43,951 nt of DNA. Origin: Waddliaceae bacterium (GTDB taxonomy: Bacteria > Chlamydiota > Chlamydiia > Chlamydiales > Waddliaceae). Both the position numbers and the translations under genes were made by a program. Shown piece by piece: positions 1 through 43,951 of this stretch; the first letter of the stretch is position 1, and every line of letters starts with the position of its first letter. The notes beneath the pieces are model-generated. The model did no database searches. It was not told where the DNA came from and worked only from the letters and a program-made list of their open reading frames with translations. The stretch is from positions 1-43,951 of the forward strand of contig CAVRUH010000008.1 of NCBI GenBank assembly GCA_963724325.1, given 5' to 3'.

Positions 1-591
1 ACCATTTGTCTGGATTATGGTTATGACACATCGCTGATAGAACTCATGTCTGAACTGTTAAATCATGGTAATTGCGAAAAAAAACCATTAACAGATAATG
101 AGGTTGGTTTAATTAAGCAAATTATTCGCAAATTACCTGACGATTGGTCGAGCAAAGTAACTGTATTGCGTTCGTTATTTTCCATAGAAGCACTTACGGC
201 AGATTTATGGCATAATTGCCTTGATAAACTTTTAGAAATTTTAAGAGACGATACAGCATTAAAAAATTGTGATTATCATTCGATGCTTTCTTTTTTTGTT
301 GAGATTAGATTTTTGTTTGAAAAGGCTCTATTTGGATCTTATCAATTGCATTTCGATTGGATTATCATTTGCAAACTTATTTATGACAAGGCGCTTAAAA
401 AAGATCGGGGTTTATCTCGAGATATTTTGTACCCAATTATTGAACAATCCTACAATGTAATTGCTAATTCAGTTCTGGAAAAGGAGGCTGCGAGGTATAT
501 TGCACCCATGTTTCATGTACACTATGAACATGAGGGTGCTACTTTGGTGCGTGAAGGAAAAAAAATAAAGTGTATAATGGCAAAAAAGTAA
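1..591 (+). CDS. Hypothetical protein, 5'-truncated by window edge
   Basis: Frame 1 is open from base 1 (TICLDYGYDTSLIEL) into the ORF called at 46; no recognisable motif. Confidence 0.7.
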   Translation, partial: TICLDYGYDTSLIELMSELLNHGNCEKKPLTDNEVGLIKQIIRKLPDDWSSKVTVLRSLFSIEALTADLWHNCLDKLLEILRDDTALKNCDYHSMLSFFVEIRFLFEKALFGSYQLHFDWIIICKLIYDKALKKDRGLSRDILYPIIEQSYNVIANSVLEKEAARYIAPMFHVHYEHEGATLVREGKKIKCIMAKK

Positions 592-603
592 ATTTGCGTT
601 AAC

Positions 604-1392
604 ATGGTTAGCATGAAAACAATCATTATGAAATTTGGAGGCGCTGCGGTCGCAACGCCTGAACATTTTGGTAGAATAGCTGAGATAATCGCTAAAAGAA
701 GAGCTGAATACTCTCGCGTTGTCGTCGTTGTTAGTGCTATGGGAGATACTACGGATCAGCTTATAGCATTGGCAAAACAGGTCAATCCTGATCCGCCGCG
801 GAGAGAATACGACATGCTCATTACTGTCGGAGAGAGGATTAGCATTTCGTTATTGGCAATGGCCCTTGCTAAAATTGGACAGGAGGCAGTCAGTTTTACT
901 GGAAGTCAATCGGGAATTATTACAACAGTGCATCATAGTAATGCTCGTATTATAGATGTGAGGCCACATCGCATTTTGTCAAGTATTGAGCAGGGAAAAG
1001 TGGTGATTGTGGCTGGATTCCAGGGCGTGAGCAGGGGAGGGGAGATCACAACTTTGGGAAGGGGAGGCTCGGACACTTCAGCGGTGGCCATGGGTGTTGC
1101 CCTTGGTGCGGAGGTTGTAGAGTTTTATAAAGATGTCCCAGGAATATATGAGGAAAATCCTAAGGTTAATCCCAAGGCAAAGAGGTTAGCGCAGATGTCA
1201 TATGATCAGGTTATGGACATTGTAAAAAATGGTGCAGAGGTATTGCACGATAGATGTATAGCATTGGCCAAAAAAAATGCGCTTCCCATACATGTGCGTT
1301 CTTTTGAAATTCAAGATGAGTCAGTTATAGGAACCTCCATCTATCAGCATGATCTCCAACGTCCTAGTTTGCCGCTCTTTGAACAGGAATAG
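604..1392 (+). CDS. lysC: Aspartate kinase (catalytic domain only, no ACT domains)
   Basis: KFGG, VVVVSAMGDTTD, GERIS, VAGFQG, TTLGRGGSDTSA, DVPGIY motifs. Confidence 0.93.
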   Translation: MVSMKTIIMKFGGAAVATPEHFGRIAEIIAKRRAEYSRVVVVVSAMGDTTDQLIALAKQVNPDPPRREYDMLITVGERISISLLAMALAKIGQEAVSFTGSQSGIITTVHHSNARIIDVRPHRILSSIEQGKVVIVAGFQGVSRGGEITTLGRGGSDTSAVAMGVALGAEVVEFYKDVPGIYEENPKVNPKAKRLAQMSYDQVMDIVKNGAEVLHDRCIALAKKNALPIHVRSFEIQDESVIGTSIYQHDLQRPSLPLFEQE

Positions 1393-1401
1393 CAAGGACA
1401 C

Positions 1402-1436
1402 AAAGGGACATAAGCTTATTTCTTTTATGTCCTTTT
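1402..1436 (+). terminator. Hairpin after aspartokinase, possible terminator
   Basis: AAAGGGACATAA ... TTATGTCCTTTT inverted repeat just after the stop. Confidence 0.4.
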
Positions 1437-1503
1437 AGGTATTGGAAATAAATGGAGAAAGTTGTATGTTTCGTTCTTTATCCAACACAGCTGATTTTGA
1501 CTT

Positions 1504-3405
1504 ATGATTGAAAATAATTGCCTTTTGCGCATTAAAACTGATTTTGATGTATCTACGGAGAACTCTAACAATGGCCTCTACAAGGAAGTCATACAGAATA
1601 CTTTATTAAAAATCCTTCCTACAGAAATGCTAGGGGGGCAAATTGACGACTACCAAGAAAAATTGAGCACTCTACTCCCTCTGGTGCATTCAACTGCTTG
1701 TTCCGTTATTCCTGCGAATATGTCATTTTATGTTTTGGCAAAATATAGACCAAATTCTTTTAAATTTTTTTTTGAAATGATAAGTCGATGGTTGGTCCCA
1801 GGGAAACGTTTAAATGTTATTTTGGTTAATGCCGCCGATTTTTCTTTCGCCGATTTCCCAAAAGACCTCTATACTCTTTGCGAAGTAATGATCAAATTAG
1901 AAAACCAGGATGAACTTGATGAAATCATGCGACATCTTCCGATAATTGAAACAGAAGTTTGCCTTGGGGTAGATTCGGCATACTATGCAAGAAGAATATT
2001 GGAGGTTAAAGGGCTCAGTACTGATGAGAAAACAGCCATGATTCAGGAATATATTGCCTATATTGTAGACCGACTTCCTAATAATTTCCAGTATGATGTA
2101 TTTACAGAGATGCAACACGTACTTGTGATGTGCCGCGATGAATTCAAAGCAAAACGGAACATTAAACACTTGAGCAGAATCATTTGTGCGCAGTATTTAT
2201 TCAGAAAATTGATGCGTGACAAGGTGAAAATCGCTCCGAAAAACCGTCATTTTCTCGTGAAGTTGTTTAGAGCCAATATTTCCGTCATACATGAGAAGAA
2301 AAAGGTTCTTGGAGTCCTTGTCGGATTGAATTTTATGCGTGATAAAGAGGTCTTTGAAGAGTCGCATGTGATTAGGGCCATTCAGAATTATATTCCGCAT
2401 GCACGTGTTGTAGAAAATTCATTTTTTAGCAATCGCAGGGGAACTGAAAGTATCTGCACACTGTATCTAGAAGTTGAAAAGAATGATGGAAGTCAATTTT
2501 CTCCTGAGGAAGTAGGGATTTTACGAAATAAGTTATCGATTGATTTGGAGGGGTGTATTGAACAGATGATGCATCCAGTGTTTATGCCGCGGAATGAGGA
2601 AGAGATCATGCGTAATATTTTGAGTCTGAGCAATCAGATTAAATATGTGCGAGATATTCCTCAGATGATTGTGACTTTTGAAGAACAGACACAGCTGCAC
2701 CTCTTTTTTACAATTATTATTGTTAGGGTTGTGAATGTTGGGGCGCAGACAGTGATGGAAGCGTTTAATCAGTCTGGAACGTTTTTAGAATATTTGCATG
2801 ATCAGTGTAAGACTGTGGGGTATTTGCGTAAGAAGTATAGGAAGGAGGCCACGGTTTTTAGGGTGAAGGTGCCTAAGGAGCAGTTTTTGCGAAGGGATCA
2901 GTCTATTGATCTTTACAAAGCCCGGCAAGTAGTTGTTGCGGAAATTTCGAATATTTTGGGAGAAATTCGGGATTTTAATGGGGGGATGATTACTAAGCAG
3001 AACGAGTTGTTAGCGGCAGTTCGAAAGTTATTGGGGGGGTCATTGAGGTATAATGAGCTATTATTGGAGAATTTATTTTATTCGTTGAGTCCGGTGATGA
3101 TGAGGACAGTGTTGGAGCCTGAGACCTTTAAGAACTTTTTTTTGATGTTTTTGGAGGCGATTTCCAAAAAGACCACTATGGTATTTAAGTTTGATATTGA
3201 TTTTGTTTATATGACGACGCCTTGCAGTGAGGAGGAGACGGAGGAAAAGATCAAGGCTAGCCTGGACAAGTTAATGATTAATTCCAGGTCGCTTGCGACG
3301 GCCTGCGTCACGCTCTCCAACACCCCCTACTTCGGCATCATCTACCGTTGCGATGACCCCGCCAAGCAAGCCGAATTTTCCCAAGCCTTACAAAAAGATG
3401 TTTAA
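1504..3405 (+). CDS. Conserved hypothetical protein (Chlamydiota-type)
   Basis: 633-aa ORF with conserved-looking blocks (PVFMPRNEEE, RDFNGGMI); function not recognised. Confidence 0.75.
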   Translation: MIENNCLLRIKTDFDVSTENSNNGLYKEVIQNTLLKILPTEMLGGQIDDYQEKLSTLLPLVHSTACSVIPANMSFYVLAKYRPNSFKFFFEMISRWLVPGKRLNVILVNAADFSFADFPKDLYTLCEVMIKLENQDELDEIMRHLPIIETEVCLGVDSAYYARRILEVKGLSTDEKTAMIQEYIAYIVDRLPNNFQYDVFTEMQHVLVMCRDEFKAKRNIKHLSRIICAQYLFRKLMRDKVKIAPKNRHFLVKLFRANISVIHEKKKVLGVLVGLNFMRDKEVFEESHVIRAIQNYIPHARVVENSFFSNRRGTESICTLYLEVEKNDGSQFSPEEVGILRNKLSIDLEGCIEQMMHPVFMPRNEEEIMRNILSLSNQIKYVRDIPQMIVTFEEQTQLHLFFTIIIVRVVNVGAQTVMEAFNQSGTFLEYLHDQCKTVGYLRKKYRKEATVFRVKVPKEQFLRRDQSIDLYKARQVVVAEISNILGEIRDFNGGMITKQNELLAAVRKLLGGSLRYNELLLENLFYSLSPVMMRTVLEPETFKNFFLMFLEAISKKTTMVFKFDIDFVYMTTPCSEEETEEKIKASLDKLMINSRSLATACVTLSNTPYFGIIYRCDDPAKQAEFSQALQKDV

Positions 3406-3421
3406 ATGAGACTATGACAAC

Positions 3422-5005
3422 TTAAAAGAGTGATCTTCTCAAATTTGATTTCTCAAGAAATTCTTCAAGTTGCGAAAAGTCAAAACTTCCTGTATGAGAT
3501 GTTCTTTCGGAGACGATAAGTTGATGCGCTTTATCTCTAGAAGATGGTAAACTCGCCACCTGTTTATCGGTTTGCTCCTTTGATATAACCACATCTTCGG
3601 TCCCTCTAACTATGGCAATATTGCCTTTTACCTTTGCAATATTTTTAACATTGTTGAAGTTAATTATTGCTGGTAAAATTTTATTCAAGATACTTCTTAT
3701 AATAGGAAAGCGTTCTCTTGCAACTTCTCGATAATCAGCGAAACTCCTGTCTAATATTAAGTTTACCCCTGCTCTTCTTGCAGCTAAATGAGATGCCGGG
3801 CCACCTCCCATACAATGTCCATGTACAAGCAGATCTTTATTTTGAACATGTTTTTCACTATTGAGATATTGGTATGCTGTTTCAAGATCTAATTTTATCT
3901 TTGTAGAGGTGGGGCTACCCTCACTTTTCCCATAACCTCTATAATCTACCATCATGACATTCATGCCTTTAATTAGGTAGCTTGCTGCCAAATGTTTATA
4001 GGCCGCAGCCGATATTCCAGATCCCCCTGCTATCAATACTGTTGGATGGGACTCCTGGGGGTTGGCGTCATTAATAGAAGGGATATTAGATGAGGGAACT
4101 TTTCCCAGCATGATAACTGAGCCCTTCACTTCTTTTTGATTAGGAATGGGGGCATTCGGATACGACTCAAGTCCTAAACGCTTCATTATATTTATGCTTT
4201 TTTCTCCTTCTGCATTTGGAACGAGTTTGGTTTGAGTTGTATGCACACCTCCTTGCTCGTGGATGATAATTTGAGGAGTAGTATACTCAGGTTTTAAAAT
4301 CAGCATTTGCTCTTTGCTGCCATCTGGCTGAATTTTTACCTCTTTATCATAAAATTTGTCAATATGATCTCTGAAATCTTTTGCGCTCATGTACATACCA
4401 TTAATATTATCTCCATCTGGAGTTTTCATTGTAACTTCTTGTCCACCTATAAATTTAAGATGTTCCCTGGCCTCTGAAACGCGTTTTTCATCGATAAATT
4501 TACCTTTAAGAAAAGAAGCTCCTTCAAAAATCACTGCTTTTAGTGGTCTAACTAATAAAGTCTTTGCAATATGATTAATTTTACTTACTCTTCTTATTTG
4601 TTCGCTTTTATCGCCATAGTCATAAATGGCTTCGAATGCATGTTTATCAATGCTTTGTTCTTTTCTGGATTTGTGAAGTATGGATTCCGCTTTTAAAGCG
4701 ACTTTTGCAGCGCTTTTAATTTTTTCATCGCCAAATTTTTCCAAACTTCTGACAACATTAAAAATAAATTGGGAAGCTGGAGCCTGAACTCCTAATTTAT
4801 TGGATAGGAATGTAGCTATGTTTCCAGCTGCATAAAGGGCAAGGGCTTGAGTCTTTAATGCTAAAACCTGAAGCTTTGGAGGTAACTTTGTGAAAACTGA
4901 GGAACCGCTTGGCAGACTCCCTTTTTGTGCTGCAAGCTGCATCCCTTCGCCAGTATTTGCAAGTTCAACATAACTATGATCATGTGAAACAATCTTTCTT
5001 ATCAT
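3422..5005 (-). CDS. Alpha/beta-hydrolase family protein with N-terminal extension (candidate effector)
   Basis: DYRGYGKSEG, nucleophile elbow GHCMGG, LILDRSF, then Asp (GTEDVVI) and His (SHTG). Confidence 0.85.
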   Translation of the reverse strand: MIRKIVSHDHSYVELANTGEGMQLAAQKGSLPSGSSVFTKLPPKLQVLALKTQALALYAAGNIATFLSNKLGVQAPASQFIFNVVRSLEKFGDEKIKSAAKVALKAESILHKSRKEQSIDKHAFEAIYDYGDKSEQIRRVSKINHIAKTLLVRPLKAVIFEGASFLKGKFIDEKRVSEAREHLKFIGGQEVTMKTPDGDNINGMYMSAKDFRDHIDKFYDKEVKIQPDGSKEQMLILKPEYTTPQIIIHEQGGVHTTQTKLVPNAEGEKSINIMKRLGLESYPNAPIPNQKEVKGSVIMLGKVPSSNIPSINDANPQESHPTVLIAGGSGISAAAYKHLAASYLIKGMNVMMVDYRGYGKSEGSPTSTKIKLDLETAYQYLNSEKHVQNKDLLVHGHCMGGGPASHLAARRAGVNLILDRSFADYREVARERFPIIRSILNKILPAIINFNNVKNIAKVKGNIAIVRGTEDVVISKEQTDKQVASLPSSRDKAHQLIVSERTSHTGSFDFSQLEEFLEKSNLRRSLF

Positions 5006-5171
5006 TTGATCACCTTGATTTTTTATTTATACTATAATATTAAATCAACAACCATATAACATAATTATACAATTAATAACTAATTTTTTCAACTCTATTT
5101 ATATTGTTATTGTAAGTAATGCTATTTTACTGTAATAAACGTGCTGTGCGAATTAATCATACGAAATGATT

Positions 5172-8100
5172 TTATTTCATAATGTCTTGCAAGATTTTGG
5201 GGCGGGGGATTTTTACTACGGCATTTTTTGTTGATAGGACCTTTATCAACTTACCTGGGTAAAATCGGGAAAGCTTCATTCTTTCTGTAATAGGCAAATC
5301 TAGTAATTTTTTTTCATCATTCTTGTATTTTTCTGCCAATTCGACTTGTCCATTCTGCATAAGGTGTTCGACAACTTTTTCTTTTAAGCGTATTTGAAGC
5401 TCAATCAAGCCTACAACAGTTGTTTTAGTTGTAAACTCTGAACAGATCATTTTTTGTCCAAGGGAGATATCCTCATTGAAAAATTTTTCGTGAAGTTTTT
5501 GGAAAGGTCGTGGTGCTTTCTTATATCTATCTGCAACCATATACTTTGCCTTCCCAGCATCAATTCTTCTTTTCTTGTCATTCGCTAAACCTTGAAATTT
5601 CTTTGTGAATTTTTCTTCATGATGTACTTCAGTTTCGATTCCTTGAAAGAGTTTATTAATCTCTTCTTCATAGTGATCACCATACATTTCTTGAAATATT
5701 GGAATACTTTCACGGGACAATAGCTTAACTGGAAGAATTCGGTATACGTCAGAATAAGTCAGTTGTTTAAACCGTAGCTCATCAAATAACCATTTTCCCA
5801 TAATTTCCGAAATGAATACTTTATTAGAGACTTCATTTGATACAAATAGTTTACCTTCATGTTGATAACGCGTGATTAAATTTCTTTGGAACGAGGTGCC
5901 CAGATTTGCTTTAGCTCCACGAAAAGCAAGCTCATCATCAATTATCGGTAAGTATATGTCTCCTGTAGAATAATTTTGTTCTTCCCCTATCGCAGATTGA
6001 ATTTTTGAAGTAATATCCACAGCAATAGTTCTGAGTTTATCCAAATTTTCTATATTACTAGATAATGGATCATTAATCTTTATATCACCAGAAGTAAGGC
6101 CCATACTCTTAATTTTTTCAAACATTTTACTGGATTTAATAAGTTGTTCTAATATTCCAAATTCACTAATTGTAATTTTTTCGTTCGGTTGCAGAGGAAG
6201 GCCCTCTGAAATCTTTTGCCATGCATTAACTAATTTATCTGTAGTTGCTTGGAATTGACTAAGTAACTTTGATTTAAATGTAAAGGCTCTTAAAAATTTA
6301 AGTGTTGCTGTCGAAATACCATCAGCTATATGATTTGATTGGATGTGTTTTGAGAGAAGTTTGTTCAGAGTTTTATTACCACTAGCATACTCAAAAAAAT
6401 CACATAATCCTTTTTTCTGGTCAGAATTTAGTACAAAATTTTTATTTCCTTTTAAATTTTCTAAACAGTGACTGATGATCCTTAAATTTTTTAGTTCTTC
6501 GGTAGAAAGATCAGAAAAATTAATATCATTAGTAACAAGACCATGAACACTTCGATTAGAAATATTAGTTAAATCTTCAATAGTAATTTCACTTTGAATC
6601 TCATTTAAGCTATCGATGAGTTCAGTTTTTCGATCATCAGATATTTCTTTGAATTCACTTATAAGTGTTAAAATTTCAAGGTACTTTTTTGCATAAGGCA
6701 CGGCGAGATCGAGTTCATTTTGAGAAAGGAGGTCAATGCTATCTGTTAGCTTTCCTTTCTCTAATAGTTGAGTTGCTATATCTTTTAGAATATCTAATAC
6801 TTGTGGAATGTTTTCTGGGAAAACGGCCATGCTTCTTAAGCGCTGTATGTCTATTGAAGCGTCGATCTCTAATTTTAGCGGCTGTGGAGCAAATAATTTT
6901 TTTTCATTAGGAGTTAATAAGGATTCCGTGTCGAAAGTTGTGCTTAAAAGACGATGCTCTTTAGTTGCAATAATCTTATTTAGTAGATATTTAAGAGAAT
7001 CTATCTCATCATTTACAATTTTCATTTCATCAAAGGAAGTAATTTCTTCCTGTGATGTTTTGAGTTCTTCAATTCTTTCTGAAAGTGAGTCAATTTGTTC
7101 TTTTGTGATATCGAATATCCATATTGGTTGTTCTTGATCAGGTAAATTGATGAGGAATTTCTGATGTTGTTGATAAAACACATCATCAGAAATATTATCA
7201 AGATTGGTTTTGTACATTCTTAATTTTTGCATAAACTCTTTATTCATCACACCAATATCATATATTCTAGTATCACCAGATTGGAATTGTATTGTCACTT
7301 CCCGCTCTTTTAGTAACGGTTCAATTTTTTTTACCATTATTCCAGAAGAAAATATTTTCATATACTCATTAATAGTTTCTGCATATTCTTCTTTTAATAA
7401 ATTTATTTTTATCTCGAGATCAATTATCTGTTCGTCCATTTCTAAGTCAATTTCTGAGTCTAATAAAATATTATTTCTGTTATCAATTAATGCTTTGGCT
7501 TCATTGCTTAATTTCTCAAGACTATTATAATGTTCGGTGGAAAATTCTTTAAATGATTCCTTCACTTCATCTAATTCAAATATTGAGTCATCTTTCATTA
7601 AACTAATGTTTTTGAACTTTGAAAATAATTCTAGCAATTGTTCTTTAGTATTATTGGAGAAATAAGCTGATAAATTCTCTAATTCGTCTACACTAAGTTG
7701 AGTAATGTCCATGTATCTGACGGGTTGAAATAATACTTCCTCATTTGCTATCATTTTCCTATTTTCCCAATCATTAAGTACTGTTAAAAGAAGTTCTTTT
7801 TTAATATAAAGCTCTTTAAGCTCTTTTTCTTTTTCTTCTCTTTTAATAGGTCTCATAGAGTATTTAACGACTTTTTTTTCAATTTCTGCAATTTTTAATT
7901 CTAGGTGTTTTATTGAATTTTTTACATCATTTTGCGAAGATGCCACAATGTACTCCTCTCCTTCTGGCAATCTAATCATTCGGGTTTGTGGGGATGAGAG
8001 TCGTATTAATTGTTCCGCCAGTTGAGATCCTTGTAACTCATGCCAAGCTTCCTTTGATACTGAAAAGGCGTTTATGGCATTTATTTTGAGGCGGGAAAGA

Positions 8101-9827
8101 AGATCATGTTCTATGGTTTCATCTGTTAGATTTGCATGCTCATCTGCAGAAACTAATGGTTTGATAATATCTCTTAGTATTTTAGATACGTTCACCAGAT
8201 ATGGATGTAGATTCTGTGAAAGATAGGGCATGAGCCCGAAAATGTCTTTGTTTTTTTCTATGATGACGTTTATATATCTGTCCATTAGTGGAATTAGAGT
8301 TTGTTTATAAATATCCCAGCGAGAATCATTATCTATAATTTCTGATTCGCTACTTTTATCTATATTAGCGATAATAAAATCTCTAATGTCATTTTCATTT
8401 GAATTAATTTCTATTTTGTGTTGTTGATATATAGCCTCTTTAAGTTCCTTAGGGATTGCAGTTTTAAACGAAAGGTATTTTTCCGCATAATTGAGTTTTT
8501 GGGCTATAATTTCAGGTTTTTGAAATAAACTTAGTTCATATAATCCACCATTCATGTATAAATCCTGAAGTAACTTTCCCCAAAGTCGAATCATGAAGAC
8601 CTTGTTTTCGTCTGTTATTTCGATATTCTTTAGTGCATCTAAGGGCATGTCTACTGCATCGATATCCATCAGTTGAGTTATTGGACTAAGTAAATCAGTT
8701 GTAGCAGAGGGATTTTGCGGATTCTCAATTGCAGTTTCCAAAGGTAATAAGGCTTTGAAAACTTCCCATCTAATTTTTAGGTCATTTGCTGCATGCCTGG
8801 TGATTTCTTTTTTGTGTTTGAATATTACTTTATTAAACAGCTTATCTGCAATATCGGTTTCTCTAAATTTTGATAGTATTTTGGGGTTGGCCAGTGGAGA
8901 TTTTTTTAATTTCTCTAAAATATTTTTGGCTTCAGTTGTAACTATATCCTTTGCGAGTTCAAAAATTTCATTTTGAGGTAGCGATGTTGGAATTTTAATT
9001 TTTGCGGCAGTGGAAGATGTTAAAAGTTTTGCATAAAGGCTTAAAAAAAGAGCTAAAATATCATTTATTATATTTTGAAAAGCAGTTTTAATAGATATAA
9101 AAATAGTATCCGTTTTCTTTAAATTCACATTATTCCCTGAGTCATCAATTCTGACAATAAATTGGTTTTTTACAATATCAACAACATTTTCATGGTTTAG
9201 TTGATTCTGTAAAGTCTCTGTTAGGTCATTAACCTCAGATTTCAATATATCTACCCAACCTTTTAAATCATTATCAAGCTGATCTTCAGGAAAAATTTCA
9301 TTAATTAAATCATTTATTAATTCAATTTTTTCAGTGATTTTTGTCTCGATGAATTTCTCTATTTGAACGATAGTGTTTTGGATATTGCTACTTTCTATTC
9401 TCATAAAGCTTTTTGCAGTAATAGATTTTTTATTCAGTTCCTTATTGATTAAATCATTTAATTTCTCTTTTGCTTCTTTTAAGATTTTATTAGGATTCGA
9501 TGTTTCAGTATTTTGTTTTGAAATGAACTTACTAATCTTTTTGTTGATTTTAAAATGCTTGCCAATTAATATATTTATTTGGTCGACAACTTTCCCTTCG
9601 ATACCATTTATAAGTGAATTAATTTCATTGGAGAATTCTTCGAAAAACTCTATAAATTTTCCCTGCTTTTCTACATCTGAAGTAATTAATTTTTCAGTTT
9701 TAGTAAATATTTTTCCAATAGCATCATTCACTTTAATATTTAAATGTGTATTTTTATTGCTTGTTGTTGCATCTGGTAATTCATTGGGTGAATTACTAGA
9801 AAATGAACTATTAATTGGGCCTGACAT
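5172..9827 (-). CDS. 1551-aa coiled-coil-rich protein with C-terminal permuted papain-like (NlpC/P60-type) domain; candidate effector
   Basis: Ser/Asn-rich N-terminus; C-terminal order TGDIY...YQH...MICSEF...YPGKL. The ORF is secure, the domain call is moderate. Confidence 0.7.
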   Translation of the reverse strand: MSGPINSSFSSNSPNELPDATTSNKNTHLNIKVNDAIGKIFTKTEKLITSDVEKQGKFIEFFEEFSNEINSLINGIEGKVVDQINILIGKHFKINKKISKFISKQNTETSNPNKILKEAKEKLNDLINKELNKKSITAKSFMRIESSNIQNTIVQIEKFIETKITEKIELINDLINEIFPEDQLDNDLKGWVDILKSEVNDLTETLQNQLNHENVVDIVKNQFIVRIDDSGNNVNLKKTDTIFISIKTAFQNIINDILALFLSLYAKLLTSSTAAKIKIPTSLPQNEIFELAKDIVTTEAKNILEKLKKSPLANPKILSKFRETDIADKLFNKVIFKHKKEITRHAANDLKIRWEVFKALLPLETAIENPQNPSATTDLLSPITQLMDIDAVDMPLDALKNIEITDENKVFMIRLWGKLLQDLYMNGGLYELSLFQKPEIIAQKLNYAEKYLSFKTAIPKELKEAIYQQHKIEINSNENDIRDFIIANIDKSSESEIIDNDSRWDIYKQTLIPLMDRYINVIIEKNKDIFGLMPYLSQNLHPYLVNVSKILRDIIKPLVSADEHANLTDETIEHDLLSRLKINAINAFSVSKEAWHELQGSQLAEQLIRLSSPQTRMIRLPEGEEYIVASSQNDVKNSIKHLELKIAEIEKKVVKYSMRPIKREEKEKELKELYIKKELLLTVLNDWENRKMIANEEVLFQPVRYMDITQLSVDELENLSAYFSNNTKEQLLELFSKFKNISLMKDDSIFELDEVKESFKEFSTEHYNSLEKLSNEAKALIDNRNNILLDSEIDLEMDEQIIDLEIKINLLKEEYAETINEYMKIFSSGIMVKKIEPLLKEREVTIQFQSGDTRIYDIGVMNKEFMQKLRMYKTNLDNISDDVFYQQHQKFLINLPDQEQPIWIFDITKEQIDSLSERIEELKTSQEEITSFDEMKIVNDEIDSLKYLLNKIIATKEHRLLSTTFDTESLLTPNEKKLFAPQPLKLEIDASIDIQRLRSMAVFPENIPQVLDILKDIATQLLEKGKLTDSIDLLSQNELDLAVPYAKKYLEILTLISEFKEISDDRKTELIDSLNEIQSEITIEDLTNISNRSVHGLVTNDINFSDLSTEELKNLRIISHCLENLKGNKNFVLNSDQKKGLCDFFEYASGNKTLNKLLSKHIQSNHIADGISTATLKFLRAFTFKSKLLSQFQATTDKLVNAWQKISEGLPLQPNEKITISEFGILEQLIKSSKMFEKIKSMGLTSGDIKINDPLSSNIENLDKLRTIAVDITSKIQSAIGEEQNYSTGDIYLPIIDDELAFRGAKANLGTSFQRNLITRYQHEGKLFVSNEVSNKVFISEIMGKWLFDELRFKQLTYSDVYRILPVKLLSRESIPIFQEMYGDHYEEEINKLFQGIETEVHHEEKFTKKFQGLANDKKRRIDAGKAKYMVADRYKKAPRPFQKLHEKFFNEDISLGQKMICSEFTTKTTVVGLIELQIRLKEKVVEHLMQNGQVELAEKYKNDEKKLLDLPITERMKLSRFYPGKLIKVLSTKNAVVKIPRPKILQDIMK

Positions 9828-9959
9828 AAATACTCCATATTACACGATACATATAAGAAAATGTAAAACTTCGCAAAATCTCATGGTCATTCTAAATTCC
9901 CTTACCAAGTATGATTATAACGTATTACTTAAATAGAAGTCAAATATTTATACATTTTT

Positions 9960-11615
9960 TGTAGGCGCAACGTAAAAATGATCCCTCTCAACAAAATAGA
10001 AATGATCCCTAATTAAGAAAATCCTATTATGACTTCTTTTAATAAGAGAAGCCAATAGGAGGTAAAATTGGAGGATCTTTTTATGAGCTCTAAGGAGATT
10101 CAAAGAGCATTGACGCTCGAGAATGTCAAATCTAAAGTAATTAGCCTAAAGCAGGCATCTGCACTTTTAAGTATATCTTATCCACAGGCTAAAAGGCTGT
10201 GGGCCAAGTACAAAATTGAAGGTGCAAAAGGCCTTGCATCCAAGAAACGAGGTAAAAAAAGTAACCGTGCCATTCCCCTTGAAAGACGCCAACAAATAGA
10301 GAAAATCATTAGTGAATATTACAAGGGTTTCGCCCCTTTATTCATTTCGGAGAAACTTGAAGAAGCACATGATATCAAATATTCATCGGAATTCATAAGG
10401 CAGTTAATGATTGAGTACCATTTATGGACCCCAAAGAAGTCTAAAAAAAGCATTCATCAACGTAGAGAAAGAAGGGAATGTGAAGGAGAACTTGTACAAA
10501 TTGATGCATCAAACCATAAGTGGTTTGAAGAAAGAGGGGCAAAATGTCATCTCCATCTCCTGATTGATGATGCATCCTCAACCATTTATGGTGCATATTT
10601 TGCTAAGGAAGAGACGACCGAGGCATATTTTCAAACATGTTTGCCTTATTTTTCGAGTAGAGGACTTCCTATTAATCTTTACGCAGACAAAAGAGGGACT
10701 TTTAAAGTTAATCAAGGTGGAAAAGAGGGGGCCGAAACACAATTTTCAAGAGCTATGAAGGAGCTTGATGTAAAAATAATTTTCGCTCATTCGCCACAAG
10801 CAAAAGGGCGCATTGAGAGGGTCTTTGGAACTCTTCAAGAACGTTTGGTATGGGAGATGCGTATTGCAGGTATCTCCACTATCAAAGAAGCCAATAAGTT
10901 TTTGCCTAACTTCATCGAGAACTTTAACAAACGGTTCAGGGTTGAACCCGCCAACACTTTCAATGCACATCGCAAATTAAAGCAAAACCAGTCTTTAAAG
11001 TACACACTTTGTAAAAAGGAACAATGTAAAGTAACACAAAACCTAGAAATTCAATACAATAAGATAACTTATCAACTTAATCCACCCGAACATCTACGGG
11101 AGGCACTAAAACGGGCAATGATTGTTGCCATTACGACTCTTGATAATGAATTGATATTTCAATACCAGGGGATAATGATTGAATATCAAATATTTGATGA
11201 TTTACCATATAAGCCAAATCAAGTAACTGAAGAAGAAAGGCTTAAGAATTGGAAGGAAAGAGTTAAACACAACCCTGGAAAAGGTCACCCTTGGAAAAGA
11301 CATAAGCTTAATCCCAAAACAATGGAAAGGTGCTAACTATAAGCTTATAACTTCAGACTCGTCCCTGCAAAAGGGCGAGGGGGGCTCCGCGCCCCCCTCG
11401 CCCTCCCCTGCGCCAAAGGGCAGGGCCCTCTGGACACCCAAATAATTGGGGGTTCCTCGCCCCCTTTGCAAACCTCTCCTGAAGTGTTTATCTTTACGTT
11501 CAAGTCTTAAAACTACATAGATGTTAAATAAAAGGTTTTATGCTATAATGAAGATGTCTCGAAAGGGATCATTTCTAATTTGTCGGAAAGGGATCATTTC
11601 TATTTTGCGCTAACA
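9960..11615 (+). mobile_element. Complete insertion sequence, IS1202/ISNCY-type (1656 bp)
   Basis: TGT...ACA ends; imperfect ~52-bp TIRs each with two AAATGATCCCT sub-repeats; flanking 16-bp direct repeat ATATTTATACATTTTT at 9944-9959 and 11616-11631. Confidence 0.93.
10068..11336 (+). CDS. DDE transposase (ISNCY/IS1202 group)
   Basis: N-terminal HTH; GELVQIDAS..HKWFE, LIDDASS, YADK, SPQAKGRIERVFGTLQERL; RBS AGGAGG before TTG. Confidence 0.95.
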   Translation: MEDLFMSSKEIQRALTLENVKSKVISLKQASALLSISYPQAKRLWAKYKIEGAKGLASKKRGKKSNRAIPLERRQQIEKIISEYYKGFAPLFISEKLEEAHDIKYSSEFIRQLMIEYHLWTPKKSKKSIHQRRERRECEGELVQIDASNHKWFEERGAKCHLHLLIDDASSTIYGAYFAKEETTEAYFQTCLPYFSSRGLPINLYADKRGTFKVNQGGKEGAETQFSRAMKELDVKIIFAHSPQAKGRIERVFGTLQERLVWEMRIAGISTIKEANKFLPNFIENFNKRFRVEPANTFNAHRKLKQNQSLKYTLCKKEQCKVTQNLEIQYNKITYQLNPPEHLREALKRAMIVAITTLDNELIFQYQGIMIEYQIFDDLPYKPNQVTEEERLKNWKERVKHNPGKGHPWKRHKLNPKTMERC

Positions 11616-11723
11616 ATATTTATACATTTTTTTAAAGAATTTGTGTTTATAAAATTTTTAATATTGTATAATTATATTTAGGTACTTAAAATCAATGCTA
11701 TCGTCCGATGGTGAGGTTAAAAT

Positions 11724-13208
11724 ATGGTAAAAAGTACAGGCGATCTAAATTTCAAAAGAATCAATGTTCATGCTAATAGTGGTCTTGCCAAACGGAGCAA
11801 TTCAAGTGAAGGTAAAATTGAGCGATATTCACTAGGAAAGTTTATTAAGGTTGTGTTGATCACTCCCCGAAATTATACAAGAATTTTACAGGTTATTGGA
11901 TTCCTATTTGTGCAAGGAGTTTTAAAACTTTCATTTATATTCACTTCCAAAATAGGTTTTGGCAAATTAAGTGTGAAAATTAAAGATCAGCACACTTTCG
12001 TGATGAAAAATAAAGTAGTTGTTTTAAATAGGATCACCCACGCTTGGGGTAAAAAAATCTTTGGTGACCGGTTAAAGGGGACCACGGTAAATATAGGAAA
12101 AGCCAATGTAACGAAAAAGCAGGAAGAAGAAGGTATTAAAGCTGCTCTAGATGTTTTAAAAAAGGACCCAACTATTGCTAGAATTCTTGATGAAAATCCA
12201 GAGATAGAATCTAATATACGAACTTTTATTATTTTTGGTGTTTGCTGGGGATCATCTATAGAATTCATTCGCGATTATTTGGAGGCAAAGAAGGAAGATC
12301 CATCAAGATCTAATATACTTGAGGATATTACAGTTAAGTTGTCGAAGGGTGCTGATCTTGTTGCAACAATTAAGCATGGGATATATTTGCAGTTATGGAA
12401 TTTTAAAAATCAGTTAGGGAATCAATACGGTGATTGGACGATGTTCAGAAGAGGTTTGGTGGGGCTTAGATTGAATCAGGAAAAACTGGGAGATGTCAAT
12501 TGCGACAAATTGATGATTTGTACAGATATACTCAAAAAAATATATAACAATAATGAAACGAAAGATCTAATAACTGAGATGTCTGAGCCTTATAACTCAG
12601 AAAATAAATTAATAAACCTTATAAACAATAATAGTTCGGAAGAAGAAATTGAATTGACAAGTGATGAGGTAGGTTATTTGTCTAGTATGATTGAGTATAT
12701 TCGGTTTCGAAAGGGTAAATGTACATTGTCCAATGAAAGTAAAGAAAGAGTGAGAATTTTGTTTCAATCGGAATGGATAACTTCACAAAGAGATTTGCAT
12801 GAGAAAATTATTAACTTGGACAACATACAAGATAGTCCAGATGGTACTTCTCGAGCAGCTCTAAAAGAAGTTGATATTGATCTTGGAGAGACAGTGGGGT
12901 TATTTGAGCTGTTTGATTCTACTAAAGAGCAAATTAAAGATATAAATGATTTACCTACAGGTGCTTACCAAATTAGTTTTACCACTGGAAATGGATCTCA
13001 TGCATGTGTATTTATAAAAGAGGAAGGGAATACTACTCTATTTGACATCTATTATGGTATGATTGAATGTGGCGATCAGGACCCTGCAGAGGCATTACTG
13101 CAGCTTATGTATTCCTATAAACCTCCCAATATACCACCAGGAAATGATAAAAAAGCTGATCCCAATTATAGATTTGAAATTTACGGGTACGAGCTTGCTA
13201 AAAAATAG
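11724..13208 (+). CDS. YopT/AvrPphB-like (C58) cysteine protease, candidate effector
   Basis: GVCWG (Cys174), SHACVF (His426), LFDIYYG (Asp441); His-Asp spacing of 15. Confidence 0.7.
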   Translation: MVKSTGDLNFKRINVHANSGLAKRSNSSEGKIERYSLGKFIKVVLITPRNYTRILQVIGFLFVQGVLKLSFIFTSKIGFGKLSVKIKDQHTFVMKNKVVVLNRITHAWGKKIFGDRLKGTTVNIGKANVTKKQEEEGIKAALDVLKKDPTIARILDENPEIESNIRTFIIFGVCWGSSIEFIRDYLEAKKEDPSRSNILEDITVKLSKGADLVATIKHGIYLQLWNFKNQLGNQYGDWTMFRRGLVGLRLNQEKLGDVNCDKLMICTDILKKIYNNNETKDLITEMSEPYNSENKLINLINNNSSEEEIELTSDEVGYLSSMIEYIRFRKGKCTLSNESKERVRILFQSEWITSQRDLHEKIINLDNIQDSPDGTSRAALKEVDIDLGETVGLFELFDSTKEQIKDINDLPTGAYQISFTTGNGSHACVFIKEEGNTTLFDIYYGMIECGDQDPAEALLQLMYSYKPPNIPPGNDKKADPNYRFEIYGYELAKK

Positions 13209-13299
13209 AATAAAACGAAATATTAGTCGAAATATTGTTTATAATTAATTATTTTTATGTCATTATTGAATTAAAGATATAACTGATTAAGGTGTTAAT

Positions 13300-14259
13300 A
13301 TGTTACGCGGAGTGCGAAAAGTAAATGAACCTTTTGATTATAATAATTTAAATGCGCCTGGTAGGCTTAAGGCGCTCGATAAGAAAGGTAAATGGGAGAA
13401 GGTTGATAGCACTGTGCGTACGGTTAAGGATCTTACAGTGACTTGTAAGTTTGAGCGTCACTATACCAAAGGTGAGCGCGTTGGCAGGGGAGTTTTGGCG
13501 ACAGCGGCAGCAGTCTTCACTTTAGGGCTTGCCCTTTTCAGCAGGGATGTTCGCAAGTTGTATACCGATGACATAAAAAGTGTTTCTTTTGGAGTTAATT
13601 CCCATAAATTAGAGTTATTTCTTTTTAAGCCTGACAGAGACATTTTGACATCCCCATTCGCGAAAGGGTATTTTTGTTTTCTGCAGAATCTATTTCCAGA
13701 TAAGTTAGCTAAAGTTGTAAAAGATATTGTTAACAATGATGAGTTTTTTGAAAATTCAAAAAATCATATTGATGATTGGGGTAAAACCAATTCTCGCCTA
13801 GGTGATCGGCAGAATCCAGTGAATCAACGAAGTGCACTTGTTCATTTAATTGGCACATGTATTAAAGCTGGCTGTGAATTCTCTGACGATTTAAAGGATA
13901 CGATTGTAGATCGTTTACTATATCAAACTGATCTTAGAACGGCAAGCGCTGAAGAAAAAGTCTCTGCATTTGATGTTTTGATAGCTAGTTTTGACAATAA
14001 CTCACAAAACATAAATAAATTTTTTGCTATCCTGGATCCAGAAATCATAGATTCGCTTAATTTATTGAATCAATCGGGGAACATAGAGTCATATGATGCA
14101 GATAGTTTGTACAGGCTTGCAAATTTTATAACAAAAAATAAATCAGCAATAGACGAAGATTTTCCATCAAAGGAAATAGCAGATGCTATCATGACGTACG
14201 CTAAGAGGATAAATTGTGCGAGTAAGTTAAAGGATGTCTGTGATGAAATTGCAGGCTAG
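13300..14259 (+). CDS. Hypothetical protein with one hydrophobic segment, candidate effector
   Basis: 319-aa ORF; GVLATAAAVFTLGLALFS segment near N-terminus. Confidence 0.7.
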   Translation: MLRGVRKVNEPFDYNNLNAPGRLKALDKKGKWEKVDSTVRTVKDLTVTCKFERHYTKGERVGRGVLATAAAVFTLGLALFSRDVRKLYTDDIKSVSFGVNSHKLELFLFKPDRDILTSPFAKGYFCFLQNLFPDKLAKVVKDIVNNDEFFENSKNHIDDWGKTNSRLGDRQNPVNQRSALVHLIGTCIKAGCEFSDDLKDTIVDRLLYQTDLRTASAEEKVSAFDVLIASFDNNSQNINKFFAILDPEIIDSLNLLNQSGNIESYDADSLYRLANFITKNKSAIDEDFPSKEIADAIMTYAKRINCASKLKDVCDEIAG

Positions 14260-14266
14260 AACTTCA

Positions 14267-14305
14267 TAATCGTAACCACCGTTACCGTAATGGTGGTTAC
14301 AATTA
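14267..14305. terminator. Bidirectional terminator-like hairpin
   Basis: GTAACCACC-GTTAC / GTAAT-GGTGGTTAC inverted repeat between convergent genes. Confidence 0.6.
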
Positions 14306-14315
14306 ATATAGTAGT

Positions 14316-14888
14316 CTATTTGCGTCTTTTGCGTGGATGTTGAAAGTGGCGGATGGCTTCTTTTACCATATCTTTGGATGCGGTCCATTTTTCGACCCGT
14401 TTCCCTTCGAGAACGAAAGTAGATTGGTTTGAGGGTTTCACTTTAGGCCATATTTTTATAAATTGTGTCGGTGTGAATGCGAATAGATGTTCTTTTTTGG
14501 AAATAAGATTCCATCGAATGGTGGACATCGGATGATCCGGAGAGGCCTGGGTATAGGATTTTGGTTCTATAAGAGGTATTACATGTTTAAAGAAACAGGT
14601 CATCTTCAGTTTCATTTCGCTAATATCATAAAGTAGCTGTATTCTTTCCCATAGATTGTAACAATTGAGTCTTTCTTGGAGAGGTTGGTTTCCACTCTGA
14701 TCGAAAGGAGTTGCTCGCAGGTATTTTACTGCAATATCATTAATGGTGACATATCCTTGATATCTTTCAATGGATACAATTCTCTCTCCATACCATGAGA
14801 TGTTCACTTGTGCTTTTTTTAGCATGGAACTAAGTGTAGATACTGTTTCATTTGCTGAAATGGAATTTAATTTTTCGCTTAATAGCAT
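14316..14888 (-). CDS. Hypothetical protein with basic C-terminus
   Basis: 190-aa ORF, RBS AGGAG upstream, ends HPRKRRK. Confidence 0.7.
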   Translation of the reverse strand: MLLSEKLNSISANETVSTLSSMLKKAQVNISWYGERIVSIERYQGYVTINDIAVKYLRATPFDQSGNQPLQERLNCYNLWERIQLLYDISEMKLKMTCFFKHVIPLIEPKSYTQASPDHPMSTIRWNLISKKEHLFAFTPTQFIKIWPKVKPSNQSTFVLEGKRVEKWTASKDMVKEAIRHFQHPRKRRK

Positions 14889-15048
14889 GTGATTTCTCCT
14901 TAACTGGACTTTGTAAGATTTTTGGCTTCTTGTTAATTATTATAGATTTATGATTGATTATTCACAAGGGTTATTACAAAAAAAATTTTGGTTTGACTTT
15001 TTGCTGATTGTATGTTAAAAAAGTTAAACTTTTAAAGGGGTATTTCTT

Positions 15049-16827
15049 ATGGATTCTGCTGCACAAGTTGTTTTTGAATGCATTAAATTTGACTGGCAAC
15101 TGTTTGACCAGCAAGTAGATGAAGACAGTCAAAGCCGTCAAAAGATAAGTGAATTCCGTGAAAAAATTGTGGATAAGGCTCTGAACATATTTTATCACAA
15201 AAGCATGGATCAAGTTGGCCTGCGCATCAATAGGCCTTTTAACTTGGTGGTGAGGTGGATTGAACCAGGCGGACCAAAATCGGGTTCTGCGCAGGGGCTT
15301 GGAGATCTTTCGAATGCTGTTAAAACTGTAAAAATGTTTCAAAGGCAGTTTCCAAGTGCGAATATTTTCATGACCAATAAGTTTTACGAAGAGGAAGAAA
15401 CCCTAACTGCTAAGGCCAATAGAAAACATATTATTGAATTAGATGTTTCTGATAAAAATAACGAACTGCTTCTTGGAATTTATTCTCCAAAAGCTCTTCG
15501 CAAATATCTTAGAACAAATTACTCAACAATCCCAACAATCATGTTTGATGTGGCAACTCCTGATAAAACCTTATGGCCATTCAAGATAAAAGATATAAAA
15601 TCTTCGAAATTGAATCTTATGGGATGTTACCATATCGATGAATACAATGGAAAGCGAACAAAGGACATTGGTTTTGATGGGGATTTAAGACACAATTGGT
15701 TTTCGGAGGGCATAGGTCTCGATAAAAGGAAAAATCCTGCTATCGGCGTGCATTTGGATCCTACTCTAGCAGACAAATCACTTTCTTTATCTGAGATCTT
15801 GCCTTTGCTTGAAAACGAGGAATTAAGGAATCACTTGAATCGCCCTGAGAAAAGAGAATTTTATTTCGGTTATTCATCTGAGGATGATGAAGCTCAGTAT
15901 TTCCGGTTTATCAACACTGTTCTTGAATATGAAGCGGAAGAAACCCGAAAGAATGATGTCGAATTTTTCCTTCTAACGCAAGATAGATATTTCGTCAAGA
16001 AATGGTTTAAAAATATTTTTGAAGAGGAATGGCAAAACTCTGCATATAGATCGATTATTGTATATGATCAAAAAAAGGAAGATTTGAGGTTTGAAGTTCT
16101 TCTCAATCCAAATGCGAAACGAACCATTCGATTTTCACAGTGGCACACTCACTTACCTCATCATGACATGAGACTGCTTATGCAGGCAACGGGGAAAGTA
16201 ATATTAGTTACTGGGGATCAAAGTTGGTCAGAGGCGGTTTCTCTAAAAAATAGAGTGATTCTTTATGAGGTGAGGGAGTGGAAGTTTTCTTTGGTGCAAC
16301 AAATGTTTAATCTGTCTATTTTGAAGTACGGTGAAGAGAGTAAAATTTCCAATTATTTTTTGAAAATGGCTAATATCGGGGCGGCCGACCGTGGCAGAAC
16401 CTGGATTAGTCGAAATTTTGCGCAGCTGCTGAGGGATGAGGAGTTTTTGTGTCAGCATAGGGGCATTATGGAACTTGTACATGAAAGATATAATGCTGAA
16501 ACTTGGTTATTTGGGATGATCGAGAGACAAATTTCCAGGCATGATTTTCCCAGTCTTGAAAATGCTGGAAAGCCTTTTCGCAAAAATCTTAGGGGACAAT
16601 TGTATACAGTTGATGTTGCAGAGGTATTTTCTGGTAAAATTCAAAATGCCTTTAATCAGCTGAAGGTTGTCAAAAGAGAAAGGCCTAATGAGCTTCTTCC
16701 CATGCAAGTTGTTGCTACCCCTTTTCGTCGTGAGCTTGTGGGGAAAGTGAGCAAGCTCTTCGGCGCTCAAATACCAGTGGTTAGTTCGGATAATATTAAG
16801 AAAAAGCAAAAATTATCCGATGATTAA
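15049..16827 (+). CDS. Hypothetical protein, possibly GT-B glycosyltransferase-like
   Basis: 592-aa ORF; GLGDLSN and LVTGDQSWSEAV motifs; function is inference. Confidence 0.65.
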   Translation: MDSAAQVVFECIKFDWQLFDQQVDEDSQSRQKISEFREKIVDKALNIFYHKSMDQVGLRINRPFNLVVRWIEPGGPKSGSAQGLGDLSNAVKTVKMFQRQFPSANIFMTNKFYEEEETLTAKANRKHIIELDVSDKNNELLLGIYSPKALRKYLRTNYSTIPTIMFDVATPDKTLWPFKIKDIKSSKLNLMGCYHIDEYNGKRTKDIGFDGDLRHNWFSEGIGLDKRKNPAIGVHLDPTLADKSLSLSEILPLLENEELRNHLNRPEKREFYFGYSSEDDEAQYFRFINTVLEYEAEETRKNDVEFFLLTQDRYFVKKWFKNIFEEEWQNSAYRSIIVYDQKKEDLRFEVLLNPNAKRTIRFSQWHTHLPHHDMRLLMQATGKVILVTGDQSWSEAVSLKNRVILYEVREWKFSLVQQMFNLSILKYGEESKISNYFLKMANIGAADRGRTWISRNFAQLLRDEEFLCQHRGIMELVHERYNAETWLFGMIERQISRHDFPSLENAGKPFRKNLRGQLYTVDVAEVFSGKIQNAFNQLKVVKRERPNELLPMQVVATPFRRELVGKVSKLFGAQIPVVSSDNIKKKQKLSDD

Positions 16828-17522
16828 TTTACAGTCCAAGGGCGTAATAGAGCAGTTATTTCTTCTGGTGCTTCCATTGGGCTCATGTGGCCGCTGTCTT
16901 TTACGTAATCCAGTTGGGCTTTTGGAATGAGGGCGGCAAGTTCTTTCAGGCATTCTTCAGAGAAGTTTTGATCTTGTTGGGCGTGAATAACAAGGGTGGG
17001 GACGTGAATATTGGGTAATATAGGAATGCAGTCGTTCCTTTGCATCATAGCATGTTGCTGATGAATGAAGGAATCTTTGCCAACCTTTAAAAACATCTCG
17101 AGAACGCTTTCATAAACAGATTTTTTAAAAACGAAATGGTCAGCTATTTGGCGTGCAATATCGAAAAATTTGCCATCTTGTACGGCTTGTATCATTTCCT
17201 TGCGGCGTGCGAGTTTTTCAGTGCTATCAATCCTTGCCGTTGTATTTATGAGGCAGAGCTTTAGGACTCTTTCGGGGGCTTCACGCATCACTTCTAATGC
17301 AAGCCAGCCTCCCATAGAATGGCCGCACAGTGCAAATTTAGCGGGTGCGGCAGAAAGTATTTTGTTTACCATTTTTTCTGGGGTGTCTTCATCGGTCAAG
17401 GTGACCACAGTTATAGAGGCGATATCTTTCAAGCCAGAAATCTGATGTTTCCATACTGTTTCATTTGAAAGCAGTCCCGGAACAAATACTAACGGAATCT
17501 TTTGTGTCTTCATTTCCCGCAT
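16824..17522 (-). CDS. Alpha/beta-fold hydrolase
   Basis: LVFVPGL, GHSMGG, PTLVIHA..D, SGHMSPME. Confidence 0.9.
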   Translation of the reverse strand: MREMKTQKIPLVFVPGLLSNETVWKHQISGLKDIASITVVTLTDEDTPEKMVNKILSAAPAKFALCGHSMGGWLALEVMREAPERVLKLCLINTTARIDSTEKLARRKEMIQAVQDGKFFDIARQIADHFVFKKSVYESVLEMFLKVGKDSFIHQQHAMMQRNDCIPILPNIHVPTLVIHAQQDQNFSEECLKELAALIPKAQLDYVKDSGHMSPMEAPEEITALLRPWTVN

Positions 17523-17575
17523 ACTACAAGATAGTAAATATTACAACAAATGCTAAAATTCTTGCCTGCATCAAA

Positions 17576-17890
17576 AAAACACGATATGCAGGCATACGCA
17601 TTAACCTAAAATATCTTTTACCACAGAGAACACGAGAGAGATCATTGATATTGATACCTTGTTAATCTTCATACAAAAAGAAAACACGATATGCAGGCAT
17701 ACGCATTAACCTAAAATATCTTTTACCACAGCGAACACAAGAGAGATCATTGATATTGATACCTTGTTAATCTTCATACAAAAAGAAAACACGATATGCA
17801 GGCATACGCATTAACCTAAAATATCTTTTACCACAGCGAACACAAGAGAGATCATTGATATTGATACCTTGTTAATCTTCATATAAAAAG
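17576..17890. repeat. Tandem array of three near-identical 105-bp units
   Basis: Unit AAAACACGATATGCAGGCATACGC...CTTCATACAAAAAG starts at 17576, 17681 and 17786; only a few substitutions. Confidence 0.95.
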
Positions 17891-18053
17891 AAAACAGGAT
17901 ATGCAAGATCGCAAGCGGCAGGATATGAATGATACTGCGTCATGAAGTCACGCATAGGAGGTGTTTCTTAATAAACACCTCCTATGCGTGACTTCATGAC
18001 GCAAAATCCTTCATATCCTGCCGCTTGCGATCTTGCATATCCTGTTTTCTTTT
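17887..18053. repeat. Long near-perfect palindrome (~80-bp arms)
   Basis: AAAAGAAAACAGGATATGCAAGATCGC...GGAGGTGTTT, loop CTTAAT, then its reverse complement with 3 mismatches; degenerate pairing extends to about 17862/18075. Confidence 0.95.
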
Positions 18054-18076
18054 AGAGAAATAGCAAGATATCAATG

Positions 18077-19099
18077 TTAGAGCTGCAAAGCTTCTTGGAT
18101 GTTGTCTATGTAGGCATCGAATTGGGGACCGAGTGCCGGTAGGGAAATTGTGTGGTTGCTGGATTTACAACCTATGACGTCAATCTTAATCTTCTTTAAG
18201 GTTGCCCCCGGATTAGATTTTTTAAAGACTTTATGCAGAGATGCTTGGTATTTAATAATATGGTCATTTTTGGCAACGATTGTGAACTTATAACCATTAA
18301 TTTTGCGATAATTGCTAACACTGTCAAATTTCCACCCTCCAAGCCATGCAATTCCTCCCAAGAGACCGCCTACTACCGGAATCAATCCTTTGACCGCATG
18401 TGTTAGAGTCGCGAATGAGCGATCATTGCAAAGATGCATTTCATGACCGGGTTCTTGGTGAAGGGCAGCGACTTCAGTAGCGACACCACCACCAATCGAC
18501 CAGCCATGCAATAGAATGTTCTCTGAAGGAACACCAGATGCTAGCAGCTTTTGAACCATGGCTTCTCCATCAAGGATCATATCATGTGTTGAGTTGGCTC
18601 TTCCTTTGCTTTCCATCACTCCGCGATAGTTGCCTGTGTAAACGTTTGCTCCGGTTCTGACTGAAATTTCCTTTAATTCTTCAATGAGATCCTCATAACT
18701 AGCGGCATTAGGATTAAAGAATACAATCCATTTTTGTTGTGCAGCAGGCAAGTTAAGTTGATTTGCATTCTGCCTCATGAGTGTATCAAGTTCGACGCCG
18801 TCTGCTGTTGTTACTTTGACTTGATGAAGGTGATTAGATGGGTCTTGGACCATTGCATTTTTGATGTTTATTAGGTGTTGATTTTGGTCGCTTCTGCAGG
18901 TATAGGTTGCTGGCAGGACAGCCAGTCTTCCTGCAAAGTTGACTAACAGACGAACAAGACCTATGGGGAATACGATGGCGGAGAAGATGTTCCAGGCGAT
19001 GCGGCATATTTTTTGAAAACGCTCGAGGTGAATATTGATTTTAAAAACGTTTCTTTCTGGGGTAACTTGAAAGTTATCTGTTAAATTCTGGACCAACAT
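18077..19099 (-). CDS. Chlamydial-type alpha/beta-hydrolase family protein (candidate effector)
   Basis: NYRGVMESKG, HGWSIGG, NDRSF, DHII, terminal His; start moved to ATG 19099 because of RBS AAGGA. Confidence 0.82.
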   Translation of the reverse strand: MLVQNLTDNFQVTPERNVFKINIHLERFQKICRIAWNIFSAIVFPIGLVRLLVNFAGRLAVLPATYTCRSDQNQHLINIKNAMVQDPSNHLHQVKVTTADGVELDTLMRQNANQLNLPAAQQKWIVFFNPNAASYEDLIEELKEISVRTGANVYTGNYRGVMESKGRANSTHDMILDGEAMVQKLLASGVPSENILLHGWSIGGGVATEVAALHQEPGHEMHLCNDRSFATLTHAVKGLIPVVGGLLGGIAWLGGWKFDSVSNYRKINGYKFTIVAKNDHIIKYQASLHKVFKKSNPGATLKKIKIDVIGCKSSNHTISLPALGPQFDAYIDNIQEALQL

Positions 19100-19202
19100 G
19101 TTTATATCCTTTTTTAAAATTATTTTTTTGTTATGCAATGATTGTAGCATTTCTATGTAAAGATTGTATAAATTTATTGCCTAAAGTGGTAAAATATGAC
19201 CT

Positions 19203-20042
19203 ATGACAAAAGCTGTTGTATTTTTTCATATTACCGAACATCATCTGGACCAGCGGATCGATAATTTTTTGGTGGCGCATTTGAAGGGCGTCCCGAAGAG
19301 TCATATCTATAAAATGGTGAGCAGCGGCGGGGTGCGGGTCAATAAAAAGAGGGTTAAACCGAGTTATAGACTCCAGGTTGATGATCAAATTCGGGTGCCT
19401 CCTGTCAGGACGGCAAAAGAAACAGTTAGAGAGGCTCCATTGGAAATGATTCGGGAGTTGAAAGGAAATATCCTTCATGAAGATGACCAAATGATAGTGA
19501 TTAATAAGCCGACTGGGATTCCTGTGCATGCCGGTAGTGGAATGAATGTCGGTGTCATCGAGGCGTTGCGGCAGGCTTATGACAATCCTCATCTCGAGCT
19601 GGCCCATCGGATTGATAAAGAAACGTCAGGATGTTTGGTCATAGCAAAAACTCGTCCGTTTCTTAAGGAGTTTCACGATTTATTTAGGGGGCAGGAAGTA
19701 GAAAAAGTATATTTGGCAATTCTCGAAGGTCTTTTATCTTCCGATAAGGTGGTGGAAAAGGGTGATATCGATGGAAAAGAATCGGAAACATTGTTTATTC
19801 GAAAGAAATTGTTGAATAATGCCACGTTTGTGGAGGCCTACCCCAAGAGTGGGAGGACTCATCAGATTAGAATACATGCCTTGAATATCGGACATCCTAT
19901 TTTGGGTGACGTTAAATATGGAAATGGTCCTAGAAAAAGGCTTTATCTGCATGCTTATCGATTAAAATTTACGCTCAGCAATCAGAAGATATTTGAATTT
20001 GAAGCGCCTGTAGAACGAGAGTTTACTGCGAAGTTCGCATAA
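19203..20042 (+). CDS. rluC: RluA-family 23S rRNA pseudouridine synthase with S4 domain (RluC-like)
   Basis: QRIDNFL S4 domain, INKPTG, HRIDKETSG, GRTHQIR, LHAY. Confidence 0.88.
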   Translation: MTKAVVFFHITEHHLDQRIDNFLVAHLKGVPKSHIYKMVSSGGVRVNKKRVKPSYRLQVDDQIRVPPVRTAKETVREAPLEMIRELKGNILHEDDQMIVINKPTGIPVHAGSGMNVGVIEALRQAYDNPHLELAHRIDKETSGCLVIAKTRPFLKEFHDLFRGQEVEKVYLAILEGLLSSDKVVEKGDIDGKESETLFIRKKLLNNATFVEAYPKSGRTHQIRIHALNIGHPILGDVKYGNGPRKRLYLHAYRLKFTLSNQKIFEFEAPVEREFTAKFA

Positions 20043-21684
20043 GAAGGCCAGCCAAGGCATATTTGTTCTTGGAATTACCGAATCTGATGGCGTTAAGGAG
20101 CACTTCTATCCCTTTGTCGTCTCTTTTATCAGCGAAGGCTTCGAAGGCTTCTACGAGAAGGCGCGAAGCCTCATGGGCATTGATTTGATAAGTCATGTCG
20201 TCATTATCTCGGAGTTCCCAAGGAAGGTAGGGACGGAGTTGGATGAGATTTTCACTCTGCCAAGATGCTACCCATTCACGCAGGGAATCTACATAGGGTC
20301 CGGGTTCTTTAAGGCGAAAAAGGGCTAGGTTGCAGTAATTGCGAATTAATGGCGCGCCAGGCTTTTCGCGATATTTTTTCAATAATTCTATGGCAGAAGA
20401 CGTTTGGTAATTTTCTAGTAATCTAACGAGTGTTGGAACGAGGTCATTTTGATTGGATTCAAAGATCAAATTTGCAATTGAGAGAAAATCTTTTTCTGGC
20501 AGGTTTACGGATTGATGCAATAGAGATTCGCGGATATTTAACGATAATTCGAAGGCAACGGGGTCATCTTTGAGGTTTTGTCTTGCTGAGGGAACGACTT
20601 TCCAGGCGTACAATGAATGGCCTTGCGACTCTGTTCTGGTGCAAACCAGGTCGCGGGTGTCTTTAATGAGAATATCGCTAATTATAGGGACGCATGATGG
20701 GTCCTTTTGTTCGAGCAGGGCAATGGCAGCGTTCACTTTGACTCCCAAATTTTTACTTTGAAGCAGTTTGCGGAGAAGTGATTTTGATTCGGGGATGGAT
20801 CCGAGAATATTTATCGCAAATGGATTCCCTTCTTTGGCATAGTTTTCGATTTCGGTCCGGGCATCGAGTTGTTCTAGGTTGTAAAGAGACTTTAGAGCTG
20901 CCAAACTCACAGAGGTGGAAGGGGATTGTGCAAGCTCTTTTAGTTGGGGTATTGAGGATTCGTCTTTGAGAGCTCCGAGGGCATTGGCACAGGCCTCCTG
21001 TTGGATCGCATTTCTGTGTGAGGCGAGGATTCGGATTTGCGGGAGAAGATCATCGCGTTGAAATTTTGCGATGTTTCTGATTGCTTCGATGCGGACTCGG
21101 ATGTCGGAATCAACCAGAAATTTCTGGAGGATTTTTGTAGCATCCCTATTGCCGACCATGGCAAAGATCTGAGGGAAAATCGGGTAGAGTTCTTTGGGAA
21201 CTTTCTGCATGAGGGCTTCTGTTTGACCAACGGCAGAGGGTTCTCTCATTACGGCGAGGTGGTAGACGGCCTCAAGTCTGATTTGGAGATAGTTTGATGT
21301 CAGAGCTTTGTTTAGCGCTTCGATGGAGCGGGTGTTTTGATGGCTGCAGAGGAAATTCATTGCTATAAGTTGGACATTAGGGTGGGTGCTTCTGATGCCT
21401 TCTTCCAGTATGTATAAGGCTTTTTCGTTAGAGGAAACTCCAGCGCCGAAAATGGTGAGGAGTTGTATTTCTGGATCGGGATTTGAATACCCTTCGGAAA
21501 GGATCATGAGCCCCATTTGGTGGAGCAGTTCTAGGTTGTGATGACCGGTTTCATTGTAGTGTGCATCATAGAGTTCATATCCTTTTTGCTTATCCCTTTG
21601 GAGGTTGTAGAGGATCTGATTGATTTCAGTGGCTTGTGCTGTGGCAGCAAGAAGAGCAAAAGCAAGAAAAAAAGGTGTTTTCAT
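20023..21684 (-). CDS. HEAT-repeat protein with signal peptide
   Basis: MKTPFFLAFALLAATAQA leader; repeated VRIEAI / VKVNAAIAL / IRLEAV helices. Confidence 0.85.
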   Translation of the reverse strand: MKTPFFLAFALLAATAQATEINQILYNLQRDKQKGYELYDAHYNETGHHNLELLHQMGLMILSEGYSNPDPEIQLLTIFGAGVSSNEKALYILEEGIRSTHPNVQLIAMNFLCSHQNTRSIEALNKALTSNYLQIRLEAVYHLAVMREPSAVGQTEALMQKVPKELYPIFPQIFAMVGNRDATKILQKFLVDSDIRVRIEAIRNIAKFQRDDLLPQIRILASHRNAIQQEACANALGALKDESSIPQLKELAQSPSTSVSLAALKSLYNLEQLDARTEIENYAKEGNPFAINILGSIPESKSLLRKLLQSKNLGVKVNAAIALLEQKDPSCVPIISDILIKDTRDLVCTRTESQGHSLYAWKVVPSARQNLKDDPVAFELSLNIRESLLHQSVNLPEKDFLSIANLIFESNQNDLVPTLVRLLENYQTSSAIELLKKYREKPGAPLIRNYCNLALFRLKEPGPYVDSLREWVASWQSENLIQLRPYLPWELRDNDDMTYQINAHEASRLLVEAFEAFADKRDDKGIEVLLNAIRFGNSKNKYALAGLLMRTSQ

Positions 21685-21971
21685 GGGACAAGCACCTGTG
21701 GAAAAGTAAACGATTCGATTTTATCGATATTTATCTCGGAGGAATATTTATGCAATGTGTCCAGCATCTGTTTTTCAGCTTCTTTTAGGTCTTTTACAGT
21801 CACTTCGTTATATGCAAGATACCTGCCGAGGTAGTCCTTTCCTTGAAAATGCACCTTCATAAGAGACTCGCAACTGGGATGGAAGCTTGCTTCTTTCCAC
21901 AATTTGCTCTGATTCAACTTGATTTCAATTTCGGTGGAGAGTGCGACTCCCACAAAAATCCGTACTGTCAT
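21681..21971 (-). CDS. Small conserved hypothetical protein
   Basis: Start reassigned to MTVRIFVG at 21971 to avoid overlapping uvrC; 4-nt overlap with the HEAT gene. Confidence 0.7.
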   Translation of the reverse strand: MTVRIFVGVALSTEIEIKLNQSKLWKEASFHPSCESLMKVHFQGKDYLGRYLAYNEVTVKDLKEAEKQMLDTLHKYSSEINIDKIESFTFPQVLVP

Positions 21972-22013
21972 TTTTCCGTTACAAATCATGATACAGTATG
22001 CTAACATAAAGGC

Positions 22014-23828
22014 ATGCCTTTTGACACCAAAAAACTTAATGATTTTTCTGCAGACACCGGCGTTTACTTGATGAAAAACCGGCAAGGCTCCGTGCTGTAC
22101 GTGGGAAAAGCCAAAAATCTCCGTCAGCGGATCAGGCAATATTTCGTCTCCGGAGGCGATGGCCGGGTAATGATTCCCTATCTCATTCCGCTGGTCGAAA
22201 CTATAGATACAATCGTCGTTAAGTCGGAAAAAGAGGCGCTTCTCCTCGAAAATAATCTAATCAAACAGTACAAACCTAAGTACAATGCATTGCTAAAGGA
22301 CGACAAAAGCTATATCGCCCTCAAAGTGACTAAACATACATGGCCTCGCATAGACCTGGTCCGGTATCGGGGCAAGCCGAAAGCCGATGGAATGTACTTT
22401 GGCCCCTATACAAGTGCGATGGCTGCACGAAAAACACTCGATCTTTTACATAAAATCTTTCCTTTGCGGCAATGTTCCGACATCGAATTCTCTCATCGTA
22501 CACGTCCTTGTATTCTTTACGACATGAAAAGATGCATCGCGCCATGTGTCAACTACTGCACCCATGATGAATATGAGGAACTTCTAAAAAAAACAATCCG
22601 TTTCCTCAAAGGTCAAGATAAAGAAATCGTTCAAGAGCTCTACAAAGAAATGCATCGCTATTCTGAGGCTCTCGAATTTGAAAAAGCCGGAGCTATCTGG
22701 CAAACAATTACTCAAATAGAAAAGACGATTGAAGGTCAAAATGTGGATAAGCCCCTAGGAATAGATGCCGACGTTCTGGGCATCTTCCGGCAAGGTGAGG
22801 AAGTCATCTTGAGCCAACTACAATTCCGCCACGGAAGGCTGACAGCTGCCAGGCACTATAATTTTACTCAAATTGCACAAGATGATCCTGAATTATTGAG
22901 TTCATTTATCATTCAGCATTATGAATCTCAAGAGGTTCTCCCGCATGAAATATTGGTTCCCACAGTATTGTCAGAAGCAGAAATCATCGAGGAAATATTG
23001 TCTCAGAATCGTGCGAGAAAGGTCGCCATTCACAATCCGCAGCGGGGACATAAAAAGGCCGTGCTGCAAATGGCCTATGCCAATGCCGAGGCAACTTTTA
23101 AGAAGGAAAAAGATGCCCAAGCTATTCGCGAAAGGACCCTTTTGGAGATTCAAGAGAAATTTCATTTAACGAACTATCCAGAACGTATCGAATGCTTCGA
23201 TATATCAAATATTTCAGGGGCTGAAACTGTGGCGTCCCTGGTTGTTTTTACTGATGGGGAAAAGGATTCACAGCGATATAGGAAATATAAAATAAAAGAA
23301 GTCAAATCGATTGATGACTATTCTTCAATGCTCGAAGTACTTATGCGCAGACTAAAGCGCGGGAAAGAGGAAAATGATTTGCCTGACCTAATCATGATCG
23401 ACGGTGGAAAAGGGCATTTAAATGTGGCCATAAAGGCTATGCAAGAGCTCAATATCATTTCGGTTGATTTAATATCCATAGTCAAAGAAGAGGGGAGGCA
23501 TGACAAGGGCATCACCGCCGAAGGGATTTTCTTGCCAAATGTGAAAGATCCGATTTATTTAAGGACCAATTCTTCGATTCTATTCATGCTCCAACAAATT
23601 CGCGATGAAGCGCATCGCTTTGCCATTACTTTTCATCGTAAAAGACGGAGCAAAGCTATGGTCAAAAGCAGTTTAGATGCCATTCCCGGCATTGGCCCCA
23701 GCAAAAAACAAAAACTGCTGAAACATTTTGGCAGTGTAAAAGGGCTCAAAGAGGCTACAAAAGAAGATATCCTTAAAGTCAAAGGAATCAGTGATGCCGA
23801 TGCCCAAAACATTTTAAAGCTTATTTAA
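22014..23828 (+). CDS. uvrC: Excinuclease ABC subunit C
   Basis: GIY-YIG (GVYLM..YVGKAKNLR), IECFDISN, IDGGKG, RDEAHRFA, C-terminal HhH. Confidence 0.98.
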   Translation: MPFDTKKLNDFSADTGVYLMKNRQGSVLYVGKAKNLRQRIRQYFVSGGDGRVMIPYLIPLVETIDTIVVKSEKEALLLENNLIKQYKPKYNALLKDDKSYIALKVTKHTWPRIDLVRYRGKPKADGMYFGPYTSAMAARKTLDLLHKIFPLRQCSDIEFSHRTRPCILYDMKRCIAPCVNYCTHDEYEELLKKTIRFLKGQDKEIVQELYKEMHRYSEALEFEKAGAIWQTITQIEKTIEGQNVDKPLGIDADVLGIFRQGEEVILSQLQFRHGRLTAARHYNFTQIAQDDPELLSSFIIQHYESQEVLPHEILVPTVLSEAEIIEEILSQNRARKVAIHNPQRGHKKAVLQMAYANAEATFKKEKDAQAIRERTLLEIQEKFHLTNYPERIECFDISNISGAETVASLVVFTDGEKDSQRYRKYKIKEVKSIDDYSSMLEVLMRRLKRGKEENDLPDLIMIDGGKGHLNVAIKAMQELNIISVDLISIVKEEGRHDKGITAEGIFLPNVKDPIYLRTNSSILFMLQQIRDEAHRFAITFHRKRRSKAMVKSSLDAIPGIGPSKKQKLLKHFGSVKGLKEATKEDILKVKGISDADAQNILKLI

Positions 23829-23861
23829 CTCTTCAATCAAGGAAGTCTTGTAATTCCAAAA

Positions 23862-23905
23862 GCCCTGCTCTCGGAGAGAAACCCTGCTCTCGGAGAGAGC
23901 AGGGC
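23862..23905. terminator. GC-rich hairpin with duplicated left arm between convergent genes
   Basis: CCCTGCTCTCGGAGAGA twice (23863, 23882) then GCAGGGC; stem CCCTGCTCTC/GAGAGCAGGG. Confidence 0.6.
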
Positions 23906-23910
23906 ACAAG

Positions 23911-25329
23911 TTAGTTGTTGCTGTTGTTGTTGTCGGCGGGTTTTTGGGTTGGTTCCTTTTGCTGAAAGAGAGATATGACGTGATCAGTTGTGGAACCCCA
24001 CCAAGATCTAATTCTCCAAACACTATCTGTTCGCGGACCAGTTCCTTTACCAAGTCCTGAGACAGAGCTCTTTATTAAATCTACTAGTTTAATATCAAGA
24101 TCAACCACCATTTTCCAAGTGGATTCTAATTTTTTTTGAGCTTCAGCCAGTTCTGAATGAATACTCTTTGCAGTTTTTTCATAATTCTTGTTTAGTTGAT
24201 TTGCCATTGCTGTGTTGTAAAAATATTTTGTATCAAATACTTCTTTTACTACTTTAGTAGGTAGATTTTCTGCTTTCCTTTTGTTGAATGCCTCTTGTTG
24301 TGTATTATATTGTGTCAGTAAACTTTGTGCATGTTTTCTTAGATCTTCATTCCAATATAATTCAACGTACTTTTTTATTTTTTCTTCAGCCGTTTCCTTG
24401 GATGTCTCAAAATCTGTGGTCGACACCGATGCAGTGCTATTTAGATCTATGAAATAATCATTCAACTTTGCATAAAGTTCTCTAACTTCTTTCTGAAGTG
24501 TATTTTGAACCTTTTTAATATAAACATTGGTATCGAATTTCGATAACAATCGCTGAGTATCAGCTTGCAATTCTGAGTTATCATCATATTTCATCTTCAA
24601 AAATGTGCTAGTACTCAATGCGTTATCTTCATGGTATTTTTTTATTTCATTGAACGTTTTTAGGTCTTCGTTAGATAGAGTGTCTGCTTTCTTTTGATCA
24701 ATTTCTTGCAAACTTTTGAAATGTTTTTTCATTCTATTCATAATTACAGGAATGAGGGGCTCTGCAGGTTCGATTTTTAATAGATCGTCCATAGCTTGAG
24801 TGATCTTTTTTGTGGTTGAATCTGCAGGGTTTTTTGATGCTAGTTCTAGCCTTTTTTCCAAAAGAGGATACGTTGCATTAAATAGGGCTGAACAACGAAT
24901 GATGAGTGATTTATTAAAGTCACTGAGTGCCTTAACTCGAGCATTCATGTCCTGAACTTTTGTGTAATCAAGCTCTTTGAGTATTAAAGGAAAAATTGGA
25001 TGTTTTAACTTGAGTTCATCATAGCTTTTAGCTGTAGCATTTAATTCATTTAGCATATTAGTATTTTCTACGAAAGTTAGCCCTTCCATCGACCCAAGGG
25101 CAATTAGACTTAATTTCACAAGTTGACAATTTTTTTTGTCGATAGCTTTGTAGTCGTTTAATGCTTTAGTGAAAGAATTATACTTTTCCATATATCCATT
25201 GTTCACTAGAGTTTCAATTGCCCTTTCTGTGGCTAACGCTGAAGGGCTAATATCTGGCGAAGATCCTATTTCAATGTCAATGACAGGGATTGCCGGTTTT
25301 GTAGGATGTGTATAGTGCATTGGCTCCAT
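23911..25329 (-). CDS. Hypothetical coiled-coil protein (candidate effector)
   Basis: RBS GGAGGT before ATG 25329; helical K/E/Q-rich composition. Confidence 0.75.
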   Translation of the reverse strand: MEPMHYTHPTKPAIPVIDIEIGSSPDISPSALATERAIETLVNNGYMEKYNSFTKALNDYKAIDKKNCQLVKLSLIALGSMEGLTFVENTNMLNELNATAKSYDELKLKHPIFPLILKELDYTKVQDMNARVKALSDFNKSLIIRCSALFNATYPLLEKRLELASKNPADSTTKKITQAMDDLLKIEPAEPLIPVIMNRMKKHFKSLQEIDQKKADTLSNEDLKTFNEIKKYHEDNALSTSTFLKMKYDDNSELQADTQRLLSKFDTNVYIKKVQNTLQKEVRELYAKLNDYFIDLNSTASVSTTDFETSKETAEEKIKKYVELYWNEDLRKHAQSLLTQYNTQQEAFNKRKAENLPTKVVKEVFDTKYFYNTAMANQLNKNYEKTAKSIHSELAEAQKKLESTWKMVVDLDIKLVDLIKSSVSGLGKGTGPRTDSVWRIRSWWGSTTDHVISLFQQKEPTQKPADNNNSNN

Positions 25330-25406
25330 TAAATACCTCCGTATTTTTTTGAGTTGATCAATGTACTTATATAAATAAAATGAGGAAATTTCGGCAACAC
25401 AAAAAT

Positions 25407-26219
25407 TTAACGGAGCTTGTTGGCCTTCTTGTATGCCTTGATCTTTTTCTTCCAATACGACTTCATCTCACTCGAAAGATGCTTATTGAGTTGATCCAAC
25501 TGAACGGGCCATGTATTACTGATCTCGGTGTCAATAAAAGCGATTTTTCCATCTTCAGAAAATGGAATGTTCTTCGGCATCGTCGCATTTGTCATGCCTA
25601 AAGTGGTAACTAAATCAAATAATGCATCCAAAAAGGGTTTGTCAACTACGGGGCTATCCCATAGTTTTTTATTTTCCTTCTTTTCCACTAGATGCATGTC
25701 CTCTTCAACAAGAATGAAATATTTTGCTTTCAGAGAGGGGTTTGGAGCGGGATTTACCGGAACAGGATAAATCCATTTGCGTGGCAACTTAAAAAAAATG
25801 TCATAATCGTTTGCCTTGATATGATTTCTAACCGCCTCTGCTCCATGGATCCGCTTCAGCCATTTTTTTGAGTCATCGACATCTATCCCAAAATCGGTAT
25901 AAACCTTAAAAATGTATCCGTCTATATGTTTGTGCCTGAGGACATACATATGAGAATCTTCGCTTTCAGATAGTACTCTGAAATGGGCATCGCGCAGGGA
26001 GTCGCGGGACTCAATGACTCGTCTTTTTTTGAATATTTTGTCTAATTGCTCTTTGATAACGTGGTTTTCTGGTAGGAAATAGGGCTTGACTTCCTGCCAA
26101 GTCTCGCGCGGGACATCAGGATTGTATCGGTATGCAGCAGATAAGGAAATATTGCAGAAAAGAAGCAGAGTTAGCGTGAAGCCATGTAGAGCAATCGCAA
26201 AATTACGTAACTTAACCAT
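25407..26219 (-). CDS. Secreted hypothetical protein, possibly kinase-like fold
   Basis: Signal-peptide-like N-terminus; YIFKVY, ILVEE, NIPF..GKIAFIDTE. Confidence 0.72.
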   Translation of the reverse strand: MVKLRNFAIALHGFTLTLLLFCNISLSAAYRYNPDVPRETWQEVKPYFLPENHVIKEQLDKIFKKRRVIESRDSLRDAHFRVLSESEDSHMYVLRHKHIDGYIFKVYTDFGIDVDDSKKWLKRIHGAEAVRNHIKANDYDIFFKLPRKWIYPVPVNPAPNPSLKAKYFILVEEDMHLVEKKENKKLWDSPVVDKPFLDALFDLVTTLGMTNATMPKNIPFSEDGKIAFIDTEISNTWPVQLDQLNKHLSSEMKSYWKKKIKAYKKANKLR

Positions 26220-26362
26220 ATCATCAATGCGGCTAAAAATGCCCCCAAGGCACTATAGTAAAGATCTGCGGAATAGAAGTAAAAGAAAAAAAGACTAAAG
26301 AAAAATGATGTGAAAGCCACTCCATATCCAATAGGTTCAAAAAGATGTTCCCTGTAATCCAT
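26171..26362 (-). CDS. Small two-helix membrane protein
   Basis: RBS GGAGG before ATG 26362; two hydrophobic segments; 49-nt overlap with the next gene. Confidence 0.55.
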   Translation of the reverse strand: MDYREHLFEPIGYGVAFTSFFFSLFFFYFYSADLYYSALGAFLAALMIWLSYVILRLLYMASR

Positions 26363-26435
26363 GCCATTCCTCCAAAGGTAACTCATATACCAAATGGAGA
26401 TTTAAAGGAAATCTAATTCTTGAATCACAGGTCAG

Positions 26436-27383
26436 TTATTTTTCGGTTGCAAGCAATTGATTGACCTCTTTGAGCATTTTCGTGATATTTGCCTCGACGG
26501 CAATTTGGGTGTATTTTTCTTCGCCTTTGCCAACTTTTTTTTCGAGGACCTTTATTTGTTCCAGCAAATGACCTAGTTCTTCCTTTGCAGCGCCTAGGCG
26601 ACTTTTTTGGACATCTGTCATGTTTTTATGTGCATCTGGTGACACATCGCTGCCTTTGTAATGGCTCTCTAATTTTAATCCAATAAGTTTTTCCCACGTT
26701 TTTGTAAATTGTGCTGAAATATTCGCGACTTTACTTAGGCTATTCGTTAACTCTGGGTTTTTATTTGCCATACCCTTTATAGAGTCGTTAAGAATTGTCA
26801 AATGACCTTTAAATTCTTTGTTTTCTGCATTTTTAAGGAAATTAGCAGACGATCCTATGGCCGCTGAGGCTCTTCCAAACAGCATCATTGGACTGGTATC
26901 TGATTTTTTTTCGGTAGTAGTGGGTTCCTTGCTAGGCATTATTTTTTCGTCATTTACTTTAGCTTCCGCTTTTTTTTCGGTGGGGGGGTCTCTGCTAAAA
27001 ACTAGTTCTTCTCCCTTTGCTTTATCCGCCACCTTTTTTTCGGTGGTAGGTTCTCTGGTAAAAACTAGTTCTTCCTCCTTGGGTTGAGATTCGCTTTTGT
27101 TCGGAGCAAACATGTTTCTAAAAAAAAATGTTATCCTTTTCTTAATAGACAAATTTTCGCTTTTTGGGGAACTGGTGTTTGCTTGAAAACTTATTCGATC
27201 GCTAATGGGCTTGGGTATCTCCATTTTAGCCTTTGTTTCAGTAGATGGACTCTTTCCAGGCGCAGGTTGTGTGCTGGCATCATGACCTCTCAGGGCAGTA
27301 GAGGATGTTGACCTAGTCTTTGCCTCACTTGGGGCTTTTTCTGCTCTAACATTTAAGAAATTTAATCTACTCATCGGATCCAT
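26436..27383 (-). CDS. Hypothetical protein with disordered N-terminus and short internal repeats (candidate effector)
   Basis: S/T/P-rich N-terminus; EELVFTREPTTEKK / EELVFSRDPPTEKK / EKIMPSKEPTTTEKK. Confidence 0.75.
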   Translation of the reverse strand: MDPMSRLNFLNVRAEKAPSEAKTRSTSSTALRGHDASTQPAPGKSPSTETKAKMEIPKPISDRISFQANTSSPKSENLSIKKRITFFFRNMFAPNKSESQPKEEELVFTREPTTEKKVADKAKGEELVFSRDPPTEKKAEAKVNDEKIMPSKEPTTTEKKSDTSPMMLFGRASAAIGSSANFLKNAENKEFKGHLTILNDSIKGMANKNPELTNSLSKVANISAQFTKTWEKLIGLKLESHYKGSDVSPDAHKNMTDVQKSRLGAAKEELGHLLEQIKVLEKKVGKGEEKYTQIAVEANITKMLKEVNQLLATEK

Positions 27384-27535
27384 GTTATGTACACTCCTTT
27401 TTATGTCTATGCTTAACTAATTTCATTATATAATTTTAAATTATTTATTGTCAAAAATATAGTTATGTTAGTTATTTATCATAACTAATAGGTGTGATAG
27501 GGATTGTTGCCGGTAGGGTCGGAATGCCGATTGAG

Positions 27536-28420
27536 TCAAATCTTCATTTGTGTAATCTTTTCGCAGAGCGCAGCCAATTCTTCCCGTAGAGGCTGGGAAC
27601 TTTCTGTAAAAAGCTGTTGTTCCTTCTGATATTGTTTACGTCCTTCCTCGGTTTCGATGCAAATCGGTTCATAGCCTTCGTCTTTTAGGTCATAGGGACT
27701 CGCACGCATATCTAATTCACGTCCTTTTAAGGCATTCATAAATGCTTTGGCCATAAAATCGGATCCTATCCACGGCCAGAGCTTGATAGCCCATTTGTAA
27801 AGGTCCATATTTGCGTGAACGCATCCACCTTGCTCCATTTCTAGACGTGTTTCAAATAATGGATTCAGTAGGTTTAGAGGACGTGCTTCCTTGGTAAAAA
27901 ATCGATATGCATCATAATGGGAGCAGCAGAGGGATTGACTTTCAACAAATGTGGTCAAATCTTTGGGGGGTAGTCTGAGCCGATGTCCTTTATGTCTGAT
28001 TTCTTCAGGAGATGATTTATAGACCATAGCCCATTCATGAAGGCCAAAGCAGCCAAAGCGGGGAGGACGAATTAAGATATTGCGGCAGAGTTTGGCGACG
28101 AATGTTGCCTGATGTCTTGTGTTTTCGTTTAATCTTTCTGGATTGGGCGACAGAATGTTTCCTTCTAATGTGAACCAATAATCGTTCAACCAGGAGTATT
28201 CATCTCGGATTTCCGGAGTGATTATTAAGTGTTCTTCGAATGAAGGGACCCATTGTTTTAATTTTAAAGGGGAGCAATCGTAATATGTAAACAAAAAATC
28301 GTGTACCGGATGTATCCGGCGCAGTTTACGACGTTCCAAAAAAGCATCGGCCACTGGTCGTACTAGTGCTTCATGCCTTTTTGCTCTAGCTGTCCATATC
28401 TCTTGAGGTAGGGGTATCAA
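27536..28420 (-). CDS. Conserved protein usually annotated 3-methyladenine DNA glycosylase-like (function unverified)
   Basis: HPVHDFLFTYY, CFGLHEWAMVY, CSHYDAYRFF, EQGGCVHANMDLYKW, DMRASPYDL. Confidence 0.8.
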   Translation of the reverse strand: MIPLPQEIWTARAKRHEALVRPVADAFLERRKLRRIHPVHDFLFTYYDCSPLKLKQWVPSFEEHLIITPEIRDEYSWLNDYWFTLEGNILSPNPERLNENTRHQATFVAKLCRNILIRPPRFGCFGLHEWAMVYKSSPEEIRHKGHRLRLPPKDLTTFVESQSLCCSHYDAYRFFTKEARPLNLLNPLFETRLEMEQGGCVHANMDLYKWAIKLWPWIGSDFMAKAFMNALKGRELDMRASPYDLKDEGYEPICIETEEGRKQYQKEQQLFTESSQPLREELAALCEKITQMKI

Positions 28421-29664
28421 TATTCTATTGCCTTCATTAATTCATGGACTCGATTTCTGATCTCTTCACCGTAGTTTTCTCCACCAAAAGAAAGACTAGA
28501 CTCCATGGTTTTGTGCTGCCAGGAGTCAGGAAGGATAATATATCCATGAGCATCATTGGTTAGCCCGAAAATAGAAACGTGTTCGTATTTCAGTTCAGAG
28601 CCAATTTCTTTTATTTGTTGATCATAAAGAGTGCTCAATTCACCTGGTATCGTTACGAAGGCATGCACCTTATTTAATACAATTAGGTTGATTTCTGTTT
28701 TGTATTCATTCATAGGCAAGGCAAGGCCAAATGGGGTGGGTTGCGGCTTAAAAGAGTACGCATCTTTCTGAGTTTTGATATCTATAGAATCATCGGTTTC
28801 TATTTCGTTCCATACTCTTTCTACTGCCGCTGCCAGAGATATTCCTAGTTGCATGCACGAGTCAAAACGATCCTCATCATTAAAAATCACTGGAATGATA
28901 TCACCTTGAGCTCCATTGAAATAAATAGGCTGTACGTTGCTTCCAAGAATTGATTGGAGGTGGTCTCTTGCATACCCAACGAAGTCTGAAGAAAAAAGGC
29001 GATTTTTCCCATTCAGTACTGTTGGATGAACTGGGTAATTAAACAGGATGGCGAGCGGGGTGTCATCAGGTCGCGTTACCTTGATTACTGTAACATCTGA
29101 TGCAGGGGTAATACCTGCAGGCCAAAGACCGCGATATGTACTGAGGCCTCCTGCTTGTCCATAACCGATGCCGATCTTTGCAGGGATCGAATTGTTCCTT
29201 GATTCAATAATTGCTTTAACAGTGTTGCTTATGTAGAAATTAATGATATCCTGATTGTAAGGTCCAGCAAGGTATTCGCCGATTACAGGAATATTTAAAT
29301 AAGCACCTCCTCCTGAATGAGTATGGGATGATCCAATATAAACTTCGCATTGACTTAGATTTGTTTCCTGATGAACTTGTCGGATAATTTCTTGCGTCAT
29401 TTCGTACGTAAATCCTAAATGATCGACACTGCATAGAACGATTTGTTTATCACCATTATCGATATATAGAGCAATAGCTAATAGGGGATCATGGATGCCT
29501 TGCATGCCCTCGCCTTTGCGGTCTGCATATCCTGCAGAAGGTGTTCCGATGGAAGGAGTGATGTCTTTTTTTCCGATACCTACGCTTACTAGAGCATTGG
29601 CAAAAGAGGGAATGAGCAATATAAGTAGAAGAAATAAAATTCGACTATAATTTTTCATTAACAT
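28417..29664 (-). CDS. Neutral/alkaline ceramidase-family protein, secreted
   Basis: Signal peptide; DITP, HDPL, SHTHSG, HPT, GAQGD, PGE; RBS GGAG before ATG 29664. Confidence 0.85.
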   Translation of the reverse strand: MLMKNYSRILFLLLILLIPSFANALVSVGIGKKDITPSIGTPSAGYADRKGEGMQGIHDPLLAIALYIDNGDKQIVLCSVDHLGFTYEMTQEIIRQVHQETNLSQCEVYIGSSHTHSGGGAYLNIPVIGEYLAGPYNQDIINFYISNTVKAIIESRNNSIPAKIGIGYGQAGGLSTYRGLWPAGITPASDVTVIKVTRPDDTPLAILFNYPVHPTVLNGKNRLFSSDFVGYARDHLQSILGSNVQPIYFNGAQGDIIPVIFNDEDRFDSCMQLGISLAAAVERVWNEIETDDSIDIKTQKDAYSFKPQPTPFGLALPMNEYKTEINLIVLNKVHAFVTIPGELSTLYDQQIKEIGSELKYEHVSIFGLTNDAHGYIILPDSWQHKTMESSLSFGGENYGEEIRNRVHELMKAIEY

Positions 29665-29756
29665 ATGGACTCCAGTTAACTTAAACACGAGCTACAGTAT
29701 GGAGGTATCTAGATTATTTTTCAAGAAATATAACAAGTTATATAACATACAAACGG

Positions 29757-31196
29757 TTATTTCTTGTTAGGAGGTTTTGCAGGAAGGATGCTAAAATCGT
29801 ACATTGTTAGACTTTGGTTAGGCGCTGACCTATGAAAGAGCCTTTTCCCATCGAAGTACATTTTATCATGGTAAGTACTATCGAAATTTGCAAATTTTGA
29901 TTGAATATTACCAACCCATTTGGAGAGAGTTAAATCCCATAAATGAACGCCGTCAGACGTGGCAAAATAACAGATGTCATCTTGAAAAAGGCACTTTGAA
30001 TTCTTACAATTTTCCCATTTGCCGAGTATTTTTCCGGTGAGAATATTTAGAATAATTAACTCATCAGGGTCGCTAGTGGAAATGAATGCTGTGTTCTGTT
30101 TAGCATATACTTTTAAAATAGTGCCTTTGGTGGTAAGCAAGTTGGTATCGATGAGTCCTGTTGCTAGATCCCAGGCAACAAGTGTATTTGGTTTACCACC
30201 TGGCGTCCCAATCAATAAATTTGCAATTTCGCAATAGGCGGGCAGGCAATTCATCTCCATGGAATGCAGTAATTTACCATTATTTATGTCGTGTATTTGA
30301 GTGTCAAAAGGATCATATTCAGTGAGAACAAGGAATTTATTAGTTGAGAGAAATTGATGCCCCCATTCGATAGTATAGAGTATGGCTCCTTTGTCAATAT
30401 CAATGACATGCAAAATTCCATATATATCAATAGAGAAGAATAAATCTCCAATTAATTTGGAGTAGTAAAGCGGAGTTTGAGAAATGGGGACTTTGAAAGG
30501 TTGTTTGAGCAAGGTATTTGTTTTGTAGTCCCGGATTTTCATTTTCCCACCTGGGGTAGTATAAATCACACAAGAACTGTCCATGTGATAAAAAGCGTAA
30601 TTGGGAATAAATTTGGCGAAAACACAGACCCCGTCTATTGCTCTCCAAATTGAAATTTGTTTGGCTTCTCGACCTACGCCACACAAATCTATGGCGAAGT
30701 ATTGATCATCTAAGGAACACATGTTCTTTAGGTTGCTTGGAAATGGAATCGAAGCTAAGTTAGGAAGGCTCTTTTTAAAGGTTGGTAAAGGGATTCCTGC
30801 TATTTTTTGCAGCGAATTACCAGTTTTTAAATCGAAGGAAGTTATATTACGGTGCATTTCAACAAATTGATATACCCGATCGCTAAATACGGCAAAATTG
30901 TTATTGGAACCAAGCGCCACTATTGGCAAACTCAATTTGTTGAAATTTTTAGAATTTATATTTTTGGTTAACAGATATCGTTCAATGGAAAATTTTTTCC
31001 AGTTTGTAATTTTGGAATAACTCAAATCTGCAAAAGGACTTGTGTGTGCGCAGACATTTTTCCATATGGAATCTGTTGCATCGATGATGTCTTTGAATTT
31101 TTTACAAACCTCCCTGCACTTTCCTAGAACATGGATATCATCGGTTCGTTCAAAAGTATAGGCCAGTAAATTATTATCTAAACTATGGATGCTCAT
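29757..31196 (-). CDS. F-box protein with C-terminal WD40-like beta-propeller
   Basis: N-terminal L..NLLAYTF...CREVCKKFKDI....IWK; repeats ending SFDLKTG, AWDLATG, LWDL. Confidence 0.8.
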   Translation of the reverse strand: MSIHSLDNNLLAYTFERTDDIHVLGKCREVCKKFKDIIDATDSIWKNVCAHTSPFADLSYSKITNWKKFSIERYLLTKNINSKNFNKLSLPIVALGSNNNFAVFSDRVYQFVEMHRNITSFDLKTGNSLQKIAGIPLPTFKKSLPNLASIPFPSNLKNMCSLDDQYFAIDLCGVGREAKQISIWRAIDGVCVFAKFIPNYAFYHMDSSCVIYTTPGGKMKIRDYKTNTLLKQPFKVPISQTPLYYSKLIGDLFFSIDIYGILHVIDIDKGAILYTIEWGHQFLSTNKFLVLTEYDPFDTQIHDINNGKLLHSMEMNCLPAYCEIANLLIGTPGGKPNTLVAWDLATGLIDTNLLTTKGTILKVYAKQNTAFISTSDPDELIILNILTGKILGKWENCKNSKCLFQDDICYFATSDGVHLWDLTLSKWVGNIQSKFANFDSTYHDKMYFDGKRLFHRSAPNQSLTMYDFSILPAKPPNKK

Positions 31197-31290
31197 GCTT
31201 TATTTCCCCCAAACTGTAATTTGAACAACATTATTGCATTCCTTATAATATATGTCAAACAATTTCCAATTATGGTGATCAGTGGACTAA

Positions 31291-31444
31291 GGGATCGTAA
31301 GAAAATAACTTTTACAGTTCTCGAGGGAAAAATCGATTCATCTTTTGAGGATTTTTCCTCGGGGGTATGATGAGATACCCCTCTCGGAAAAATCCTCAAA
31401 ATCTGAACCGTTTTTCTCCTCGAGAACTGTAAAATTTATTTCCC
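31291..31444. mobile_element. Palindromic MITE/REP-like element
   Basis: GGGA...TCCC ends flanked by TAA on both sides; arms TTTTACAGTTCTCGAGG...TTTTGAGGATTTTTCC..GGGGTAT inverted around GATGAG. Confidence 0.6.
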
Positions 31445-33933
31445 TAAGCCAGACCTTTTTCAGCGCACAAAAGGTACAGTTGACTAGTTGGAGGAAGATT
31501 TCTCCAGCAAAATCCCAACTTTGCTGTCCATTCCTTTTCTAGCTCAACCATCCCCTGCACTAAAGCATCAGTATGTTCCTCTTCCCAACCTTTTTCAGGG
31601 ATAAGTTTTTCCATGACCCAGGTGTAAAACCGAGCAGCATCCATTCTAGGCATGTCAATATCAAAATTCGGATATAAAATTTCTCCATCTAGTAAATTAT
31701 TCCTTACTTCGTCTTCCGGAAACTTACGGACGATTAGATCCCTCATTTGATGACCTTCTTTAGTAATCACTGAATCTTGAATGGTATGCCACAAATCGTG
31801 AATCGTAGTACTTAAATGACTAGAAGTGATGCGCGTGTCAATGGCTATCGGCTCCTCTTTGCAATGTGGGGGCCAATACAACTGTACAGGACGGCACATA
31901 CCTTCGTGCATCTCTTCGAAAAGATCCACAGGGAGAAATTTTGCCCCTTCCGGCGGCATAAAATATGCTGGAGGATGAGGATGCATGTTGATGCTTTCTA
32001 ATACAAGCCTGTGTATCGAAGCGCTGGGAATAATGAGTTCCGTGAGGCCCTCGTCATCTCGCCTGCGGAATGGACAAAATACAAGGTTGCCGTGAACTTT
32101 AATTTTATGTTTCTGAGCCCAGATCAGAGGAGAAAATTCATATAAACCTACCGGTGCGCGTATGCGAAATAACGTCTTCTCCGATAGGGGCATTTTTGCT
32201 TTAAGTATTTGGTCTCGTATCCAACGGTCCACCTCCAGATTAGTTATTCCATAAAAATGAATAATATCTCGAAATGCACTTTCATCTATATCGCCTTCTG
32301 CTGTCAGGAGCGAAACGGCTCGTGGATAATTGGAAGGTACATTTCTTCTCATTTCCCTTATAAGTGGATGCAGAGGTTCCTTGAGTGTTAATGTTGTTAT
32401 TTTCCCCTCAAAAGCTCCTTGTACGGTCTTCTGATCTGGATTGGATGTATTGACAAAGTTCAACCATTGTTGTTTACTCCATGATTCATTTTTAGCTGCA
32501 TAATGTTTAACTATCTGGGGATTATTTATCAACCCTTCATATGCCGCTATCACGGTATTGACGGTGGCAAACTGTTCTATGGAAATCATCCCTTCACGTA
32601 GTGCAAGAAGTAAGTTGTTTATCAAGATCGTTTGTTCAAATCTTGTGCTCATATTTTTCAAGATGGAGTATCCGACAAGAAAATAATCTCCTCTATTAAT
32701 GCTGTTTGCAAATAGGGATGCTAAATCATGATCCGATCTGTCACTTAATTGAGCAGCATGTTTTGGTCTGAAGCGCATGAGCTGGTCATATCCGGTACTT
32801 TTAGCCTCTGTCTTAACTTCACTCAGTTGTTGTGTCGGAATCCTAAAAGTCTCGGATCTACTATTACGCGTCCCAAGTAGAGATACGAGGTTAAATTCCT
32901 TATGCAACGACTTAAGTTGATAGTACAAAATTTGGGCATAAGGTCCACCTACGCAATCCTTGCCTGCATATTCGTTTCCTGATTTAATTTTATTACCAGT
33001 ATAGACAGGGAAATCCTTACAACTTGTTTCTGCAACATTCGGATTCCTAATTTCATGAATCAAACGAAAAATGGTGGCTGAAGGAATAATAAACTCGGTA
33101 TATTTTTCCAAGACTTTTGACAAAAAAATGTTTTTGACGGGTCTGAAAGTGCGTCTTCCATTATAAGACGTAAGGTGCCGGCTAAGCTTGGATAGCATAG
33201 GAGAAATTTCTTGAAATCTTACGGGAAGGCGCATTGTAAAGATAGTTTTTTCCCCTCTTGGAATATTATTGCTAGCAATTTTGACTCGAAATTTCCTTTC
33301 CTCCATATAATCGAGTCCAAAATAGTGGACCAGTTTCTCCATTGCAGGATAATGAGTGATTCCATTATTATCTATTACTCTTTCTGCTTTCAGCATAAAA
33401 TCGGTTGAAGAGTAAACGAGAGTCCTGATCGGTTTTGGAACGGGGCGTTCAATTACGAGTTTAGAATTAAATAAATGCCAAGAAATAATTGTGTCATCAT
33501 GCATTCTGTGTAAAAAATTTGATACTGTGTCTTTTGTACAGTCGCTTGATACCTCGATTTCTGTAAGATATTGTGGAAATTCTAACAAACAGTCATGTGC
33601 CGCAATGATGCTATTGAAGGTCATAAATAGCTCGTCAGAGAGCAATCCCTTGGCATGAGCTTGAGCAGCAATTTTTAGCGATTGTTTGTGGTTTCCAGAT
33701 TGTTTTGGAAGAAGTTCATCCCATTCTCCCATAATTAACTTTTGGGAAAAAGATATAAGTATATTTAGGCCCCCATCTTTAGGCTCGCTACGTGAAGATT
33801 TAAGGCTTTGACGGGCTGCTGCGGCTATTTTTTCTTCGACGGGATTGGGATCCCACCTCTTGCTCGACCCGCCTGCATTGTAAGCGGGCGAATTAATAGG
33901 TCCATATGCTTTAATGATATTGGATGACATCAA
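31444..33933 (-). CDS. 829-aa hypothetical protein with internal domain duplication (candidate effector)
   Basis: Two homologous ~210-aa units; C-terminal IHDLWH. Confidence 0.78.
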   Translation of the reverse strand: MMSSNIIKAYGPINSPAYNAGGSSKRWDPNPVEEKIAAAARQSLKSSRSEPKDGGLNILISFSQKLIMGEWDELLPKQSGNHKQSLKIAAQAHAKGLLSDELFMTFNSIIAAHDCLLEFPQYLTEIEVSSDCTKDTVSNFLHRMHDDTIISWHLFNSKLVIERPVPKPIRTLVYSSTDFMLKAERVIDNNGITHYPAMEKLVHYFGLDYMEERKFRVKIASNNIPRGEKTIFTMRLPVRFQEISPMLSKLSRHLTSYNGRRTFRPVKNIFLSKVLEKYTEFIIPSATIFRLIHEIRNPNVAETSCKDFPVYTGNKIKSGNEYAGKDCVGGPYAQILYYQLKSLHKEFNLVSLLGTRNSRSETFRIPTQQLSEVKTEAKSTGYDQLMRFRPKHAAQLSDRSDHDLASLFANSINRGDYFLVGYSILKNMSTRFEQTILINNLLLALREGMISIEQFATVNTVIAAYEGLINNPQIVKHYAAKNESWSKQQWLNFVNTSNPDQKTVQGAFEGKITTLTLKEPLHPLIREMRRNVPSNYPRAVSLLTAEGDIDESAFRDIIHFYGITNLEVDRWIRDQILKAKMPLSEKTLFRIRAPVGLYEFSPLIWAQKHKIKVHGNLVFCPFRRRDDEGLTELIIPSASIHRLVLESINMHPHPPAYFMPPEGAKFLPVDLFEEMHEGMCRPVQLYWPPHCKEEPIAIDTRITSSHLSTTIHDLWHTIQDSVITKEGHQMRDLIVRKFPEDEVRNNLLDGEILYPNFDIDMPRMDAARFYTWVMEKLIPEKGWEEEHTDALVQGMVELEKEWTAKLGFCWRNLPPTSQLYLLCAEKGLA

Positions 33934-34044
33934 AATACTCCAAGTCTAAATAAGTAAAGAATCTTATTATAAATAAAAATTAATTACAATAAAAAAAGCA
34001 CTCTATACTGCCGCATTCGCATCAAGTAAAGTTTAAAAAGGACG

Positions 34045-34166
34045 ACGCCGAATATGGAGTGACCCAATTCATTGGGCTCGGTGAATGGCGATATCTTGCC
34101 ATTCACAGGGCCGAATAAATTCGGCCCTGAAAAAGACCCAATGAATATGGTCACTCCATACGGCGT
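34045..34166. repeat. Branched palindromic element (REP/REPIN-like)
   Basis: Outer stem ACGCCG..TATGGAGTGACC..ATTCATTGGG / CCCAATGAAT..GGTCACTCCATACGGCGT enclosing hairpins at 34081-34106 and 34106-34129. Confidence 0.8.
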
Positions 34167-34218
34167 GAAGAAATTCCATAAAATTAATTCCCAATTTGAG
34201 GCTTGTTAGTTTTTCAGC

Positions 34219-35055
34219 TTAATTATTTGGTTTTTTAGGGGTGGCTGCAATTCTCACGCATTTTGAATAATAAGCACAATAGTGATCGTCCTTTTCAAAC
34301 AAGCGTAATTGTTGAATGGCCTTGTCGAATTCATTTTCGGTCGTAAAACCTATATCCAATAGTTTTTGTTTCGTTTCTTGCAGGCCTAAGCGCAGTAGTT
34401 TTTTCTGGCGTTTTGTAACGAGGCCATGAGCAAAAGTATGTCTTGAAAATGGAATGAGTCCATTTTCAAAAAAAAGTCCATGTAACTTTGTTTCAAATGA
34501 CTCAATAGACCCCTGCAAACGCCTTTGAGGTTCTACAGCACTTACCCAATAGTCGTAACCATCTTGTTGCGGAACGCAAGAGAAGTTTTCCCAATCAGCA
34601 ATCTCGCTAGAAACCATAACGCCATTTGGAGATAAAATGGAATGGGCAATTTTAATGACTTTTTCGGGTTCTTTTAGATGGCATAGTACGAAATGTGTAT
34701 AGATTATATCGAATTTTTCAGTGAATTGACCAATATCATAGGCTGATAATTGACGGAATTTGACATTTTTTACTTTCAATTGTTCTGCTAGGTTCTGAGA
34801 TAATTCTATTTGTTCTTTGCTAATGTCTACTCCGATAACATGTCCATTTGGACCAACTAATTCGGCGATTTTACATGCCAAAATTCCTGTTCCACAACCG
34901 ATATCAAGAACGGTCATGCCCTCTTTTAGCCCAGAATCTTTTAAAAAGATCAAAAAGCCAGGATTCATAAGTTCGTTAAGTATCTCCAGCCTTTTATTCC
35001 CTTTTTCTCCAGTTTGAAGCATGTAAGCATCTGCACGCCTGGTTTCACCAATCAT
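34219..35055 (-). CDS. Class I SAM-dependent methyltransferase
   Basis: VLDIGCGTG, VIGVDIS, FDII, LSPNG; start moved to ATG 35055 behind a promoter and GGAAGGA RBS. Confidence 0.9.
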   Translation of the reverse strand: MIGETRRADAYMLQTGEKGNKRLEILNELMNPGFLIFLKDSGLKEGMTVLDIGCGTGILACKIAELVGPNGHVIGVDISKEQIELSQNLAEQLKVKNVKFRQLSAYDIGQFTEKFDIIYTHFVLCHLKEPEKVIKIAHSILSPNGVMVSSEIADWENFSCVPQQDGYDYWVSAVEPQRRLQGSIESFETKLHGLFFENGLIPFSRHTFAHGLVTKRQKKLLRLGLQETKQKLLDIGFTTENEFDKAIQQLRLFEKDDHYCAYYSKCVRIAATPKKPNN

Positions 35056-35062
35056 AAGTCCT

Positions 35063-35120
35063 TCCATTTCTTTAAAATTGGGTTCAATATAGAAAGTCAG
35101 ATGAAAGTTGTCAACAAGTT
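35063..35120 (-). promoter_or_regulatory. 58-bp direct repeat copy 1 containing a sigma70/sigma66-type promoter
   Basis: Minus strand TTGACA (35114-35109), 17 bp, TATATT (35091-35086); identical to 37593-37650. Confidence 0.8.
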
Positions 35121-35177
35121 GCATGAAATTGGACGTGAGTGTGCACATTTTGTGCATAAAATTCAATGGAGTTATTC

Positions 35178-36038
35178 CTATTGGTTTCTTTGTAACTCAT
35201 CGTAAAATGCAGAAACTTTCTTGAAGCTATCATCAAGACTTTCATCGATACCACAATCAACTGCCATCGTTGTGAAAGGTTTTACCCAACTTGTTGGTGG
35301 TTTTGGCAAAATCAAGGGTAATAGGTGTGTATTTCTTGCTCTGAATACTCTGCTGAGTGCATTTTGGAAAGTTCTAGTTTCTTGATTTTTGATTTTTAAT
35401 AGTAGTATCAAATCGATAAGGTCCTTTGTGCGCGTATTGATTTGATTTCTGGGGAAGGGGTAGGCGTGCACCTTCTCGGCAAATTGTTGCGCTTGGGAGA
35501 TAATGGGAATAGCAGGAGCTGGAATGTCATAGAACTCAAGCCAATTTTCTCCGGTGATTATCTCTGTGTCATCAATAAGAAAGTCTCCCCCTACATCGAT
35601 CGGAAACTCAGAAAATAGTTTGTTGTCAATAATCGACGTAACAATATGACGTGAACCCCCATAAGGGGCATTTTCAATGTCAATTTGGGGGAGACCAATA
35701 CGGTAGATAAAATGGTCATTTAAATTGATTTGGGCAAAGGTTTGGAGCTCTTGCAAAATCAATTCACTCATGGGTTCTTTTAAAGTCTCCGCACGCTTGA
35801 GATAGGTAAAATCCATATCTTTTGTGGCGCGGGCATTGCTAAAGCGTAATTCCATGGCATACCCTCCCTTTAAGAAAAACGAGGATTGCTGACGATTGAA
35901 AATTCTTGCTAAAAGACGATCGAAAGCAACCCTTCGGCGCAGACGGACTATGTTTTCGCCTGTCTTGACAGAGTGCTTGTCAAGGTGATTACCTAAGTGT
36001 TTGAGAAAGTTGGCAGCTGTTTTTAAATTATTGGTCAT
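35178..36038 (-). CDS. abiEii: AbiEii-family nucleotidyltransferase toxin (type IV TA)
   Basis: RRRVAFDRLLAR, LKGGYAMELR..RATKDMD, AEKVHAY, TRTKDLID. Confidence 0.9.
   Translation of the reverse strand: MTNNLKTAANFLKHLGNHLDKHSVKTGENIVRLRRRVAFDRLLARIFNRQQSSFFLKGGYAMELRFSNARATKDMDFTYLKRAETLKEPMSELILQELQTFAQINLNDHFIYRIGLPQIDIENAPYGGSRHIVTSIIDNKLFSEFPIDVGGDFLIDDTEIITGENWLEFYDIPAPAIPIISQAQQFAEKVHAYPFPRNQINTRTKDLIDLILLLKIKNQETRTFQNALSRVFRARNTHLLPLILPKPPTSWVKPFTTMAVDCGIDESLDDSFKKVSAFYDELQRNQ
35205..35245. repeat. 41-bp direct repeat copy 1 (within abiEii 3' end)
   Basis: Matches 37544-37584 at 40/41 positions. Confidence 0.9.
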
Positions 36039-37437
36039 GTGTTTTTCCTAGTCTTGAGATTACTGAAAGAATGGACTGGGGTCCGTGAAAATAGACGTTT
36101 CGCTGCCCTGACGATGGATTGTAGCCATCTGGAGCTTGAGTAATTGCTATGCCAATTAACGTAGGAATGTTATTTGTAAATTTCCAAAGCCCACTTCCGC
36201 TAAGTCCTTCGAAGGATTTAATCACCTTCCTTCGTAAATTTCTTATCTCATACGTATGATTGCTGACTGGGCATACAATATAATCTAGTTCTCGCAGTTG
36301 ATTGTAGTTTGAAGCAACAAAAGCATAGGGACCCATGTTTAATTGGCATGTTTTTGAGTCATCTAGATAAATTGGCTCGATGCCGCCAAGCGAGATAAGG
36401 GCATCGTTCAATGAAAACCCCTTTAGTTCATCAGTTATTTTGTAAAAAGCTTTAAAATTATTTAAAATATCAATGATTTGTTGTTCAGGTATAATGATTG
36501 CCAAATCTTTTGCTTGATTTGAAATGACGTCATTAAGTTTATCTTCAGGAAGAGCAGAATCCCATTCAATTACTTTGAAATTTTTTGTTGCTTGAGCGGG
36601 ATATTCTCTTCGGATGGTATCAAAGCGTAGAATCAGTTTTACAGATTTTGATCTGCGAAGGTCTCTACCGACATGTCCTGCTGTTAGCAGGAAGTATTGC
36701 GATTTGTATTGGCATAACACTGCAGTAGCAAATCTAACGTCGTCCAGGGCTAATCCAATTGTATAGGGTTCTATCATCCGTCCTAAATCTGCTAGTTGTA
36801 TACTAGCACGAGTCCAAACTTTATCGACTGCATGAACGATAATTTTTCGCAATTCATGTTCTTCCGTGAATTTCTGGAGTTCTTCCATTTCTTGAATGGT
36901 TGCAAGACCCTTAACTAAAGATTTTTGGATTGCAAGATCAAGAATTGCAAGTTCGATTTGTTCGTTTTGGGCAGTTCCTTCCCGAACTACATCGGCTAAT
37001 GTTTGTAAAGGAGTGGTTATTCGATATCCTGGTCGATATTCTATGCCAGTTGAGGGGATTTCATTCACATAATGTAGGCGGAGCTGTTGTGGGATTCCTG
37101 CGCTTTTTCTAAAACCTTTCGGCACAGACATATGGAGTTTGGATGGTGAGACGTCGCTAAGTTCATGAATGTCTAGTGCAGTTTCATGTGACCATATTCC
37201 CTGAGGTATGCCATCCTTATTTCTACTCCAAAGCATCCATAGTGTAAGTTCTGGCCTTGAAGAGTGAGGATAATTAGCAAGCCGATAAATGCCTCGAATT
37301 TCTTCTTTAAGCCATTTTCCCGATTTAATCTTCCTTGAAAAATTTGTGCGTGAAAAGCCGCATTGCTCTGCTTGCTGGCTGGTGAAGTAGCCTTGTTGGC
37401 TTTCGCAGATTTGGAGTAGTTTAGCCTCTTTGTTCAT
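36028..37437 (-). CDS. abiEi: AbiEi-family antitoxin fused to C-terminal trypsin-like serine protease
   Basis: N-half: QQGYFT..QA, RGIYRL, SHETAL..H.LSD, TTPLQTLAD. C-half: LLTAGHV, DLAII, GLSGSGLW, LIGI. Likely start MNKEAKLL at 37437; 11-nt overlap with abiEii. Confidence 0.85.
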   Translation of the reverse strand: MNKEAKLLQICESQQGYFTSQQAEQCGFSRTNFSRKIKSGKWLKEEIRGIYRLANYPHSSRPELTLWMLWSRNKDGIPQGIWSHETALDIHELSDVSPSKLHMSVPKGFRKSAGIPQQLRLHYVNEIPSTGIEYRPGYRITTPLQTLADVVREGTAQNEQIELAILDLAIQKSLVKGLATIQEMEELQKFTEEHELRKIIVHAVDKVWTRASIQLADLGRMIEPYTIGLALDDVRFATAVLCQYKSQYFLLTAGHVGRDLRRSKSVKLILRFDTIRREYPAQATKNFKVIEWDSALPEDKLNDVISNQAKDLAIIIPEQQIIDILNNFKAFYKITDELKGFSLNDALISLGGIEPIYLDDSKTCQLNMGPYAFVASNYNQLRELDYIVCPVSNHTYEIRNLRRKVIKSFEGLSGSGLWKFTNNIPTLIGIAITQAPDGYNPSSGQRNVYFHGPQSILSVISRLGKTHDQ

Positions 37438-37543
37438 ATACACATATGTTATCAAAATAATCACTTTTAAGCAAGAGCATAGTATTTTCAAAGTAAATGT
37501 CATGCATTTGATTACATTTATGCTGGTACTTGGATTGTGCTAC

Positions 37544-37584
37544 AAATGCAGAAACTTTCTTGAAGCTATCATCAAGATTTTCAT
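37544..37584. repeat. 41-bp direct repeat copy 2 (abiEii 3' fragment in the leader)
   Basis: AAATGCAGAAACTTTCTTGAAGCTATCATCAAGATTTTCAT vs 35205-35245. Confidence 0.9.
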
Positions 37585-37592
37585 GAGTTGTC

Positions 37593-37650
37593 TCCATTTC
37601 TTTAAAATTGGGTTCAATATAGAAAGTCAGATGAAAGTTGTCAACAAGTT
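37593..37650 (-). promoter_or_regulatory. 58-bp direct repeat copy 2 containing the same promoter
   Basis: Identical to 35063-35120 (offset 2530 bp); TTGACA-N17-TATATT at 37644-37616. Confidence 0.8.
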
Positions 37651-37673
37651 AAATTTGACAAATTGATGCTAAT

Positions 37674-37760
37674 CGGAAGAGGAGGGATTTGAACCCCCGG
37701 TACTCTTTCGAGTACTTCAGTTTTCGAAACTGACGCAATCAGCCGCTCTGCCACTCTTCC
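37674..37760 (-). tRNA. tRNA-Ser(CGA), CCA not encoded
   Basis: Acceptor stem GGAAGAG/CTCTTCC, anticodon arm TCAGT-TTCGAAA-ACTGA, long variable arm, GGTTCAAATCC T-loop, discriminator G. Confidence 0.97.
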
Positions 37761-37806
37761 TAAAGAGGTGCAATTATGCCAAATTTCGTGTTAAAATAAA
37801 AGGAAA

Positions 37807-38640
37807 TTAAATCTGGTACGTCGCCCCTTCAATACCAGACTCGATAGTAAAAGGAAAATTCAATGCCTGGGCTTTCTTGATATCAGCATCTAGTCTTTCA
37901 TCACTGTGTGTTGGATCATGATGAAAGGCAACAAACCTTTTTACTCCAGTGAGCTCGGCAAACTTTAACGCATGCTCCATAGAACTATGCCCCCACCCAA
38001 TGCAATTACTATATTCTTCTTCACTGTACTGCGCATCGTGAATCAGTAAATCCGTTCCATGCGCCAAGCTAAATCCAGATGTCCACTCTGCCGAATCGGG
38101 GAATTTTTTGTATCCAAGTGCAGGCTCATGATCTGGAATAAATGTCATGGAGACATCTCCTTCACTAATTCTGTAACCAACAGTGGTTCCTGGATGACAG
38201 ATAAGGTCGGTCTTTATTTTAAAAGGGCCGATTTCAAAATCACCAATGGGAACATTATGAAGAGATAGATTACAGTCTAATTCTCGAAGCCGCACGGGAA
38301 AGAGGGGAGGAGATAGGTAATGAGCTAGTCTTTCACTTAGGCACATAGTTGTTGATGGGGGGCCCCAAATGTGCAATTCCTTTTCAGGCATAAATAAAGG
38401 AGCAAAAAATCCGAGGCCAATGATATGGTCGAAGTGTAAATGTGTTAATAAAAGGTCGATCCTTTGATTTTCTTCTGTGAGAGTATTGCCGAGGAGGCGA
38501 ATCCCGCTGCCGGCATCGAGTATGAGTAGCGAATCATCTTTTGAGCGAACTTCTACGCAAGTTGTATTTCCTCCGTAACGTGTTGTCGATTCGCCAGGTG
38601 TTGGTATTGATCCTCTAGCACCCCACAGCTTTATTTTCAT
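37807..38640 (-). CDS. MBL-fold metallo-hydrolase
   Basis: GARGSIP, YGGNTTC, DAGSG, THLHFDH, HDAQY, GWGHS, FHHDP. Confidence 0.92.
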   Translation of the reverse strand: MKIKLWGARGSIPTPGESTTRYGGNTTCVEVRSKDDSLLILDAGSGIRLLGNTLTEENQRIDLLLTHLHFDHIIGLGFFAPLFMPEKELHIWGPPSTTMCLSERLAHYLSPPLFPVRLRELDCNLSLHNVPIGDFEIGPFKIKTDLICHPGTTVGYRISEGDVSMTFIPDHEPALGYKKFPDSAEWTSGFSLAHGTDLLIHDAQYSEEEYSNCIGWGHSSMEHALKFAELTGVKRFVAFHHDPTHSDERLDADIKKAQALNFPFTIESGIEGATYQI

Positions 38641-39029
38641 GCTTCTTTAATCTCCCAAAAAATCGAGATGGCCCCTAAATGCCTTCCTCCTTGCCCTTCG
38701 ATGGGAAATGCTGTGGATTCGATAATCTTTGATGTACCATCAAGGGAGCGAACTCGCATCTTTTGATGGGTTGGTCTGTGTTCTCTGAGAGCTATGTTTA
38801 CGGGGAGGCTCTCTGATGGTATTGGGATGCCCTCTAAGGAGCTATTTTTTAAAAAAGTAGATATATTCTCGGCTTTAATCTGATTGGTGAATTCGGAGTG
38901 AAGCCCTAGAAGTTTCTCTGCAGTTTCGTTGAAGTAGATCATGTCTCCTTTATCATTGATAATCCAAACGGCATGTGCTAAATTGCTAGCCCATTGTCTT
39001 GTTAGAATAAGCTCTAGGGGTTGCTGCAT
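38637..39029 (-). CDS. Stand-alone PAS-domain protein
   Basis: VWIINDKGDMIYFNETAEKLLG PAS N-terminus and C-terminal beta scaffold; 4-nt overlap with the MBL gene. Confidence 0.85.
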   Translation of the reverse strand: MQQPLELILTRQWASNLAHAVWIINDKGDMIYFNETAEKLLGLHSEFTNQIKAENISTFLKNSSLEGIPIPSESLPVNIALREHRPTHQKMRVRSLDGTSKIIESTAFPIEGQGGRHLGAISIFWEIKEA

Positions 39030-39111
39030 GGGACACCTATTTTGATATAGTTGATTGTAGATGTTATAATAGCTAAAAGTAGCTTGTTGTCAATTATTTT
39101 ATTTACAATGT

Positions 39112-40713
39112 TTATTCATCTCCGAAGGTAAAGGCGTAGGCGCTGATTCCTTTGGGGATTTTGATTGATACCAAGTGTTTTCCGTAGGTTGTTTTAACTA
39201 TGTCATACTTGCGGTCGGCGTCGACAGTGAATTTATTATTGAATTTACCATCAAGGTAGACTTCAACAGGCATGCTGCTTTTACCGCTTAGGACCAAGTA
39301 GACATTTGTTGCCAAGAAATTGTATTCCAGGGAGCAATCATCGCCTTCTGCGGTGATCCGTTCTCCCTCGACTTTCCAGGATCCTTTAAGGGTAACCACA
39401 TCAGAGTGATATCCTTTTCCGCGCAGGGTTCCTAAATAGGTTTCAGGAGAGATAGGTCGGATGGATTTTTCGGGTTCCGTTGCTGTTAAAGGGGATAATC
39501 CAAGCAATTTTCGAATGGCATTTTCTGTTTCGGTATATCCTCCCTCGCCGAAATGGGTCATGACAATGTTTCCTTCCTGGTCGATCAAATAATGGGCTGG
39601 CCAGTATAAATTTTGATATGCTTTCCAGGTTTTATAATCGTTATCTTGGGCAACGGGGTATTTTATTCCCAGACGCATAACGGCATCGATTACATTGCCG
39701 GGATCTTTTTCAAATTCGAATTCGGGTGTGTGGACTCCAATGATGACTAGGCCGTTGTCGCGGTATTTTTCATCCCATTTTTTTAGATAAGGCAATGTTC
39801 GGAGGCAATTGATACAGCTGTATGTCCAAAAATCGATTAGGACAACTTTTCCGTGGAGTTGTTTGATCGAAAGGGGAGGGGAGTTAATCCAATTGACAAT
39901 ACCCATAATTTCGGGGGCTTTTCCAGTGCTTTCCCAATTTTCCTTTCCGAAATTTTCCGCATTCAACTTATTGAGTTCGGATTTCACGATGCTATTGTTT
40001 TCTATGATGATTGGAGGAAAATACTCGGTAACTTGTTGCTGAATTGCCACATCCCAATGCAGTGCAATAGAGAGGGCTGTTAAAATCATGATTAATCCGA
40101 AAAACTGTCTGATTCTTTCGGTATGCGAGGAAAGCGATCTGGATGATGAAATGATTCGATTTCCACCATAGGCAATTAGGAACATGGGAATGCCTGCGCC
40201 TATACTATAGGTTAAGGTGAGGAGGATGATAAGATAATTAATGGACTGTGTCGCAACGAGCGTGGTGATTGCTGCTAAAATAGGGCCAGCGCAGGGTGTC
40301 CATATGAGGCCTAGGGCTAAGCCGAAAATAAAACCCCCTCCAAAACCAGTGTTAGATCCTTTTTGTTGAAATTTTAAGCCTAGATTTGCAATGGGTGAGG
40401 TGAGAGTTGCAAATTTATCAGAGAGGCGTGGAAACATCATCACTAATCCGAAAAAGAAAATCAGTGCAATGGCGAACCAGCGGAAGGCATTTGCTGATAT
40501 TCCCGTGGTGTGAACGATCGCTGTCAATGTTAACGTAAAGAAAGTGAAGCTAAGGATTAATCCGAGAATAATTCCTATAGGGCGGAGTTTCCCTTTTACT
40601 GTACCTGCTGAAAGGAGGGCGGGCAGGATTGGGAGGATGCATGGAGATAGCACAGTAAAAATTCCTCCCAGAAACGAGAATAAAAATAATAAGAACATGG
40701 GTTGCTCCTGCAT
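39112..40713 (-). CDS. dipZ: DipZ-like CcdA-thioredoxin fusion
   Basis: SPCILP, WTPCAGPIL, IDFWTYSCINC, GVHTPEF, YWPA, AFTFG. Confidence 0.92.
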   Translation of the reverse strand: MQEQPMFLLFLFSFLGGIFTVLSPCILPILPALLSAGTVKGKLRPIGIILGLILSFTFFTLTLTAIVHTTGISANAFRWFAIALIFFFGLVMMFPRLSDKFATLTSPIANLGLKFQQKGSNTGFGGGFIFGLALGLIWTPCAGPILAAITTLVATQSINYLIILLTLTYSIGAGIPMFLIAYGGNRIISSSRSLSSHTERIRQFFGLIMILTALSIALHWDVAIQQQVTEYFPPIIIENNSIVKSELNKLNAENFGKENWESTGKAPEIMGIVNWINSPPLSIKQLHGKVVLIDFWTYSCINCLRTLPYLKKWDEKYRDNGLVIIGVHTPEFEFEKDPGNVIDAVMRLGIKYPVAQDNDYKTWKAYQNLYWPAHYLIDQEGNIVMTHFGEGGYTETENAIRKLLGLSPLTATEPEKSIRPISPETYLGTLRGKGYHSDVVTLKGSWKVEGERITAEGDDCSLEYNFLATNVYLVLSGKSSMPVEVYLDGKFNNKFTVDADRKYDIVKTTYGKHLVSIKIPKGISAYAFTFGDE

Positions 40714-40834
40714 GTGTTGTAAAAATTATTTGTAACAGAACATCGAATTTTTATATAGTGGAAAATAATTGACAGTATATAATGAATCATTTAATGATGT
40801 CGTACATATACCCCATAACGGAGGCACTCCCTAA

Positions 40835-41707
<873 letters not shown>

Positions 41708-41718
41708 TTATATTGGTG

Positions 41719-41745
41719 CAACATGTCAATTTAATTGACATGTTG
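41719..41745. terminator. Bidirectional terminator-like hairpin
   Basis: CAACATGTCAAT-TTA-ATTGACATGTTG perfect 12-bp stem between convergent genes. Confidence 0.65.
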
Positions 41746-41747
41746 TG

Positions 41748-42533
41748 CTAGCGAAACTCACTTTTAATGAGTCCTTCTAGTTGTAATGCGAAATTTTGGC
41801 TAGCATAGTATTGAGGTTTTTTGAGTTCACTTTTGCCTTTATTTTCTGTAAGAATATCTTTGAGCTCTTTCACAAAAGAATCTAATTTTTCTTTTACAAG
41901 GTCTGCAGATGATGCATTTGGATTCGCCTCGTATGCAGCTACGCATTCATTATATATTCGCGTGGGAATTGTTTGGCTATCATGTTTATGACCGCCAAGA
42001 TCGAATACGCCAGGGATATGTGCGCGAATTTTATTACTAACATTATCCAATGCTGTTATGACTCGGCTAAGAAATTCACGCTTTTCTTTTGGTTCTAGAG
42101 ACAGGGATGGTAAATTATGTTTATCTAACATTTTTTCAACTAATACATCTTCTTTTCCTATTTGAGATCTAGCATTTGATAAATTATGCAGATTATCTCT
42201 TTCCTCCTGGGCAAAGAGACCGCCCAAAATTGGAATCATTTGTAATAAGGAATTTCCAATAATTTTTTTAAAATAGTGCTTCTCTGCTGTATGCAGATCA
42301 ATATATTTTGATTCGTATGCATCGTGGTATCTGAACCGTTCTATTGATTTTGTTGATGTTTTTTCTGCTGTATCTCCCATTTTCTGTTGGTCAGTTTTAC
42401 TAGCAGCATCCAGTTTTTTTACGCGGTTATAGTAAACGACAGCTTTAATTGCTCCTGCAAAGGAACCTACAATGGGGATATAACCCATTGCATTTCCGAA
42501 TCTTTCCATTTTAGTGATATGACTATGATCCAT
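41748..42533 (-). CDS. Hypothetical protein, paralog of adjacent gene
   Basis: GNAMGYIPIVG..AGAIKAVVYY, SLLQMIP, CVAAYEAN. Confidence 0.78.
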   Translation of the reverse strand: MDHSHITKMERFGNAMGYIPIVGSFAGAIKAVVYYNRVKKLDAASKTDQQKMGDTAEKTSTKSIERFRYHDAYESKYIDLHTAEKHYFKKIIGNSLLQMIPILGGLFAQEERDNLHNLSNARSQIGKEDVLVEKMLDKHNLPSLSLEPKEKREFLSRVITALDNVSNKIRAHIPGVFDLGGHKHDSQTIPTRIYNECVAAYEANPNASSADLVKEKLDSFVKELKDILTENKGKSELKKPQYYASQNFALQLEGLIKSEFR

Positions 42534-42547
42534 TATAAATCCTTCTT

Positions 42548-43372
42548 TTAAGGTTTATCGAGCTCATTTATAGCATTTTGCAGGCTATTGATGAAGCTTT
42601 CTGCATATTCAGGAGTTTTATCGTAAAAACTTTGCTGTACTATATTTCTGGTAACTTCCCTCTGATTGGTCCCTTCAGCATTTAGCGTTATGTCTGCAGG
42701 ACGAGGTCCGTAGTCTTTTTCTCGGTATTCTTTCATCATTGATTGAATTTTTTCTTTTAAGAGTTCTGAGGAACTTAAACCAGAATTGGCATCGTATGCA
42801 TTAGCGCAATCGTGGTACAATTTTTGTTTTACTTCTTTTGATAGAAATGCAATATTTTCACCAAAATGGGGTACTTTATCTATTTTTAAATTTTCTAAGG
42901 CTGACATTATACGACCAAGATAGTCGCGCTTTTCTGGTGGTTCGGAAGATATTTTGGGCAAGCCCAATAATTGTGCGGTTATATCGAGCGCTTGGCCTGG
43001 GTTTTCTTTTAAATTTCTAACTATTTTTAAACTTTTCAGTTCAGATGATTCCGCGAAAGCAACTCCCATATTTATGAAAGGAACCATCTGTAATAGTGAC
43101 CACTTGATAATCTCTTTATATAAATGGCTTTCGGCATTATTTGGATTTAGCGTATTTATTGGGTACTCTTGTCCTCGGAATAATTTTAACTGTTCTATTT
43201 TATTTGTTGTACCAGCCATGGCTTCTTGCTCCTTTTTGCTGGCGGCATCTGACTTTTTCATGCGGTGAAAGTAAACAATTGCTTTGATGCCACCTGCAAT
43301 AGTGCTCACGCCTGGGATATAACCCATTACGTTGCCTGCGACTTCCAAGGCTCTTGAATGTTTAACGTCCAT
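42548..43372 (-). CDS. Hypothetical protein, paralog of adjacent gene
   Basis: GNVMGYIPGVS..AGGIKAIVYF, SLLQMVP, CANAYDAN. Confidence 0.78.
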   Translation of the reverse strand: MDVKHSRALEVAGNVMGYIPGVSTIAGGIKAIVYFHRMKKSDAASKKEQEAMAGTTNKIEQLKLFRGQEYPINTLNPNNAESHLYKEIIKWSLLQMVPFINMGVAFAESSELKSLKIVRNLKENPGQALDITAQLLGLPKISSEPPEKRDYLGRIMSALENLKIDKVPHFGENIAFLSKEVKQKLYHDCANAYDANSGLSSSELLKEKIQSMMKEYREKDYGPRPADITLNAEGTNQREVTRNIVQQSFYDKTPEYAESFINSLQNAINELDKP

Positions 43373-43457
43373 TTCAAATCCTTTTTGAAAGAATTAGCTA
43401 AAAAACTCTTATAATTTTATTATATTAGTTAAGTAATTATTTGTAAACAGTAATATT

Positions 43458-43949
43458 CTATCTAGTTTGTTTAGCTTCTTCATAAATGAAGATCCGCTGG
43501 ATGCGGGGGCCGAGGCAGGTTATAAGTTCGTGAATGATGGAATTTCCGCTGGATGCGAGTTCTTCGGGGGAGAGGTAGTTGCCGTATTCGTCCTCTCCAA
43601 AAATAAGGACTGTATCGCCTATGGATACTAGGGGGATATCGGTAACATCGAGCATCATAAAATCCATGCATATGGTTCCTACCATGGGGGCCTTTTTGCC
43701 TCTAATAATGGCATAACCTTTGCCGCTGTAATTGCGATGTAATCCATCAAAATATCCGACCGGAACCACTGCAATTAGCTGATTATCTCTTTCTACAGTG
43801 TAACTTCTTCCATAGCTGATGGTTTCCCCGGCCATGCACCGATTAATGCCTACAATTCGAGATGTAAGCGAAATAGCGAGCTTTAAATCAAGGCATAATT
43901 TCGTCGCCTCGGAAGGATAGAGTCCATATATTGCTAACCCAATGCGTGC
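43458..43949 (-). CDS. alr: Alanine racemase C-terminal part (5'-truncated by window)
   Basis: Frame open to the window edge: ARIGLAIYG...GETISYG, VPVGYFDG, GTICMD, IIHELIT. Confidence 0.92.
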   Translation of the reverse strand, partial: ARIGLAIYGLYPSEATKLCLDLKLAISLTSRIVGINRCMAGETISYGRSYTVERDNQLIAVVPVGYFDGLHRNYSGKGYAIIRGKKAPMVGTICMDFMMLDVTDIPLVSIGDTVLIFGEDEYGNYLSPEELASSGNSIIHELITCLGPRIQRIFIYEEAKQTR

Positions 43950-43951
43950 CA

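Follow-up and report, generated by a model that had tools for sequence, protein, structure and literature searches.

A conserved AbiE-type toxin-antitoxin module of Chlamydiota whose antitoxin is fused to a predicted chymotrypsin-type serine protease

Background

The locus described here lies in a contig of a Waddliaceae bacterium (CAVRUH010000008.1; the window is the whole stretch analysed, 43,951 nucleotides), and raises the question of what a serine protease does on the antitoxin of an AbiE toxin-antitoxin pair. According to the available text on the system of S. agalactiae (10.64898/2026.01.19.700257), AbiEi represses the operon, binds the unphosphorylated AbiEii toxin and induces its auto-phosphorylation, and then leaves the phosphorylated toxin, to which it does not bind lastingly. 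The same text describes AbiEi as stable and as thought to be a poor target for cellular proteases, leaves the activation of the toxin unexplained, and reports that defence was not seen against 32 coliphages. A natural variant that bears a conserved protease offers an entry to the question of how AbiE/MenAT toxins are switched on.

Removal of a repressor by a dedicated protease upon a signal is known from LexA, phage CI and CapH-CapP, as well as from IrrE-DdrO, and the LexA and CI repressors are themselves S24 peptidases with a Ser-Lys dyad. Trypsin-like proteases, on the other hand, are found in anti-phage systems: as far as the available text of PMC12799240 goes, the protease of Avs, Hachiman and Lamassu cuts the partner effector and not the regulator, some of the partner nucleases are gated by an insertion, and the protease fused to HamA needs oligomerisation, cuts after Ile and is activated by clustering. 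A Lamassu protease paired with a hydrolase is described in the accessible part of 10.1101/2025.04.02.646746. AbiE is mentioned in the available text of neither PMC12799240 nor 10.1101/2025.09.30.679545; in that of 10.64898/2026.10.19.760177 AbiEii and trypsin appear only in other systems, and that of PMC10880633, on type II systems in Waddlia, names AbiEii in a reference only. No description of an AbiE-protease fusion was found in the literature searched, supplements lying outside its reach, in agreement with a preliminary description of this DNA, whose author knew of no account of the architecture. In this paper, we show that the fusion is a real, conserved and apparently undescribed form of AbiE, and weigh what its protease may do.

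Results

A single reading frame joins AbiEi to a protease domain

The module was resolved into the following features.

36028..37437, minus strand: fusion gene of abiEi and protease, 469 aa when read from Met23 in the longest ORF (ORF, database protein and homologue starts)
36883..37437, minus strand: AbiEi part, with a wHTH, an antitoxin domain carrying the S-D-V-S/A-P loop, and a C-terminal helix (Pfam, PADLOC and profile alignment)
36883..36972, minus strand: C-terminal helix of AbiEi with a 5-residue insertion, aa 178-207 (from conservation; candidate docking or cleavage segment)
36031..36858, minus strand: predicted chymotrypsin-fold serine protease domain with an N-terminal helix (His277 at 36673-36675, Asp333 at 36505-36507, Ser435 at 36199-36201)
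35178..36038, minus strand: abiEii nucleotidyltransferase toxin, 286 aa (ORF, Pfam, PADLOC and motif alignment)

The ORF at 36028-37503 on the minus strand runs through 491 codons without interruption, so the proposed single frame from AbiEi into a protease half is present; residues are numbered in this 491-aa frame throughout. Its likely start is Met23 at 37437, the same Met at which most homologues begin, and the database protein accordingly has 469 aa. The motifs named in the preliminary description were all recovered, i.e. SHETAL at aa 105 and TTPLQTLAD at aa 163 in the AbiEi half, followed by LLTAGHV with His277, DLAII with Asp333 and GLSGSG with Ser435, the triad residues being in the order claimed for them.

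In the N-terminal half Pfam recognises AbiEi_4 (E 1e-7) and PADLOC its AbiEi model (E 5.6e-51, spanning aa 4-198); this half also shows a weak profile match at the loop to AbiEi of S. agalactiae (9HLO and 6Y8Q; E 0.006-0.014), in which the S-D-V-S/A-P of the fusion lines up with the T-D-E-I-P loop. An NCBIfam scan found no model for AbiEi, AbiEii or the protease. A complete AbiEi is therefore encoded, as had been thought, but it does not extend over aa 23-225: its boundary lies near aa 207, and a separate helix at about aa 216-247 was assigned to the protease family because the stand-alone relatives described below carry the same helix. Short contig pieces from DNA runs agree with the assembly without difference at 35817-36059 and 37395-37627, although these runs may belong to the source study, and no read or contig bridging the domain junction was found in 4 DNA runs, out of 8 with small shares; the read search listed no RNA run with this sequence.

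The predicted protease fold and its conserved triad

In the protease half no Pfam model reaches its cut-off (Trypsin, E 0.11), and 13 of 28 family members match Pfam Trypsin at E up to 1, the best at 2.6e-5, while the Atlas grouping places the domain with Trypsin_2 clusters (score 0.98). A model of the domain by itself has a pLDDT of 89.6 and a pTM of 0.89; the full-length model has a pLDDT of 77, with values below 50 at aa 192-202. Structural searches returned chymotrypsin-type proteases in each case: the full-length model gave Z 17.5 to elastase and 17.2 to DegS, and the domain model gave E 9e-8 and TM 0.62 to elastase in Foldseek and Z 16.6 to granzyme M and DegS over 187-212 residues in a VIA search of 48,161 chains. 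The C-terminal domain is thus a predicted chymotrypsin-type double barrel, which upholds the claim of a trypsin-like protease. Taking the comparisons with HtrA/DegS and elastase together, the Z scores are 16.4-17.5 with an rmsd of 3.1-3.8 A over 187-217 residues, and the first part of DegS lines up with the region of the N-terminal helix; the domain differs from these proteases in its sequence (9-16% identity), in that a PDZ domain and a signal peptide were not seen, and in having G-L-S-G-S-G in place of G-D/N-S-G-G-P.

Among 28 diverse domains, with identities down to 22%, the Ser and the Asp column are invariant and the His is kept in at least 90%; Asp and Ser align with those of kallikrein. 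All three residues are present in 68 of 70 full fusions by an alignment count, which we used in preference to a fixed-window motif count that misses shifted motifs and gives 63/70; the other two have His replaced by Asp. Across 81 protein clusters the His is found in 77, the Asp in 81 and the Ser in 76, three being truncated before the Ser, and between fusions the triad is retained at 44-72% identity. The median dN/dS (20 genes, Nei-Gojobori) is 0.16 for the protease (89 of 190 pairs, those with dS <1.5) and 0.10 for AbiEi (43 pairs). Triad conservation and low dN/dS together indicate that selection maintains an intact protease. At what we take to be the trypsin specificity position, read off the kallikrein alignment with a presumed numbering, the residue is variable rather than a conserved Asp, and the cleavage specificity therefore probably differs from that of trypsin.

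The domain also resembles a known defence effector. The PADLOC model of LmuA (PDLC03855) matches the fusion with E 1.1e-5 over profile positions of about 5-196, and further matches 10 of 11 other protease-bearing proteins scanned, the stand-alone relatives reaching E 1.7e-12.

Distribution, loci and a second architecture

A protein search with aa 230-491 gave 81 clusters, kept from 1211 candidates, of which 70, the present protein included, cover both domains; AbiEi-trypsin architectures beside abiEii in other genomes, whose search had been called for, do exist. All five taxon-named matches and all four named loci belong to Chlamydiota. The protease domain occurs in 16 of 401 genomes of the phylum and in none of 6 genomes of the source genome's family, and AbiEi in 81 of the 401, mostly as frames of 190-230 aa; the mobile module is thus common, and the fusion is a minority form of it with patchy occurrence. 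Searches of plasmids, phages and viral contigs found no match at the sensitivity used, and a search with the 28-sequence domain alignment found no longer fusions and also missed the known proteins of 546-549 aa.

Twenty loci hold an intact fusion with downstream sequence, duplicates, broken fusions and contig ends having been dropped. In 18 of them abiEii or a remnant lies directly downstream, intact in 14 and broken in 4 (L028, L039, L045 and L046). It is absent from the other two (L023 and L035), the latter of which sits on a long branch and retains the triad. The flanking genes vary from locus to locus.

A second lineage, new here, carries the protease on the toxin. In locus L033 a plain abiEi (192 aa) precedes a gene for a 549-aa AbiEii that bears a protease of the same family, and 10 of 44 matches are of this type (9 with an AbiEii Pfam label, one partial). 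In a library of 1.84 billion, 9 of 24 matches are stand-alone relatives (257-289 aa); of those in L034, L036 and L038, none adjacent to abiE, the first two adjoin HicB and YhcG nuclease genes and the third a DNA methyltransferase-Vsr cluster. The existence of such members means that the protease may have targets outside AbiE. Every AbiE-linked copy whose context was inspected is fused, either to AbiEi or to AbiEii, and in none of the loci inspected did the protease stand next to abiE as a third gene of its own (a three-gene form); tethering to the AbiE pair thus seems to matter.

A tree built from 29 domains unites the AbiEii fusions in one clade (100/99) and has the AbiEi fusions together on one side of a branch (82/88). 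A single ancestral association of the protease with AbiE was not rejected (p-AU 0.16), and the alternative that we considered, in which each fusion type arose on its own from an unrelated protease, is not supported; the two different fusion partners nevertheless imply at least two fusion events.

The toxin

The abiEii gene overlaps the fusion gene by 11 nt (36028-36038) and matches its Pfam family (E 3.6e-22) and PADLOC model (E 5.5e-71). Motifs I-IV, as defined in the available text of PMC3985639, are present as G58 G59, R70, D74, D76, K189, R197 and K205-D206-x-x-D209, all invariant in 15 aligned sequences except R197, which is nearly so. The intact toxin and its overlap, both noted before, are hence borne out. 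In the same 15 sequences T72 is invariant within R-x-T-x-D-x-D; judging from the equivalent spacing R63-T65-D67-D69 in S. agalactiae (available text of 10.64898/2026.01.19.700257 and PMC3985639), it is probably the counterpart of the T65 phospho-acceptor. When 14 fusion-linked AbiEii were set against 10 plain ones, no gating insertion was found in them, and the fusion-linked toxins, unlike the gated nucleases described in the available text of PMC12799240, have the length and layout of plain ones; the toxin thus shows no sign of adaptation to cleavage. The AbiEii next to AbiEi fusions form a separate clade (14 rows, support 100), which implies that the parts of the module travel together.

Operators, promoter and insertion context

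Upstream of the fusion gene, and at one place downstream of the operon, the following features were found.

37442..37470, no strand assigned: proximal palindromic operator (predicted AbiEi site), over the promoter-like TTGCTT-17-TAACAT at 37474-37446
37493..37521, no strand assigned: distal palindromic operator (predicted, palindrome scan)
37544..37584, minus strand: D1, lying upstream of the operon, a 98% copy (41 nt) of abiEii 3'-end sequence at 35205-35245, seen only in this genome
37593..37650, minus strand: D2, a 58-nt perfect direct repeat with the sigma70-like promoter TTGACA-17-TATATT (repeat and promoter scan)
35063..35120, minus strand: second copy of D2, downstream of the module and preceding a methyltransferase gene, with the same promoter (repeat and promoter scan)
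37674..37760, minus strand: tRNA-Ser(CGA), directly upstream of the module (tRNA call)

The promoter-like sequence at the proximal palindrome lies 8 nt before the ATG at 37437; it was read by eye and was not listed by the promoter scan. No Shine-Dalgarno sequence was seen before the fusion start, which is apparently leaderless. Of 42 loci, 41 have a 29-bp palindrome immediately ahead of the start, compared with 6 of 840 shuffles. At least two copies are present in 21 of 24 AbiEi-fusion loci, and also in L033, whereas the 17 plain loci have one operator in 15, none in one and two in one. We treat the paired operators as a lead only, because the motif was derived from a fused locus, the loci compared are kin, and the protease-free rv2827c promoter also carries two operator sets according to the available text of PMC7319586.

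D1 is covered without difference by a contig of run X2. The two D2 copies that flank the module look like an insertion scar. Neither D1- nor D2-like repeats were seen around 19 other loci, and the flanking metallo-beta-lactamase (MBL) and methyltransferase genes, looked for as an empty insertion site, gave no match in 7 genomes of the same family.

The antitoxin tail

In 67 fused proteins, a set that leaves out three basal fusions, the mean identity over aa 178-207 is 82%, while the remainder of AbiEi stands at 73-75% and the protease at 69%. Plain AbiEi (17 sequences) show the reverse order, with 41% in the matching stretch and 67-68% elsewhere. A 5-residue insertion lies in the tail of 66 of 70 fusions, and is absent from the other four and from the antitoxin of L033. 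The conservation pattern indicates that the tail of the antitoxin is under a new constraint in the fusions, and the segment may serve in docking or be a site of cleavage. It may also be the toxin interface, since its rough position overlaps that of residues 150-162, which contact the toxin in S. agalactiae (available text of 10.64898/2026.01.19.700257).

Discussion

The module has every AbiE feature that was tested, i.e. the operon order, the AbiEi domains, the AbiEii motifs and the inverted repeats. It resembles AbiE (COG5340-DUF1814; 6Y8Q and 9HLO of S. agalactiae; MenA/MenT of M. tuberculosis) in gene order, overlap and the combination of wHTH and antitoxin domain, and the S. agalactiae system in particular in its aligned active-site loop, toxin motifs I-IV, a Thr at the phospho-acceptor position and palindromes over the promoter. 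It differs in the 270-residue serine protease domain on AbiEi (or AbiEii), in the conserved C-terminal helix with its insertion, in having short palindromes of 29 bp, usually two, and in its apparently leaderless start.

With the proteases of Lamassu (LmuA), Avs1, Hachiman (HamMAB) and DRT systems the module shares a trypsin-like domain on a defence protein, and the LmuA match supports the likeness to Avs1 and Lamassu that had been drawn. The likeness does not extend to the partner. The protease is C-terminal here, on AbiEi or AbiEii, and N-terminal in those pairs (PMC12799240, available text); SMC, STAND and helicase sensors are not linked to it in the loci inspected; and an MBL nuclease partner does not recur. 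The upstream MBL gene (37807-38640), considered as a partner nuclease, was rejected: it sits beyond the tRNA gene, matches RNase Z/phosphodiesterase models, and turned up, by tblastn with one query, at a single locus out of 35, four of which are duplicates. The module is hence not a nuclease-protease pair, its partner nuclease being absent and the position of its protease different, and it extends trypsin-like defence proteases to a setting that lacks the nuclease known to partner them.

What, then, does the protease cut? Since no third gene recurs (the MBL gene being the case in point), the substrate would lie in the operon or in the host. AbiEi would be the most likely one, because no third gene accompanies the pair, the toxin looks unadapted, a new constraint acts on the tail of the antitoxin, and the protease would reach AbiEi from either fusion partner. 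We therefore propose, tentatively and with somewhat less than an even chance of its being right, that the fused protease is a tethered trigger which cuts AbiEi on a signal and so ends both repression and toxin phosphorylation. In the resting state the protease would be latent on AbiEi; it would be activated by a signal, the likeliest being phage or foreign DNA that draws AbiEi molecules together, much as clustering activates the protease fused to HamA; once active it would cleave AbiEi, for which the conserved C-terminal helix with its insertion is a possible site; the loss of AbiEi would end repression and AbiEii phosphorylation; and newly made unphosphorylated AbiEii would then modify tRNA and arrest growth. 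As binding to the operators would itself bring several proteases together, clustering alone cannot be the whole trigger.

This differs from the earlier proposal of a protease-armed AbiE in which destruction of the antitoxin releases the toxin. The arming itself fits the conserved fusion, the intact abiEii and the relationship to a defence effector. The release does not fit: in S. agalactiae AbiEi leaves the phosphorylated toxin (10.64898/2026.01.19.700257, available text), and destroying an antitoxin that does not stay bound would lift repression rather than free a bound toxin. The phage role remains putative, because the S. agalactiae system failed against 32 coliphages and because the hosts of the module are probably intracellular. 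In its general form, i.e. a latent protease on either AbiE subunit, activated by foreign DNA or phage to destroy the antitoxin-repressor with no need of Lon or Clp, and present in two arrangements in Chlamydiota, the idea is plausible but on the doubtful side. If cutting of AbiEi holds, the module would resemble LexA, CI, CapH-CapP and IrrE-DdrO in that a protease removes a repressor on a signal. It would differ from them in that the repressor is also an antitoxin and the protease has a predicted chymotrypsin fold with a His-Asp-Ser triad, not a metalloprotease fold or the Ser-Lys dyad of S24 peptidases, which was not found.

The protease could instead be a second effector that, once activated or derepressed, cuts host or phage proteins alongside the toxin, with AbiEi or the AbiEi:AbiEii complex as its sensor and leash. 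The LmuA match, strongest in stand-alone relatives that lie beside HicB and YhcG or methyltransferase-Vsr genes, fits this reading, as do the orphan fusions that keep the triad with no abiEii (L023 and L035), and the paired operators would suit tighter repression. Yet no conserved substrate gene lies nearby, the three-gene form was not seen beside abiE, and the operator comparison carries the limits given above (kinship of the fused loci, and the two sets at rv2827c); we consider it somewhat unlikely.

Cutting of AbiEii, either to remove unphosphorylated toxin captured by AbiEi, as a further layer of antitoxicity, or to mature the toxin, seems decidedly less probable than not. AbiEi binds only unphosphorylated AbiEii (10.64898/2026.01.19.700257, available text), so that the fused protease would come close to active toxin, the second architecture carries the protease on the toxin itself, and among related defence proteases cleavage serves to activate a partner enzyme (PMC12799240, available text); but the fusion-linked AbiEii has no gating insertion, and plain AbiE, which is far commoner, needs no protease.

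Nor is it probable, in our judgement, that the protease is a passenger, an unrelated mobile gene that entered abiE, became fused when a stop codon was lost, and is kept by addiction or for an unrelated job under AbiEi control. Its patchy and often decayed occurrence (L032, L037, L045, L046, L048 and L061), the two His-to-Asp replacements, a dN/dS above that of AbiEi and the single ancestral association that was not rejected would all suit a passenger; a triad kept at such divergence, a dN/dS far below 1, fusion to two different partners and the altered constraint on the AbiEi tail argue against one.

An assembly or frameshift artefact, to which the missing bridging read and the short duplications around the module might point, is refuted, since 69 other protein clusters and independent genomes hold the same one-frame fusion.

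As a separate observation, the module points to unstudied conflict systems in environmental Chlamydiota.

Start region and operators of the abiE loci

In the fused abiE loci, which carry the protease domain, and in most plain chlamydial ones, the ATG lies 6-8 nt past the predicted operator and a TAACAT-like box, window positions 37437-37474 included, and no Shine-Dalgarno sequence was found between the operator/TAACAT-like box and the ATG. This short distance and the lack of a Shine-Dalgarno sequence suggest that the mRNAs of these loci are leaderless. In every locus with two predicted operators, their starts are 40-51 nt apart (mostly 50-51, otherwise 40-43), which corresponds approximately to whole helical turns.

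AbiEi and AbiEii in related loci and genomes

The 367-aa protein of related locus L075 consists of a plain AbiEii plus ~110 additional residues at its end, an extension that, by eye, looks like a GNAT acetyltransferase. In locus L026, motif IV of AbiEii has a 5-residue tandem duplication, which resembles the 5-residue duplication fixed in the fused AbiEi lineage.

In the search of chlamydial genomes, an AbiEi match was absent from 30 genomes of family f4 (1.0-1.2 Mb among those listed), and was present in 17-60% of the genomes in several other families. The Waddliaceae genome studied here contains two additional, distant AbiEi-like genes (23-29% identity), on its contigs C7 (157467-157781) and C1 (247082-247441).

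Palindromic repeat elements

A palindromic element of ~80-110 nt at window positions 34053-34160 has well above 100 matches spread over five other contigs of the genome, some of them in evenly spaced arrays that repeat every ~112, 215-218 or 245 nt; it is a REP-like or miniature mobile element. Its arrays are located at:

C1, 769.5-774.5 kb
C7, 385-386.5 kb
C7, 65-66.6 kb
C5, 208-209.5 kb

In related locus L028, a 165-nt palindromic element (8488-8653) lies inside abiEii, where it keeps the reading frame and adds 55 residues; a second copy is found at 4625-4788 of this locus.

Other genes in the window

Many further long ORFs of the window have no Pfam match; the following genes were annotated:

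10068-11336, integrase-core transposase
11724-13208, C58 peptidase (weak Pfam match, E 0.02)
18077-19150, chlamydial DUF818 hydrolase
29757-31196, F-box-like protein
37807-39029, MBL hydrolase (RNase Z/phosphodiesterase-like) overlapping a stand-alone PAS gene
40835-41707, collagen-like protein with Gly-Pro-Thr repeats

For 37807-39029, chlamydial relatives are for the most part longer proteins.
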